DNA of 64,000 nt from Bacteroidales bacterium (GTDB lineage Bacteria > Bacteroidota > Bacteroidia > Bacteroidales > JAADJA01): the NCBI GenBank assembly GCA_021740645.1, contig JAIOZL010000022.1, forward strand, positions 2,806-66,805, written 5' to 3'. The notes below the pieces were generated by a model. That model searched no databases. It was not told the origin of the DNA and saw nothing but the letters and a program-made list of their open reading frames with translations. Below, piece after piece: positions 1 through 64,000 of this stretch. A program made the translations under genes and the position numbers. Numbering within the stretch: the first letter of the stretch is position 1; each line of letters starts with the position of its first letter.

Positions 1-2
1 TC

Positions 3-641
3 ATTGCAGGCTTATTTGAATGGCCGGTTATGGCTTTTATGGGCGTTACTCTGGGACTTCTAGCGCGGGTTGCTTTTGAGAATGGTTTAATAGATCAATG
101 GGCAGGTTTAACTATCAATTACATTGATCCCGAAAAAGGAATCCCCGTACTCCTTGTGCAGGCACTACCAGTTGGATTGCTGGGAATCATGCTTTCTGCC
201 TATTTTTCAGCAATTATGTCCACTGCAGATAGCTGTTTGATGGCAGCGTCAGGCAATGTATTGACAGATATTTTCGACAAGTTAAATTTTAAAAAAAGAA
301 AGCAGAGTAAAAGTATATTATATTCCCAAATAATCACTCTGATACTGGGGGCTTTGGCCTTAATTCTCGCTTTAAAAATGAGCAATGTATTAGAACTAAT
401 GCTGTATTCATATGCTTTTATGGTTTCCGGGCTGTTTGTCCCCGTACTAGGTGCACTTTTTCTAAAAAAGCCTCATCCTGCAGCAGCCATTGCTGCAATG
501 ATATCAGGAGGCACAACAACGATAATTTTAATAATTACTAAGCCGAAATTACCTTATGATCTTGATCCAAATGTCTTTGGAATTTTATTGTCATTCATGC
601 TTTTTTTTACTATTAATTCAATAATTAACACTAATAAATAA
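3..641 (+). CDS. Sodium:solute symporter family transporter, C-terminal fragment (5' end lies outside the window)
   Basis: Frame is open from base 3. Several hydrophobic TM segments typical of the SSF C-terminal half. TAA stop at 639-641, 1 nt before the next gene. Confidence 0.6.
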   Translation: MAGLFEWPVMAFMGVTLGLLARVAFENGLIDQWAGLTINYIDPEKGIPVLLVQALPVGLLGIMLSAYFSAIMSTADSCLMAASGNVLTDIFDKLNFKKRKQSKSILYSQIITLILGALALILALKMSNVLELMLYSYAFMVSGLFVPVLGALFLKKPHPAAAIAAMISGGTTTIILIITKPKLPYDLDPNVFGILLSFMLFFTINSIINTNK

Positions 642-642
642 A

Positions 643-1083
643 ATGAAAATACACACTTATTATTCAATTGATACAGTTTCAACACTGGAAAAAAAGGAAA
701 TAATTGATTTCCTGTTTAATCACCTGGATGAATTTGGAGACAAATGGGAAGACATTGAGCGAGCCGTGAATTATGCTGTAAACCCAAATCCTGCATTTGG
801 GGGTTTTGTATTATACATTAGGGAGAATGATCAAATTATAGGATCAGTGGTTATGAATAAAACACGCATGCAAGGATATGTACCAGAAAACATACTTGTA
901 TATATTGCTGTTCATAAAAGTTATAGAGGGAAAGGAATAGGCGCAAAACTAATGCAAAAGGCCATTAACCTGGCAAAGGGGAGCATTGCTTTACATGTTG
1001 AGAGCAATAATCCTGCACGTTTTTTATATGAAAAAGTAGGGTTTAAAAATCCTTACCTGGAAATGCGTTACTATAAGAATTAA
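643..1083 (+). CDS. GNAT family N-acetyltransferase
   Basis: 146 aa with the acetyl-CoA binding signature RGKGIGAKLMQKAI (R/Q-x-x-G-x-G/A) and a C-terminal FYEKVGF-type motif. Confidence 0.75.
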   Translation: MKIHTYYSIDTVSTLEKKEIIDFLFNHLDEFGDKWEDIERAVNYAVNPNPAFGGFVLYIRENDQIIGSVVMNKTRMQGYVPENILVYIAVHKSYRGKGIGAKLMQKAINLAKGSIALHVESNNPARFLYEKVGFKNPYLEMRYYKN

Positions 1084-1125
1084 TAACTACTTCAATTTTA
1101 AAAGTTATTGCACAAATAAATTCCA

Positions 1126-2256
1126 ATGAATATCGATTTAGATAAACATATAAGTCTTCGGAGACTATTGCATAAACATCCTGAACTATCTGATTTTGAA
1201 GATAAAACTGCTCAAATAATCTTTGAAAACATAACGCCATATAGCCCTGATAAAATAATTAATAATATTGGAGGAAAGGGTTTTGCCGTAATCTTTAAAG
1301 GAAAAGTTAATGGGCCCAAAATTATGTTTCGATGCGAACTTGATGCTTTACCTATTGAGGAGATTAACAATTTCGAATATCGTTCAATTAAAACCGGAAT
1401 ATCTCATAAGTGTGGCCATGATGGTCATATGGCTGTTCTTGTCGGACTTGCTGAACAACTTCATTGTCAGCCTCCTGTTTCAGGACAGGTAACCTTATTA
1501 TTTCAACCATCCGAAGAAACCGGTCAAGGAGCAATAAGAGTTATCAACGATCCAAATTTTAATCAAATAAAGCCAGATCATGTGTTTGCATTCCATAATA
1601 TACCTGGATTTGAAAAACATAAAATAATTCTAAGAAAAGGAATTTTTTCCGCAGCATCAGTTGGGCTAATCATTCGGTTTATTGGGAAAACTTCCCATGC
1701 TGCTGAACCCGAAAATGGAATAAATCCTGCTTTTGCCCTGGCAGCTATTATAAAAAAAATTGAAAGATATTCTCAAGTCCGGGGTAGGTTAAAAATTGTA
1801 ACACCAGTATTTATAAAACTGGGTGAACGCGCATTTGGGACAAGTCCGGGATTCTCCGAAATAATGCTTACCTTACGAACAAGTTATAAGTCTGATCTCA
1901 ATGCACTTAAAAAAAGCATACTTGGAGTCGTTCACCAGGTCGCCCTTAAGCACAAATTAAAGGTAGAATCTGAATGGGTTGAAGAATTCCCAAATACGGT
2001 AAATGATTCTGGAAGTTACGAAATAGTAAACGAAGCTGCTAAAAAAGCAGGATTAGATGTTGAAAACCCAGCTCAGCCCTTTAGATGGTCAGAAGATTTT
2101 GGCCACTTCCAAACCCTATCAAAAGGTGCTTTTTTTGGAATAGGTGCAGGGAAAGACACACCAGCCTTACACAATCCGGATTACGACTTTCCCGATGATC
2201 TGATTGAAACAGGAATCAAAATCTTAACTAATATTTACCAGGATATTTTAAAATAA
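1126..2256 (+). CDS. M20 family amidohydrolase (N-acyl-amino-acid/peptide amidohydrolase type)
   Basis: 376 aa. Metal-ligand block HKCGHDGHMAVLVGLA and QPSEE motif typical of M20D amidohydrolases. Confidence 0.8.
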   Translation: MNIDLDKHISLRRLLHKHPELSDFEDKTAQIIFENITPYSPDKIINNIGGKGFAVIFKGKVNGPKIMFRCELDALPIEEINNFEYRSIKTGISHKCGHDGHMAVLVGLAEQLHCQPPVSGQVTLLFQPSEETGQGAIRVINDPNFNQIKPDHVFAFHNIPGFEKHKIILRKGIFSAASVGLIIRFIGKTSHAAEPENGINPAFALAAIIKKIERYSQVRGRLKIVTPVFIKLGERAFGTSPGFSEIMLTLRTSYKSDLNALKKSILGVVHQVALKHKLKVESEWVEEFPNTVNDSGSYEIVNEAAKKAGLDVENPAQPFRWSEDFGHFQTLSKGAFFGIGAGKDTPALHNPDYDFPDDLIETGIKILTNIYQDILK

Positions 2257-3407
2257 TGCAAAGTGCAACCATAATAGAACTTAGTCAGTCGGCCATTGAA
2301 TATAACTTGAAATTTATTCAAGTGCAGATGGGAGATAAAATAATCATATCTTCTGTTGTAAAAGGAAATGCATATGGTCATGGTATTGAGGAAATTGTAC
2401 CAATTATTGAGGAATGTGGGGGAAATCATTTTTCAGTTTTTAGTGCAGATGAAGCTTACCGGGTATTCCATGCAACACGAGGCAAGAATACTATTTTAAT
2501 TTTAGGCTTCATTCCTGATAATGGATTTGAATGGGTGATCAAAAATGATATTGAATTTTATATTTCGAATCTATATAGAGCCCGGAAAGTCTTGGAAGAG
2601 GCAAAAAAAACAGGCAAAAAGGCAATAGTACACCTCGACATTGAAACGGGGATGAACAGAACAGGTTTAAATGATAAGGACCTAATGGAAGTTGTAAGCC
2701 TAATTCAAAATAATACCGATCAATTTTATGTTAGAGGAGTATGTACTCACTTTGCCGGAGCAGAAAGCATCTCTAATTTTGTAAGGCTTAAAAATCAAGA
2801 TCAACGCTTTAGGGAAATTGTAAGTTTATTGAAGGGGAAAGGTATTGTTCCTGATATCCTTCATGCTGCTTGTTCTGCCTCAGCAATGGTATATCCTGAA
2901 ACCAGGTATGATATGGTTAGAATTGGAATTATGCAATATGGGTTTTGGCCAAGTAAGGAAACATTTATTCACTATATACATAATAAAACCGACAAATCTG
3001 ATCCCTTAAGAAGAGCTTTACGCTGGAAAAGTAAAGTAATGGAAGTAAAAAGTGTCTGTCAGGGAGAGTTCATAGGTTACGGAAACTATTACCAGGCCTA
3101 TAATAATATTAAAATAGCCATTATCCCGGTTGGGTATTATAATGGATACAGTCGGTCGCTCAGTAACCAGGGTAAAGTTCTCATTAATAACCAGCGCGTT
3201 AGCATAATTGGTATGGTGAACATGAATATGATTATAGCAAATATTAGTAAATTACCAAATGTAAAGCCAGGAGATGAAGTTGTAATGATAGGTAAACAAG
3301 GAAAATATCAACTATCAGTGGCCTCATTCAGTGAATTAAGTAATCAGGTTAACTATGAACTTTTAACCCGCTTACCACAAGATATCAATAGAATTAAAAC
3401 AAAATAA
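2256..3407 (+). CDS. alr: Alanine racemase
   Basis: 383 aa. PLP-lysine motif VVKGNAYGHG. Start overlaps the upstream stop (TAATG). Confidence 0.85.
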   Translation: MQSATIIELSQSAIEYNLKFIQVQMGDKIIISSVVKGNAYGHGIEEIVPIIEECGGNHFSVFSADEAYRVFHATRGKNTILILGFIPDNGFEWVIKNDIEFYISNLYRARKVLEEAKKTGKKAIVHLDIETGMNRTGLNDKDLMEVVSLIQNNTDQFYVRGVCTHFAGAESISNFVRLKNQDQRFREIVSLLKGKGIVPDILHAACSASAMVYPETRYDMVRIGIMQYGFWPSKETFIHYIHNKTDKSDPLRRALRWKSKVMEVKSVCQGEFIGYGNYYQAYNNIKIAIIPVGYYNGYSRSLSNQGKVLINNQRVSIIGMVNMNMIIANISKLPNVKPGDEVVMIGKQGKYQLSVASFSELSNQVNYELLTRLPQDINRIKTK

Positions 3408-3408
3408 A

Positions 3409-4479
3409 ATGGCTTTTATTGAATTAGATAAGACAAAGCTTCAGCACAACTTTAAGTATTTAAATAATCTTTTCACCCAAAATAATATTCAATGGGGAGT
3501 TGTAAGTAAATTATTATGTGGCAACAGGGAGTACCTTAAGCTACTGCTAAGTTTAGGCATAAATGAAGTTCATGATTCAAGGATCAGCAACCTAAAAGCC
3601 ATAAAAAAAATAGAACCAAATGTACAGACAATTTACATTAAACCACCTCCAAAACGCAGTATTAGCAGTCTGGTAAAATATGCTGATGTGAGTTTGAATA
3701 CTGAATATGATACGATTAAACTAATATCGATTGAAGCTGGCAGACAGAAAAAAATCCACAAGATCATTATTATGATTGAGATGGGTGATTTACGCGAAGG
3801 AGTGATGGGCGATCAGTTGATTGATTTTTATTCCAGTATCTTTAAACTACCTAATATTGTTGTAATAGGCCTTGGAACAAATTTAAATTGTCTAAATGGC
3901 GTTATGCCTAACCAGGATAAGATGGTACAACTTAGCCTATACAAACAATTAATAGAAGCTAAGTTTAACAAAAAAATACCATGGATATCCGGAGGTTCAT
4001 CAGTTACAATTCCAATGATTTATAAAAAACTAATACCTAAAGGTATTAACCATTTTCGGATTGGGGAAACACTATTTTTCGGAAACAACCTAATTGATGG
4101 CAAACCCATTAAAGGAATGAAAACCGATGTATTTACGCTTTATGCAGAAGTAATAGAGTTAACAGAGAAACCCAGGATTCCTATAGGAGAAATTGGCACC
4201 AATGTAGTGGGAGAATCACCAGAGTTTAATGACAAAGAATATGGTAAAACCTCATTTCGTGCTATTCTGGATATTGGACTACTCGACATAGATATAAAAA
4301 ATATTATCCCGATTAAACGAAATTATAAGTTTATGGGAGCCAGTTCAGATATGATCATACTTGATATTGGGAAAAATTCAGGTAAAATGAAAAATGGTGA
4401 CCTTGTGCCATTTAGAGTGAATTATATGGGTGCATTGAGCGTATTGAATTCAGATTATATTGATAAAAAAATAGTTTAA
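3409..4479 (+). CDS. Second alanine-racemase-fold PLP enzyme (predicted amino-acid racemase, ornithine racemase/YhfX-like)
   Basis: 356 aa. N-terminal TIM-barrel with candidate PLP lysine in WGVVSKLLCGN. Starts 1 nt after the alr stop. Confidence 0.6.
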   Translation: MAFIELDKTKLQHNFKYLNNLFTQNNIQWGVVSKLLCGNREYLKLLLSLGINEVHDSRISNLKAIKKIEPNVQTIYIKPPPKRSISSLVKYADVSLNTEYDTIKLISIEAGRQKKIHKIIIMIEMGDLREGVMGDQLIDFYSSIFKLPNIVVIGLGTNLNCLNGVMPNQDKMVQLSLYKQLIEAKFNKKIPWISGGSSVTIPMIYKKLIPKGINHFRIGETLFFGNNLIDGKPIKGMKTDVFTLYAEVIELTEKPRIPIGEIGTNVVGESPEFNDKEYGKTSFRAILDIGLLDIDIKNIIPIKRNYKFMGASSDMIILDIGKNSGKMKNGDLVPFRVNYMGALSVLNSDYIDKKIV

Positions 4480-4598
4480 TAATGTCTTTCAACGAATTTT
4501 ACTTTACAAGTTTGATTTATACCTAAGAAAAATATTTATCCGGAAAATAATCAACCAATAAAAGAGTTAATCATTAAAACAAAGTTTAAAATTGATTT

Positions 4599-4814
4599 AT
4601 GTTAAAAAAAACAATAAAATATTTTCAACATCCCATAAAGAAGGAAATTTTAGAAGTGCTAAAAAATGAAAAGGGTGCATTTTACGGAGACATTGTAATG
4701 GAACTTAATTACCCTAAATATCGGGTTCTTAAACATTTAATGAAATTGAAAAATAGTGGAGAAGTATTTAAAGATGATGATGGGGGTAAATTTTATTTGA
4801 ATACCATCAAATAA
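4599..4814 (+). CDS. Small hypothetical protein, possibly winged-helix
   Basis: 71-aa ORF with a helix-rich, basic composition. No recognisable family motif. Confidence 0.3.
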   Translation: MLKKTIKYFQHPIKKEILEVLKNEKGAFYGDIVMELNYPKYRVLKHLMKLKNSGEVFKDDDGGKFYLNTIK

Positions 4815-4885
4815 TAAATTGTAAAAATTAATTAATTGGTATAGCTTATTGTAATAAAAAAATAAATCTGATTGTATATGATAGT

Positions 4886-5584
4886 CTATAATCCCAATAA
4901 AATAGCGATCCCACTTAACAATACGATGGCTCCAGCCAAAGCATGAGTATATCTTTCAAGTTTACCCAATTTTACAAAATTAAACCCAAAAGTGGCCGTT
5001 AAAACAATTGCTAACATGGTGGCAATGGTAACTATTGAAAATATTACGGCAATAAAAATCATTCCAATGGTACTTGTTTCGGCTGCCGGATACATTAATA
5101 TTGGAATCAGGGGTTCACATGGGCCTAAAACAAAAATGGTAAATAATATCCAGGGGGTAATATTGGTTTTATGTACATGATCATGCTCACTGGCATGGGT
5201 ATGCTCATGAACATGCAGTGTACCATCCCCATGAATATGCCTATGCTTATGGGGTTTATTGAGGATGGCCCTGCGTAATCCCCAAATAAAATAAACAAGC
5301 CCGAAAATTACAAATGCCCATGCTGCAAGGTCTCCCCTCATCCCTTCAAATGCTTCAAGCTTAAATAAAGCAATGCCAAATATATACCCAATCACCCCAA
5401 GGAATACGGAGCTGCCAACGTGCCCTATTCCACATGCAATGGTGATCCAGGTGGTTTTGAATATCGACCATTTTCGGGCCTTTGACATAAAAATAAAAGG
5501 TAAATAATGATCCGGTCCCAGCAAGGTGTGAAAAAACCCTATACTTGCTGCTGTTGCTGATAAAACTAGAATTTCGTCTGACAT
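4886..5584 (-). CDS. RcnA/NicO-like nickel/cobalt membrane transporter with a His-rich loop
   Basis: 232 aa, about 6 TM segments. Central loop HKHRHIHGDGTLHVHEHTHASEHDHVHK. FHTLLGPDH and GPCEPLIP motifs resemble RcnA LHGLEPGH and LIPCP. Lies 42 nt downstream of the TonB receptor. Confidence 0.6.
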   Translation of the reverse strand: MSDEILVLSATAASIGFFHTLLGPDHYLPFIFMSKARKWSIFKTTWITIACGIGHVGSSVFLGVIGYIFGIALFKLEAFEGMRGDLAAWAFVIFGLVYFIWGLRRAILNKPHKHRHIHGDGTLHVHEHTHASEHDHVHKTNITPWILFTIFVLGPCEPLIPILMYPAAETSTIGMIFIAVIFSIVTIATMLAIVLTATFGFNFVKLGKLERYTHALAGAIVLLSGIAILLGL

Positions 5585-5626
5585 GTATGTAGATTATATG
5601 TGTTTACTTTATTATCTTTCCGCATA

Positions 5627-8008
5627 TTAGAATTTTAAACTAATTCCAAGCTGCAAATTCCTGGGATTTCCTGGAGTAAAGTGAATCTCAGAAACTGCTT
5701 CATTTTCCCAGGGTAACCTGCTTTCTGTATCAAATTGGGCTTCGTTCCATTTCGCATTAAAAATATTTTCAAGGGTGACTGAAAATGTTAGTGATTTCCA
5801 ATTATATGAAGCACCTGCATTAAGCAAGGAATAACCTCTGGCAATAACAGAATTTGTTTCATTCGCTGGCCGATCGTCAACATATATATACCTTAGTGAG
5901 GCGTTGAAACCGTTATAATTGATTAGACTTATCCCGCCAGAAGAAGTAAATCCGGGGGCAAGTGGAATATTATTCTCTCCTACGGGTAAGTTAAGAATTT
6001 TACCTTCTGACAAACAAATATCAACATCTAACCATAACCAAGAATTATATTTAAGCCTTCCTTCCATGTCAATACCAATTCTTTGTGTAGGATCACTTAG
6101 TTCGGAATAACCTCCATCACCCACAAATACAAACTCCCTTTCAAGATGAAGATACCATGCAGCCATCCCAATATCCAGTCGATTTAAAAATCTAAACCTT
6201 GCCCCTGCTTCAACACCAATAGCTTTAGGCAGGTTAATTGCATTTTTAATTCCAGGATCAAAGTTTAAAGATGCTAACCTTTCATCAATCTCCTGATCAC
6301 TTGCTCCTTCGCCAGCCCAGATATGCTCAAGTTCACTGGCCTTCTTTGCAAAAATTATATTTCTTGCATCGTTTGAATGAAATCCTATACCTGAATTAAA
6401 AAAAAGCTCGATCGTCCTGTTTGGACTATATACAGCACTGAATTTCGGGCTAATTAAATGCTGCTGGTTGAAGCCGGAAGCATGTGGCAGGCCTGTTCCA
6501 ATGGTATCCAACGAAGAGGCAAGGTGGTCATTTACATCAAATGTGAAATAATCCATCCTTAAACCTCCCATAAGTCTCAATTTGGAGCTAAATACGAATT
6601 CTTCCTGGATATATATAAACAAATTCCTTTCAGCAACACTAACATCAGAAAATTCAGTCTTACGAATTCTTTTGGGGCTATGCCATAATGAAACATTAAT
6701 ATTATCTGCACGGTAACCTCCCCCCATGGTTGTTTTATAAATTATATCGGCAGGTTTTCGTATTATACTATAATTTGTATTCAGACCATGTATCTGTCTT
6801 GCTTCCAATTGTTCGATCATATCCCCATTTACCGGATCATTCAGGAAAAAAGTAAAGTTGGAGAATAATTTAAAATAACAATCGGAATAATAAGCCTGTA
6901 TAGCAAGTTTATTGTTGTATTCATCCCTTCTGTCGAAAAGTAAGTTAAAGTTTGTCCTGCCGGTAATCCCCCCCTCCATGTCATCTATGGCCCCAAACCT
7001 CGAAATATAGCCCTGATCAATAGCCCTTTGGGGAATCTGTCCAGATGCATCCCAGGAAGAAGTAAAAGAACCCATCGAAAAGGTAAGTTTACTATTGTGG
7101 CCAAGTACTGTATAATATTTACCATACAAATTCATTCTACCCATTTTACCAGGTCGCTCAAAAGGCCCATCAGTTCTGTAATATTGACTTGCTATATAGG
7201 CATTTTGTTCGGCGCTTCCATTATCTAACTGGTATAACATTGTTGCTTTTAGGGAATTAAATCCACCAGCTTCTAATTTAATCAGGTTATCTTCAAGAAT
7301 TTCTTTGGTTTTAAACGAGACAGACCCTGCAGTAGCAAAATTTCCAAATTCAGCAAAATAGGGCCCTTTATACACATCAATTTCATCTACTAATTCCGGA
7401 ATTAAAAAATGAAGATCTGCATATCCATGGCCATGGGCATGAGTAACCATATTGACAGGAATCCCATCTACCGAAATATTAACATCAGTTCCGTGGTCAG
7501 CATCAAAACCTCTCAGAAAAATCTGTTCAGCCTTACCACCTCCGGCATGTTGGGCTGTAATTAGTCCCGGAACAAGTTTCAGAAGATCTTGAGATGATTT
7601 GTTAGGCCTGATTTCAAGATCAATTTTACGAATGTATTTATATGATGCAGCAGAATAGGCCCTTTCAGCCTGAACAGCATATGGATCGAGTTCGATGCTG
7701 GCTAATTCCATCTGAACATTAACTATGGTTGATTTATCCTCAAAAACATCCACATTGAGTTGTTGTGATTTGTAACCAATATAGGAAATAACAAGTGTAT
7801 AATTTCCCACATGCAGGTTCTTCAATTCAAACCTTCCGTCAAGATCAGTTGTGGTTCCTAACATTGTTTTGTCGATAAAAATGTTTGCTCCGATAATAGC
7901 TTCGCTTGATTCAATGTCAGTTACCTCCCCACTGATCGTTCCTATATTGTGCGCAAAAGCAAAAGTGCTTGTAATAAAACTAAAAAATGCCAGTAAAATC
8001 AACCTCAT
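5627..8008 (-). CDS. TonB-dependent outer-membrane receptor with N-terminal carboxypeptidase-regulatory-like domain
   Basis: 793 aa. Signal peptide, CarbopepD_reg-like start (GEVTD..IIGANI), plug region, and a C-terminal beta-barrel ending in an aromatic residue (..LGISLKF). Confidence 0.85.
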   Translation of the reverse strand: MRLILLAFFSFITSTFAFAHNIGTISGEVTDIESSEAIIGANIFIDKTMLGTTTDLDGRFELKNLHVGNYTLVISYIGYKSQQLNVDVFEDKSTIVNVQMELASIELDPYAVQAERAYSAASYKYIRKIDLEIRPNKSSQDLLKLVPGLITAQHAGGGKAEQIFLRGFDADHGTDVNISVDGIPVNMVTHAHGHGYADLHFLIPELVDEIDVYKGPYFAEFGNFATAGSVSFKTKEILEDNLIKLEAGGFNSLKATMLYQLDNGSAEQNAYIASQYYRTDGPFERPGKMGRMNLYGKYYTVLGHNSKLTFSMGSFTSSWDASGQIPQRAIDQGYISRFGAIDDMEGGITGRTNFNLLFDRRDEYNNKLAIQAYYSDCYFKLFSNFTFFLNDPVNGDMIEQLEARQIHGLNTNYSIIRKPADIIYKTTMGGGYRADNINVSLWHSPKRIRKTEFSDVSVAERNLFIYIQEEFVFSSKLRLMGGLRMDYFTFDVNDHLASSLDTIGTGLPHASGFNQQHLISPKFSAVYSPNRTIELFFNSGIGFHSNDARNIIFAKKASELEHIWAGEGASDQEIDERLASLNFDPGIKNAINLPKAIGVEAGARFRFLNRLDIGMAAWYLHLEREFVFVGDGGYSELSDPTQRIGIDMEGRLKYNSWLWLDVDICLSEGKILNLPVGENNIPLAPGFTSSGGISLINYNGFNASLRYIYVDDRPANETNSVIARGYSLLNAGASYNWKSLTFSVTLENIFNAKWNEAQFDTESRLPWENEAVSEIHFTPGNPRNLQLGISLKF

Positions 8009-8009
8009 G

Positions 8010-8036
8010 GTGTTACTAATATTTAATACGTGTTAC
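8010..8036. promoter_or_regulatory. Candidate NikR box: GTGTTAC-N13-GTGTTAC, 1 nt from the TonB receptor start codon
   Basis: Exact heptamer at 8010-8016 and again at 8030-8036, a 20-bp phasing. Start codon complement (CAT) at 8006-8008. Confidence 0.5.
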
Positions 8037-8053
8037 TATGTGTATAAAAAAAT

Positions 8054-8455
8054 TTACTTTTTCGCCGTCATTACCAACTCTCCGTGCTTAATGCCTTTTA
8101 TAGCAATTAGCTTATTGGCCAGGCTTATAAGTTCATTGGCATTGCCTTTTACCGCTATCGTCTCCAAACAATTATGATGATCCAGATGAACATGTTGCAC
8201 AGAAAGTATGAGGTGATGATAATTATGTTGAACGTCTGTCGACTTATTTTGCAATTCCTTTTTATGATGGTCGTAAACAAGTACAATCGCACCCGCTACT
8301 TCTTTATTATCATCCCATTCATCCTCCACAGAATATTTTTTAATCAGGTATCTAATTGCCTGTGAGCGATTAGGAAAACTTTGCTTTAGTACCAACCTGT
8401 CAAGCTCTTCAAGGCTTTCATTTTCGATGGATACCCCAAAACGTTTTACCTGCAT
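8054..8455 (-). CDS. nikR: Nickel-responsive transcriptional regulator NikR
   Basis: 133 aa. N-terminal ribbon-helix-helix (FGVSIENESLEELDRLV). C-terminal nickel-site motifs QHNYHH and HVHLDHHNCLE, matching E. coli HVHINHDDCLE. Confidence 0.85.
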   Translation of the reverse strand: MQVKRFGVSIENESLEELDRLVLKQSFPNRSQAIRYLIKKYSVEDEWDDNKEVAGAIVLVYDHHKKELQNKSTDVQHNYHHLILSVQHVHLDHHNCLETIAVKGNANELISLANKLIAIKGIKHGELVMTAKK

Positions 8456-8456
8456 T

Positions 8457-8483
8457 GTGTTACTTTTTATTATTTCGTGTCAC
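8457..8483. promoter_or_regulatory. Candidate NikR box: GTGTTAC-N13-GTGTCAC, 1 nt from the nikR start codon
   Basis: Heptamers at 8457-8463 and 8477-8483, with the same 13-nt spacing as the 8010 box. nikR start codon complement at 8453-8455. Confidence 0.5.
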
Positions 8484-8490
8484 AAAAGTA
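8483..8490 (-). promoter_or_regulatory. Candidate Bacteroidota -7 box (TACTTTTG) for nikR
   Basis: Minus-strand TACTTTTG matches TAnnTTTG. It overlaps the distal half-site of the 8457-8483 box by 1 nt. Confidence 0.4.
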
Positions 8491-8562
8491 TTTAAAAGAC
8501 TTATTCCAAAATCCAAAAAATGGTTATCGAGGGCAATTTATTTTCGTTTTAAATAAAAAAAA

Positions 8563-8590
8563 GTCCCGGGAAACCCCGGGACTTTATAAG
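8563..8590 (-). terminator. Rho-independent terminator downstream of csp
   Basis: GTCCCGGG / CCCGGGAC 8-bp GC stem with a 4-nt loop, followed on the minus strand by a T-run. Confidence 0.8.
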
Positions 8591-8612
8591 TCTTAAAAAA
8601 GCAATAATTCTC

Positions 8613-8804
8613 TTAGGCTAATTTTACTTCCACAGCATTAAGGCCTTTTTTACCTTCTTTAAGTTCAAAGGTTACTTCATCATTTTCTTGCACTTTATCT
8701 ATCAGACCGGAGATATGTACAAAGTATTCCTTTTTAGTTTCGTTGTCGATGATGAACCCATAACCTTTGGATTCATTAAAAAATTTAACTGTTCCGTTTT
8801 TCAT
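8613..8804 (-). CDS. Cold-shock protein (CspA family)
   Basis: 63 aa. GTVKFFNESKGYGFI (RNP1) and FVHISG (RNP2). Confidence 0.9.
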   Translation of the reverse strand: MKNGTVKFFNESKGYGFIIDNETKKEYFVHISGLIDKVQENDEVTFELKEGKKGLNAVEVKLA

Positions 8805-8907
8805 TGTAATAATAAATTAATATTGGATGCAAAATTGACCTTAATGTACAGTTGGGATACTGGTGATTTCAATCAATTGGACATCTTAAATTGAATAATT
8901 AACATCG

Positions 8908-8915
8908 CAAAAGTA
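8908..8915 (-). promoter_or_regulatory. Candidate -7 box (TACTTTTG) for csp, implying a 5' UTR of about 100 nt
   Basis: Plus-strand CAAAAGTA equals minus-strand TAnnTTTG. Long csp leaders are usual. Confidence 0.35.
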
Positions 8916-8943
8916 ATTAATTTTAATTAAATCAAAATATATT

Positions 8944-10137
8944 TTAAATCAAGCCTTTCAAACAAGATTCTATTTTTTCAAAAGTCTGATGAATATTATT
9001 GTCCAGGCCAACTGAAAACCGCACTAAACCTTCCGACATTCCCATTTCTTTTTGCAATTGCTCAGGAACCTCTGAAGAAGTACTTTTTCCAGAACAGCTA
9101 AATAAGGTTTTAAAATAACCCAGGCTTACTGCAAGGTACCCCACTCCCGCATCTTCCATTTTTTCCATAAGTAAATTGGCTCTCTTATTAGTTTCCATGT
9201 CAATGGCAAGAATTCCTCCAAAACCAAAACCAGGATTCATCATTTGCTTCATCAGCCCATTGCCCTGGTGATGATTGAGTCCGGGATAAATTACCCGTAA
9301 TCCTGTTTCCGTAAATTTCTCAGCCAGATATAGGGCATTTTGTGAGTGTTGTTTCATTCTCAAGTGCAATGTATGCAGATTTTTAAGGATTTGTGAAGAA
9401 CGGAGGGGATCCAAGACGGGCCCCAGCAGCATCGACGTTCCCTTATTTACATCAATCAAGGAATCTATAAAATCCACCGATCCGCAAATCGCGCCAGCTA
9501 CAAGGTCATTTTTACCGTTTACAAATTTCGTAAGGCTATATATAGTAACGTCAGCGCCTAATCTTGTAGGAGTAATGATCATGGGGGTAAAGGTGTTATC
9601 AACCACTAATTTAATATGATGCTTATGGGCTATTTCAGCTAACTTTGGGATATCTGAAACCACCAGCATAGGGTTGGTCATCGACTCCGTATAAATGATC
9701 TTTGTATTCGGTCGGATGGCATTTTCAACTGCCTCCAAATTAGAAATATCCACAAATGTGGATTGGATATTAAATTTGGGAAGATAATTGGCCAATAGTG
9801 CATAAGTACCTCCGTAAGTGGTCATACTGGAAATGATATGATCACCTGCATTGCATATTTGCATTATTGTATTGCTAATTGCTGCCATCCCGGAGGAAGT
9901 AACCCAGGCGGCCGGAGTTGACTCCATTGCTGCTAAAGCATCTGCCAGGTACTTATTGCTGGGATTCCAGTGCCGTGAATATAAAAAGCATCCTTTTTCT
10001 TCACCACTAAAGGTTTCGAGCATAGTATTGGCCTGCATGAAGGTAAATGTAGCCGAATCCGTTATACTTGGATTAACATCACCGAATTCGCCAAATTGTA
10101 ATAAATTCTGAATATTTACTGCCGGATCAAATTTCAT
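8944..10137 (-). CDS. Cys/Met-metabolism PLP-dependent enzyme (methionine gamma-lyase / trans-sulfuration family)
   Basis: PLP-lysine block YSLTKFVNGKND. Start moved to the internal ATG at 10137 (MKFDPAV...), because the 50 upstream codons of the track ORF are low-complexity I/Y/F translation of AT-rich spacer. Confidence 0.7.
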   Translation of the reverse strand: MKFDPAVNIQNLLQFGEFGDVNPSITDSATFTFMQANTMLETFSGEEKGCFLYSRHWNPSNKYLADALAAMESTPAAWVTSSGMAAISNTIMQICNAGDHIISSMTTYGGTYALLANYLPKFNIQSTFVDISNLEAVENAIRPNTKIIYTESMTNPMLVVSDIPKLAEIAHKHHIKLVVDNTFTPMIITPTRLGADVTIYSLTKFVNGKNDLVAGAICGSVDFIDSLIDVNKGTSMLLGPVLDPLRSSQILKNLHTLHLRMKQHSQNALYLAEKFTETGLRVIYPGLNHHQGNGLMKQMMNPGFGFGGILAIDMETNKRANLLMEKMEDAGVGYLAVSLGYFKTLFSCSGKSTSSEVPEQLQKEMGMSEGLVRFSVGLDNNIHQTFEKIESCLKGLI

Positions 10138-10269
10138 AATAATATTGTTAATTTTTGATGCAAAACTATAAATGATAATGAATATGTAAGTATAATAAGT
10201 TGTAATTTTCGAATATTGTAAATAGATTTGTATAATATTTGAAATTATGTAAATAAAAAATAATAAATT

Positions 10270-10746
10270 ATGGCAACCCACTTTCATCTTGATAGTTTAG
10301 ATAAACGCATACTAACTATCCTTATGGCAAATGCCCGGATGCCATTTTTAGAGGTCGCACGTCAATGTGGTGTATCAGGCGCTGCAATTCACCAACGGGT
10401 TCAAAAAATGGTTGACGAAAAAGCAATCAGCGGGTCACAGTTTACCATGAATCCTTCAGGGATCGGATTTTTAACTTGTGCATTTGTGGGCATACAGGTG
10501 AACCTAACGAAAGATACTACACATGAAGAGGTTTTTCAGAAAATTAAAGAAATACCTGAAATAGTTGAATGTCATCATATCACAGGCAAATACTCCCTTT
10601 TATTAAAAATATATACAAGAAATAATGAACACCTCAAGCAAATCCTTGTGGAAAAAATTCAATCAATCCGCGAGATAATAAGTACAGAAACATTAATTTC
10701 GCTTGAAGAAGGATTTACCCGACAATTGCCGGTTGAAAAATTATAG
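10270..10746 (+). CDS. Lrp/AsnC family transcriptional regulator
   Basis: 158 aa. LDKRILTILMANARMPFLEVARQCGVSGAAIHQRV HTH followed by a C-terminal RAM/AsnC_trans_reg domain. Divergent from the PLP enzyme. Confidence 0.85.
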   Translation: MATHFHLDSLDKRILTILMANARMPFLEVARQCGVSGAAIHQRVQKMVDEKAISGSQFTMNPSGIGFLTCAFVGIQVNLTKDTTHEEVFQKIKEIPEIVECHHITGKYSLLLKIYTRNNEHLKQILVEKIQSIREIISTETLISLEEGFTRQLPVEKL

Positions 10747-10769
10747 TTTAATTAATTCCCCTAAGGAAG

Positions 10770-12296
10770 ATGAAAAAATACTTAACGTCAGGATTGATTT
10801 CACTGATTTTGCTTCTCATTCCTTTTTATGTTAATGCCCAGGAAAAGGAATATTATCAAGCGCTTAAAACCTACATTCAGAAAGGGAACGAACTTTTTGA
10901 TATGCCAGGAATGGCTATAGGAATTTATAAAGATGGAAAAATTGTTTTTGCTGAAGGATTTGGGAGAAGAAACGCGCTGGAAAAAGAAAAGGTTGACCCC
11001 GAAACCGTATTTGCCATAGCTTCATGCTCCAAAGCATTTACAGCAGTTTGTATGGCTATACTTGTAGAAGAAGGAAAGTTAAGCTGGACAGATAAAGTAA
11101 TTGATCACTTTCCTGAGTTTAAACTTCATGACCCATATATAACACGTGAAATTGAAGTTCAGGATTTACTTTCTCACCGGTCAGGTCTTCAGACATTTGA
11201 TGGAGATTTACTATGGTACGGTTCAGGTTATTCTAGGCAAGAAATTATTCATCGGATTCAATTTCGTGAAAACCCATATAGTTTTAGAAGCCAATTTGGT
11301 TACCAGAATGTGATGTTTATAGCAGCAGGTGAATTGATTAAAAAAGTAAGTGGCAAAAGCTGGGATGATTTTCTCATGGAAAAAATTCTACTTCCCATTG
11401 ACATGAAATCCACCTCGACAACGAATAAGAATTATACCTCAGCGATGAACGTGGCTATACCCCATAATGATGGGCAACCAATGGATTTTATCAACTATGA
11501 CAATGCCGGTCCTGCTGCATCAATGAATTCCTCGGTAAATGATTTGCTTAAATGGGTTGAATTGCTATTGAATCATGGAACCTATAAGGATAAAGAGATA
11601 TTTTCGGCTGATCAGTATTATAAACTAACCTCATTGCTTACCCCATTAAATGGTGGAAAGGGAGAAAGTATAGGTGAAAGGCATTTCTTTGGCTATGGCC
11701 TCGGATGGTTCCTGGAAGATTACCAGGGAAGAAAAGTAATACAGCACGGTGGAGGTCTGCCTGGTTTTCATTGTAAAGTTGTCCTGGTTCCGGAAGAAAA
11801 CCTTGGCTTCGTTGTTTTGGCAAATCAAATTTCAGGACTGGTTGAAGCCACCTATAAAAAAATCCTCGATTTTTATTTATGTAAAGAAGAAAAAGACTGG
11901 GCTCAATTGTATTATGATAATGCTCAAAAAATGAATTTGAAGACTGAAGAAGAAAAACTAAAAGCTGAAGCTTCAAGAATTAAAGAAACTTTACCATCCC
12001 TCCCATTGGAGAGCTATGCTGGAAAATACACTGACAAAATGTATGGTGACGCAATGATTACGCTGGAGAACGGGAAACTTGCCGTTGAACTTACGCCATC
12101 GAAGCAACTTTTTAATGCAACCCTCAATCACTGGCATTTTGATACTTTTCAGTTTAAATTTAAAGACCCCTTTCTTCCGGAAGGCTATGTAACTTTTTGG
12201 TTAGACAATAAAGGGCAGCCAGAATATTTTACCATAGACCTCGAAAATCCAGACTTTCATTTTTACAAATTAAAATTCGAACGGGTTGAAAAATAG
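10770..12296 (+). CDS. Serine hydrolase, beta-lactamase/transpeptidase-like (class C type), secreted
   Basis: Signal peptide, S-x-x-K motif (ASCSKAF), YQN (Y-x-N) and HGGG motifs, plus an extra C-terminal domain. Confidence 0.8.
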   Translation: MKKYLTSGLISLILLLIPFYVNAQEKEYYQALKTYIQKGNELFDMPGMAIGIYKDGKIVFAEGFGRRNALEKEKVDPETVFAIASCSKAFTAVCMAILVEEGKLSWTDKVIDHFPEFKLHDPYITREIEVQDLLSHRSGLQTFDGDLLWYGSGYSRQEIIHRIQFRENPYSFRSQFGYQNVMFIAAGELIKKVSGKSWDDFLMEKILLPIDMKSTSTTNKNYTSAMNVAIPHNDGQPMDFINYDNAGPAASMNSSVNDLLKWVELLLNHGTYKDKEIFSADQYYKLTSLLTPLNGGKGESIGERHFFGYGLGWFLEDYQGRKVIQHGGGLPGFHCKVVLVPEENLGFVVLANQISGLVEATYKKILDFYLCKEEKDWAQLYYDNAQKMNLKTEEEKLKAEASRIKETLPSLPLESYAGKYTDKMYGDAMITLENGKLAVELTPSKQLFNATLNHWHFDTFQFKFKDPFLPEGYVTFWLDNKGQPEYFTIDLENPDFHFYKLKFERVEK

Positions 12297-12385
12297 ATTT
12301 GGAATTAAATCTTTTCCAAATAAAATAATTTTGAAAAAATGGCACAAGAGTTGATTTAAAATTTATCTTTATAAAAAATTAAACA

Positions 12386-13204
12386 ATGAAAACACAAATC
12401 ACTTTAAGCCTTTTTATTCTTTTAATTTTTATTGGAAATTCCCTGTTAGGGCAGGATGTTATTTATAAGAGAAACTCAGAAACCATTGTATGTAAGGTAA
12501 AGGAAATAGGTGTTGACCAGATTAAATACACCCTACCAACCTATGGAAACGACTTGCTTTTTAGTATTGATAAAGAAAATGTAAAAAAGATTGTATTTAG
12601 TGATGGCAAAGAAATGAACTTTGAAAAAGAGTTAACTAACCCTGAAAATTATGCAGACAATTATCGAAATGCCATTAAGGTTGACTTTATTTCACCACTT
12701 ACCGGTAATACAACATTTTCATTTGAACGAAGTATTAAACCAGGCCATAGCTGGGAAGCTTCCTTAGGATTTATTGGTTTGGGTACCAACGAACGGGATA
12801 GGGATGCCGCCGGGTTTTTCACTAAAATTGGATATAAATTTATTAAAAGCCCTGATTTTTATCTCAGAGGTATGAGGTATGCACATATTCTAAAAGGTGG
12901 CTATGTAAAACCAGAACTGATCATAGGATATTATTCGGCTAATTTTGATAGATATGACTATTCAAATTATAATTACACATACTACAACGAGCGGAGAGAT
13001 GTTTTAACTGGCGGAATATTAATTAACCTGGGGAAACAATGGATTTATTCAAATTCCTTCCTCGTTGACATTTATGGTGGTGTAGGTTATGGTTTTGATT
13101 CAGATAATGAAGGTGAGAGTTACCATTATGGACATATTGTAGCGGGTGAAGATGTACCTTTGAGCCTTTCGGCAGGTTTTAAAATTGGATTTTTATTAAA
13201 GTAA
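12386..13204 (+). CDS. Secreted hypothetical protein, possible beta-barrel
   Basis: Signal peptide. C-terminal half is rich in alternating Gly/aromatic strands. No family motif recognised. Confidence 0.4.
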   Translation: MKTQITLSLFILLIFIGNSLLGQDVIYKRNSETIVCKVKEIGVDQIKYTLPTYGNDLLFSIDKENVKKIVFSDGKEMNFEKELTNPENYADNYRNAIKVDFISPLTGNTTFSFERSIKPGHSWEASLGFIGLGTNERDRDAAGFFTKIGYKFIKSPDFYLRGMRYAHILKGGYVKPELIIGYYSANFDRYDYSNYNYTYYNERRDVLTGGILINLGKQWIYSNSFLVDIYGGVGYGFDSDNEGESYHYGHIVAGEDVPLSLSAGFKIGFLLK

Positions 13205-13223
13205 AGAATATTATTTGACAGAT

Positions 13224-13252
13224 AGGGGAGGTAAATTTATCTCCCTTTTTTT
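13224..13252 (+). terminator. Rho-independent terminator after 12386..13204
   Basis: AGGGGAG / CTCCCTT stem with a 10-nt loop, then a T-run. Abuts the convergent SDR stop. Confidence 0.6.
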
Positions 13253-14027
13253 ATGTCCTTAAATAGGAGGCTCCATTGACATCAATAACACACCCAGTCA
13301 TATAATTTGTCCCCTCAGAGGCAAGGAAAAGAACAACTCTGGCTATTTCATCAGGTTGAGCAACCCGCTTCAAAGGGCTTTGATTTTTAAGTTCTTCGGA
13401 CCTGCTTCCTTGCACCGCAAAAGCTGCCATATCCGTATCCACAAAACCAGGGGCAATAGTATAAACAAAGATGTTGTGTTTCGCAAAAGCCCGGGCAAAT
13501 GACTGGCCAAAAGAATTCATTCCGGCCTTGCTAGCGCCATATGCAGGTGCATCAGGTTCACCCCTGAATGCTCCTCTCGATGAAATATTAATAATTTTAC
13601 ATCCTCCAAGTTCTTTCATTTTTTTGGCCACAAGAAAAGACAAATTTGCTGCCGAATAAAGGTTAGTTTTAATGGTTTTATCCCATGTTTGTTGCCATTT
13701 TTCGTAGGATAGATTAATAATATCAAATTCTTCATATACTCCGGCATTATTTACAAGGATATCTATCCGTCCAAATTTCTCAAAGCAATTTTCTATCAGA
13801 GTTTCAACTTCCTTCGGATCTGATATATCAGCCTTGAATATTGAATGGTCATTTCCTGGCAATTTCTGTAAAACATCTGCTGCTTTTTTCTCAGCATTCA
13901 CATAATGAATAGCCACTTTCGCATTGGCATGGGCAAACATTAGGGCAGTTTCCTTACCGATCCCCCTTGAAGAACCTGTTACTAACACAACTTTACCTTC
14001 AAAATTAAATTTAATTGAATCGTTCAT
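13251..14027 (-). CDS. SDR family oxidoreductase (FabG-like)
   Basis: TGSSRGIGK cofactor motif, NNAG, and YGASKAG catalytic Y-x-x-x-K. Confidence 0.85.
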   Translation of the reverse strand: MNDSIKFNFEGKVVLVTGSSRGIGKETALMFAHANAKVAIHYVNAEKKAADVLQKLPGNDHSIFKADISDPKEVETLIENCFEKFGRIDILVNNAGVYEEFDIINLSYEKWQQTWDKTIKTNLYSAANLSFLVAKKMKELGGCKIINISSRGAFRGEPDAPAYGASKAGMNSFGQSFARAFAKHNIFVYTIAPGFVDTDMAAFAVQGSRSEELKNQSPLKRVAQPDEIARVVLFLASEGTNYMTGCVIDVNGASYLRT

Positions 14028-14034
14028 ATTACCT

Positions 14035-14949
14035 TCAAATTATCTGAACGCCCTGGTTTGACGTAAATGTTTGGATGGTGGTTTTATAACTTGGATTAGA
14101 AGAAAATGCCGTGTCCATATAATCGGCTATTTCTTTTTGTCTTTCCTCAGGACAAAAGGCAATTACGGATGAACCTCCCCCACTGATCGTACATCCATAG
14201 GCTCCCATTTCAATCACTTTATCTTTTATCCCCCAGTACCCTGGTATAGCTGCCCCTCGGACAGGTTCATGGATATAATCCACACTCAGTGCTTTTCCAA
14301 ATTCAACAAGATCAGCAGTATGGATTGCATGAATAATCCTGGAACATCTTGCCATTTGAGCTTTCAACTTCTCCTGCCCTATTTCATAAGTTATAAAACC
14401 TCTTGTAGTTCGCTGGCTTTTAGTAATGGCAGATATAACTACAGGAATGCGGGGTAGTTCAAGTTTCAAAACATCTATAGGGTTATAGTCTTTAACAAGG
14501 ACGAACCCCCCCAATAGTGCGGCTGCAACATTATCAGCGTGAGGAGAACCCCCAGAAGCAACTTCTCCTCTTCGTGCAAAATCAATCATTTCATTATTCG
14601 ACATTTTCAGGTCAAACAAATAGTTTAGCCCAAAAACAGTAGCGGCTGCACTGGCTCCGGTCGTTCCCATCCCTCCACCTGAACTGATCTTTTTTCCTAT
14701 AGTTATGAGTAATCCGGTATCAATTTTTTTTGCATTCAAAAGCTCTGAAGCTGCCAGACCTGCTGTATTATCTTTTGGGTCAGTGGGTATATTCTGAATA
14801 TTGTTGATAACCTCAATTTTGATTCCTTTTGAATCTGTTAGGGATAATTGAATTTCATCGTAAGGATATTCAAGTGCAAGGGCAAAAATATCATAGCCCG
14901 GCCCGACATTAGCACTGGTAGCCGGCCCCTTTACCGTTACCGACCTCAT
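14035..14949 (-). CDS. thrB: GHMP kinase, homoserine kinase-like
   Basis: N-terminal PATSANVGPGYDIFALAL and GHMP P-loop SSGGGMGTTGASAAA. TGA stop. 4-nt overlap with the upstream gene. Confidence 0.7.
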   Translation of the reverse strand: MRSVTVKGPATSANVGPGYDIFALALEYPYDEIQLSLTDSKGIKIEVINNIQNIPTDPKDNTAGLAASELLNAKKIDTGLLITIGKKISSGGGMGTTGASAAATVFGLNYLFDLKMSNNEMIDFARRGEVASGGSPHADNVAAALLGGFVLVKDYNPIDVLKLELPRIPVVISAITKSQRTTRGFITYEIGQEKLKAQMARCSRIIHAIHTADLVEFGKALSVDYIHEPVRGAAIPGYWGIKDKVIEMGAYGCTISGGGSSVIAFCPEERQKEIADYMDTAFSSNPSYKTTIQTFTSNQGVQII

Positions 14950-15824
14950 ACCAAACCTCTCTCTTTCATTATTGAATAAAGCAATGAGGATTTAGATTCG
15001 GACAACGGAGCAAGTGGTGGCCGCAGCGTTCCGTTGATCAAGCCCATATATTCCAGGGCCTTTTTAGCAGCCATCGGATTTGATTCGAAACGTAAGGCTT
15101 CAAATAAGCTGTAATATTGAATATGATATTGATTGGCTTCTTCATTTTTACCCTTTAAGGCAAGGTTAATCATGTTTCCCATAACCTCAGGGACAACATT
15201 CCCGGCCACAGAAAAGGATCCCGCTCCTCCAAAGGCAACCGTTGGAAAAGCCGTTGTATCTTTTCCAGTAAATACCAGGAAATCATCATCACGGGTCAGG
15301 TAGATTAATTTGGCAAGATGATCCAACTCTTTTTTACCATCCTTTGTAGCTATAATATTTGGATGCTTAGCCAGTTCTGCAGTCATTTCCGGAGTCAACT
15401 CTACCCCTGTTCTCGATTTTGAACTGTGCAGTATTAATGGTATTGGAGAAGAGTCTGCAAGTTGGATATAATATCTTTTAAGATCATCCGGCCTGGGAAG
15501 GATTAAATATGGGGTAAAGGCTACGACGTAATCCGCTCCAAGATCTGCATATAGTTTTGCCCTGTCGATAGATTCTTCTGTACCCATTAAACAAATATCC
15601 GGCAGAACAGCTTTTTTCCCTGCAGATTCTTCCACTATGATTTGAACAACCCGCTTAACTTCATTAGTTGTCATTAAGGAATTTTCTCCTGTTACCCCCA
15701 AAGGAGCTATTCCTGCAATATCTGATTCAAGTTGTTTTCTTACAAGATTTCTTAAAGCATCTTCATCAAGTGAATAATCTTCTTTAAATGGGGTTATTAG
15801 TAATGTATATGCGCCTTTTTTCAT
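14946..15824 (-). CDS. DapA/N-acetylneuraminate-lyase family Schiff-base aldolase (dihydrodipicolinate synthase-like)
   Basis: GVTGEN (GTTGE-type), FTPY, and candidate Schiff-base Lys in IIATKDG. 292 aa. Confidence 0.7.
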   Translation of the reverse strand: MKKGAYTLLITPFKEDYSLDEDALRNLVRKQLESDIAGIAPLGVTGENSLMTTNEVKRVVQIIVEESAGKKAVLPDICLMGTEESIDRAKLYADLGADYVVAFTPYLILPRPDDLKRYYIQLADSSPIPLILHSSKSRTGVELTPEMTAELAKHPNIIATKDGKKELDHLAKLIYLTRDDDFLVFTGKDTTAFPTVAFGGAGSFSVAGNVVPEVMGNMINLALKGKNEEANQYHIQYYSLFEALRFESNPMAAKKALEYMGLINGTLRPPLAPLSESKSSLLYSIMKERGLV

Positions 15825-16199
15825 TATTTTGCGTTTTAACGTCCTTTAATTTTTTCTGAATATTAAAATGTTTTTAACAGAACTATTTGATAGAAAGAAT
15901 TATTGCAAAGGTCGGTATTTGAAATTTCAGAGGCAAATATTATATTATTTTGTAAAATAATTGTAAAACCAGAATGATAGATTTAAAATTTTTACATTTT
16001 TGCAAGATGACTCCTTTAACAGACTTGTATTCATTTTTAAAACACGAACTATTTTTTTATTAATTTAGCCTTTTAGAGTGGAACTATCAAAAAATTTCAT
16101 TTTGATTCCAAAGTGCTCACTTATATTCAATCTGTTATGAAAGAAATGCATCAAACCAAAAACAAACAATAGAATAAAGGAGTTAAGAAGAAGTTACTT

Positions 16200-18011
16200 A
16201 TGAAGACAAAAAATAAGGAATCCCTGAAAAAAAAACCACTAGTTATAAATGAGCTTATCGGGCTTATTGAATCAGGAAAACCAATTCCTGCAGACCAAAT
16301 CGGCACTATTAAGAAAATTCTAACTAGCTATGATGAATACATTGATACCGATGGTGAAAAATCTCTAAATGAAATATTTAAGGTTACGAGTGATGCAATT
16401 TGGGAATGGGATGCTAAAAGTAATAATGTGAAATTTTCTGATCAGTTAAGAAATCAATTAGGCTATGGCCCAAATGAGAAAATCAACAACTTCGATTTCC
16501 TGCAAAAGCTTTTTCATCCTGAGGATAAGACCAGGGTTTTAAAAAATTTGGTGGATTACTTTAAGAATCCTGTAGGGATTTTGACTTTTGAACTCAGGCT
16601 TAAACATAAAGACGGGTCTTACAGGTGGGTAAGAAATAAGGCCCTTGCTAATGTAGGTGAAAATAACAGGGTAATACGAATGATCGGATCGCAAACTGAT
16701 ATCACCATTCAAAAAGAATACGAAGAGGACTTAATCAGAAGTGAACTAAAATACAGATTACTAGTTGAGCATCAAACTGATCTAATTGTAAAAGTTGATG
16801 TGGAAGGCAGGTTTCTTTTTGTTAGCCCTTCCTATTGCGATATTTTTGGGAAAAGTGAAATTGAACTTTTGGGCAATAAGTTTATGCCATTGGTTCATGA
16901 AGATGATCGTGAACCCACAGAAACAGCAATGAAAAATCTTTATAAAGAGCCCTATAATTGCTTCATTGAACAGCGGGCTTTTACCAAAAACGGATGGGAA
17001 TGGATAGCCTGGCAAGACACAGCCATCCTCAACGATAAAAAAGAGGTGATTGAGATTATTGGTGTGGGGCGCATTATTACTGAAAGAAAAAAAGCTGAAG
17101 AGGAACTGAAAGAAAGTCAGAAAAAACTTAAAAATATTATTGAAAATAGTTCGAACATATTTTATTCGCATAATACCAATCATGTTATTACGTATTTAAG
17201 TCCTCAGGTGAACGACATCCTAGGATATTCGCCAGAGGAAGCCATGATCGAATGGATGAATTTAACCACAAAGAATGCCATTAACGAAATTGGCTTTCAA
17301 TTAACTAAAGAAGCAATTAAAACCGGTAAAGTACAAAGGACATATGAACTGGAACTACTGCATAAATCAGGTAGAAAAGTATGGGTAGAAGTGAGAGAAG
17401 CACCTGTTGTAATAAATGGGGAAACTGTGGAAATAGTAGGAGCATTAAGCGATATCACGGAGAGGAAAAAAGCAGAAATAGCACTTAGGGACAGTGAAAG
17501 TAAGAACCGGGCATTGTCAGAAGCTACATTTGAAGCGCTATTTTTTACTGAAAAAGGAATTTGTATTGAATGCAATGCAGCTTCATCCCGTTTATTTGAC
17601 TATACCTACGACGAATTGGTAGGAATGGATGGAACTAATTTGATCGCTCCTGAATTTAAAGAGCAGGTAGAAAATAATATGTTGGGTGGCTATGAAGAAC
17701 CTTATGAAGCTTTGGCCATGAAAAAAGACGGAACAAAATTTTGGGCAGAATTTCATGGACAAATGTACATTTATCGTGGAAAAATTGTTAGGGTCACATC
17801 CATCAAAGATATTTCCGAAAGAAAAACGAATGAAGAGGAACTTAAAAAGTACCGTGAACAGCTTGAAGAAGTGGTGAAAGAAAGAACAATTGAGTTAGAA
17901 GAAAAAAATAAACAGCTCGAAAGAATGAATAATTTATTTGTTGGCCGTGAATTTAGAATTAAAGAATTAAAAGATAAGGTGAAGGAACTTGAAAAAAAAT
18001 CATCAAGTTAG
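16200..18011 (+). CDS. Multi-PAS/PAC sensor protein with no output domain; C-terminal coiled coil
   Basis: 603 aa. Repeated PAS-PAC modules, each ending in D-I-T/S-E-R-K. Ends 5 nt before the ATG of the histidine kinase. Confidence 0.75.
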   Translation: MKTKNKESLKKKPLVINELIGLIESGKPIPADQIGTIKKILTSYDEYIDTDGEKSLNEIFKVTSDAIWEWDAKSNNVKFSDQLRNQLGYGPNEKINNFDFLQKLFHPEDKTRVLKNLVDYFKNPVGILTFELRLKHKDGSYRWVRNKALANVGENNRVIRMIGSQTDITIQKEYEEDLIRSELKYRLLVEHQTDLIVKVDVEGRFLFVSPSYCDIFGKSEIELLGNKFMPLVHEDDREPTETAMKNLYKEPYNCFIEQRAFTKNGWEWIAWQDTAILNDKKEVIEIIGVGRIITERKKAEEELKESQKKLKNIIENSSNIFYSHNTNHVITYLSPQVNDILGYSPEEAMIEWMNLTTKNAINEIGFQLTKEAIKTGKVQRTYELELLHKSGRKVWVEVREAPVVINGETVEIVGALSDITERKKAEIALRDSESKNRALSEATFEALFFTEKGICIECNAASSRLFDYTYDELVGMDGTNLIAPEFKEQVENNMLGGYEEPYEALAMKKDGTKFWAEFHGQMYIYRGKIVRVTSIKDISERKTNEEELKKYREQLEEVVKERTIELEEKNKQLERMNNLFVGREFRIKELKDKVKELEKKSSS

Positions 18012-18015
18012 TTTT

Positions 18016-21000
18016 ATGAAGGAGTCATTTTCCCAATTAAGTAAAGAAGAGTTAATTGCTAAATTAATTAAAGTTAACGATAAGGTTTCGCTTTTGCACA
18101 GAGTCCATGAAGAAGGGCAGGTATTTAAGGCTTATATTGATGCAAAATCACTTTCTTATTTGTATGTCAATAAAAGTTTTAGTAAAATATTTGGCAAATT
18201 ACCTGAAGAAATTATTGGAAAAAAACTTAAATCAGTTCTTGGCTCCAAATGGTTTAATTACATTAAAGAACATATTTCTAAAGCCAGTCAGGGCATCGAA
18301 ACTGAATATGAAAATTTTTTCAATCTGGATAAAAAAGAAAAACGAATTAAGGTCAAATATGCTCCTGATTATGCTTGGGATGGTAAAGTTATAGGAATAA
18401 TAATTACGGCTTTTGATATTACTGAATTATATCAGAAACAAAAGTTGATATCGGAGAAAGAAGCACAACATCGTTCATTTATCGATAATCTTCCAGTTGC
18501 CGTTTTTAGGTCGACCGTTGCAGGAAAATTACTTTCATGTAATAAGGCAATGGCTAAAATGTATGGTTATAGCACAGCAGATGAATTGCTTGAACGACCT
18601 GCTATTGATTTTTATACGAATCCTGCTGATCGGGATTTAATGATAAAAGCGCTCCAAAAAAAAGGATCCGGCAAAAATATAATCACCAAAGAAAAAAAGA
18701 AAGATGGGTCAATCGTCTGGATAAACACTGATTACTCTGCAATAAAAAACCACAAAGGAGAAATCCTTTATATTGATGGTGTTGCCGAGGATATTACGGA
18801 AAAGAAAAAAACCGAAGAGGCCTTTATTGAAAGTGAACAAACCTTGCGATTAGCAGTTCAGACTGCAGGCCTGGGTCTCTGGGACCAGAACTTTAGATCG
18901 GGTGAAACCCACCGGTCAAAATCCTGGTATCAAATGCTCGGATACAAAGAAAGTAGTGAAAAATCTAACCTAAATTTTTGGGAAAGTATTATTCACCCTG
19001 ATGATGCCGCAATCGTGGAAAAAGAATCAAGTAAACATGAACTGGGAAAATCTGATATTTTTGCTATCGAACATCGCCTAAAATGCAAAAATGGTGAATA
19101 TAAGTGGATAAGGAACTGGGGGAAGATTATATCCCGTGATGAAAATGGTAAGCCCTTGAGAGCCATTGGTGTTCACCTGGATATTGATACACAAAAAAAG
19201 GCACAATTAAAAATTATTGAATCGGAACAAAAATTCAGAAGCATCTTTAATAATATTAATGATCCGGTTATCATTCATACACTAAAGGGAGAAATCCTTG
19301 AATGCAATAATGAATCCCTGAAAAAATATGAGTATGAGCCTTCGGAGTTTAAAGGAATAAATATTCTTGACCTCGAGGTCAATGGCCGTGAAATAGCCAA
19401 AAACCAATTTATTAATATAATAGATCGTAAAACTCAGTTTGCGGAGGGCGAACATAAAACAAAATCTGGTAAGATAATTTCTGTGGAAATTCAAGCTAAA
19501 ATCATTAGCCATCTCGGACAGGACGCTGTTATGACTGTGATCAGAGACATTACTGAGCGGAAAGAACTTATAAAGAGGTTCAGGTTATCGCATTCATCAG
19601 TTGAAACGGCAAATGCATGCATTTTTTGGGTAACTCCCGAAGGGCAGTTTTTTTATGTAAATGAAACCGCAACAAAATATCTTGGATACACCAAAGATGA
19701 TCTGGAAGGTAATAATATCAAGAAAATACTTCCGAACTATAATGAAGCAGATAGAAATAATCATTGGAATAACCTAAAAACAAATAATAGTCTAAATTAC
19801 GAAACAGCATTCAAAACTAAGAATGGTAAAATATTCCCCGTGCGGGTTACTGATAATTATATAAATTTTGAAGGTGTTGAATACGAATTTGCATTTGCCA
19901 TTGATATAACCCAGGAAAGAGCTGCCAAACGAACCCTAATTGAAAGTGAAGGGAGATACAGAAACCTTGTCGAAAATTTTCCCGATGGTGTAATTATTCT
20001 TTCGGGTTCAAAAATATTGTATGTTAATAATGCATTGTCTGTCTTGTTTGGAAAAGAATCACCCAATGAAATAATTGGTGATGATATTTATAAATATATT
20101 TTTTCTGACTCTTTAAATGGTAAAACAACCCTTCAGCCAAATACCAATAATACAACTACAAATTACACCATTGAATCCAAATACCTGACCACAGAAGGTA
20201 GCTTAAAACCTTGCGAAATCCTGGTCAGCAATGTTCTTTATAAAGGCATCCCATCAATACAACTTATTTTACGGGATTTATATGAAAGAAAAAAATTAGA
20301 AAATCAGGAAAAAAAATATGCCAAAAAATTAGAAAAGGAGGTGGAAAAGAGGACATTGGAGCTTGCTGCACAGGCTAAAAAATTAGTTGATTCTCAGGCT
20401 GCGCTTACTTTTTTACTTGAGGATGTGAATGAATCCCGGGCTGAACTGATGAAAGTAAATAGTAATCTTGAAAGTGCTAACCAGGAACTTGAGTCGTTTT
20501 CATATACTGTTTCGCACGACTTGCGAGCCCCATTAAGACATATTGATGGGTTCACCCAACTACTCGAAAATAAAATCAGCCCTAAACCCCCTGAAATAAG
20601 TAAATACTTCGACAAGATATACAGTGCATCTATGCACATGCACAGTCTAATCAATGATTTACTTACTTTTTCCAGGTTGGGCCGTAGATATCTTAAAAAA
20701 TCTGTTGTTGATCTCAACTTATTAATAAATGAATTGCTGGTAAAATATGAACCTGATTTCAAAAACAGAGATATCGTCTGGAATATCGATAAACTTCACC
20801 CTATAGTAGGTGATTTTGAAATGTTGAAAATTGCTTTTGACAATCTTTTTTCAAATGCCCTGAAATTTACTTCTAAAAATAAAAACACGATCATTGGGAT
20901 TTCAAGCAAGGAGATTGGTGAGGATCAAATAGAAATTGTAATTCAGGATAATGGTGTTGGATTTGAAATGGAATATATTGATAAAATATTTGGTGTATTC

Positions 21001-21180
21001 GAAAGGCTTCATGATGCCAATGAGTTTCCGGGTACCGGAATAGGCCTTGCAAACGTGAAAAAAATCGTGGATAGCCATATGGGAACTATTCAGGCATTTG
21101 GTGCTCCGGGAAAGGGAGCTACTTTTACTTTAAAATTCCCCGTAATTGAACCAGACATTATTCCTGAATTAAAGTTTTGA
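18016..21180 (+). CDS. Multi-PAS sensor histidine kinase
   Basis: At least 5 PAS/PAC modules, H-box FSYTVSHDLRAPL, and HATPase N/G boxes (NALKFT, DNGVGF, GTGIGLA). ATG at 18016 preferred over the track's TTG at 17989. TGA stop. Confidence 0.85.
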   Translation: MKESFSQLSKEELIAKLIKVNDKVSLLHRVHEEGQVFKAYIDAKSLSYLYVNKSFSKIFGKLPEEIIGKKLKSVLGSKWFNYIKEHISKASQGIETEYENFFNLDKKEKRIKVKYAPDYAWDGKVIGIIITAFDITELYQKQKLISEKEAQHRSFIDNLPVAVFRSTVAGKLLSCNKAMAKMYGYSTADELLERPAIDFYTNPADRDLMIKALQKKGSGKNIITKEKKKDGSIVWINTDYSAIKNHKGEILYIDGVAEDITEKKKTEEAFIESEQTLRLAVQTAGLGLWDQNFRSGETHRSKSWYQMLGYKESSEKSNLNFWESIIHPDDAAIVEKESSKHELGKSDIFAIEHRLKCKNGEYKWIRNWGKIISRDENGKPLRAIGVHLDIDTQKKAQLKIIESEQKFRSIFNNINDPVIIHTLKGEILECNNESLKKYEYEPSEFKGINILDLEVNGREIAKNQFINIIDRKTQFAEGEHKTKSGKIISVEIQAKIISHLGQDAVMTVIRDITERKELIKRFRLSHSSVETANACIFWVTPEGQFFYVNETATKYLGYTKDDLEGNNIKKILPNYNEADRNNHWNNLKTNNSLNYETAFKTKNGKIFPVRVTDNYINFEGVEYEFAFAIDITQERAAKRTLIESEGRYRNLVENFPDGVIILSGSKILYVNNALSVLFGKESPNEIIGDDIYKYIFSDSLNGKTTLQPNTNNTTTNYTIESKYLTTEGSLKPCEILVSNVLYKGIPSIQLILRDLYERKKLENQEKKYAKKLEKEVEKRTLELAAQAKKLVDSQAALTFLLEDVNESRAELMKVNSNLESANQELESFSYTVSHDLRAPLRHIDGFTQLLENKISPKPPEISKYFDKIYSASMHMHSLINDLLTFSRLGRRYLKKSVVDLNLLINELLVKYEPDFKNRDIVWNIDKLHPIVGDFEMLKIAFDNLFSNALKFTSKNKNTIIGISSKEIGEDQIEIVIQDNGVGFEMEYIDKIFGVFERLHDANEFPGTGIGLANVKKIVDSHMGTIQAFGAPGKGATFTLKFPVIEPDIIPELKF

Positions 21181-21250
21181 TACTATTTTTTATCAACAAA
21201 TTTTTTAAAAACTAATAAATTGTATATTTTTATGCACAAAATATTGAGGT

Positions 21251-21684
21251 ATGAGCGATTTACCAAGAATTCTTCTGGTCGAAGACAATGAAAACGACAT
21301 TGAACTAACACTTACTGCACTTGAAGAAAACAATCTTGCAAACCGTGTAGATGTGGTAAGAAATGGAGTTGAAGCAATGGAGTATCTCCTTTGTGAAGGA
21401 AGCTATAAAAATAGGGAAAAGATAAATCCATTGTTATTTTACTGGATATTAAAATGCCCAAAATGGATGGACAACAGGTACTAAAAAATATAAAAAGTAA
21501 CGATGATCTCAATAACATTCCTGTTGTAATGCTTACCTCCTCTAATCTTGATAAAGATATCATTGAAAGTTATAGCTCAGGGGTAAACGCCTATGTAGTA
21601 AAGCCTATTGATTTTGCTGAATTTCAAAATGCCGTTAAAAATCTGGGTATTTTTTGGGCGCTTATAAACAGAACGGCTAAGTAA
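21251..21684 (+). pseudogene. CheY-like response regulator (receiver only) split by a 1-nt frameshift
   Basis: Track ORFs 21251..21484 and 21454..21684 together encode one receiver: LLVEDNEND, then ILLDIKMPKMDG, MLTSS, YVVKP. The frames join between 21415 and 21432, next to an A4 run. Confidence 0.75.
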
Positions 21685-21721
21685 GGTACTATCTGATTCT
21701 TAATGCATATTCATTTTTTCA

Positions 21722-22192
21722 ATGCCTCTTTTTGTAACCATATATTTTAGCCTACTTTGCTTTGGCTTTTCTGATTATTCCTCTGGCCAGGAAAAAATTG
21801 ACTTTCCCCAAATATTAAATAATCTGCCGGGTTTATGGGCTTCTGATGGATCGGTCAGCTTTGAAAAATGGGATATCGCCAGTTGGGGATATACAGGAGT
21901 AGGCTTTTATGTGAATAGCAACGATACTATAGTTACTGAAACATTAAAAATATTCCGGGAGTCAGAAGATATTTATTATGAAGCCACCGTTATGGACCAA
22001 AATGATGGCAAAGGGGTAAAGTTTAAGCTGCTTAAAATGGGTGATAATTTTGCCCTTTTTCAAAACAAGAAGCATGACTATCCACAACAAATAAAGTATA
22101 CTTTTAATGGAAAAAATTCATTGATAGTCGAGATAATTGGTGAGATTGAAGGGGGCCTAAAATCAATTCAGTTTAAATTTTCAAAACAATAA
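21722..22192 (+). CDS. Secreted hypothetical protein
   Basis: 156 aa with a hydrophobic N-terminus. No motif recognised. Confidence 0.35.
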   Translation: MPLFVTIYFSLLCFGFSDYSSGQEKIDFPQILNNLPGLWASDGSVSFEKWDIASWGYTGVGFYVNSNDTIVTETLKIFRESEDIYYEATVMDQNDGKGVKFKLLKMGDNFALFQNKKHDYPQQIKYTFNGKNSLIVEIIGEIEGGLKSIQFKFSKQ

Positions 22193-22198
22193 ATTAAA

Positions 22199-23239
22199 CT
22201 ATAATTTCAATAAAAAATCCATCGTATCCACATTATCGGAATAATCCCATAGTGGGGGGTTCTGTGCAGATCCAAAATCACATATTGTTTTGTAAACTTT
22301 CTCTTTACTTACAATAACCTGGATTAACTCCTTATCATTAATAAATTTATTCTTAAGAGCATCAACTGAGGTATAAGATTCATAATAAATTACAGATGGT
22401 GGTGACGCATAAGCTTCATTTTCAATTATCATTACAAATCCGTTATCAAAATGTTTCACATTATTTATCAGGAAAATCGACCGGTAATAATCATAATTAT
22501 TCATATATTTATGGTGATTCCTTATCTCGCTGAAATGGGCAAAAGAATCAAGTAAATTGCTGAAATTAAAGCCCTCCGGTACAAATATTTTCGAAATACT
22601 TCTGCAACCCAACCCAAAGTATGTAAAAATATCTCTGCCAAGACCTTCTAATTCTGTATCAGTCTCCTCACCGGTCAATACAGCCACTCCATTCCTGTTT
22701 TTTCGGATGATATGCGGGTACTTGCCAAAGTAATATTCAAAATACCTGGAGGTATTATTACTGCCCGTTGCAATCACCGCATCAAATCCTTTTAACATTC
22801 CATCAATGAAAGTTATTCTCTCCCCTATACCTGGTTCAAAATTTATAAGTACTTTGGCGAGCTCTGGTAATAAAATGTTGTCATCTGATGATAGTTTTCC
22901 CAAATATTTATTTCCTGAAAGAAGCACGCACAGGAAGTCATGAAATCCAACAAGAGGAATATTGCCGGCAGAAATCACCCCGATTTGCTTCGGTTTCCTA
23001 TCCGTCATTGTCTTGTCAAAGTAGGGTTTAATCCATTTTGAAAGATTTTCTTCTTTCAGATTATTCCCAATAACAGCCATGGCAAAGTTGATATTTTCAA
23101 TAGTGAACCATGGGTTAGTATGAATTGCCTTTTCTATTGCAGGATAAAAATCTGAGTGGCCCTGTCCTGTATTTGGCAATTCTTTACGAATATAAAGGCC
23201 TGTTTTCACTAATGCATCAATAATTTTAATGGTATCCAT
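22199..23239 (-). CDS. Acyl-CoA reductase (LuxC-like) family protein
   Basis: 346 aa. The GVISAGNIPLVGFHDFLCVLLSGN block resembles Bacteroidota LuxC-type acyl-CoA reductases. This is from memory, not searched. Confidence 0.55.
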   Translation of the reverse strand: MDTIKIIDALVKTGLYIRKELPNTGQGHSDFYPAIEKAIHTNPWFTIENINFAMAVIGNNLKEENLSKWIKPYFDKTMTDRKPKQIGVISAGNIPLVGFHDFLCVLLSGNKYLGKLSSDDNILLPELAKVLINFEPGIGERITFIDGMLKGFDAVIATGSNNTSRYFEYYFGKYPHIIRKNRNGVAVLTGEETDTELEGLGRDIFTYFGLGCRSISKIFVPEGFNFSNLLDSFAHFSEIRNHHKYMNNYDYYRSIFLINNVKHFDNGFVMIIENEAYASPPSVIYYESYTSVDALKNKFINDKELIQVIVSKEKVYKTICDFGSAQNPPLWDYSDNVDTMDFLLKL

Positions 23240-23483
23240 CGCCTGTTAATATTCCGCCATTCGGCCTGTAAGTATTTCTATTTATAAAGTTCATTGGCGA
23301 AGGTAATGAATATTGGAAAAAAGTATTGAAAAATCACGTGCAAATTGATCCAAGTAATATTTAATCCGATTGATTTAAATCTGATATTGACAATTTTTTA
23401 TACCGCCCTACTTTAGAAGGTTTCCAAATTATAATCCCACCCAAAATAATCCTCTAATTGTTATTAATTTCACAAGAAAATTA

Positions 23484-23491
23484 TACTTTTG
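23484..23491 (+). promoter_or_regulatory. Candidate -7 box (TACTTTTG) for serC
   Basis: Matches TAnnTTTG, 48 nt upstream of the serC ATG. Confidence 0.35.
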
Positions 23492-23538
23492 CCCTTTATA
23501 TATCTTACAGAGAATTTTAACGATAAAATCAAACAGAC

Positions 23539-24606
23539 ATGAAAAAACATAATTTTTATGCCGGCCCTTCAATTTTACCGCAATACACCATAGAAAATAC
23601 TGCTAAAGCAGTTTTGGATTTTGCCGGGACTGGTTTAAGTGTAATGGAAGTTTCACATCGCAGTAAAGAATTCGTAGCGGTAGTTGACGAAGCCATAGCC
23701 TTATTTAAAGAATTACTAAGTATTCCGGAAGGATACTCTGTTCTCTTTTTAGGTGGGGGGGCAAGCCTGCAGTTTGCAATGGTTCCCTACAACTTTTTAA
23801 ATAAAAAAGCCGCCTACCTAAATACCGGAGTTTGGGCTAAGAAAGCAATAAAGGAGGCGAAATTTTTTGGAGAAACAGTGGTTGTAGCGAGCAGTGAGGA
23901 CGCTGTTTTTAACTACGTTCCAAAAAACTATACGATACCTACAGATGCTGATTATTTTCATATTACTACCAACAATACTATTTATGGTACTGAAATCAGG
24001 AAAGATATTGATTCACCGGTACCTCTTATTGCCGATATGTCTTCCGACATTTTCAGCCGTCCCATTGACATTTCAAAATATGCGATGATTTATGGCGGAG
24101 CTCAAAAAAACCTGGCTCCTTCCGGGGTTACTTTTGTCATAGTTAAAAATGAGGCTTTAGGAAAAGTTGACAGGTCTATTCCTACAATGCTTAACTATCA
24201 AACACATATCGATAGCGAGTCCATGTTCAACACTCCGCCTTGTTTGCCGATATATGCTGCTTTGCAAACGCTAAAATGGTTAAAAGATAATGGCGGGATT
24301 AAGGTGATGGAAAAGAAAAATATTGAAAAAGCCAATTTGCTTTATAACGAAATTGATCGTAACAAATTCTTTAAAGGCACTGCTGCTATCGAAGACAGAT
24401 CTCTAATGAATATCTGCTTTGTTATGAGCGACGAATATAAGGAGCTCGAGACCGCGTTTTATAATTTTGCATCAGCCAAAGGAATGATTGGAATTAAAGG
24501 CCATAGATCTGTTGGTGGATTCAGGGCATCAACTTATAATGCATTACCTAAGGAGAGTGTGGAAGCATTGGTAGCAACTATGAAGGAATTTGAAAAAAAT
24601 AACTAA
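23539..24606 (+). CDS. serC: Phosphoserine aminotransferase
   Basis: 355 aa. N-terminal [10 protein letters not shown], class V aminotransferase fold, GGFRAS motif. Confidence 0.9.
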
Positions 24607-24634
24607 ATATTCAGCTCATTAAAATTTAATTACA

Positions 24635-25555
24635 ATGATAAAAGTACTTGTAGCAACGGAGAAACCTTTTGCACCAGAGGCAGTTAATGGTATTAAAAAT
24701 ATATTTGACAAGGCTGGTTACCAAACCATTTTACTTGAGAAATATACTAACCAGGCTGATTTCATAAAGGCTGTTGAAAATGTTAATGGCCTGATAATAA
24801 GAAGTGATAAAGCCACTAAAGAAGTTATTGAAGCTGGTAAAAATCTGAAAATCATTGTGAGAGCTGGCGCTGGCTACGATAACATTGATCTTGAGGCAGC
24901 AACAGCTAATAATGTGGTGGCCATGAACACACCGGGCCAAAACTCTAATGCTGTGGCAGAATTAGCTATTGGAATGATGATTTATAAAGCCCGGAATATG
25001 TTCAATGGAAGTGCAGGAAAAGAGCTCAAAGGTAAAAAAATAGGGATACATGCTTTTGGCCATGTGGGGCAGCTGGTAGGAAACATTGCAAAAGGATTTG
25101 GAATGGAAGTATTTGCTTTTGATCCATTTATAGCTGATGAAAAAATTAAGGACCTGGGGGCAACTCCGGTTAGCGATGTGAAGGAACTTTATAGAAATTG
25201 CGAGTATATTTCTCTGCATATCCCGGCAAATGAGGCGACAAAAAAGTCGATAAATTATGACTTGTTATCTCAAATGCCCCAAGGCGCAACCTTGGTAAAT
25301 ACTGCAAGAAAAGAAGTCATTGACGAGGAAGGCCTTAAAAAAGTTTTTGAAGAAAGGAAGGACTTTGTTTATCTGTCTGATATCGCACCGGATTGTAAAG
25401 ATGAGCTTGAAAATAACTTTGAAGGCAGGTTCTTTTTTACCCCCAAAAAAATGGGCGCACAAACTGCAGAAGCAAATATAAATGCGGGTCTTGCTGCTGC
25501 AAATCAAATCGTTGATTTTATCGAAAAAGGCATAGCAACTTTCAAAGTAAACTAG
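24635..25555 (+). CDS. serA: D-3-phosphoglycerate dehydrogenase (short form, no ACT domain)
   Basis: D-2-hydroxyacid dehydrogenase fold, NAD motif GIHAFGHVG. Adjacent to serC. Confidence 0.85.
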   Translation: MIKVLVATEKPFAPEAVNGIKNIFDKAGYQTILLEKYTNQADFIKAVENVNGLIIRSDKATKEVIEAGKNLKIIVRAGAGYDNIDLEAATANNVVAMNTPGQNSNAVAELAIGMMIYKARNMFNGSAGKELKGKKIGIHAFGHVGQLVGNIAKGFGMEVFAFDPFIADEKIKDLGATPVSDVKELYRNCEYISLHIPANEATKKSINYDLLSQMPQGATLVNTARKEVIDEEGLKKVFEERKDFVYLSDIAPDCKDELENNFEGRFFFTPKKMGAQTAEANINAGLAAANQIVDFIEKGIATFKVN

Positions 25556-25653
25556 ATTGCCTGTTATCATAGCATCTGTAATTGTTTTCCGAAAGCGTTA
25601 GGGTGTTTGACTTGTATATTAAATAAGTGGTTATTAATTTTTAAGCTATTAAC

Positions 25654-26154
25654 ATGGACAACGAAACAACTCAAAATGGAACTTTTTTTAGATTTGAAGA
25701 CCTGCGTGTGTACCACAAAACATTAGATTATATCGATTGGGTATATAATGCAGCTAACCAACTCCCGACAAACTGCTCAAGCGTTTTGTCCAAAAAATTT
25801 ATCCATTCAGCTCAGGCCATCTCATTCTATATTGCAGAGGGTTCCTCGCGAAACAAAAGTCAGTTTATTTATTATCTTAAAATGGCAAAAAGCTCTGTTC
25901 GTGAATGTGTTGTATTGACCAGTATTGCAGAAAAACAAAATTTATTCAACCAAATCCAGGTGGATGAATCGCGGAATGAGTTAATGGAAATGACTAAAAT
26001 GCTTGGGGCATTAATTGGTTCATTGCAAAAATCCAATGGTAAAAATGGCAACAGGAGTAAACCGAATTACAGGGATAAAAATCAGGAAAATTATAAATAT
26101 GAGGATTCTGATGACCTTCTTCCTTTTGATACGGTTGATAGCAATCACTATTAA
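25654..26154 (+). CDS. Four-helix-bundle protein (23S rRNA IVS protein / Avd-like family) with a low-complexity C-terminal tail
   Basis: FRFEDLRVYHKTLDYIDWVY start and an AEGSSR motif typical of this family. The 40-aa N/K/D-rich tail is atypical. Confidence 0.6.
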   Translation: MDNETTQNGTFFRFEDLRVYHKTLDYIDWVYNAANQLPTNCSSVLSKKFIHSAQAISFYIAEGSSRNKSQFIYYLKMAKSSVRECVVLTSIAEKQNLFNQIQVDESRNELMEMTKMLGALIGSLQKSNGKNGNRSKPNYRDKNQENYKYEDSDDLLPFDTVDSNHY

Positions 26155-26170
26155 TTAATTTTACAAAACT

Positions 26171-27418
26171 ATGGCAGTAATTAAGGCATTCAGGGGGATA
26201 AGGCCCCCTGCAGATTTAGTTAAACAGGTCGCATCAAGGCCATACGATGTTTTAAATTCAGAAGAAGCCCGGTTAGAAGCAAAAGGGAATGAACATTCAT
26301 TACTTCATATCATAAAACCTGAAATAGACCTTGATCCGGCAATGGATGTGCATGACCAGGCAGTATATGACAAAGCAAAAGAAAATTTTGGCCTTTTTAT
26401 TGAAAAATCCTGGCTAATCCAGGATGACGAAGAATACCTCTATATCTATGGACAAACCATGTGGAATAAAACCCAATATGGCCTTGTGGGGTGTGCTTCA
26501 GTGGATGATTACCTTAACAATGTGATAAAAAAGCATGAATTAACCAGGCCTGATAAAGAAGAAGACAGGATGAAGCATGTACGTATTAATAATGCGAACA
26601 TTGAGCCTGTATTTTTCTCCTACCCTGCTCATGCTGAACTGGATGGCTTAATTAAGAACTTTGTTAAAACCAACATCCCTGAATACGACTTCGTAGCAGA
26701 TGATGGAATAGGTCATCATTTTTGGGTGATTAAAGATACAGCTCTAATCGATAAAATAATTCAACTCTTTGAAGGAATACCTTCAACCTATGTGGCCGAT
26801 GGTCATCATAGAACAGCTGCAGCTGCACTTGTAGGTAAAGAGAAAAAGGATATGAATCCCAACCATACGGGAAAAGAGGAATATAATTTCTTTTTAGCTG
26901 TGCATTTTCCCGATGATCAGTTAACCATTATCGATTACAACCGGGTGGTTAAAGATCTGAATGGATTGGATAAGGATACACTTATTGACAGGTTGAAATC
27001 TGGCTTTGAAGTGGAATTAAAAGGCAAGGATATCTATAAGCCCGAATCATTGCATAATTTCAGCATGTACCTTGATGGTAGCTGGTATTCCTTAACTGCG
27101 AAACAAGGCACTTATGATGATAACGATCCCATTGGTGTGCTTGATGTGACCATACTTTCTAACGAAGTTTTAGAGCCTATTTTGGGCATAGAAGATTTAA
27201 GGCGTTCCACCCGTATTGACTTCGTGGGAGGAATCCGTGGACTCGAAGAACTTAAAAAGAGAGTGGATAGCAAAGAAATGAAGGTAGCTTTTGCTTTGTA
27301 TCCAGTATCAATGAAACAATTAATTGACATAGCAGATAGTGGAAATATCATGCCACCAAAAACCACATGGTTTGAACCTAAACTCAGAAGTGGCCTGGTT
27401 ATTCATGCTTTGGATTAG
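26171..27418 (+). CDS. DUF1015 family protein
   Basis: 415 aa. Conserved ADGHHRTAAA block. The family often follows serC-serA in Bacteroidota. Confidence 0.75.
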   Translation: MAVIKAFRGIRPPADLVKQVASRPYDVLNSEEARLEAKGNEHSLLHIIKPEIDLDPAMDVHDQAVYDKAKENFGLFIEKSWLIQDDEEYLYIYGQTMWNKTQYGLVGCASVDDYLNNVIKKHELTRPDKEEDRMKHVRINNANIEPVFFSYPAHAELDGLIKNFVKTNIPEYDFVADDGIGHHFWVIKDTALIDKIIQLFEGIPSTYVADGHHRTAAAALVGKEKKDMNPNHTGKEEYNFFLAVHFPDDQLTIIDYNRVVKDLNGLDKDTLIDRLKSGFEVELKGKDIYKPESLHNFSMYLDGSWYSLTAKQGTYDDNDPIGVLDVTILSNEVLEPILGIEDLRRSTRIDFVGGIRGLEELKKRVDSKEMKVAFALYPVSMKQLIDIADSGNIMPPKTTWFEPKLRSGLVIHALD

Positions 27419-27483
27419 AAATGATTTTATTATAAAATCCGGGGCCATATTCTTTGAAATATGGCCTTTTTTGTTTCACTATT

Positions 27484-29481
27484 TTAATTAATAAGCGGCC
27501 TCAATTCCTTAAGCTTAGAATTGATGAAACTTCTGGCCTGAGCTTTTTCAAGGTAAAATTTATTACTTAACTCATAGAATTTAAAGGCGTTTTCAATATC
27601 TCCCATTCCTTCGTACCATGTTGCACGCATCAAATGCAATTCCCCGTAATAATTGCTAAAATTTCGAACCAGCAGGTCATCACTTTTCGATATGCCTCCA
27701 AACATATTAAAATTAAGTTCATTGTAATTAACCGATGTAATCTCGCCAGACCTGCTTAATTTATATGCACCTAACACGGAATCCAAATAATATGAACGAA
27801 GTATCTCCTTTTGCGGAATATAGGTAAAATACACATCCTTCCCTGCCTGAAATGCCTCATCAATAAATGAGTTGATCATTCCAATGTACCTGGCTTCAAT
27901 ATTAGCTCCATTATAAGGTTTTCCATCTTCAAATGGGGCCACAGCTTTAAGAAAAGCATTCACAGCAGGTTTTGATCTTGAGGTAAGTTCGTTATAGTGA
28001 TTTATTAACATATCAATATACCAACTTCGCTTAAGCAATGGTTGATCGAGGATAGTCACATCCGTTCTTCTCCCTTCAATATTTTGTGCATACATGGTAG
28101 GAAAATAATAATAATCGATCTGAGTGAAAATTAATGCATCCTGAGATACTACTTTAAAAAGATTATCAAGATAGCGCTGAGGATAATGAAAATCACTCAT
28201 ATCCACTCTTTTATAATTCTTCTTCAGGCTGATAAATGAGAATAATAAAACGACGGCTAAAATGCTATATTTATAAGCCTCCTTTTTAACAATTTGTAAT
28301 AGGTAAAATGTTCCAATTCCCATTATTATAGATAAAAAAAGATAAGAAGGTAAATAGAATACTGTAACAAGCAAACGGTTCAGTTCATTCACAAATGTAT
28401 CCCCTCTTATTTCAAAATCAGTAAGGTAGGTTGTAACAGGAATATAGAATACGATAAACAGTATGCTGAAAATAAGTCCCTTTTTATTGAATTTATAAAG
28501 AGCAATTAAACCAGGTATTAAAAGAAAGAGAACTGCAGGAAACCATTGATCTATCAGTGTTTTTCCAAAGAAAAATCCTAAGCCGCTAAAAAACTTATCA
28601 GAAGATTGATCCAGCGAAGTATATTGATGCCGGCTTATCGTTCTTAAAAAATTTGTCAGGTTCTCAGGATTGCCCCAGTCAATAACAGGATCAGTTATAG
28701 ATGATAATGGAAGATATAGAAGTGGAAGTAGGCCGGCAATTCCAAATAGCAATGCAAAACGTAGAGTTTTTAATGAAATTAAAAACCGAAAGTCCATAAT
28801 TAACAGGATAATGAGCACTATAGGAACAAATAATACAGATGTAGAATGATTTGTAAGCGAAAGGCCTGTAAGCAGGCTTATTAAATAAAAATATTTTCGT
28901 TTTCCTGAATCATCTTTTTGTCGGGCTAGTAAGCAAAACAACACAATAAAACCAGCTACAAAAAATACGTGAAGACCATATACCTCAGTGATAACAGATT
29001 GTTCCCAATTCTCGAAAGAAAATGAAAATAAAAGAGCACTCGTAATTCCAGCCAAATAACGGAAAAAGCGAAATTTATTTCCATTTGTTGATTTCGAATC
29101 CAACTTTACCACCCAGGTATTCTCAATGAATAAAACAGTAGCTATATAAACCAGAGCACCTGCCAATGCTGAAAAGAAAGCTGACATCAGGTTTAAACGA
29201 TAAGCTATATTACCAATGGGAAGAAATGTAAACAGCTTACCCAACATGGTAAAAAGAGGATAGCCAGGTTCATGCGGAACACCCAGATGTTTGGCAGCAG
29301 TTATTAATTCTCCACTATCCTCCAATGTAATATCAGGGGCTAAAGTCAAAATGTAAATGGCAAAGCTTATAAGAAATGTAAAACTTAAGGATAAATAAAA
29401 AAACCAGTTGAGGTTATCCGGGTAAATAATCTTTTCAGATATGTCTTTTTTAGTATTTTTTTTATGCCTAAATGATGCCAT
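27484..29481 (-). CDS. DUF2723-type polytopic membrane protein (glycosyltransferase-C-like), TPR-like C-terminus
   Basis: 665 aa, more than 10 TM segments. N-terminal EDSGELITAAKHLGVPHEPGYPLF signature. Confidence 0.65.
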   Translation of the reverse strand: MASFRHKKNTKKDISEKIIYPDNLNWFFYLSLSFTFLISFAIYILTLAPDITLEDSGELITAAKHLGVPHEPGYPLFTMLGKLFTFLPIGNIAYRLNLMSAFFSALAGALVYIATVLFIENTWVVKLDSKSTNGNKFRFFRYLAGITSALLFSFSFENWEQSVITEVYGLHVFFVAGFIVLFCLLARQKDDSGKRKYFYLISLLTGLSLTNHSTSVLFVPIVLIILLIMDFRFLISLKTLRFALLFGIAGLLPLLYLPLSSITDPVIDWGNPENLTNFLRTISRHQYTSLDQSSDKFFSGLGFFFGKTLIDQWFPAVLFLLIPGLIALYKFNKKGLIFSILFIVFYIPVTTYLTDFEIRGDTFVNELNRLLVTVFYLPSYLFLSIIMGIGTFYLLQIVKKEAYKYSILAVVLLFSFISLKKNYKRVDMSDFHYPQRYLDNLFKVVSQDALIFTQIDYYYFPTMYAQNIEGRRTDVTILDQPLLKRSWYIDMLINHYNELTSRSKPAVNAFLKAVAPFEDGKPYNGANIEARYIGMINSFIDEAFQAGKDVYFTYIPQKEILRSYYLDSVLGAYKLSRSGEITSVNYNELNFNMFGGISKSDDLLVRNFSNYYGELHLMRATWYEGMGDIENAFKFYELSNKFYLEKAQARSFINSKLKELRPLIN

Positions 29482-29626
29482 TTTTTTATCTCGATTTTTA
29501 ACAAAAATAGAAATTTATTATTTGATAATTGATTGGCAATTTTCTACGCAATACAGCGTAAAAAAATACTCAATAACTAATAAATAAATAAAACAAATTC
29601 CTTCTATTTCACAAAATATTCAAATT

Positions 29627-29638
29627 TTACATTTGTAA
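29627..29638. promoter_or_regulatory. Palindromic box copy 1: TTACA-TT-TGTAA
   Basis: Lies within TTTTACATTTGTAAAC. Also contains TAcaTTTG, which is -7-box-like. Confidence 0.45.
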
Positions 29639-29702
29639 ACTTATTTGATCTTCAACTTTTCATATTCCTCTATTAATGGGGATTTAGGTGAAATTTGACA
29701 AT

Positions 29703-29714
29703 TTACATTTGTAA
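29703..29714. promoter_or_regulatory. Palindromic box copy 2: TTACA-TT-TGTAA
   Basis: Lies within ATTTACATTTGTAACT. Confidence 0.45.
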
Positions 29715-29965
29715 CTATGAAAATATAATCCAAACAACAAACAGCTAATTTATAAAATAATCATAATATGCCTCTATATTTCAATTATTTTAACTTCATT
29801 TCCTGTCTTTTACATAATCTAACTGAAGTTATAATTAAAGAGTATTAATGATATACCTGATATTTATATCTTTCTTATAAACAAGAAAGCAATCTCTTCA
29901 TAAAACATTATTTCAGAGTTATTTAATATATTATATTGCTAAATATTTCAAAACAATTAAATAAT

Positions 29966-29977
29966 TTACAATTGTAA
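29966..29977. promoter_or_regulatory. Palindromic box copy 3: TTACAATTGTAA (perfect 12-bp palindrome)
   Basis: Lies within ATTTACAATTGTAACA. Confidence 0.45.
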
Positions 29978-30012
29978 CAGCAGCTTGCATAATGAGAAGT
30001 AATCTTTTAAGT

Positions 30013-30024
30013 TTACATTTGTAT
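30013..30024. promoter_or_regulatory. Palindromic box copy 4: TTACA-TT-TGTAT, 61 nt upstream of the XRE gene ATG
   Basis: Lies within GTTTACATTTGTATAC. Its TACATTTG could be the functional -7 box of 30085..30495. Confidence 0.45.
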
Positions 30025-30084
30025 ACATATTGTTTATTATTGTACTTTTATACCTCATCTTAAATCTTATTAATTTAAATCAAA

Positions 30085-30495
30085 ATGGTGAACAGGATAA
30101 AACAAATACTGGAAAAAAAACAACTTTCACCTTCTCAGTTTGCAGATGAAATTGATGTGAAGCGATCAAACATTTCGCACATTTTATCAGGCCGTAACAA
30201 ACCAAGTATCGACCTTATTTTAAAAATCCTTACCTCCTACCCTGATATTAATTCTGATTGGTTACTTTTTGGTAAAAAAAATGTACCCGAAAATATGGGG
30301 CAATTATCAATTGAGGACAAACCTTCTGATAACTCTCAAGTGAATTTGAATCTTCAATCCACAAAAATTGCTTCACAAAATGTTAGGGCGAATAAAAAAA
30401 ATATTGAAACTAAAATTTCCTCTGGATCGGAAATTGAAAAAATCTTGGTTTTTTTTGAAGATAATACCTACCGGGAATTTGTACCTAAAAAATAA
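30085..30495 (+). CDS. XRE-family helix-turn-helix transcriptional regulator
   Basis: N-terminal HTH: LSPSQFADEIDVKRSNISHILSGRNKPSIDLILKIL. The C-terminal half is low-complexity or unique. Confidence 0.75.
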   Translation: MVNRIKQILEKKQLSPSQFADEIDVKRSNISHILSGRNKPSIDLILKILTSYPDINSDWLLFGKKNVPENMGQLSIEDKPSDNSQVNLNLQSTKIASQNVRANKKNIETKISSGSEIEKILVFFEDNTYREFVPKK

Positions 30496-30498
30496 AAA

Positions 30499-30531
30499 AG
30501 CAGTTTAACCCCATTAAAGTGATAAACTGCT
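30499..30531. terminator. Bidirectional hairpin between the convergent XRE gene and ndk
   Basis: AGCAGTTTA / TAAACTGCT 9-bp stem, flanked by an A-run and a T-run. Confidence 0.6.
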
Positions 30532-30557
30532 TTAAATAAACTTCAAGTATGTATTGC

Positions 30558-30977
30558 TTAGTACCTTTCTGTTTTAGCAAAAAAGAAATCCGCTTCGATA
30601 TTTGCATTTTCAATGCTGTCAGATCCATGAACGGCATTCATTCCCAGGTCGGTGCCATATAGTGCACGGATAGTTCCGGGTTTAGCTTCTGCAGGATTGG
30701 TAGCTCCAATGTGATCACGGTAAGCCTGCACAGCGTTCTCCTTTTCAAGTATAGCAGCAACAATAGGCCCGGAAGACATAAACGCTGTTAAATCTCTAAA
30801 AAATGGCCTTTCTTTATGCACTTCATAGAACTTTTGAGCCTGTTCAAGTGAAAGTTTAGTATATTTCATGGCGACAATCCTAAATCCTCCTTCAGCAATT
30901 TTTGCTAAAATTGGCCCGATATATCCCTTTTTTACCGCCATGGGCTTAATCATGGTAAGTGTAATATTATCTGTCAT
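30558..30977 (-). CDS. ndk: Nucleoside diphosphate kinase
   Basis: 139 aa. TLTMIKP start and active-site NAVHGSDS. Confidence 0.92.
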   Translation of the reverse strand: MTDNITLTMIKPMAVKKGYIGPILAKIAEGGFRIVAMKYTKLSLEQAQKFYEVHKERPFFRDLTAFMSSGPIVAAILEKENAVQAYRDHIGATNPAEAKPGTIRALYGTDLGMNAVHGSDSIENANIEADFFFAKTERY

Positions 30978-31060
30978 TTTATTTTACAATTTAGTTTATC
31001 GGGCAAAATTAAAGATATTTTATAATTTTGTATTCACATATTTACTAATCTTTTCTTCTC

Positions 31061-32074
31061 TTGATAAAACTTGACTTTTCTCTGATTCGGGAAAAAATTA
31101 CTCCCGGGAAATCAATCTTACTTACATCACACAATAACCCTGATGGAGATGCAGTTGGCTCTGTGCTAGCCCTATATCACTTTTTTTACCAGGCCGGCTA
31201 TGAAGTATACGCACTTGTTCCTAATCCCTACCCTGAATTTTTGCATTGGATGCCGGGTCATGAAAATATTCTGATCTATGAAGATAAACAAGCTTATGCA
31301 AATCAATTGTTTATAAGCAGCGAGATCATATTTTCTCTGGATTATAATACACCTGAACGCATGGGAGAGGCCGGAAAATACCTTAGAAAATCAAAAGCTT
31401 TAAAAATATTAATCGACCATCATATCGATCCTGAAGTGGATTTTTATGATCATTGCTTTTCAAATGTAAATATCAGTTCTACAAGTGAATTGGCATATTT
31501 ATTTATGGATTCGATTAATCCTGAGCTGATCAGTAAAGATGTGGCAGAATGTATCTTTGCGGGCATACTAACAGATACAGGCTCCTTCAGTTACAATTGC
31601 AATTTTCAACAAACATTCAACATTTCGGGTGCGTTAATAGCTAAAGGAATAGATGCGGCCAGGATCAATCGCCTGATTTATGCCACACATACAGAGAGCA
31701 GGCTGCGTTTATTGGGTTATTCGTTAAGTAAAAAACTTAAAGTCTATAAGGAGTTCAACACCGCCATCATTTGCCTCACAAGGGCAGAGTTAGAAAAATT
31801 CAATCATCAGATTGGCGATACTGAAGGACTTGTTAACTATGCCCTAAGCATTAAAGGTATCCGGTTTGCTGCTTTGTTTACTGAACGAGAGGAAAAAATA
31901 AGAATATCCTTCCGGTCGGTCGGGAATTTTTCTGTGAATGATTTTGCCAGGGCTCATTTCGAAGGTGGTGGGCATAAAAATGCAGCCGGGGGCGATTCCT
32001 ATATTTCTATGGAACAAACAATAAAAAAGTTTGAACTTCTGTTATCAGAAAACAAACATGTGCTAACAGACTAA
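31061..32074 (+). CDS. nrnA: DHH-family phosphoesterase (NrnA-like oligoribonuclease/pAp phosphatase)
   Basis: DGDAVGS, LIDHH (DHH motif), and GGGHKNAAGG (DHHA1). The track start is a TTG, so the exact start is uncertain. Confidence 0.8.
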   Translation: MIKLDFSLIREKITPGKSILLTSHNNPDGDAVGSVLALYHFFYQAGYEVYALVPNPYPEFLHWMPGHENILIYEDKQAYANQLFISSEIIFSLDYNTPERMGEAGKYLRKSKALKILIDHHIDPEVDFYDHCFSNVNISSTSELAYLFMDSINPELISKDVAECIFAGILTDTGSFSYNCNFQQTFNISGALIAKGIDAARINRLIYATHTESRLRLLGYSLSKKLKVYKEFNTAIICLTRAELEKFNHQIGDTEGLVNYALSIKGIRFAALFTEREEKIRISFRSVGNFSVNDFARAHFEGGGHKNAAGGDSYISMEQTIKKFELLLSENKHVLTD

Positions 32075-32076
32075 CT

Positions 32077-32610
32077 ATGCCTTGGCTTTACTATAGTATA
32101 AACATCGTTCTATTCGGGGGCCTATTATTCTTGATATCCTGTCAAGGCCCTCCCGAATTAAATGATAAAAGAGAAGTGGAAAATCCTAAAAACACATTGA
32201 TTGAGGTTAACAAAAACCTGGTCAAATCTGAAGATCAGCGCATTGAGGACTTTATTTCCCGTTACCATTGGCAGATGAAAAAAACAGGGACAGGGTTAAG
32301 ATACATGATTTACAAACAAGGGGATGGTGAAGAAGCAGAAATAGGACGTATTGTGCGGTTTGAATATACAGTAAGTCTGCTATCAGGAGAGGACTGTTAT
32401 ACTTCAGATGATTTGGGACCCAAAGAGTTTTTAATAGGCAAGGGAGGAGTTGAAAGTGGATTGGAAGAAGCAATTTTATTGCTAAAAAAAGGCGACCGAG
32501 CAAAATTTATTTTACCTTCGCACCTTGCTTTCGGATTGCCCGGCGATGGCAATAAAATACCAAGCAAGGCAGCCATTGTATACGATGTGAATTTACTTGA
32601 AGTCTTATAA
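32077..32610 (+). CDS. FKBP-type peptidyl-prolyl cis-trans isomerase (probable lipoprotein)
   Basis: LISCQ lipobox-like signal. FKBP C-terminal domain (YTVSLLSG..., AFG.PG). Confidence 0.8.
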   Translation: MPWLYYSINIVLFGGLLFLISCQGPPELNDKREVENPKNTLIEVNKNLVKSEDQRIEDFISRYHWQMKKTGTGLRYMIYKQGDGEEAEIGRIVRFEYTVSLLSGEDCYTSDDLGPKEFLIGKGGVESGLEEAILLLKKGDRAKFILPSHLAFGLPGDGNKIPSKAAIVYDVNLLEVL

Positions 32611-32615
32611 AAAAA

Positions 32616-33323
32616 ATGAAAAAAATGAAAATTGGAAAACTTTTATCAGGATCATTATTAATAATAGCAGTGATAATCCTGAGTTCTTGCGGGCAACAAA
32701 CCGGAACTAAAAAAGATGTTGCAATGAATACCGAATTAGATAGTGTAAGTTATGCCATAGGAATCGACATAGCAACAAACTTACAAAAAAGTGGTTTTGA
32801 TAATATCAATGTGGATGCTCTGGCCAAAGGCTTCTCAGATATTTTCGACGAAGTTGAAGGCGCAATGGATCCTAAAGATGCGAATACCTACGTTATGACT
32901 TATTTTAACAAAGAACGTGAACGTAAAGCAAGTGAGAACCTAAGACAAGCCAACGAATTTCTTGAGGAAAACAAAACAAAAGAAGGTGTGATAACAACTG
33001 AAAGCGGCTTGCAATACAAAATCATTACTGAAGGTTCAGGACCAATACCTGGTGAAACCGACCAGGTTAAAGTGTATTACAAAGGCACATTAATTGACGG
33101 ACGCGAATTTGATGCAACCACCCCTGATACTCCCGCTCAGTTCAGAGTGAATGGAGTAATTAAAGGCTGGGTGGAAGCGTTGCAAATAATGCCTGTAGGA
33201 TCAAAGTGGGAACTTTATGTGCATCCTGATCTGGCTTATGGTGCAAATCCACGCCAGGGAGGTATAATTGAAGCCAACCATGCCTTAATTTTTGAAATTG
33301 AACTACTTGAAATTGTAAAATAA
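32616..33323 (+). CDS. FKBP-type peptidyl-prolyl isomerase, Mip/FklB-like (lipoprotein)
   Basis: LSSCG lipobox, N-terminal dimerisation helix, and FKBP domain (YKGTLIDGREFD ... VIKGW ... AYG). Confidence 0.85.
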   Translation: MKKMKIGKLLSGSLLIIAVIILSSCGQQTGTKKDVAMNTELDSVSYAIGIDIATNLQKSGFDNINVDALAKGFSDIFDEVEGAMDPKDANTYVMTYFNKERERKASENLRQANEFLEENKTKEGVITTESGLQYKIITEGSGPIPGETDQVKVYYKGTLIDGREFDATTPDTPAQFRVNGVIKGWVEALQIMPVGSKWELYVHPDLAYGANPRQGGIIEANHALIFEIELLEIVK

Positions 33324-33336
33324 AAACCCACTGTCC

Positions 33337-34527
33337 ATGAACTTACATGAATACCAGGGAAAAGCCTTGCTTAAAAAGTTTGGTGTGGCCGTGCCGGAAG
33401 GTGTTATCGCATTTTCACCTGATGAAGCATTCGAAGCTGCTAAAAAAATCAATAAGTTAACAGGTTCTGAAATTTGGGCAGTGAAAGCTCAGATTCATGC
33501 TGGAGGACGAGGTAAAGGTGGTGGAATTAAAATTGCAAAATCAATTGACGAAGTGATGACCTTTTCAGATGCAATACTGCATATGAACCTGGTTACGCCC
33601 CAAACAAGCAGTGAAGGAAAACCTGTAAGGAAAGTTCTCATTGAGCAAAACATCTATTATGATGGCCCCGCAGAAACACTGGAGTATTATATGTCGATTT
33701 TGCTGAACAGGGCCAGCGGCAGAAATATGATCATGTATTCTCCCCGAGGAGGTATGGATATAGAAAAAGTCGCCGAAGAAACTCCTGAAGAAATCTTTAC
33801 CGAGGAAATAGATCCTAAAGTGGGCCTACTGGGATTTCAGGCCAGGAGAATAGCCTTTAACTTTGGCCTTAGTGGGAAAGCTTTTACAGAAATGGTAAAA
33901 TTCGTCACTTCTTTGTATAAGGCGTATATAGGAGTGGATGCTACCCTTTTTGAAATTAATCCGGTGATTAAAGCTGCCGATGACAAAGTCTTTGCAGCTG
34001 ATGCTAAAGTTGTAATTGATAACAATGCGCTTTTCAGGCATCCTGACATCCTTGAACTTAGAGATTTTACAGAAGAAGATCCAATTGAAGTGGAAGCAAG
34101 CCGATATAACCTGAGTTACGTTAAACTAACTGGGAATGTGGGTTGTATGGTGAATGGTGCAGGATTAGCAATGGCCACTATGGACATTATCAAACAATCA
34201 GGTGGGGCCCCTGCTAATTTTCTTGATGTAGGGGGTGCTGCTGATTCTAAACGGGTAGAAGAGGCTTTCAGAATTATTTTAAAAGATCCTAATGTTAGTG
34301 CTATCCTTGTTAACATTTTTGGTGGCATCGTCCGATGTGATAGTGTAGCTCAGGGTGTAGTGGATGCCTATAAAAGAATAGGAGAAATAAAAATTCCTAT
34401 CATCGTCCGCTTACAAGGAACCAATGCGAAAGAAGGAAAACAGATAATTGATGAATCCGGATTAGAAGTGCATTCCGCTATTGCCCTTGCAGAAGCCGCT
34501 GAAAAAGTTAAAGAGGTACTCTCTTAA
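33337..34527 (+). CDS. sucC: Succinyl-CoA synthetase (ADP-forming) beta subunit
   Basis: MNLHEYQGKALLKKFGV start, ATP-grasp domain, GCMVNGAGLAMATMD. No sucD adjacent. Confidence 0.92.
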   Translation: MNLHEYQGKALLKKFGVAVPEGVIAFSPDEAFEAAKKINKLTGSEIWAVKAQIHAGGRGKGGGIKIAKSIDEVMTFSDAILHMNLVTPQTSSEGKPVRKVLIEQNIYYDGPAETLEYYMSILLNRASGRNMIMYSPRGGMDIEKVAEETPEEIFTEEIDPKVGLLGFQARRIAFNFGLSGKAFTEMVKFVTSLYKAYIGVDATLFEINPVIKAADDKVFAADAKVVIDNNALFRHPDILELRDFTEEDPIEVEASRYNLSYVKLTGNVGCMVNGAGLAMATMDIIKQSGGAPANFLDVGGAADSKRVEEAFRIILKDPNVSAILVNIFGGIVRCDSVAQGVVDAYKRIGEIKIPIIVRLQGTNAKEGKQIIDESGLEVHSAIALAEAAEKVKEVLS

Positions 34528-34546
34528 TAAAAATAATAAAATTGAT

Positions 34547-34584
34547 AAAAAGCTGTTCAGGAATAATCCCGGACAGCTTTTTTA
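34547..34584 (+). terminator. Rho-independent terminator after sucC
   Basis: AGCTGTTC / GGACAGCT stem followed by TTTTTT. Confidence 0.65.
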
Positions 34585-34632
34585 CTTTGAATAGTTAAAA
34601 GTTTAATAGTAAAATCAATTTCTCATGCAAAG

Positions 34633-35508
34633 CTAGGGGACAATTACATTCAGCGATAAAGGATTTACCTTCACAATTATTTCTTTTGCCATTTTCACAG
34701 CCTCCCCATCCACATTTACCCATCTCCTTTTTTTGCTTTTTATTTTTAAACAGGCTGTTTTCCTGGCTGTAATATATTTCGAATTTTCAATTTTTCGCCA
34801 GTAAAGCAAACTGGCCAGGTAGGGAAGCTCAAATATCTGCGGTTTATTGGCAATGACAATATCCAGTAAACCATCATCAATTTTAGCATCTGGTGCAATG
34901 GAGGTATTAAATCCAAACTGATCGGAATTAGCAAAGCTTATAAATAGTGCCCTTGTATCAATCACCTCATCATTCAATTCGAGGGTATACCTTTTAGGCT
35001 TATAACCAGGATATTCTTCTGCAACAATTTTTAAATATGAAACAAAACCGCGCAATTTACTCTGTTTGAACTTTTTTGCCACCAATCCGTCAAATCCAAT
35101 CCCCGCAATACTTAAAAACAGATGGCCATTGATTTTCCCTGTATCAATTTTAATGGATTTTCCGGTATGGATCACATCAAGGGCATTTTTATGGTTTGTA
35201 GGAATATTAAGGTGATGAGCAAGTCCATTCCCTGAACCCGCTGGCAGAATACCAAGCACGACATCCGATCCAACCATACCCCGTGCAACCTCATTTACCG
35301 ATCCATCTCCTCCCACCGCAACAATGATACTGGCATCCTCTTTTACCCATTTTTTAGATAATTCAGTAGCATGGCCGGGGCCCTGAGTAAATTCAAAATA
35401 AGGTTCAAATAAAGAAATATCCAGCCTGGATTTGATAAATTCAACGATGTTTTCTTTTTTAAATACTCCTGAAGCTGGATTTATTATGAATATTATTTTT
35501 TTCACCAT
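34633..35508 (-). CDS. Diacylglycerol/lipid kinase family protein (YegS/BmrU-like)
   Basis: GGDGSVNEV and GILPAGSGNG motifs. 291 aa. Confidence 0.8.
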   Translation of the reverse strand: MVKKIIFIINPASGVFKKENIVEFIKSRLDISLFEPYFEFTQGPGHATELSKKWVKEDASIIVAVGGDGSVNEVARGMVGSDVVLGILPAGSGNGLAHHLNIPTNHKNALDVIHTGKSIKIDTGKINGHLFLSIAGIGFDGLVAKKFKQSKLRGFVSYLKIVAEEYPGYKPKRYTLELNDEVIDTRALFISFANSDQFGFNTSIAPDAKIDDGLLDIVIANKPQIFELPYLASLLYWRKIENSKYITARKTACLKIKSKKRRWVNVDGEAVKMAKEIIVKVNPLSLNVIVP

Positions 35509-35513
35509 GCTAT

Positions 35514-37448
35514 CTAGTCTGAAACCAATTTATTATTTATCAATCGGTGGTAAAATTGCTGAATAACCGCTTTTGTCATTATTTCATATTCTTGCACAAG
35601 TATTGGTTCCTTTTCCAGTAAATTGTTTTTCAGAATGCTGTCCATTTTATAATTGTACAAAGCCAGACTCTTTTCCCCATCAAATTGATACACATAGTCT
35701 TCTTTAATGGTTTGAAAAATACCGGCATGGTATGAGATCGCATACCTTTTACGATTGGTATCATAAATACTATTACCAAAAGATATCGTTTTCCCCTGAT
35801 ATCCGATATAATCAAGTATACTTGGGAATATATCAGTTTGTTGTACTACCCTGTTACCAATGCCAATATGATCCATATCCTTTTTATAAAATGCTATAGG
35901 AATAGAATATTTTCCGACGGCCCTCCGGTAAAATGGATGATACCCTCTGAATGTATGGTCTGCTGTGATAATAAATAAAGTATTATCAAACCAGGTTTGC
36001 TTTGATGCGTTTGCAAAAAACCGCTTCAATGCATAATCAGTATATCCAATGCTTTCGCTTATCTCTGATGGACCTTTGGCGAATTTATCTTTGTATTGCT
36101 CAGGAATGGTAAAGGGATGATGAGATGACAGGGTATAAAGTGTAGCAAAAAAAGGCTTTTTGATTTGATTTAGTTTCTGAACCGCATATTGGAGGAATGG
36201 CTCATCGAAAATTCCCCAATTGCCGTCGAAATCATTATCATTTCCATATTCTTCTCTGCCAAAATAATCATCAAAACCTGCAATTTTACAATAGGAGTCA
36301 AAACCCATGGTTCCATTTGTACCCCCGTGAAAAAAAGCAGAATAATATCCCAATCCTTTTAAAACTTCAGGAATCGAATTTATCTTATTGGTGGCATACG
36401 GAGAGATAAGAAAGGGCCGATCCATCATAGAAGGTATCCCGGATATTGTAGCCGGGATTCCATCCATAGAGGTTACACCATTGGCAAAGCCCCGAAACAC
36501 CAAACTCTTTTTAAATAATGAATCCAGAAAAGGAGTAAATCCTATATAATTACCATTCTCAAGAGAAGAATTCAAGTAGCCAACATGTTCGGTGGTTAAG
36601 CTTTCCACAATGATTAACACAATATTTGACCGATTAATTGCATCATTCTCACGACTATAAATGAGGACAGGAGAATATACACTCTCTAAATCTTCCAGAC
36701 TTTTAAAATAGTTCTTTTCCTCAATTTCCGCCCTGTCCAAGCTTTTTAAAATGGTGAAAGGCGTATTCAGGATTATTGGAAAGAACTTGGGTTGGGTATA
36801 ATCACCTGCATTTATAAAATCAATGGGTTTTCGTTGAAATCCTCCCCTTATGGAAAGGACTATTAAAACCAAACCGACTATCAATTTTACAGCATCATTT
36901 CTATAGCTTGAAAGCAGGTAAGGTCTTTTGCTAACTGCAAGGGCATTAACTTTATTAACGGCAAAGATTAATAACAATATGGATAGAATCCAGGTACCAA
37001 AGGACACCCAATAATCGGCAATAAAATCAGGCAAAAGCGCATTTATTTCTGTTTTATTTTCCCGAATAAAATCAAATATTCCGAATGTCATCCTTTTCTG
37101 AGTAAACCGGATGTAGATCACGTCCACATAGTTTACCATCATCGCCAAGGAATTCAATCCAATAAACAAAAAATCATTTATCCGTCGATAAATCCTTTTA
37201 TGCTTGACAGGTAAGGGTAAAAAGCTAAGTACAATAAACGGGGCATTCACAATCATGAATGAAAATAAATCGAACTTGAAACCAGCAAATGTCAAATAAA
37301 AAAAATGGCCTGCACCAAGGTCTTCAAACATCGGCCTGTTGAAAAAGTAAATGGAGATCCTGGAAAATACAAACAAAATAAAGACTGCCAGTATCTTAAG
37401 CAGAACTGCTATACTAGGATTGATTTTTATCTTACTCGAGCAAGTCAT
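35514..37448 (-). CDS. LTA-synthase/phosphoglycerol-transferase-like sulfatase-superfamily membrane enzyme
   Basis: Five N-terminal TM segments plus an extracytoplasmic alkaline-phosphatase-superfamily domain (IVESLT, SSHHPF, ITADH). Confidence 0.75.
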   Translation of the reverse strand: MTCSSKIKINPSIAVLLKILAVFILFVFSRISIYFFNRPMFEDLGAGHFFYLTFAGFKFDLFSFMIVNAPFIVLSFLPLPVKHKRIYRRINDFLFIGLNSLAMMVNYVDVIYIRFTQKRMTFGIFDFIRENKTEINALLPDFIADYWVSFGTWILSILLLIFAVNKVNALAVSKRPYLLSSYRNDAVKLIVGLVLIVLSIRGGFQRKPIDFINAGDYTQPKFFPIILNTPFTILKSLDRAEIEEKNYFKSLEDLESVYSPVLIYSRENDAINRSNIVLIIVESLTTEHVGYLNSSLENGNYIGFTPFLDSLFKKSLVFRGFANGVTSMDGIPATISGIPSMMDRPFLISPYATNKINSIPEVLKGLGYYSAFFHGGTNGTMGFDSYCKIAGFDDYFGREEYGNDNDFDGNWGIFDEPFLQYAVQKLNQIKKPFFATLYTLSSHHPFTIPEQYKDKFAKGPSEISESIGYTDYALKRFFANASKQTWFDNTLFIITADHTFRGYHPFYRRAVGKYSIPIAFYKKDMDHIGIGNRVVQQTDIFPSILDYIGYQGKTISFGNSIYDTNRKRYAISYHAGIFQTIKEDYVYQFDGEKSLALYNYKMDSILKNNLLEKEPILVQEYEIMTKAVIQQFYHRLINNKLVSD

Positions 37449-37653
37449 CCAATAACAAGGATATATTTAATAGATTATTTTATTTGGCAAAGCTAACCAT
37501 TTCAGCTTTTTAACCGAAAACTTGTTTAAAATCAATAAAAATTAAACCCACACCTTGCAAGCACCTCATAAATTACTGATTTAAAGCCGTTTATTTATAC
37601 ATTGGAAAATGATAAATATTTAGGAATTTTCTTGCCTCGATAAGCATTTGTGC

Positions 37654-37661
37654 TAAATTTG
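37654..37661 (+). promoter_or_regulatory. Candidate -7 box (TAAATTTG) for the citrate lyase operon
   Basis: Matches TAnnTTTG, 32 nt upstream of the ATG at 37693. Confidence 0.35.
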
Positions 37662-37692
37662 ACTTCTTTTTAAATCAAATCAATCATAAGGA

Positions 37693-38925
37693 ATGAGCAA
37701 TATAAATAAAGTAGTATCAGCCGGGAACAAAGGTGATGATATCCGTTCGGATTGTTACGTTTCACTGGAACTAAAAGACAGGGGTGGCCTTAACATCGAC
37801 ATCCAGAGTAAGGTCATGGTTATGTATGGCAATTCAATACGAAAGTTAGCTGAAGACATTTTAATGTTTTATGGATTAGAACATGCCCACCTGGCCATTA
37901 TCGATAGTGGTGCGCTACCATTTGTAATTTCTGCACGTATAGAAGCAGTTGTTAAACAATTGGTAAAAACAACAAAGGAGTACCTGTTGGAAATTTTACC
38001 TGAGAATCAAACTGAAACTACAAAAGATGTCTTCAGGTTCTCAAGGCTTTACCTGCCTGGAAATTCACCCAAACTCATGCTCAATGCAGGAATTCATGGC
38101 CCTAATGGCCTGATCCTTGACCTGGAGGATGCAGTAGCTCCCGATAAAAAATTTGAAGCCCGTTTTGTCGTCAGAAACGCGTTACGCCAACTTAATTTCT
38201 ATGGTGCAGAAAGAATGGTTAGGATTAATCAGGTTCCCGAAGGTTTAAATGACCTCGATTACCTCGTGCCCCATCATGTGAACCTGATTCTTGTGCCTAA
38301 ATGCGAAAGCAAGGAACAAATTTTACTGGTAAACAAAAGGATAGACGAAATAAAGAAAGAAAAGAATATCGCCTGCAATATTTGGTTGATGCCCATAATT
38401 GAAAGTGCATTGGGTGTAATCAAAGCCTATGAAATATCAAGTGCTGCTGATAATATTGTTTCCCTGGCTATTGGTCTGGAAGATTATACCGCAGACCTTG
38501 GAACACGCCGTAGCAATGAAGGAAATGAATCCTTCTTTGCAAGAAGTATGGTTGTAAATGCAGCAAAAGCAGCTAGAATACAACCCATCGATTCCGTTTT
38601 TAGTGATGTTTCTGATATGGAAGCCCTAAAACAAAATGTACAGGTTTCAAAAAGTTTAGGATTTGAAGGAATGGGCTGCATTCATCCACGCCAGATTAAA
38701 GTTATTCATGAGAATTTTGCTCCTGATAAAGCGGAAATTGAAAAGGCCACCAAAATTGTAAATGCTTTTATCCTGGCTAAAGAAAAAGGATTAGGTGTTG
38801 TATCCCTCGGCTCAAAAATGATTGATGCCCCGGTGGTCAAACGAGCTCAGAAAATTGTAGACCTGGCCATATCATTGGGTTTATTGGATAATAACTGGAG
38901 AGAAAATTTAGCTAATAATTCTTAG
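37693..38925 (+). CDS. citDE: Fused citrate lyase acyl-carrier (gamma, CitD) and citryl-CoA lyase (beta, CitE) subunits
   Basis: Residues 1 to about 95 resemble CitD (AG..SD.. then DSGALPFVISARIEAVV). The remainder is HpcH/CitE (RLYLPGNSPKLM, LILDLEDAV, MPIIES). Confidence 0.7.
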   Translation: MSNINKVVSAGNKGDDIRSDCYVSLELKDRGGLNIDIQSKVMVMYGNSIRKLAEDILMFYGLEHAHLAIIDSGALPFVISARIEAVVKQLVKTTKEYLLEILPENQTETTKDVFRFSRLYLPGNSPKLMLNAGIHGPNGLILDLEDAVAPDKKFEARFVVRNALRQLNFYGAERMVRINQVPEGLNDLDYLVPHHVNLILVPKCESKEQILLVNKRIDEIKKEKNIACNIWLMPIIESALGVIKAYEISSAADNIVSLAIGLEDYTADLGTRRSNEGNESFFARSMVVNAAKAARIQPIDSVFSDVSDMEALKQNVQVSKSLGFEGMGCIHPRQIKVIHENFAPDKAEIEKATKIVNAFILAKEKGLGVVSLGSKMIDAPVVKRAQKIVDLAISLGLLDNNWRENLANNS

Positions 38926-38981
38926 AACAGGTTTTGTCTTAATCCGGCATAACCTGATTCATCAATAAATACAGATGCAGA

Positions 38982-40538
38982 ATGAAAAAATACGATAAAG
39001 TAGTCAAAAACGCTGCAGGGCGCCTGGTCCCAACTATTATAAACGGCGAAGAACATATCCCCTATCAGGGTGTTGGAAAATACAAACCAACCGGCAGAAA
39101 GCATGCGCCGTCTATTTCGTCCTGTGCCGATTATCCGGCAGATGGAAATAAAACCCTTTCCAGTTTAAAAGAGGCCCTGATTAAGGCTGGCCTTAAAGAT
39201 GGAATGACGATTTCCTCCCATCATCATTTCAGAAATGGAGACCTTATTGCAAAACAGGTTTTTGACATTGCTCATGAAATGGGAGTAAAAGACCTGAGAT
39301 GGTACCCATCTGCTTCATTTCCGTGCCAGGCTGATTTGATTAAATATCTCGAAGATGGTACCATTAACCGTATAGAAGGAAGTATGAATGGCCCTCTCGG
39401 AAAATTTACGTCTGAAGGAAAAATGAAAGGCATGAGTATTTTAAGGTCACATGGGGGCCGCTACCAGGCCATTCAGGATGGAGAAGTACAGATTGATATT
39501 GCTATCATTGCTGCACCTACGGCTGATGCCTTTGGAAATGCCACCGGGGACAGGGGCCCCGCAGCTTGTGGTCTGCTTGGGTTTGCTTTGGGTGATTCGC
39601 AATATGCAGATAAAGTAATAGTAGTTACTGATAACCTCGTTCCATTCCCTTGTATACCATGGCAAATCCATGGGAATTATGTGGATTATGTGGTAGTCGT
39701 TGACAAAGTTGGCTTGCCGGAGCGAATTGTTTCCGGCACTACACAAATTACCAAAAGTCCCGACCGTTTGCTTATTGCTGAAATGACTGCGCAGTTCTGT
39801 GACGAAGCAGAAATCATAAAAGATGGATTTTCTTACCAGGCAGGTGCCGGAGGAACTGCGTTATCCATTGGTAATTACTTTAGGGATATTTTAAAAGACC
39901 GGGGATGGAAAGCTCGATTTATTCGTGCAGGGAGCAATAAATATCCTGTGCAAATGCTGGAGGAAGGCCTGGTGGATTATATTCTCGACGGGCAAACATT
40001 TGACCTGGAAGGGGTTCGTTCAATGCGGGAAAATGCCGGCCACGTAAATACCAGCCCGTTCACCAGTTACAACTATCATGGAAAAGGCAATTTTGCCTCG
40101 ATGGTGGATGTTGTTATTCTTGGAGCTACAGAGGTAGATGTGGATTTCAACGCCAATGTAGTTACTCATTCTGATGGATATTTACTCCATGGTATAGGAG
40201 GTTGGCAAAATTGTTTATTCGCCAAAACAACCATTATTCCCATCCCTCTTTTCCGCGACCGAATGCCTGTTATTTTGGATGAAGTAACCACACTATGCGG
40301 GCCCGGAGAATTGATTGACGTAATTGTTACGGAAAGAGGAATTGCAATTAATCCCTTGAGGAAAGACCTTTTAGAAAAAATGAAAAATTCCTCATTACCA
40401 ATTAAAACAATACACGAGCTTAAAGGGGAAGCGGAACGTATTTGTGGAAAACCCGAAAAACCAGCCTTAAGTGATGAATTTGTTTCAGTAATCAAATGGG
40501 TAGATGGGACTGTGATCGATGCCGTTAGAAAGGTATAA
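38982..40538 (+). CDS. citF: Citrate lyase alpha subunit (citrate CoA-transferase)
   Basis: 518 aa. CoA-transferase fold with CitF-like length and blocks (SSHHHFRNGD, GGRYQAI). Immediately downstream of citDE. Confidence 0.8.
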   Translation: MKKYDKVVKNAAGRLVPTIINGEEHIPYQGVGKYKPTGRKHAPSISSCADYPADGNKTLSSLKEALIKAGLKDGMTISSHHHFRNGDLIAKQVFDIAHEMGVKDLRWYPSASFPCQADLIKYLEDGTINRIEGSMNGPLGKFTSEGKMKGMSILRSHGGRYQAIQDGEVQIDIAIIAAPTADAFGNATGDRGPAACGLLGFALGDSQYADKVIVVTDNLVPFPCIPWQIHGNYVDYVVVVDKVGLPERIVSGTTQITKSPDRLLIAEMTAQFCDEAEIIKDGFSYQAGAGGTALSIGNYFRDILKDRGWKARFIRAGSNKYPVQMLEEGLVDYILDGQTFDLEGVRSMRENAGHVNTSPFTSYNYHGKGNFASMVDVVILGATEVDVDFNANVVTHSDGYLLHGIGGWQNCLFAKTTIIPIPLFRDRMPVILDEVTTLCGPGELIDVIVTERGIAINPLRKDLLEKMKNSSLPIKTIHELKGEAERICGKPEKPALSDEFVSVIKWVDGTVIDAVRKV

Positions 40539-40544
40539 AAACAC

Positions 40545-40575
40545 GAAACCCTGGTAGCGCAAATACCAGGGTTTC
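40545..40575. terminator. Bidirectional terminator hairpin between citF and the convergent lipoprotein gene
   Basis: Perfect 12-bp stem GAAACCCTGGTA / TACCAGGGTTTC with a 7-nt loop. Confidence 0.75.
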
Positions 40576-40593
40576 AACTCCTATTCACATTAT

Positions 40594-41343
40594 CTAATTC
40601 CAATTGATAATTCCACCTGAACCGGAGATATTTGCGTTAATTTGCGGATTACCTTTATAGTAAACATTTCCACTTCCGCTTATTCCTACCTCCAGGTAAT
40701 CTTGAACGAATACCTCACTGTTGCCTGACCCACTTATGGTAATATATGTCTTCTGTGTTTCAAGGTTTAATGCACGCACATTTCCTGAACCACTTATATC
40801 AATATATTGCTCATAGGCTTCCCCGGTTAAATAAATTTGTCCTGAACCTGAAATTTCACTTTCCACACGTTGCGCATTTACCGATAGTATGATACTCCCT
40901 GAGCCACTGATTTTAGCATATACATCGCCCATGGCAGTAAAATGATCTTTGGTTTCGATTTTCCCGGAACCACTTACGGTTGCAAAATCAAAATTTGGAG
41001 TAGTAATTTGAATGACCACTCCTGCATGATTGGTTACCGGCCTGTAATAACCAATGCGCCATAATCCTTCAGAAGTCACATACTTCTCAATATTATCGAT
41101 AATGTTTTGTTGTCCTTCGATGATCACTGACTGGGTATCTCCCTTAACAATGATAACTGAAGCATCAATACTTAAGGACACCCCTGAAATTGGAGGAATA
41201 TCAAATGCCTGTTCAACGATCGGGCCCTGCCCTTTAATTCGTCTTCCATCCTTTGTACATGATGTAATCAATATCACTGAAAGGATTGCCAGTAAAATGA
41301 GAAATAAAATTCGTGTTGTTTTCATGTTTAATTTAGTTTTCAT
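40594..41343 (-). CDS. DUF2807 / GIN-domain (adhesin-head-like) lipoprotein
   Basis: Lipobox ITSC. Eight repeats of the (I/V)SGSG(x)(I/V) beta-helix signature. Confidence 0.7.
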   Translation of the reverse strand: MKTKLNMKTTRILFLILLAILSVILITSCTKDGRRIKGQGPIVEQAFDIPPISGVSLSIDASVIIVKGDTQSVIIEGQQNIIDNIEKYVTSEGLWRIGYYRPVTNHAGVVIQITTPNFDFATVSGSGKIETKDHFTAMGDVYAKISGSGSIILSVNAQRVESEISGSGQIYLTGEAYEQYIDISGSGNVRALNLETQKTYITISGSGNSEVFVQDYLEVGISGSGNVYYKGNPQINANISGSGGIINWN

Positions 41344-41521
41344 ATGCCATTATTGACAACAAAAAATTTTAGCAGTTGCAATTTTTAAACATGTTTAAAA
41401 CTTTTTTTTCGAAGAAATATAAAATACGATATAGTTTTAGTTATCCAGGAAAGATCCTCAATAATAAACCAGGAAAAATTCAATTAGAATAAATGCAGTT
41501 ATAAAACCCGGCAAACTGTGG

Positions 41522-42784
41522 CTATTTATCCAAAATAAAATAGGCCCTGATGCAAAGATCAAACTTAAGATACGCCAGGTTGGAATTTTCTCCGACTTCA
41601 TACCACAAATTTGGCCATTTCTCAAAATCCGGATTAATCCAGGCCCTGTTCTGTGTAATATCCGGATCGGCATAATCTTTTTGGTATTGCTCTATGGGCA
41701 TCGGAAATCCCTGATCAGGCGTTTGGTAGCGCACAACTACGAAAAAATCTTCTCCTTTTTGAAAAGAAACAGGTTTATCAAGATTAATTGTATAGTATCC
41801 GGGATAGATACAACGAATGGCATCACTTTTACCCTCCAGCCCGGAAAGCACTTTTTCAACAGGTTCAAATTTTTTGTAAACTTCAGCATATATGCGGGTT
41901 CCGGGATGCTTTACGAAAACCCCAACCCGATTTACACTACCTTTGTCTGAAGCTGTAAAATTAACCATTCCCCAACAAATCGAATCATTAAAGCCATAAG
42001 TTAAAATGGGCCCCAATGTATCATAATATAAGATTTGTAAGCGGGGGTTGAACGTTTCCCATTCAGGCCATATGGCATTGTGTTCTAAAATATTTTTATC
42101 CTGATAGGGAATATACACCCTGCCATTATCACCAAATAATTCACCCAGTGTATTTTGAGCAATCCACACTCCCCTGCCCGATTTGGTGGTTAAGGTATCA
42201 TTCCATCCTATCAGGGCAAGCGCATGATTAATTCCTGATTTTTCGGTATAATGAATTTGGGTAACAGTATCTACGTTCGATTTCCTGAAATACAGCATAG
42301 TATATACCGGACTGCAATCGTGGATCACACGCTTAATTAAGTATGGATCCCCGGGCAGATACCTTGCTCCTGTATTTAAATAGCTTAATTCAGGATTGAT
42401 TATTTCTGTGGTGTCATTGAACTCATTCTTCCTTACCGGGCCCGATCCTCTTGTATAATAAGCGGTAGCCATCATATAATTACCATTGACATTCCGTTCC
42501 CTAACAAATCCGTGAAACAATTGAAGGTTTTTATCTGACACATGTTCAGCGTTAAACCCCATTCTCAACCAATAGGACTCAACCACGGTATTGCTGGCAC
42601 TGGCCCAACATCCACCAGTAGGTTGCGTTTTCACAGGGCAGAGTTGATCCGGAAATTCCAGGCAGAATGCTAATGGTATTTCTTTGGTGGTATCCGTTTC
42701 CTGGCAATTATATTCCTGGGCTGTTAGCATACAGAAATGAAAAACAATTCCTACGAATGTGATATATCTTTTTAAATTTACCAT
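41522..42784 (-). CDS. Secreted papain-like (C1 family) cysteine peptidase with an extra C-terminal domain
   Basis: Signal peptide. Candidate catalytic Cys in TQPTGGCWASAS, His in NHALALIGW, Asn in IAQNTLG. Confidence 0.6.
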   Translation of the reverse strand: MVNLKRYITFVGIVFHFCMLTAQEYNCQETDTTKEIPLAFCLEFPDQLCPVKTQPTGGCWASASNTVVESYWLRMGFNAEHVSDKNLQLFHGFVRERNVNGNYMMATAYYTRGSGPVRKNEFNDTTEIINPELSYLNTGARYLPGDPYLIKRVIHDCSPVYTMLYFRKSNVDTVTQIHYTEKSGINHALALIGWNDTLTTKSGRGVWIAQNTLGELFGDNGRVYIPYQDKNILEHNAIWPEWETFNPRLQILYYDTLGPILTYGFNDSICWGMVNFTASDKGSVNRVGVFVKHPGTRIYAEVYKKFEPVEKVLSGLEGKSDAIRCIYPGYYTINLDKPVSFQKGEDFFVVVRYQTPDQGFPMPIEQYQKDYADPDITQNRAWINPDFEKWPNLWYEVGENSNLAYLKFDLCIRAYFILDK

Positions 42785-43037
42785 TTTCAGGTTTCAAAAA
42801 TAGGTGTAAAAAATGAAGATTCTAACCACAATAAATAGCCATTGGCTATCAGCGTCTTACGCACTTTTCCAAAATTATTAACAAGTCAATTATCTGGGCC
42901 TTATTTACCTAATTTTGTCGGTGAAAGAGGAGTTTAGATTTTATTCCTAATAAAAATCCGGTACTTGACTGGGGTTTAGCATCTTGGAGTGAAAACAGAT
43001 TTTTCTCTACAAATTGATCAAATATAGCGCTAAGATT

Positions 43038-46000
43038 ATGCCTGAATTTACGCATCTTCACGTACATACACAATACTCCATACTTGATGGAGCTTCCAAC
43101 ATTAGCCTGCTGCTTCAAAAGGCAAAGAAATCAGGAATGAATGCTTTGGCTATTACCGACCATGGAAATATGTATGGCGTGCTTAAATTTTTTAATGAAG
43201 CGAAAAAACAGGGCGTTAAACCCATCATTGGCTGTGAGGTATATATAGCTTTAGAAAGCAGGAATAAAAGGGAAAAAACAAGAGGTAAGCATTATCACCA
43301 CCTGATTTTACTGGCCAAGAACAAAACGGGCTACCATAACCTGGCAAGACTGACTTCCCTGGGCTATCTCGAAGGGTTTTATTATCGTCCGAGGATCGAT
43401 AAAGAAATACTTGAAAAGTACAGTGAAGGAATTATTGTTTCCACTGCCTGTTTGGGCGGAGAAATTCCTCAGGCCATAATGAACCATGGAGAAGAAAAGG
43501 CACAGGAAGCCATCGACTGGTTTAAACGGGTATTTAAGGATGACTTTTACCTGGAAATGCAAAACCATGGAATTGCTGAACAAAAAACAGTGAATAAAAC
43601 TTTACTTAAACTTGCCGCTCAAAATAACATTAAGGTAATAGCTACCAACGATGTCCACTATATCAACAAAGAAGATTACGATGCCCATGATATCCTTATC
43701 AGGCTGAATACGGGAGCGGATATTAACGATAAAAAAGATGACCTGCATTATTCCGGACAGGAATACTTGAAATCGCCGGAAGAGATGGCCGGGCTTTTTC
43801 CTGAAGCTCCTGAAGCTATCTCGAACACGCAGGAAATTTTGGCAAAAATTGAAGACTATAGCATTCACAGCAAAATCATTTTGCCTACCTTCCCTTTGCC
43901 TGACAATTTTAAAGATGAAAACGAATATCTGCGCCACCTGACTTACGAAGGAGCAAAAAAGTTTTATCCTGACTTAAGGGATGAAGTGAAAGAGCGTCTT
44001 GATTTTGAGCTTTCAGTAATTAAGAAAATGGGATTCCCGGGCTATTTCCTGATCGTGCAGGATTTCATCAATAAAGCCAGGGAAATGGATGTAACGGTAG
44101 GGCCTGGCAGGGGTTCTGCTGCAGGTTCGGCAGTCGCTTTTTGTACAGGAATTACCAGCATTGATCCTATCCGGTACAACCTGCTCTTCGAACGATTTTT
44201 AAATCCTGAGCGGATTTCTATGCCTGATATTGATGTGGATTTTGATGATGAAGGCCGCGAGAGGGTATTGGAATATGTGGTTAAAAAATATGGGAAGGAA
44301 AAAGTTGCCCAAATTGTGACCTTTGGAACAATGGCTGCGAAATTAGCCATCCGCGATGTAGCCAGGGTATTAAAGCTTCCTTTGCCCGATGCTGACCGCC
44401 TGGCTAAAATGGTTCCAGAACGCCCGGGTATTACCTTAAAACAAGCATTTAAAGAAGTTCCTGAGCTTAATGATATTCGCCAAAACGGAAATGAACTGGA
44501 AAAGAAAACACTGCTTTTTGCCGAAACACTCGAAGGATCGGCAAGGCATACAGGAACACATGCCTGTGGGGTGATCATCGGCCCGGATGACTTAATAAAT
44601 CACGTTCCTTTGGCCACCGCCAAAGACTCTGAACTGGCTGTCACCCAGTATGAAGGAAAATTGGTAGAGTCGGTGGGGATGCTGAAAATGGACTTTCTGG
44701 GTTTAAAAACCCTGTCTATTTTAAATGATGCCATAAAAAATATTCATCGGAGGCATGGTATTAAAATCAATATTGAAACCATACCCCTTGATGATGAAAA
44801 AACTTACCAACTTTATCAAAGAGGTGATACCATTGGGACTTTTCAATTTGAATCAGAAGGGATGAGGAACTACCTAAAAGAACTCAAACCCACAAATATA
44901 GAGGACCTGATTGCGATGAATGCCCTTTATCGCCCGGGGCCTATGGAATTCATCCCAACGTTTATTAAAAGAAAGCACGGAAAAGAAAAAGTTGAGTACC
45001 CCCACCCCCTTCTGGAAGATATCCTCAAGCCCACTTTAGGCATTATGGTGTACCAGGAACAGATCATGCAAACTGCTCAGATACTTGGAGAATTTCCGCT
45101 CGGAAAAGCTGATATCCTGCGGCGAGCTATGGGGAAAAAGAACATGGAGATCATGGAAGCCATGAAAGCTGAATTTGTAGAGGGGGCCGCAAAAAAAGAT
45201 ATCGACCAAAAAAAGGCGGAAGAGGTTTTTGGCACCATGCAGGAATTTGCAAATTACGGGTTTAACCGTTCTCATTCGGCCGCTTATTCCGTAATTGCCT
45301 ACCAAACAGCATACGTTAAAGCGCACTACCCTGCCGAATACATGGCGGCTGTTCTTACGCATAACCTTAACGACATAAAAAAGATCACCTTTTTTGTGGA
45401 TGAATGCCTGCGCCAGAACATTCCCGTTTTGGGGCCGGATGTGAATGAAAGCTATCTTAACTTTATGGTCAATGATAAAGGAGAGATCAGGTTTGGGCTG
45501 GCAGCCATAAAAAATGTAGGGGAATCAGCGGCTGAAAGTATTATTTCCGAAAGAGAAGAAAACGGACATTATAACAGTATATTCGATTTTGCAAAGAGAG
45601 TAAACCTTAAATCGGTAAATAAAAGAAGTATGGAATCACTGGCTATGGCCGGGGCCTTTGATGGCTTTGAAAACACCCATCGTGCCCAGTTCTTTTACCG
45701 TGAAAATACTGACGATACAATTTTCCTTGAAAAAGTAGTGAAGTTTGCCAACGATTTCCAGGTTCAGCAAAATTCTTCCCAGGCAAGCCTGTTTGGAGAG
45801 ACCAATGAAGTTCAGGTACAGGATCCCCCTATGCCCGATTGCCCCCCCTGGATCAAGCTCGAACAACTTAAAAATGAAAAAGAAGTCACAGGCTTTTACA
45901 TGTCCGGACATCCCCTGGAGGATTTTAAACTCGAAATGGATAACTTTTGCAATGTTTCTATCACTGAAATTAAAAACAACAAGGAAAAGTACAGGAACAA

Positions 46001-46499
46001 AAATGTAACTTTTGCAGGGATACTTACCGCCGTCAACCACCGTACCTCTAAAACCGGAAATGCCTTTGCGACTTTTACGATGGAAGATTTTACCGATTCG
46101 GATAATTATATCCTCTTTTCTGAAGATTATTTAAAGATGAAACATTTCCTGGTAGAAGGTTCCTCATTATTGGTTAAAGCAAGTATCGTGGAACGAAAGT
46201 TTAAAAACGGGCAACTGGATATTCGCATCAACAATATTATACTGCTTTCTGAAGCCCTGGAAAGAAATACCAGTGAGATCCTAATAAAACTCCCGCTGAG
46301 CTCCATTACGGATGAATTGGTGGGATCGCTGGAAGAACTTACTTCACAGGCAAAGGGTAATTGCAAGCTTAAATTTCAGGTAAGCGACTCCATCGAAAAA
46401 ACCGATGTAACCCTGCCAGCGCCTAGCATCACAGTAAATGCTGTGGATTTTCTAAAAGGAATATTACAGTTTGAGGACGTTGAATACAAACTGAGCTAA
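43038..46499 (+). CDS. dnaE: DNA polymerase III alpha subunit
   Basis: PHP domain HLHVHTQYSILDG, polymerase core, and OB-fold tail. ATG at 43038 preferred over the track's TTG at 43014. Confidence 0.95.
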   Translation: MPEFTHLHVHTQYSILDGASNISLLLQKAKKSGMNALAITDHGNMYGVLKFFNEAKKQGVKPIIGCEVYIALESRNKREKTRGKHYHHLILLAKNKTGYHNLARLTSLGYLEGFYYRPRIDKEILEKYSEGIIVSTACLGGEIPQAIMNHGEEKAQEAIDWFKRVFKDDFYLEMQNHGIAEQKTVNKTLLKLAAQNNIKVIATNDVHYINKEDYDAHDILIRLNTGADINDKKDDLHYSGQEYLKSPEEMAGLFPEAPEAISNTQEILAKIEDYSIHSKIILPTFPLPDNFKDENEYLRHLTYEGAKKFYPDLRDEVKERLDFELSVIKKMGFPGYFLIVQDFINKAREMDVTVGPGRGSAAGSAVAFCTGITSIDPIRYNLLFERFLNPERISMPDIDVDFDDEGRERVLEYVVKKYGKEKVAQIVTFGTMAAKLAIRDVARVLKLPLPDADRLAKMVPERPGITLKQAFKEVPELNDIRQNGNELEKKTLLFAETLEGSARHTGTHACGVIIGPDDLINHVPLATAKDSELAVTQYEGKLVESVGMLKMDFLGLKTLSILNDAIKNIHRRHGIKINIETIPLDDEKTYQLYQRGDTIGTFQFESEGMRNYLKELKPTNIEDLIAMNALYRPGPMEFIPTFIKRKHGKEKVEYPHPLLEDILKPTLGIMVYQEQIMQTAQILGEFPLGKADILRRAMGKKNMEIMEAMKAEFVEGAAKKDIDQKKAEEVFGTMQEFANYGFNRSHSAAYSVIAYQTAYVKAHYPAEYMAAVLTHNLNDIKKITFFVDECLRQNIPVLGPDVNESYLNFMVNDKGEIRFGLAAIKNVGESAAESIISEREENGHYNSIFDFAKRVNLKSVNKRSMESLAMAGAFDGFENTHRAQFFYRENTDDTIFLEKVVKFANDFQVQQNSSQASLFGETNEVQVQDPPMPDCPPWIKLEQLKNEKEVTGFYMSGHPLEDFKLEMDNFCNVSITEIKNNKEKYRNKNVTFAGILTAVNHRTSKTGNAFATFTMEDFTDSDNYILFSEDYLKMKHFLVEGSSLLVKASIVERKFKNGQLDIRINNIILLSEALERNTSEILIKLPLSSITDELVGSLEELTSQAKGNCKLKFQVSDSIEKTDVTLPAPSITVNAVDFLKGILQFEDVEYKLS

Positions 46500-46526
46500 A
46501 ATAAATTCAGGAAGCAGGGCTTCAAA

Positions 46527-47543
46527 TTATTCCAGTGGCATTACCGGTAAGTCACAGAACTTACTAAAGCGGTATGATATTCCAAAGGTAATGCTCGTTC
46601 CAGAAGCCACCTGGTTGCCATTTACATACTGATATAAGGGCAGTTCGGTTAATCCATAAAAAGTAACTTGCTGAAAGGTGTAACTTAATTGAGGTATGAA
46701 AAACATTTTTTTCGAGCCTGTAGATTCCGGATCTATGTTGTAATAAACCACCTGGTTAATGTTTTTCGCTGATTTCATTTTACCGATAAATTCCCCTTTT
46801 ATTTGGGTTGTAACGCCAAGCTTTCTGAAAAATGTTTTGCTGGCAAACAATCCGACACTGGAGTAATTTCCAAATTTTTGCCCCAACGAATTATATCCTT
46901 TATGAATATATAAGGCATTCGCGAAAAAATTGAGTTTCTTTTGGGGATAAGCCCTTAATCCGAAGAGGTACAAAAGCACGTCCTGTGAACCATTGGAAGG
47001 CTGAACCGTAGGCGCTGCAATGGTATAATACTTCTCCCCGGTTTCGGGATTTTCAAAAACCACAGTAGAATCCGAATTGGAACCTAAAGGAATTTTATAT
47101 CCTAATCCGATGGTTACCTCAGTCTTTTTAGTATCCGACGATTTAAAGTACACATCATATCTTGGAAAAATCAACAGATCGCCAAAGCCGGAAGTAGCAA
47201 TATCATCACTATTCCGTTCTTCCAGTTCTACCAGTCTCTTATCGAAGAAGTAGCCAAAAGAAAGCTCCAACGTTAGCTTTTCCGTAATGCCATATCCTGC
47301 CCTGAAATAGAGGTACTTACTGCTAAGCTCATCAAATAAAGGAACCGTGTCCCTATCCTCCACTAAAAACTTATTGCTGCTTGAATACCTGTAGTTCGCA
47401 GCAAATTCAACTTGTTTTTCTCTCAGCACACCCTGTGAAAATCCGCCTGCAATAGGGCTTCCGCTGCCCCCTGAACAACAACCCTGGGAATAAGCACTCA
47501 GGCCTATAATAATTCCTAATGCTGTTAGTAATATGTGACGCAT
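46527..47543 (-). CDS. Outer-membrane beta-barrel protein with an N-terminal GCCSGGSGSP motif
   Basis: Signal peptide, alternating beta-strand pattern, and a Cys-Cys pair right after the predicted cleavage site. Confidence 0.45.
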   Translation of the reverse strand: MRHILLTALGIIIGLSAYSQGCCSGGSGSPIAGGFSQGVLREKQVEFAANYRYSSSNKFLVEDRDTVPLFDELSSKYLYFRAGYGITEKLTLELSFGYFFDKRLVELEERNSDDIATSGFGDLLIFPRYDVYFKSSDTKKTEVTIGLGYKIPLGSNSDSTVVFENPETGEKYYTIAAPTVQPSNGSQDVLLYLFGLRAYPQKKLNFFANALYIHKGYNSLGQKFGNYSSVGLFASKTFFRKLGVTTQIKGEFIGKMKSAKNINQVVYYNIDPESTGSKKMFFIPQLSYTFQQVTFYGLTELPLYQYVNGNQVASGTSITFGISYRFSKFCDLPVMPLE

Positions 47544-47590
47544 AGATAAAATATTAAATGATGAAAGTAAGAAATAGAAAGGCCAGGAAA

Positions 47591-48376
47591 TTATCGAACA
47601 ACTGAAAACTTTACCATCTGGGTAGTTGAGTTTGATCTGATCCTTAAAAAATATACCCCATTACTTAACGACCTGATATCTGCACTTAATTCAACATGTC
47701 CGTTGGGTTGATAAGGTGCAGCCACGTCCAATACAGTTTGCCCGGTAAAATCCAGTACCTCAGCTGTAAGGGATGAGGCTTGAGCCAATTCAAAAGAAAA
47801 GGATAAAATATTATGTGCGGGATTGGGATACAAATTAATATGCAAATCATTTTCATGCTGATCGTTCATCCCGGTGTTGATGGTATTACATTCCAGTAAT
47901 GCTGTATTTATGGCATCTTCTATCCCGTTTGCAGTATAATTTTTATTGTAGTACACTTTATGTTCGGAACAACCTACCACTACAATCTTGGGCATGCCGG
48001 GAGTACCGTAATCATTCATACTGATCTCCGCATTTGAAAAATAAGCATCTGCCTCACCCATACTATTGGCATTTCCCCAGGCCGCTATAGTAGGACAAGA
48101 AGTGTTAGCATAGTCATCAACCAAATAATATAAAACCTGTCCGGGATGTGTGCCGGAAAAACTTTTGGCTGCCGTGTAGGCTTGCAACGACGGGCCAATA
48201 CAGGCTCCGCATGGCATTACCCAGGCAATAACAATCACCTTGCCTTCGTCCAGTTCTGAAAAAAGGTTGTGCAATTGTCCATTACAATCATTCACTGTGA
48301 AATCAGTGGCCGTAGTTTGCGCCAGTGTAGAAAAAGCATAGAAGAGGCCAATAGTAAAAAGTAGTGCTTGTTTCAT
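47591..48376 (-). CDS. Thioredoxin-fold CxxC protein with a T9SS C-terminal sorting domain
   Basis: Signal peptide. VIAWVMPCGACIGPS (CGAC). C-terminal LYPNPA...GVYFLRI sorting domain. Confidence 0.6.
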   Translation of the reverse strand: MKQALLFTIGLFYAFSTLAQTTATDFTVNDCNGQLHNLFSELDEGKVIVIAWVMPCGACIGPSLQAYTAAKSFSGTHPGQVLYYLVDDYANTSCPTIAAWGNANSMGEADAYFSNAEISMNDYGTPGMPKIVVVGCSEHKVYYNKNYTANGIEDAINTALLECNTINTGMNDQHENDLHINLYPNPAHNILSFSFELAQASSLTAEVLDFTGQTVLDVAAPYQPNGHVELSADIRSLSNGVYFLRIRSNSTTQMVKFSVVR

Positions 48377-48401
48377 AGTATTTATTGTTAGTTAGTGTGT
48401 A

Positions 48402-48764
48402 TTATTTATTTAAAGGTTCCGGACGATCATATTTACAGCATTTATGAAGAGCATTGTAAATTTCGTCTTTAGCCCTGTATTCTTCCGTATCATAACCCAC
48501 ATCTGCTATGGCCTTCTTAATTGTTTCCAGGTTAGTTTTAGTAGAATCATATTTTACCGTGATCATTTTTCCGGATATACTCCACTTGGCACTATTCACG
48601 CCATCCACTGATTCTCCTGCTTTTTCAATGGTCTTTTTGCACATTTCGCAATTCCCGTACACTTTAAATTTTTCCTTCACTTCTGTGCCGGCATCCTGGG
48701 CAAACACCGAAAAGCTAATAAAAGCAAACAGTATGCTTATAAAAACTCTTGTACTTCTGATCAT
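48402..48764 (-). CDS. Exported heavy-metal-associated (HMA) domain protein with a C-terminal CC motif
   Basis: Signal peptide. VYGNCEMCKKTIEKA (CxxC in a ferredoxin-like HMA fold). C-terminal ALHKCCKYDR. Confidence 0.7.
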   Translation of the reverse strand: MIRSTRVFISILFAFISFSVFAQDAGTEVKEKFKVYGNCEMCKKTIEKAGESVDGVNSAKWSISGKMITVKYDSTKTNLETIKKAIADVGYDTEEYRAKDEIYNALHKCCKYDRPEPLNK

Positions 48765-49001
48765 AATAATATTGTTTAAAAAATAAAAGACTAAAACTTA
48801 TGATAAAAAGTTGCACTAAATCAGCCTGTGCTGAATAATTATGCAATAATACATATTTTATTGAAATCCGCAATTAACGGAAATAACAATTAATTTAACT
48901 AGGACGCCCAGCCTTCGAAAAGGAGGTTAATATTAAGACGAAGATATTTTGGTAAAAGAGTAAAAATACCTTATCTGTTACTTAAGGAGAAAAATATTAA
49001 T

Positions 49002-49475
49002 CTATATTGAGGGGATTAAGTCGGACATTTTGCTGACAAAATGTTTTACCTTAGGTTTACTCACCATGAGCACATGCCCTTGCTTAAGGAAAACTTTGTG
49101 TTGATTTTGATTGCTGTATTCCGTAACATACATCAGGTTAATCACTTCAGTGGGGTTGATCCGGAAAAAACTGCCGTTAAGTTCATGGCAAAGTTCGTTT
49201 AGTGATATTGTTACATAAAAGGTGGTTTTATCTACCAGAAACAACTGGCTCAAATCGCCGGCAGCCTTGCCATACAATACCTGTTGCGTATGGACCAGTT
49301 TGATCCCACTCCCGGTCCTATATGCAATCCTCCTGTTTTTGTATTTTAAAGATTGTTGAATCGGATATCTATTAAGTACATAACAAATATACGTTTGTTT
49401 TAAATAACAATGTTGTGAATTGCTTTTGAATTGTATCCCCGCCTGACCGGACGGGCGTTTGAAATATTGAAGCAT
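49002..49475 (-). CDS. Stand-alone LytTR-like DNA-binding domain protein (degenerate motif; start uncertain)
   Basis: FFRINPTEVINL aligns with the LytTR F-x-R-I-H-R-S-x-I-V-N-L block, and a C-terminal MVSKPKVKHF resembles the PVSR region. Confidence 0.4.
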   Translation of the reverse strand: MLQYFKRPSGQAGIQFKSNSQHCYLKQTYICYVLNRYPIQQSLKYKNRRIAYRTGSGIKLVHTQQVLYGKAAGDLSQLFLVDKTTFYVTISLNELCHELNGSFFRINPTEVINLMYVTEYSNQNQHKVFLKQGHVLMVSKPKVKHFVSKMSDLIPSI

Positions 49476-49698
49476 CTTTTATATAGAATATTATCTGCTA
49501 AAGGCCCAATCTTTTGCTCCAAACACCTCCAATAAAGGGAGTTATCTTATAAAATTCTTAGGTATCCGTATCATCTCACCATACTTTAAAGGCTGTCTAC
49601 TGGTTTATAAATCAGAGGCTAATTCAGGAATCCCCTCTTGGTTAATAATTAAGTGCATTAAATTCCGTTAAAATAAATCAGGCTTTAAAAAAAACCTT

Positions 49699-49706
49699 TA
49701 ATTTTG
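49699..49706 (+). promoter_or_regulatory. Candidate -7 box (TAATTTTG) for trxA
   Basis: Matches TAnnTTTG, 38 nt upstream of the trxA ATG. Confidence 0.35.
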
Positions 49707-49743
49707 GCACTTCAACTTTTGTAAAACTTTTAAAAGATCAAAA

Positions 49744-50064
49744 ATGGCTTTAGAAATAACCGACTCGAACTTTGACGAGCTTGTTCTCCAGGAAAAAGAA
49801 AAACCTGTTGTTGTTGACTTTTGGGCAGAATGGTGCGGCCCCTGCCGCATGGTAGGCCCTATTGTACAGGAAATCGGCCAGGACTACGATGGTAAAGTGG
49901 TTGTAGGCAAACTGGACGTAGACAGCAATCCCGGCGTTTCTGTTAAATTTGGAATCCGTAACATCCCTACCATCCTTTTCTTTAAAAATGGAGAGGTAGT
50001 CGACAAACAAGTGGGTGCCGTTCCCAAACAGATCCTGGTTAATAAGCTGGAAGCACTTTTGTAA
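49744..50064 (+). CDS. trxA: Thioredoxin
   Basis: 106 aa with the WAEWCGPCR active site. Confidence 0.92.
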   Translation: MALEITDSNFDELVLQEKEKPVVVDFWAEWCGPCRMVGPIVQEIGQDYDGKVVVGKLDVDSNPGVSVKFGIRNIPTILFFKNGEVVDKQVGAVPKQILVNKLEALL

Positions 50065-50140
50065 TCGGGGAGATGCGAGAAAAGTGTTGATTAGTGATGG
50101 ATGATGGTGAATAGTAAAAGCTATGTCCCAATAACTAGCC

Positions 50141-50252
50141 TGCACCTTGCAACATGCAACCGTCAACATGCAACCTGCAACCTGCAACCTGCAACCTGCA
50201 ACATGCAACATGCAACCTGCAACCTGCACCTCGGAATCTGCACCTCACACCT
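50141..50252. repeat. Heptanucleotide tandem repeat (TGCAACM)n: 16 in-register heptads with an 11-unit core at 50148-50224
   Basis: Read directly: TGCAACA/TGCAACC units with degenerate flanking units (TGCACCT, CACACCT). Intergenic, between trxA and the DUF58 gene. Confidence 0.9.
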
Positions 50253-50289
50253 TGAACGATAAACACAACCCCAAACTAAACTCTTCCTC

Positions 50290-51225
50290 TTGGCATATAC
50301 GCTTGACTTAAACCGGCTACAAAAATCTGAATCCCTTGAGTTTATCGCCAGACAGGTGGTAGAGGGTTTTATCGTAGGTTTACATAAGTCACCCTTCCAC
50401 GGTTTTTCGGTAGAGTTTGCCGAACACCGCCTTTATAATGCCGGAGAATCCATTAAACATATCGACTGGAAATTATACGGACGTACAGATAAACTTTTTG
50501 TGAAACGTTATGAAGAAGAAACGAATCTCCGTTGCCAGATCGTTATGGATATTTCTTCGTCGATGTACTTCCCTGTAAAAGATAAACTCAGCCTCGACAA
50601 TCCCAACAAGATCACATTTTCGGTGTACGCTGCCGCAGCGCTTATCCATCTGCTGAAAAAACAAAGGGATGCTTTTGGTTTAAGCCTCTTTAGCGATGCT
50701 GTGGAGGAACATACACCGGTTAAATCAAGCAGTGTGCATCAAAAGTTCCTGTACAGCAAACTTGAAAACCTCCTGACACCACTCCCGGTTGACAAAAGAA
50801 AGAAAACTGCCGCTACTGGTGCCCTGCACGAAATTGCGGAAAAGATTCACAAACGATCCCTCGTAATTATCTTTAGCGATATGCTCGACAATCAGGCCTC
50901 GGAGGAGTTGCTGTTTTCTTCGCTCCAACATTTAAAACATAATAAGCATGAGGTGATCCTCTTTCATGTGAATGATAAAAACAAGGAGATTGATTTTGAC
51001 TTTGAGAACCGGCCCTATAAATTTATTGATATGGAAGGCGGACAGGAAGTGAAGATCACCCCCTCGGAAGTCAGGGAAATGTACGTACAAAATGCAAGAA
51101 GATTCAAGGAAAACCTGAAGCTAAAATGCGGGCAGTATAAAATTGACTTTATTGAAGCTGACATTAATAAGGGCTTCGACCAGATTTTACTCCCCTATCT
51201 ACTCAAAAGGGAGAAACTCTATTAA
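50290..51225 (+). CDS. DUF58 (MoxR-associated, vWA-like) protein
   Basis: ARQVVEGFIVGLHKSPFHGFSVEFAEHRLYNAGESIKHIDW signature. TTG start. No MoxR ATPase adjacent. Confidence 0.8.
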   Translation: MAYTLDLNRLQKSESLEFIARQVVEGFIVGLHKSPFHGFSVEFAEHRLYNAGESIKHIDWKLYGRTDKLFVKRYEEETNLRCQIVMDISSSMYFPVKDKLSLDNPNKITFSVYAAAALIHLLKKQRDAFGLSLFSDAVEEHTPVKSSSVHQKFLYSKLENLLTPLPVDKRKKTAATGALHEIAEKIHKRSLVIIFSDMLDNQASEELLFSSLQHLKHNKHEVILFHVNDKNKEIDFDFENRPYKFIDMEGGQEVKITPSEVREMYVQNARRFKENLKLKCGQYKIDFIEADINKGFDQILLPYLLKREKLY

Positions 51226-51261
51226 GGAGTAACCGGGATCTTGTTTCTAGCAATTCCTCAA

Positions 51262-51292
51262 CCCACACCCCACACCCTTATCCCCGCACCCC
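51262..51292 (-). other. Five-tract C-run element (C3-N3-C4-N3-C3-N4-C4-N3-C4): G-quadruplex motif on the minus strand, i-motif on the plus strand
   Basis: Plus strand reads CCCACACCCCACACCCTTATCCCCGCACCCC. Strongly atypical composition for this AT-rich spacer. Confidence 0.6.
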
Positions 51293-51320
51293 GCAACTTG
51301 CAACTTGCAACTTGCAACTT
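51293..51320. repeat. Heptanucleotide tandem repeat (GCAACTT)x4
   Basis: Four perfect units directly following the C-tract element, 46 nt upstream of the cdaA ATG. Confidence 0.9.
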
Positions 51321-51366
51321 GATTCTCTCATTTACATTACCTACTTTTGGGCTTCAATTACAAACT

Positions 51367-52155
51367 ATGTTACCTGAGTTATTCACTTTTATCGAAATCA
51401 AATTCCTGGATATCCTGGATATTTTCCTGGTGGCGATATTATTGTACTTCCTTTACAATTTGCTGAAAGGAACCGTGGCAATCAATATCTTTTTTGGCAT
51501 CGTTGCTTTTTACCTCCTTTGGAAATTTGTAACAGCCCTTGAGATGAAACTCCTTAGCGAAATATTCGGTGCTTTTATAAGCGTGGGATTTATTGCGCTG
51601 ATCGTAGTATTTCAGCCTGAGATAAGGAAGTTCCTGCTATTGCTCGGCCGGCCCGGATTTATCAACCGTAAAAAGGGGCGTTTTCTTTTCTGGAACTTCA
51701 GTTTTCAGCACGAAGAAGAATTTGATATTGATCCGGTGATCATGGCGTCGAAAAACCTTGCAGAAAAAAAAACAGGGGCACTTATTATTATTGCCAACAA
51801 AAGTGAATTGGAACAATATGTAGATACCGGACAGAAAATATATGCTGAAATTTCTGAAGCACTGATCGAGAATATCTTTTTTAAAAACAGCCCTCTGCAC
51901 GATGGTGCCCTGATCATACATCAGAACAAAATCGTTGCTGCCCGCTGCATCCTTCCAGTCTCAGCCAATAAAAAAATACCCGCCAGCCTTGGATTAAGAC
52001 ACAGGGCTGCTGCTGGAGTTACAGAACAGAGCGATGCACAAGCCATTATTATTTCAGAAGAAACAGGAAGGATTTCTTATGCTATACACGGTGAATTAAA
52101 AACAAGCATAAAACCCAACCAGCTTAAAACTTACCTCCTAGAGGGAATGGGATAA
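51367..52155 (+). CDS. cdaA: Diadenylate cyclase (c-di-AMP synthase), membrane-anchored CdaA type
   Basis: Three N-terminal TM segments and a DAC domain with HDGALII and GLRHRAAAG motifs. ATG at 51367 chosen because the track's TTG at 51241 translates the repeat tract. Confidence 0.88.
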   Translation: MLPELFTFIEIKFLDILDIFLVAILLYFLYNLLKGTVAINIFFGIVAFYLLWKFVTALEMKLLSEIFGAFISVGFIALIVVFQPEIRKFLLLLGRPGFINRKKGRFLFWNFSFQHEEEFDIDPVIMASKNLAEKKTGALIIIANKSELEQYVDTGQKIYAEISEALIENIFFKNSPLHDGALIIHQNKIVAARCILPVSANKKIPASLGLRHRAAAGVTEQSDAQAIIISEETGRISYAIHGELKTSIKPNQLKTYLLEGMG

Positions 52156-52404
52156 ATTGCCATTGGATAACGACCAACATGGATCTCAATTTATAAAGCC
52201 AACATGCCTGTAAAGGCAATCATCCGGGACCCACAAGCAAAAGCACTAGTGGACACTTGCGGTATTTTAGCTATATAAACCAAACGGAGGTAACCACCCT
52301 TCAGGGATATGGAATTTCATACGTTATTAAAAGATCATTATTTTTTTCATAAAAAAGTTATTGTATTAATTATTTTCTATTTTTGATTCCTAAATATAAG
52401 AACC

Positions 52405-53751
52405 ATGAATCTAACGACAGTTAATGCCATCTCCCCTATCGATGGCCGGTATCGCAAGAAAGTAGAAGGCCTTTCCTATTATTTTTCGGAAGCTGGACTG
52501 ATCAATTACCGGGTATATGTAGAAGTGGAATACTTTATTTCACTCGTCGAACTCGGACTGCCTCAATTAAAAGATTTTGATACGTCGAAAATTGAAGATT
52601 TACGTGCAATCTGCCGCGATTTTACCTTTATCCAAGCAGAGGAAGTAAAGAAGATCGAAAAAACGACCAATCACGATGTAAAAGCCATTGAATATTACCT
52701 GAAGAAAGAATTCGAGAAATTAGGACTTGGCAAGTACAAAGAGTTTATCCATTTTGGATTAACCTCACAGGACATCACCAATACGGCTCAGCCTTATGCC
52801 TTCAAACTTGCCTTTGAAGACAGCCTGATGCCCCAGTTAAATAAGGTGGTAAACAAACTCAGCAACCTGGCCAAGCAATGGAAGTCAGTTCCCATGCTGG
52901 CATATACCCATGGACAGCCTGCTTCTCCTACATTTTTAGGGAAAGAGATCAATGTTTTTGCTGAACGTTTAAAACATCAAATCAAACTTTTGAAGCTGCT
53001 TCCTTTCACGGCCAAATTTGGAGGAGCCACAGGAAACCTGAATGCCCATTATGCGGCTTACCCTGGTATAGACTGGATTGAGTTCTCCAATAGTTTTCTG
53101 AAAAAACTTGGACTTCAAAGGCAAAAGCTTACCACCCAGATTGAGAATTACGATTACATGGCCACATTTTTTGATAACCTGAAAAGGATCAATACCATTC
53201 TTATTGATCTCAACAGGGATATCTGGGCCTATGTTTCGATGAATTACTTTAAACAACAGATTAAAAAGGGTGAAACCGGTTCTTCCACCATGCCTCACAA
53301 AGTCAATCCTATTGATTTCGAAAATTCGGAGGGAAACCTGGGAATTGCCAATGCCCTGTTTGAACATTTGTCGGCCAAGCTTCCGGTATCCCGCCTTCAG
53401 CGCGACCTGACAGACTCCACTGTATCCAGAAATATTGGCGTACCGGTGGCCCATTCGCTCCTGGCCTATAAAATGTTGATACAGGGGCTGGATAAGTTAC
53501 TGCTGAATGAGGAGAAACTTAGCGAAGACCTGGAGAACAACTGGGCTGTAGTGGCGGAAGCCATACAAACCATATTGCGCAGGGAGGGTTATCCTAAACC
53601 TTATGAGAAATTAAAAGACCTGACACGCACGAATACTACAATTGATAAAAAATCAATCCAGGATTTTATCAAAAAGCTGAAAATTTCAGAGGAGGTTAAA
53701 AAAGAAATGTTAGCAATTACGCCTCATAACTATACAGGAAAAGCGATTTAA
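52405..53751 (+). CDS. purB: Adenylosuccinate lyase
   Basis: 448 aa. SPIDGRY start and fumarate-lyase signature GSSTMPHKVNP. Confidence 0.92.
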   Translation: MNLTTVNAISPIDGRYRKKVEGLSYYFSEAGLINYRVYVEVEYFISLVELGLPQLKDFDTSKIEDLRAICRDFTFIQAEEVKKIEKTTNHDVKAIEYYLKKEFEKLGLGKYKEFIHFGLTSQDITNTAQPYAFKLAFEDSLMPQLNKVVNKLSNLAKQWKSVPMLAYTHGQPASPTFLGKEINVFAERLKHQIKLLKLLPFTAKFGGATGNLNAHYAAYPGIDWIEFSNSFLKKLGLQRQKLTTQIENYDYMATFFDNLKRINTILIDLNRDIWAYVSMNYFKQQIKKGETGSSTMPHKVNPIDFENSEGNLGIANALFEHLSAKLPVSRLQRDLTDSTVSRNIGVPVAHSLLAYKMLIQGLDKLLLNEEKLSEDLENNWAVVAEAIQTILRREGYPKPYEKLKDLTRTNTTIDKKSIQDFIKKLKISEEVKKEMLAITPHNYTGKAI

Positions 53752-53766
53752 TTCGTTTACAGGCTT

Positions 53767-55599
53767 ATGTTTAAAAAATATCTTCGGGTTCTTGCCTATG
53801 TCAAGCCCTATTTGGGTTATGCCATACTAAATATCATTTTCAATTTACTGGTTATTATTTTTTCACTGGTGTCGTTTGTAATGCTGATTCCTTTCCTTAA
53901 TTTGCTCTTTGGAATAGAAAAACTGGTGGAAATTAAACCCGAACTAAGCTTTAGCCCCGAGTCGGTGATGGACTACCTCAACTATTTTATCAGCCAGATC
54001 ATCATTACCCGTGGTAAAGTTGATGCCCTTATCTTTATCTGTATTTTTCTGTTAAGCACTTTCTTTTGCCGGAATGCCTTCAGATTCCTGGCTATGTTTT
54101 ACCTGGCGAATGTTCGCATTGGGGCTGTGAAGGGGATTCGGAATGATGTATATAATAAAATTCTTATCCTGCCCCTGTCATTCTATACAGCGCATAAAAA
54201 AGGGGATATCATGGCCCGGATCACTACCGATGTGCAGGAAGTGGAATATTCTATCATGAGTTACCTTGAAATGCTGGTCCGCGACCCCGTTACCATCATT
54301 GCTTATTTTATTACCCTCTTTGTTATTAGCCCCCAGTTAACCCTTTTTGTTATTGTGCTTCTTCCGATTACCGGTTTTGTTATTGGAAGGATAGGCCGAT
54401 CGCTTAGGAGAGAATCCAAAATAGGGCAAAATCGTTTTGCAGGGCTTTTATCCACCATCGAGGAAACCATATCAGGATTGCGCATAATAAAAGCATTTAC
54501 AGCCATCGGATTTTCTAATCAACGATTTCTCGACCGTAACCAGGATTATTCAGATACGATGCTGGGAATTTACCGCACCCGTGACCTGTCTTCCCCGCTG
54601 AGCGAATTTTTATCATCGGTTGTGATAATAATTGTATTGTGGTTTGGTGGGAAACTGGTATTATCAGATGATCCAGCTATAACGGCAGCCATGTTTATTA
54701 CATATATTGTTATTTTTTCGCAGATCATTCCTCCCGGAAAAACTTTCGCGACAGGATTCTATAGCATTCAAAAAGGTCTGGCTTCCGCGGAAAGAATTTT
54801 TGATATACTGGATGCAGAAGAGGTAATAGAAGAGAAAATTGATGCGGTGGAGAAAAAACAATTTGAAAGGGAAATCGAATACCGGAACGTATCGTTCAGT
54901 TACAAAACCGACCCCGTCCTTAAAAATATTAATTGTAAAATTGAGAAAGGCAGGATCATAGCCCTGGTAGGACAGTCCGGAGGTGGAAAATCAACCTTTG
55001 TGGATCTCCTCCCCCGTTTTTATGATACTACTGAAGGCGAGATATTGATTGATGGAATTCCCATAAAGGATTGTAAAATAGACGATATAAGGGGCCTGAT
55101 GGGTATCGTTACACAAGAGGCCATTTTATTTAATGACACAGTGTTAAACAATATTGCTTTCGGGGCAGATGATATCAGCGAAGAAGACGTGATCAGTGCA
55201 GCAAGGGTGGCCAATGCCCACGAATTCATTGAAAAAATGGATGAGGGTTACCAATCCAATATCGGGGACCGTGGATCAAAGCTTTCGGGAGGCCAGAGGC
55301 AGCGCCTGAGCATTGCACGTGCCATACTCAGGAATCCTCCCATCCTGATCCTGGATGAAGCAACATCAGCCCTGGATACGGAATCGGAAAGGCTGGTGCA
55401 GGATGCCCTGGCTAAAGTGATGACAAACCGTACTTCGATAGTGATCGCCCACAGGCTATCCACCATTGTACATGCTGACGAGATCATTGTATTGAAAAAA
55501 GGTGAAATTGTGGAAAGAGGCACACATAAGGAATTGCTATTAAAAGATGGAGAATATAAAAAATTGCACGACCTTCAGGCATTTGACTCCAGGAGCTAA
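53767..55599 (+). CDS. ABC transporter, fused permease/ATPase exporter (MsbA-like)
   Basis: Six-TM domain, Walker A GQSGGGKST, signature LSGGQRQR, Walker B ILILDEATS. Confidence 0.85.
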   Translation: MFKKYLRVLAYVKPYLGYAILNIIFNLLVIIFSLVSFVMLIPFLNLLFGIEKLVEIKPELSFSPESVMDYLNYFISQIIITRGKVDALIFICIFLLSTFFCRNAFRFLAMFYLANVRIGAVKGIRNDVYNKILILPLSFYTAHKKGDIMARITTDVQEVEYSIMSYLEMLVRDPVTIIAYFITLFVISPQLTLFVIVLLPITGFVIGRIGRSLRRESKIGQNRFAGLLSTIEETISGLRIIKAFTAIGFSNQRFLDRNQDYSDTMLGIYRTRDLSSPLSEFLSSVVIIIVLWFGGKLVLSDDPAITAAMFITYIVIFSQIIPPGKTFATGFYSIQKGLASAERIFDILDAEEVIEEKIDAVEKKQFEREIEYRNVSFSYKTDPVLKNINCKIEKGRIIALVGQSGGGKSTFVDLLPRFYDTTEGEILIDGIPIKDCKIDDIRGLMGIVTQEAILFNDTVLNNIAFGADDISEEDVISAARVANAHEFIEKMDEGYQSNIGDRGSKLSGGQRQRLSIARAILRNPPILILDEATSALDTESERLVQDALAKVMTNRTSIVIAHRLSTIVHADEIIVLKKGEIVERGTHKELLLKDGEYKKLHDLQAFDSRS

Positions 55600-55705
55600 C
55601 TATTTATTAAAAATTGAACTAAATTTTTTAATAAATCAGATATTATAAGACCCGATTTGTTTCATAGTATATAATTTAATATAAATTTGCACCAAAATAA
55701 GATGT

Positions 55706-56170
55706 ATGGATTTAACGAAAATTTTAGCTATCTCAGGTAAACCCGGTCTGTATAAAATGATCACACAGACTAAAAACGGGCTTATTGTGGAGTCGATTCC
55801 GGAAGGAAAGAAGTTTACTGCTTTTAGCCATGAACGTATCAGCACCCTTGAGGAGATCAGCATTTACACTGATGACGAGGATAAACCATTAAAGGAAGTG
55901 CTTAAAGCAATTTACGATAAACAAGAAGGGAAAGCAGCGATTTCGCCAAAAGCCTCTGGCAACGAACTAAAGGCATTTTTCGGGGAAGCCGTGCCGGATT
56001 ATGACAAGGAAAATGTATATGTTTCGGATATAAAGAAAATACTTCTTTGGTACAACACCCTTCAGGAAAACAATATCCTCAATTTTGAAGAAGAGAAAGA
56101 AGAGGAAAAACCCGAAGAAAAGGGGGAGGCTAAAGACGAAAATCAAAAAGACAAAGAAACTGATCAATAG
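55706..56170 (+). CDS. Conserved Bacteroidota hypothetical protein (DUF5606-like) with an acidic/lysine-rich tail
   Basis: ISGKPGLYKMITQTKNGLIVES block recalled from the DUF5606 family. The call is from memory only. Confidence 0.5.
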   Translation: MDLTKILAISGKPGLYKMITQTKNGLIVESIPEGKKFTAFSHERISTLEEISIYTDDEDKPLKEVLKAIYDKQEGKAAISPKASGNELKAFFGEAVPDYDKENVYVSDIKKILLWYNTLQENNILNFEEEKEEEKPEEKGEAKDENQKDKETDQ

Positions 56171-56174
56171 ATAT

Positions 56175-56199
56175 TCCCCCGCATGGGGGATTTTTTTTT
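56175..56199 (+). terminator. Rho-independent terminator
   Basis: TCCCCC-GCAT-GGGGGA hairpin followed by T9. Confidence 0.8.
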
Positions 56200-56207
56200 A
56201 TTCCTGT

Positions 56208-56981
56208 ATGAAAAAAATAGTTGCTGACCACATACTTATTAAAACTGAAAACCCGGCCGAGGACAACTTCATTATTTATTTAAAGAGTGAAAATGATATA
56301 CCTGAAATTTTCCCGGGAAACTTTGCTGAGATATTGGTCCCGGATTCACCCGAGGTGTTTTTGCGCCGCCCATTTTCCATTTTAGACGTAGATTATAAAA
56401 AACGAATCATCAGTTTTTATATAAAAGCAATTGGGAAAGGTACCAGCCGGTTGGGAGCACTTAAGTCAGGAACTAAAATTAACCTTATCTATCCGCTTGG
56501 CAATCGATATTCTATCGAAAATAACCTCACCAAAGTATTAATCGTTGGAGGTGGTTCAGGTATCGCTCCTTTTATTCTCCTGGGCAAAGAATTAAAAAAA
56601 AGGGATATTCGGGCGACCTTTCTAATAGGAGGAAGATCAAAAAAAGATATTCTCATGACTGAAGAATTTTCGAAATATGGTGAAGTATTAATGACAACTG
56701 AGGATGGAACCGCAGGAGAAAAGGGCCTGGTTACCCAACACACGGTATTTAAGACAGGCAAGTTTAATTTTGATAAAATATATTGCTGCGGCCCTAATCC
56801 CATGATGAAAGCTGTTGGCATCCTCGCCCGGGAAAAAGGAATTCCATGCGAAGCCTCTCTCGAAAACACAATGGCTTGCGGATTTGGCGTTTGCCTGTGT
56901 TGCGTTACTGCGACTCACCAGGGGAATAAACGAGTATGTTTGGAAGGGCCTGTTTTTAACGTAAATGATTTAACATGGTAG
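56208..56981 (+). CDS. pyrK: Dihydroorotate dehydrogenase (class 1B) electron-transfer subunit
   Basis: FAD/NAD-binding fold ([14 protein letters not shown]) and a C-terminal 2Fe-2S Cys cluster (CGFGVCLCC). ATG at 56208 chosen because the upstream track codons cross the terminator. Confidence 0.8.
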
Positions 56982-57889
56982 ATTTAAGCGTTAAGTTGCA
57001 TCAATTAAATTTTAAAAATCCAGTAACTGCAGCTTCAGGAACCTTTGGGTTTGGTGAAGAGATGCAGGCATTTGTAGATGTGAATCAACTGGGTGGGATA
57101 TTTGTTAAAGGGCTTACTCTTGAAAACCGGGAAGGAAATGATTACCCACGCATGGCCGAGACTCCCTCGGGAATGCTTAATGCCGTCGGACTTCAAAATA
57201 AGGGCATAGAATATTTTATCGATCACATTTATCCTCACATTAAAGACCTCGATACCCATATTATTGCCAATGTGAATGGTTCTACCATCGAGGATTATAT
57301 AGCCGTAACCGAAAAATTAAATGAACTGGATAAAGTTCCGGCCATTGAATTGAACATCTCCTGCCCCAATGTAAAGCAAGGAGGAATGTTATTTGGCACC
57401 AGCTGTCCGTCTGCTATTGCTGTAACAGAAGCAGTAAGAAAAGCCTATGATAAAACCCTCATTGTAAAACTTTCACCCAATGTAACAGATATTGCAGAGA
57501 TGGCTTTGGCCGTGGAAAGTGTCGGCGCGGATTCTGTTTCACTTATCAACACCCTTGTAGGTATGGCAATAAACGCCGAAACACGAAAACCTGTTCTTTC
57601 CACGGTTACTGGAGGATTATCAGGCCCTGCCATCAAACCGGTAGCGCTAAGGATGGTGTGGCAGGTTTATAAAGCCGTTAAAATACCTATTGTAGGTATT
57701 GGAGGTATAATGAATGCCACAGATGCTATTGAATTTTTTCTTGCAGGTGCTTCGGTGATACAGGTAGGGACAGCAAATTTCCTTGATCCGGCAATAACCC
57801 TAAAAATTATTGATGGAATTCAAGAATATATGACCAGGCATAAGGTCGCCAGTATTTCTGATCTCATTGGTAAATTGGAACTATCTTAA
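56975..57889 (+). CDS. pyrD: Dihydroorotate dehydrogenase catalytic subunit (class 1B)
   Basis: 304 aa. [35 protein letters not shown] motifs. 7-nt overlap with pyrK. Confidence 0.9.
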
Positions 57890-57895
57890 CCTTAT

Positions 57896-58126
57896 TTATT
57901 TTTTAGCTGGCCTGGCTTTAATTTCCTTTAGCTTTTCAATTTCAGCTTTAAGCTCAACATTTTGGTCTTTTGCTTTTTTAAGGAGAGATTTCTGTCGACT
58001 TACTTCCCTCTTCGCCTTTTGTATATCTTCCTCCAATTCTGAGATGTGTGTTCTTTGTTTTTGAATTTCCGTTAAATAGTCTGCTATTTTCTGGTTGAGT
58101 ATTTCTATTTTATTTGTCATGATCAA
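57896..58126 (-). CDS. Small coiled-coil hypothetical protein
   Basis: 76 aa with heptad-rich E/K/L composition. 6 nt downstream of the LysM gene. Confidence 0.35.
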   Translation of the reverse strand: MIMTNKIEILNQKIADYLTEIQKQRTHISELEEDIQKAKREVSRQKSLLKKAKDQNVELKAEIEKLKEIKARPAKK

Positions 58127-58132
58127 TTCAAT

Positions 58133-58645
58133 TTAATAGTAAATTATCAGCTTTTGGCCTGTAATCAATTGGTCAGGATTCTCTATTTTATTGTCTTTAG
58201 CCAGATCTACATATCTATAGCCATTACCATAAACTTTTCGTGCAATTGAATAGAGTGATTCTCCTTCTTTAACTACATAGGTCTTTTCTCTTTTTTTTGT
58301 TTGCTCAGCAAAAGTTTTCAACCTGGCTTTCAATTCCTGATTTTCTTTTGCCAACCGGACATTCTCTGCATTGGTCTGTTCATGAGCAACATTTTCATTG
58401 CTTATTTCCGTATTTACATTTGGATCTATTGCCTCAGTGTCTGCGTTGCCTGAAGTTCCCTTTAAAAACCACATGGCAATAGCTGCAATAAATAGGATCG
58501 TAAACACTATCCCATAGTTAAGCCGGCGTTTCCCCGCCTTTTCAATGGATTGAGTTAAGTGGAATGCCTCAAGATCAGAGTGGCATTCAGGACATAATTT
58601 ATGGTCATCAGTTAAACCTGATTTTCCACACACAGGACAGTTCAT
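58133..58645 (-). CDS. Zinc-ribbon / TM / coiled-coil / LysM domain protein
   Basis: N-terminal CPVC...CPEC, one TM segment, and a C-terminal LysM (YVVKEGESLYSIARKVYG...ITGQKLII). Confidence 0.7.
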   Translation of the reverse strand: MNCPVCGKSGLTDDHKLCPECHSDLEAFHLTQSIEKAGKRRLNYGIVFTILFIAAIAMWFLKGTSGNADTEAIDPNVNTEISNENVAHEQTNAENVRLAKENQELKARLKTFAEQTKKREKTYVVKEGESLYSIARKVYGNGYRYVDLAKDNKIENPDQLITGQKLIIYY

Positions 58646-58796
58646 GATATTTCTTTTTAGTGAGGATAAATTTAAGCTGGCTAAATATATAAAAAAATAG
58701 CCTGCGATGCAAGTTTAGTTTCAGATACCTTAACTAACTTCCCTTCCATGTCTGTTAAAGCCATATAAATTAAACTTATCACAATAAACAAATGTC

Positions 58797-58804
58797 TATT
58801 TTTG
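58797..58804 (+). promoter_or_regulatory. Candidate -7 box (TATTTTTG) for tsaC
   Basis: Matches TAnnTTTG, 23 nt upstream of the ATG at 58827. Confidence 0.35.
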
Positions 58805-58826
58805 CATCCTTAATTATATTGAATAT

Positions 58827-59438
58827 ATGCTGATTAAAATATACCCTGATAATCCCAATCCCAAGGAACTAAGAAAAGTGGTTGAATGCCTGAACGATGG
58901 TGGAGTAGTCATATTCCCGACAGATACGATTTATGCACTGGGTTGTGATATTTACAAAGGGAGGGCCATCGACAGGATTGCAAAAATTAAAGGAATCAAA
59001 AAGGAAAATGCAAACTTTTCATTTTTATGCCATGACCTGAGTCATCTCTCTGATTTTACCAAACCCCTGACCAATGATGTATTTAAGCTAATGAAAAGGA
59101 CGCTACCAGGCCCATTTACCTACATTCTTGAAGCGAACTCCAATGTACCTAAAATATTTCACAGAAAAAAAAGGACGGTTGGGATCAGGGTGCCTGATAA
59201 TAAGATTACGACTGAGATCATCCGTTTATTAGGTAATCCGATGATGTCGACTTCTGTACATGATGACGATGAGATTATTGAGTATACAACCGACCCTGAA
59301 TTAATCCATGAAAAGTACAGCCACCTGGTAGATATTGTTATTGATGGCGGTTTTGGAGACAATGAGCCATCTACTATTATTGATTGTACAAATGATGAAA
59401 TTGAAATTATTAGGGAAGGAAAGGGGATAATATATTAG
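58827..59438 (+). CDS. tsaC: L-threonylcarbamoyladenylate synthase (YrdC/TsaC family)
   Basis: 203 aa. FPTDTIYALGCD, RTVGIRVP, and STIIDCT blocks. Confidence 0.85.
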   Translation: MLIKIYPDNPNPKELRKVVECLNDGGVVIFPTDTIYALGCDIYKGRAIDRIAKIKGIKKENANFSFLCHDLSHLSDFTKPLTNDVFKLMKRTLPGPFTYILEANSNVPKIFHRKKRTVGIRVPDNKITTEIIRLLGNPMMSTSVHDDDEIIEYTTDPELIHEKYSHLVDIVIDGGFGDNEPSTIIDCTNDEIEIIREGKGIIY

Positions 59439-59496
59439 ATATTAGATATTAGATATTAGATTTTAGATATTAGATTTTAGATTTTAGATATTAGAT
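59434..59496. repeat. Heptanucleotide tandem repeat (WTTAGAT)x9
   Basis: Nine perfect in-register ATTAGAT/TTTAGAT units. The first unit contains the tsaC TAG stop (59436-59438). Confidence 0.9.
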
Positions 59497-59524
59497 TTTA
59501 TTTTAAAGAATACCTCTGAAAACG

Positions 59525-59857
59525 ATGCAATCAAAAACGAACATTTTTGAGGTAAAAGAACTTCCTACAAATGAACAAGAAGTAATCTCTAGCCTTCTGT
59601 CAACTGAAGATTTGGAAATTCAAAGGATAGTGACCTTAAAACCATTCGAGAAACCAGGAATTTGGTACAATCAGGATAAGGATGAATGGGTGATATTACT
59701 GAAAGGGAAAGCTGAATTGGAATGGGAACAGGGAGAAACAATCCATCTTTACGCAGGTGATTACATTTTTATTCCCGCACATAAGATTCACAGGATCAAA
59801 CGTTCAGGCAAGGATGAAATTTGTGTATGGCTTGCTATACACGGAAATTTGAAATAA
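59525..59857 (+). CDS. Cupin domain protein
   Basis: 110 aa. G-x5-H-x-H-like beta-barrel pattern (EWVILLKG ... YIFIPAHKIHRI). Confidence 0.6.
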   Translation: MQSKTNIFEVKELPTNEQEVISSLLSTEDLEIQRIVTLKPFEKPGIWYNQDKDEWVILLKGKAELEWEQGETIHLYAGDYIFIPAHKIHRIKRSGKDEICVWLAIHGNLK

Positions 59858-59920
59858 AATAGGTAAAGCGTTTGGATAAATAAAAAAAACACCTAATTTT
59901 GCACCCGCAAATTACGCAAG

Positions 59921-59993
59921 GATTCCGTAGCTCAGCAGGTAGAGCATATGCCTTTTAAGCATAGGGTCCTGGGTTCGAGCCCCAGCGGGATCA
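59921..59993 (+). tRNA. tRNA-Lys (anticodon UUU)
   Basis: Cloverleaf by eye. Acceptor GATTCCG/CGGGATC with one G-U pair, D-loop AGCTCAGCAGGTAGAGC, anticodon stem TATGC/GCATA with loop CTTTTAA, and T-arm CTGGG-TTCGAGC-CCCAG. CCA is not encoded. Confidence 0.92.
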
Positions 59994-59997
59994 CACT

Positions 59998-60036
59998 AAA
60001 ACAAAGGCCTCCTTTCATTGAGAGGTCTTTTGTTTT
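59998..60036 (+). terminator. Terminator hairpin after tRNA-Lys
   Basis: AAAACAAAGGCCTC / GAGGTCTTTTGTTTT long stem ending in a T-run. Confidence 0.65.
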
Positions 60037-60248
60037 AATATATCCAATTCCAAAAAGCATGTTTTAAAATTCGCTGAATTGTCTAATTCACGGTTAATGG
60101 AAAAATTTGAATTCTATTTCTTTATTCTTGTTTTCTTTAATTCCTTACGAATGATAAATGTCCACACCATATGTCATTCAAACTAAAATATTTATACTTT
60201 TGTGAATCATCAGGACATGATCAGGTAGTATATAACTTGCATTTATCA

Positions 60249-62960
60249 ATGAATTTCTCACCAGGGATTTTTTACAGGCTTAAAAAAAGCATAGTGTTTG
60301 TTTTACTTATTGGCATCTTTGCTTCGCTACCTGGGGATTGTTTTATCCAGCCTTCAAAAAATGCACGTTTGAATTGGGATAATTACCTTCTGTCGACCTG
60401 CAAAAAAATCCCAGTAAATGCTGATGGCCCTGATTTAGCTGCACTCCAGAATTACTTCATGACCATCGACCCGGAATTAAAAAGAGTTCCCACAGAAAGG
60501 TTATATAATGCATATATTAAAACTAAAGAATTACGCTCAGCAGTGGACTATAAAACCACGATGGGGCCGGGATGGACAGAAACCGGATCGGATATGGGTG
60601 GGAGAACACGTGCAATTGTCTGGGACCCCAACGACCCGGATGGAACAAAAGTATGGGCAGGAAGTGTCACAGGTGGATTATGGTTCAATAACGATATTTA
60701 CAACGACAGCTCTGATTGGCAACAAGTGAATGACTTTTGGCCGGCACTTTCAATTAGCACAATTGTTTCCGACCCCAACGATCCATTGACCATATATGTT
60801 GGAACCGGAGAATGTGAAACAGCGAGATTAATTTACCGTGAATCATCGGGAGTTGGTTATGGGATTTGGAAATCAACAGATGGAGGAACAAACTGGGAAA
60901 TCATTCCATCTACAGCTTCTTATAAATACATTTCTGACCTAAAAATAAGAGATGAAGACGGACTAAGTGTGGTTTATGCTGGTGTAGTCTCGGGGTATTA
61001 CCAGGGAGTGAATCATAACAGTAGTCCTTCCGAAGGTTTATACAGGTCAACCAATGGAGGATTAAGCTGGCAACAGGTGCTACCCTATATACAAGGAACA
61101 GAGTTAGCCTATGCGCCTGCTGATATTGAAATTGGCCCCACAGGAAGGATGTTTATCGGTACCATGAAAAACCTGAGTGGAGATGGCGGAGCTACTATTC
61201 TTTTTTCCGATCCTGGGACATTAGGAACCTGGATGATTTTTGATGATTATGAGGAAATTATTCAAAATAGCTTTACTTATAATGTCCCGGGCCGTGTAAT
61301 TCTGGCCTGTGCCCCCTCAGATCCAAATAGAATTTATGCCCTGATTGGAGCAGGATGGTTAAATTCTACAAATTTTAATTATGCAGTTGGCAAGTATATT
61401 CTGAGATCAAATGACGGCGGGCTGAGTTGGCAGGAGCGAAATCTTCCCGGCTGGGATCCTGAGTGGGCAAATATTTCATGGCATGCATTTACCGCTTCAG
61501 TTAACCCGGGCAACCCCAACGAAATATATGTCGGGGGAAAGGATGTTTGGAAGTCGACTAACTCAGGAAGCAACTGGTCAAAGGTTTCAGATTGGACCCT
61601 GATGTATTCGGGTGGAGGTGAAGATTATGTACATTGTGATCAGCATCAACAACTCTATAAGGAAGGCTCAAATATTGAAATGTTATTGATTTCAGATGGT
61701 GGAGTGTTTCACACTGGAAATGCCACATCGGGTAATCCTGTTTTTGAAGAAAAAAATAACAACTATTCTACTCTTCAGTTTTATACCTGTGATATCTATC
61801 CTGAGGCCGGGTCCAATTATTTTATTGGAGGTTTGCAGGATAATGGCACTTTGCTTTATTCGGGAGAACCCCTTAAAGTAAGTGATATGATTGATGTGGG
61901 AGATGGAGCTTACTGTTTCTTTGATGAAAATCAACCTCAAATTATGATCACTTCCACTTACTTTAATGTTTACACCATGTTTTATAGCTGGGACTATTTT
62001 GGAACAACAGGTATGGATGGGACAGGGATATTTATCAATCCGGCAGATTATGATAGTGAAAACAACATCCTTTTTGCCAATGCGGTAAAATTTAATGGTA
62101 CGTATCCAAATCAATTACTTCGTATAACAGGTATCCCATATAATCCTTACGAGCAATTAATCACGCTATCAACTGGTTTGAATACCTGGTTTACACATAT
62201 AAAAGTCACTCCTTTTGGGCCGGATGGGAGCACTACCATACTACTGGGATCGCAAAATGGCCGCTTGTTTAAAATTGACAATGCAGATAGTAATCCAGTG
62301 GTTAATGAGATTGGTTCCAATGATTTCCCTTCAGCCTACGTTTCCAGTGTGGACTATGGAGCTTCAGCGGATACGCTGTTAGTTACATTTTCAAACTATG
62401 GGGTCGCTTCGGTTTGGCAAACCTATGATGGGGGAAACAACTGGCAGAACATTTCAGGCAACCTACCCGATATGCCAATTCGCTGGGGTATTTATCATCC
62501 TCAATCGACCAAACAAATAATGCTGGCTACCGAAATTGGAATTTGGGAAACAGCTGATGCCAGTACCGGAGAAGTTATATGGGAACCAGACCCGGTTGTG
62601 CCAAACGTGAGAGTGGACATGTTACAGGTAAGAAAACCTGACAATACTGTATTAGCAGCTACCCATGGCCGGGGTCTTTTTTACTGTTTCTGGAATTTAA
62701 ATATCGCCAGTTCAATTAAAGAAAAAGATCAAATACAAATTGAATTCTTCCCCAACCCTGCTGAAGATTTTATTACCATTAGTTTTAATAAAGATCAATA
62801 CATGGATGTGGTTATTATTAGTCAAAGCGGGAAAACCTTGATAGAGAAAAGGATAATCAGTGAAGAAAAAATTGACCTGAAGGGACTGTCGCAAGGTGTT
62901 TATTTGGTTGCATTGACATCGGGTGATAAAAGCGTTGTAAGGAAAATTATCATAAAATAA
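60249..62960 (+). CDS. Secreted BNR/Asp-box repeat (sortilin/VPS10-like beta-propeller) protein with a T9SS C-terminal sorting domain
   Basis: Asp-box motifs STDGGTNW, STNGGLSW, SNDGGLSW, STNSGSNW, TYDGGNNW. C-terminal FFPNPAEDFITISF...GVYLVAL domain. ATG at 60249 precedes the hydrophobic signal segment. Confidence 0.75.
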   Translation: MNFSPGIFYRLKKSIVFVLLIGIFASLPGDCFIQPSKNARLNWDNYLLSTCKKIPVNADGPDLAALQNYFMTIDPELKRVPTERLYNAYIKTKELRSAVDYKTTMGPGWTETGSDMGGRTRAIVWDPNDPDGTKVWAGSVTGGLWFNNDIYNDSSDWQQVNDFWPALSISTIVSDPNDPLTIYVGTGECETARLIYRESSGVGYGIWKSTDGGTNWEIIPSTASYKYISDLKIRDEDGLSVVYAGVVSGYYQGVNHNSSPSEGLYRSTNGGLSWQQVLPYIQGTELAYAPADIEIGPTGRMFIGTMKNLSGDGGATILFSDPGTLGTWMIFDDYEEIIQNSFTYNVPGRVILACAPSDPNRIYALIGAGWLNSTNFNYAVGKYILRSNDGGLSWQERNLPGWDPEWANISWHAFTASVNPGNPNEIYVGGKDVWKSTNSGSNWSKVSDWTLMYSGGGEDYVHCDQHQQLYKEGSNIEMLLISDGGVFHTGNATSGNPVFEEKNNNYSTLQFYTCDIYPEAGSNYFIGGLQDNGTLLYSGEPLKVSDMIDVGDGAYCFFDENQPQIMITSTYFNVYTMFYSWDYFGTTGMDGTGIFINPADYDSENNILFANAVKFNGTYPNQLLRITGIPYNPYEQLITLSTGLNTWFTHIKVTPFGPDGSTTILLGSQNGRLFKIDNADSNPVVNEIGSNDFPSAYVSSVDYGASADTLLVTFSNYGVASVWQTYDGGNNWQNISGNLPDMPIRWGIYHPQSTKQIMLATEIGIWETADASTGEVIWEPDPVVPNVRVDMLQVRKPDNTVLAATHGRGLFYCFWNLNIASSIKEKDQIQIEFFPNPAEDFITISFNKDQYMDVVIISQSGKTLIEKRIISEEKIDLKGLSQGVYLVALTSGDKSVVRKIIIK

Positions 62961-63179
62961 CAGATTAAACTTTTGTTGCTCTAGCAACTTGGTAATAATA
63001 AATGTTACACCACATCATCAATTTGTGTACTAATTTCATTAAAATAAAAACCCTATACCTAATCTCCAATTTTACTTATTTTTACCAATTATAAATATAT
63101 ATATTTATACAACTTATTAGATATTGATTCTGTCATTTCATTTATAAAACAAAATAATACTAATTCTTAATTTATACTT

Positions 63180-64000
63180 ATGAAACAATTATTTACAATT
63201 TTTTTAATCTGCGCAATGGGAATCGGTATTCACGCCCAGCAGGTCAGCCGTGATATGGTTGTGATTGAAGGTGGAACGGGTTTTTGGTGAGGCTATTGCC
63301 CGGGCGCTGCACTTGGAGCAGTGGAACTCGTAGAAAATGGTCATAATGTGGCAGTAGTTGAAAACCACAATGGTGACTCTTTGGCAAATGTCTATTCTAA
63401 TGCACGAAATAGTTATTATAACATTTCAGGTTATCCAACTTATTTCTTTGATGGAATATTATCTGTTGTTGGGGGTAATGGATCTTCCAGTATGTATAGT
63501 GCATATGTACCAAAGGTTAATCAACGGAATGCTGTTATGTCAGATTTTACTATTGACATCGAATTTGAAGAAGCTGATGGAGATTACCACACAACTATTA
63601 CAGTAGAAAATGTTGGAGGAAATACTCTTACAGGCCTCGTTCTCCAGGTAGTTATAACTGAATCTAAACTTCCTATTGTTTGGGGATTGACACAAGAACA
63701 AGACTTTACAAACAGATTAATGGTGCCTAATCAGACCGGAACTCCACTAAGCTTCACCAGCGGATCAACGCAAATTGTGGAGCTGGATTTTTCTACTGCC
63801 AGTTTTTGGGATATCGACAATTGTGAAATCATTGCATTTGTGCAACACAATCCAACAAAAGAAATATTACAAGGATCGAAAAAATTTATGGCTATGGCAC
63901 TTTATTCTCTTGATGCCGAAGCTAAAGCTGTTAAATATCCTACCGGACTATTTTGCGGTTCTTCCGTTGAACCCGTTGTTCTAATCAAAAACATGGGTGC
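63180..64000 (+). CDS. Signal-peptide thioredoxin-fold protein (3' end outside the window) with an in-frame TGA at 63288-63290 in place of the first Cys of a WCxxCP motif; candidate selenoprotein or disrupted gene
   Basis: ATG at 63180 is followed by MKQLFTIFLICAMGIGIHAQQVSRDMVVIEGGTGFW, then TGA, then GYCPGAALGAVELVENGHNVAVVENHNGD... I read codon by codon and found no further stop through base 64000 (236 codons). It is absent from the ORF track because of the TGA and the lack of a terminal stop. Confidence 0.6.
63301..63330 (+). promoter_or_regulatory. Hairpin 11 nt downstream of the in-frame TGA (candidate bacterial SECIS)
   Basis: Lower stem 63301-63304 pairs with 63327-63330. A GAA bulge sits on the 3' side. 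Upper stem 63305-63310 pairs with 63318-63323. The loop is ACUUGGA. Total 10 bp including two G-U pairs. Confidence 0.3.

Follow-up and report, generated by a model that had tools for sequence, protein, structure and literature searches.

A TGA codon lying within the reading frame of a gene at the end of the analysed 64,000-nucleotide stretch of DNA (hereafter the window) is very probably a selenocysteine (Sec) codon, and comparison of sequences suggests that the gene would code for an exported, T9SS-associated redox selenoprotein. On the forward strand an ATG at 63180 opens MKQLFTIFLICAMGIGIHAQQVSRDMVVIEGGTGFW, which is followed by TGA at 63288-63290 and then by GYCPGAALGAVELVENGHNVAVVENHNGD, and past the TGA the same frame continues for 236 further codons without a stop up to the window edge. 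An earlier note on this DNA had described this ATG, the signal peptide, the TGA in place of the first Cys in a CxxC motif (here W-C-x-x-C-P) and the frame that stays open beyond it, and a reading of the sequence confirmed each of these. The ORF listing of the window gives only a 36-aa stub for the gene, because the remainder runs off the window end. Comparison of the window with contig JAIOZS010000002.1 (GCA_021740475.1) gave 0 mismatches over 3,830 bases compared, and in this contig the frame reaches a TAA 1,069 bases past the window, giving 629 codons with a single TGA. More disruptions downstream of the window, which the earlier note had named as evidence that would speak against Sec, were looked for, and no second stop or frameshift was found in the 629 codons. 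The gene has 1,890 bases (629 codons and the TAA) in one open frame, of which the 5′ 821 bases occupy 63180-64000 of the forward strand and the end corresponds to window-equivalent position 65069 (L003:14899). An identical protein, TGA included, is encoded in the independent Logan assembly of SRR12088349. GenBank and the gene callers give a 582-aa product that starts after the TGA and is annotated as a PKD protein.

The homologues of this protein have either Cys or TGA in the column of codon 37. This was seen in a protein search with Cys put at that codon, a check that the earlier note had proposed, which returned 79 homologues, about 60 of them reading GTGTW-C-xYCPGAA. The three closest full-length matches read FW-W-xYCP and five others start at MAVIENHNGD, directly after the motif. 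The DNA of the contig of orthologue P0001 reads GGTGFW-TGA-SYCPGAALGA and that of P0004 reads GGTGFW-TGA-GYCPGAALGA, with the TGA at the same codon; the W in the three matches is given by a code-4 gene call and the short proteins by truncated calls. Across 65 loci from GTDB species-representative genomes, the TGA is present in the two closest, L077 (CAYWXI01, 80% identity) and L078 (JAGVPB01, 73%), both of which are Bacteroidales MAGs, and the rest have Cys and do not exceed 54% identity (Bacteroidales, Prolixibacteraceae, Draconibacterium, Ignavibacteria, Cloacimonadota and others). A search of JGI metagenomes with a degenerate DNA pattern that holds TGA constant in the motif, for which by our own estimate about 1 chance match is expected, gave 73 matches on 72 stretches, 71 of which are homologous N-termini with a signal peptide and xTGxW-TGA-xxCPxAA. 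TGA in this motif is far more frequent than chance. The window's own 'GFW-U-xYCPGAA' clade has 22 distinct nucleotide sequences, all with the TGA, and the proteins are 65-80% identical. The 14 complete orthologues run from Met through the single TGA and 245-890 codons onward to a proper stop (284-930 residues in total). In every non-TGA homologue (63 or more) column 37 is Cys, and Trp is never found there. In a NJ tree built from 120 domain sequences, Sec and Cys seem to have switched at least 4 times, but the tree is sampling-biased, carries no support values and is not relied on here.

Before the TGA, codons vary synonymously while the protein sequence they encode is conserved, from which we infer that this stretch is translated. 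All orthologues keep the protein sequence of these 36 codons, which lie in frame with the downstream ORF and run directly into it. On scanning the window and the orthologue flanks, no other TGA-interrupted redox ORF was found, bar one tandem paralogue in L066. A recent TGY-to-TGA lesion or a base-call error had been put forward in the earlier note as an alternative, and a change from TGT or TGC to TGA does need only one base; one orthologue (L002) also lies on a contig with many fragmented ORFs. But the same TGA is present in two independent assemblies, 22 orthologue sequences and 71 metagenome relatives, the 629 codons are otherwise undisrupted and there is constraint at the RNA level downstream. 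Since the TGA is shared by orthologues and metagenome relatives whose ORFs are otherwise intact, a lesion, pseudogene or base-call error is rejected and we give it next to no probability.

The UGA codon 37 would place Sec at the N-terminal (attacking) residue of a U-G-Y-C redox motif, where TGA is found in 22 of 22 distinct orthologue sequences and Cys in at least 63 homologues, and which aligns with Cys48 of HBP35 (see below). The resolving Cys of this UxxC is Cys40 (63297-63299, forward strand), which with P41 forms an invariant column in 48-50 homologues. The tryptic peptide across Sec37 would be DMVVIEGGTGFW[U]GYCPGAALGAVELVENGHNVAVVENHNGDSLANVYSNAR. Alternation of TGA and Cys at redox sites is a recognised Sec signature. 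Elsewhere in the window TGA acts as a normal stop. The window has 47 ORFs that are 150 aa or longer; their stop is TAA in 28, TAG in 16 and TGA in 3. The three TGA-ended genes are a DapA-like gene (292 aa), a GHMP kinase or ThrB-like gene (304 aa) and a histidine kinase; none is unusual in length or domain content, and an ATGA stop/start overlap occurs in one of them, at 14946-14949. No other ORF requiring TGA read-through turned up when the window was scanned. An alternative genetic code in which TGA means Trp or Gly would agree with the low usage of TGA as a stop, but the three genes that end normally at TGA, the ATGA overlap, the lack of any other window ORF in need of read-through and a homologue column that is Cys, not Trp or Gly, make it extremely improbable. 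This agrees with the earlier note, which had taken TGA as a true stop elsewhere and an alternative code as unlikely.

A SECIS-like hairpin is predicted at 63305-63324 on the forward strand from RNAalifold, pair counts and frozen synonymous sites. Counting the U of the UGA as nt 1, its stem pairs nt 18-23 with nt 31-37 and encloses a 7-nt loop A-NNN-GG-A (63311-63317), in which G28 and G29 scarcely vary, if at all. The window's own sequence allows the hairpin to be extended to 63301-63330 (-10.8 kcal/mol), and a competing longer register at 63289-63329 is the single-sequence MFE (-17.4 kcal/mol). RNA folding after the UGA had been suggested in the earlier note as a check, and it answered only in part, as the single-sequence fold of 63285-63350 is no more stable than shuffles (z = -0.2) and the hairpin was found by comparison. 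The z value being uninformative alone, we relied on comparative analysis. RNAalifold predicts the hairpin from an alignment of 42 Sec sequences that belong to several sub-clades. In a pair-count test 96% of cells pair, against 14-55% in controls in which the 3′ partners were slid by 1-3 columns. Pair 21-33 (63308 with 63320) links two wobble bases, that of the Ala codon +6 and that of codon +10, and is U-A in 28 sequences and A-U in 10, a swap that, as read from the alignment, is a synonymous-synonymous compensatory change. This pair is Watson-Crick in 42 of 50 Sec sequences versus 22 of 59 Cys sequences (Fisher p = 6e-7, which overstates independence as the sequences are related). Local folding of nt 13-48 at equal GC gave -11.1 kcal/mol for Sec versus -9.0 kcal/mol for Cys sequences (p = 3e-6, the sequences again being phylogenetically related). 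Ala and Gly codons fix 3 of the 4 upper-stem pairs, so that the covariation comes chiefly from this one wobble-wobble pair and from G-C/G-U alternations.

The synonymous sites under the hairpin are also constrained. In the 22-sequence clade the codons +6, +7 and +9 to +12 after the TGA have a synonymous entropy of 0-0.4, with frozen codons GCT (21 of 22), GCA (22 of 22) and GGA (22 of 22); the entropy is 1.6-1.8 at four-fold sites a few codons off and 1.6-1.9 at the same codons in 63 Cys homologues. At this offset other Sec sub-clades form hairpins of their own, for example CGCAGC-AGUU-GCUGCG in one clade and, in another, CGUCUGC-GGC-GCAGGCG versus CGUUCGC-GGC-GCGAGCG, which differ by two compensatory pairs. 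Rfam has no family for the recoding region in either a gathering or a permissive scan. The apical loop, about 20 nt after the UGA, fits the known spacing of bacterial SECIS elements. A conserved guanosine in the apical loop is a published criterion for a bacterial SECIS, and the loop guanosines here fit it. The comparative evidence supports a hairpin with covariation and suppressed synonymous sites, missing from the Cys homologues, as expected for a bacterial SECIS.

The domains encoded on the two sides of the TGA belong together. At the N-terminus is a predicted signal peptide MKQLFTIFLICAMGIGIHAQ followed by Q (63180-63242, forward strand), with an n-h-c pattern ending AQ-Q that is kept in the orthologues and in the Cys homologues. 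An AlphaFold2 model of orthologue P0001 (71% identical) has a pLDDT >90 over residues 1-240, in which the signal peptide region forms an N-terminal helix (residues 2-18), followed by a thioredoxin-like beta-alpha-beta-alpha-beta-beta-alpha fold and then a beta-sandwich, with position 37 directly before the helix 40-52. The thioredoxin-like domain (residues ~22-120, 63243-63539, forward strand) is placed by this model and by its Foldseek match to HBP35 5Y1A, and the Omp28-type beta-sandwich domain (residues ~121-236, 63540-63887, forward strand) by Pfam PF11551 and by Foldseek to 2R2C. Foldseek with the P0001 model ranked HBP35 5Y1A first (E = 2.1e-12, probability 1.0) and the Omp28 domain 2R2C second (TMt 0.70). 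The Pfam match to Omp28 PF11551 covers residues 76-233 and is marginally above the GA of 34.9, with 35.5 bits for the full length and 38.1 for the window part. Pfam also finds PKD at residues 467-543. A T9SS sorting domain at residues 559-625 (PF18962 Por_Secre_tail 45.9 bits, GA 27; TIGR04183 43.4 bits, cutoff 23) is encoded outside the window and was seen in the contig, and this C-terminal domain bears out the guess of the earlier note that the protein is possibly T9SS-associated. Therefore, with the signal peptide upstream and the sorting domain downstream of the TGA, only the read-through product makes biological sense. If the TGA were a true stop, a 36-residue peptide would be made and the 582-codon ORF would be translated apart from it, from an internal GTG as in GenBank. 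Gene callers do give exactly this split of 36 aa and 582 codons, but the downstream product would then carry a T9SS sorting domain without having a signal peptide, and the first beta-strand would be missing from it along with half of the redox motif. Also, the internal start is not conserved, the calls in orthologues beginning at differing places, and the upstream 36 codons are protein-conserved, in frame and contiguous in all orthologues. We consider a true stop very unlikely.

Among sequence relatives, only HBP35 (35-kDa hemin-binding protein; PDB 5Y1A) of Porphyromonas gingivalis has a solved structure. The HBP35 motif VVLEVFTAEWCGYCPG aligns with VVIEGGTGFW-U-GYCPG of the window protein and Sec37 falls in the Cys48 column, and both proteins have a signal peptide, a Trx-like domain, a beta-sandwich and a T9SS C-terminal domain. 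The W-C/U-x-Y-C-P-G motif is at the N-terminus of helix 1 in the P0001 model, the fold of which is similar to 5Y1A, and the HBP35-like pairing of an N-terminal signal peptide with a C-terminal T9SS sorting domain is present. The identity is only ~17%, and HBP35 differs in having Cys, not Sec, and in being 344 aa long, with neither PKD nor additional middle domains. In HBP35, hemin binding has been mapped outside the Trx part, and it is not to be assumed for the window protein. HBP35 carries out DTT-dependent reduction of insulin disulfides faster than E. coli thioredoxin, the C48S/C51S protein being inactive (PMC2907840), and it reaches the cell surface via Por/T9SS through its C-terminal domain (PMC3120885).

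Residues 76-233 share with Omp28 lipoproteins the match to PF11551 and the structural match to 2R2C. The window protein nevertheless scores 30-33 bits against the NF033782 cutoff of 150, its signal is of the signal peptidase I type (AQ-Q) without a lipobox, and its Trx-like UxxC domain lies outside the Pfam Omp28 model. The DsbA-like, DsbG-like and thiol:disulfide interchange selenoproteins resemble it in being exported, with UxxC in a thioredoxin fold and a Cys-to-Sec replacement at the attacking residue. These are periplasmic and mostly from Deltaproteobacteria. The window protein differs from them in its domain context and its T9SS sorting signal, which implies cell-surface or extracellular display. 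All three groups are listed as exported Sec thiol-disulfide oxidoreductases in PMC13188914.

The best NCBIfam match of the protein is NF045500 'Omp28-related selenoprotein' (E = 4e-17), and the protein combines a UxxC-bearing Trx-like fold with an Omp28-related domain. However, the scores of 62.8 bits (full length) and 66.5 bits (window part) are far below the curated cutoff of 200, as are those of 13 Sec sub-clade representatives (30-85 bits) and of the Cys homologues (53-86 bits). Among the Sec sub-clades caught by the TGA-fixed DNA pattern none reaches this cutoff, and the curated family was not recovered. As the gene is below the NF045500 cutoff and missed by the annotation model, its GenBank call is truncated. 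GOS_C was predicted from Global Ocean Sampling data, with 74 TGA-containing sequences and 312 Cys homologues (Zhang & Gladyshev 2008, PMC2398784), and Table 1 of PMC13188914 links GOS_C with NF045500. GOS_C and the window protein are both purely computational predictions, and in both a Trx-like fold carries a UxxC with a single Sec as its first residue, Cys homologues are numerous and a SECIS-like hairpin comes straight after the UGA. GOS_C comes from marine surface metagenomes, whereas the window clade comes from Bacteroidales MAGs and has proteins of 627-930 aa with PKD and T9SS sorting domains, against 377 positions in the NF045500 model. Judged by HMM score only, from which the relationship is known, the window gene is a sister clade of the NF045500 family. 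Omp28-related UxxC selenoproteins are thus already known (GOS_C, 2008) and the window protein adds a new sub-clade. The earlier note had held that an exported Sec protein would be unusual for the phylum; the kind has a precedent in GOS_C = NF045500, predicted in 2008 and curated by NCBI, although the window protein falls below the cutoff of that family. In the literature searched we found no paper pairing 'Omp28' with 'selenoprotein', and neither Bacteroidota nor T9SS comes up in this connection in the recent selenoprotein surveys queried.

Genes for Sec machinery were searched for in ~80 kb of the source contig (the window with ~8 kb to its left and ~9 kb to its right), and no selA, selB, selD or tRNA-Sec was found there; the Pfam content of the same ~80 kb includes no AIRS, SelA or SelB-wing domains. 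ARAGORN found no tRNA-Sec in the window and 80 related loci, and tblastn with E. coli SelD and SelA queries (approximate sequences) gave no match in 1.7 Mb of related loci. These negatives weigh little, since Sec genes may lie far from the genes that depend on them and only local flanks were covered. A 2006 survey found no Sec-decoding Bacteroidetes. A tRNA-Lys(UUU) is found close to the gene in L003, L031, L041, L060, L068 and L073; the one at 59921-59994 on the forward strand serves as a conserved synteny marker and stands outside the proposed mechanism. The missing Sec genes in ~80 kb of contig and in related loci would also suit a read-through of the UGA without Sec, by a near-cognate tRNA (Trp or Cys) or a suppressor, with the hairpin slowing the ribosome or release factor 2. 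To this reading, which in our estimate has a small chance of being right, may be added that few long ORFs stop at TGA (3 of 47) and that some gene callers already give Trp under code 4. Yet the column is Cys and never Trp in the non-TGA homologues, at the catalytic position of CxxC, and alternation of this kind at a redox site is the mark of Sec; a Cys codon would be a simpler route to Cys, and the related family NF045500 is curated as a selenoprotein. Sec recoding, which the earlier note had preferred, is supported by the TGA conserved in 22 sequences, Cys in distant homologues, an ORF kept on both sides and a hairpin with compensatory changes.

With Sec decoding, translation would start at ATG 63180 and give a 629-residue selenoprotein. 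The mRNA hairpin ~15-35 nt past the UGA at 63288-63290 would recruit SelB-Sec-tRNA(Sec), and Sec would be inserted with no termination. The predicted product has a signal peptide, a Trx-like domain with U-G-Y-C-P, an Omp28-type beta-sandwich, beta-rich domains including PKD, and a T9SS sorting domain. By analogy with HBP35, it may be exported via the Sec translocon, cross the outer membrane by the T9SS and be displayed at the surface after removal of the sorting domain. There the Sec37 selenol and the Cys40 thiol could act as a thiol/selenol-disulfide oxidoreductase.

The GenBank call of 582 aa is without the signal peptide and the active site, and the read-through model corrects this annotation. 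Metagenome gene callers truncate the orthologues or give Trp under code 4, which leads to false 'FWW' sequences in protein databases. NF045500 misses the window clade and at least 12 other Sec-bearing sub-clades, and a broader model would rescue many genes. The gene ties the predicted GOS_C superfamily to the characterised HBP35 and so gives it a testable function and location. To our knowledge, no experimentally characterised bacterial selenoprotein is known outside the outer membrane. We consider it fairly likely, on the sequence evidence above, that the protein is a T9SS-secreted surface selenoenzyme in Bacteroidales and one of at least 12 Sec-bearing HBP35/Omp28-like sub-clades, with T9SS tails or other C-terminal modules, all below the curated model and hence truncated in public annotation. 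The finding implies that uncultured Bacteroidales decode Sec and that anaerobes carry an exposed selenol active site on their surface. If true, this superfamily would be among the more widespread uncharacterised selenoprotein groups of anoxic environments, and would point to extracellular selenol chemistry.

In the metagenome loci L005-L076, the Sec-bearing Omp28/HBP35-like proteins fall into a dozen or more distinct sub-clades, with motifs such as TW-U-xxCPGAAM, TW-U-PYCPYAAV, TW-U-PYCPGAAR and DW-U-xYCP[FS]AA[RQ]. All of these sub-clades score only 30-85 bits against NF045500, the NCBIfam model for Omp28-related selenoproteins, for which the curated cutoff is 200 bits. Several of them have no T9SS tail and carry C-terminal GDxNxDG repeats instead (loci L028, L010, L009 and L013), which we take to be dockerin-like in appearance. 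More than one TGA-type copy may also be present at a single locus. Two such copies each were found in L009 and L067, and in L066 a second Sec-type paralogue (position 3368, forward strand) lies in tandem 3′ of the first Sec gene at position 382. The motif of this second copy is a variant, GTAFG-TGA-GVCPGAALGAVE, after which the frame stays open for 796 codons.

The Sec codon was seen to be rendered as Trp ('GFWWSYCP') in three ENA metagenome gene calls (P0001, P0002 and P0007), apparently because genetic code 4 had been adopted by the gene caller on short contigs. As a result of these calls, false Trp-containing sequences enter the protein database. The orthologue on another ENA contig (contig_6402, locus L002) reads through the TGA and ends after 284 residues. 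Since this contig is full of short, broken-up PKD and GEVED ORFs, the fragmentation suggests indel errors of a long-read assembly rather than biology. Stop codon analysis of the 47 ORFs with a length of 150 aa or more in the window (1-64000; 37% GC) showed TGA to be a rare stop, present in 3 cases, the remaining being TAA (28) and TAG (16).

Among other genes in and around the window, a Hox-type bidirectional [NiFe] hydrogenase cluster is found on its left side, roughly 4-8 kb before position 1 (L142:1-4493, Logan contig SRR12088350_38067). It comprises a NuoF-like subunit, a 2Fe-2S/4Fe-4S subunit, the small subunit and HoxH with PF00374 (NiFeSe_Hases), and no in-frame TGA was seen in this cluster. 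A sulfatase is encoded on the reverse strand (35514-37448), for which the ORF of 644 aa and the called product of 542 aa (L144:12178-13806) differ in start site. The citrate lyase genes (37693-40538; a CitE/ACP-like fusion and CitF) and the adjoining succinyl-CoA-synthetase-like ATP-grasp gene (33337-34527) represent ordinary metabolism and are context only.

Nearer to the Sec gene, a tRNA-Lys(UUU) gene is present at 59921-59994. Six orthologous loci (the window, L031, L041, L060, L068 and L073) have this tRNA gene near the Sec gene, which indicates that synteny is conserved. Directly upstream of the Sec gene, a 929-aa Sortilin/BNR-like protein (60171-62960) carries a Por_Secre_tail, as does a 261-aa protein at 47591-48376, and both are predicted T9SS cargo. 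These two further cargo genes imply that a type IX secretion system is present in the organism.
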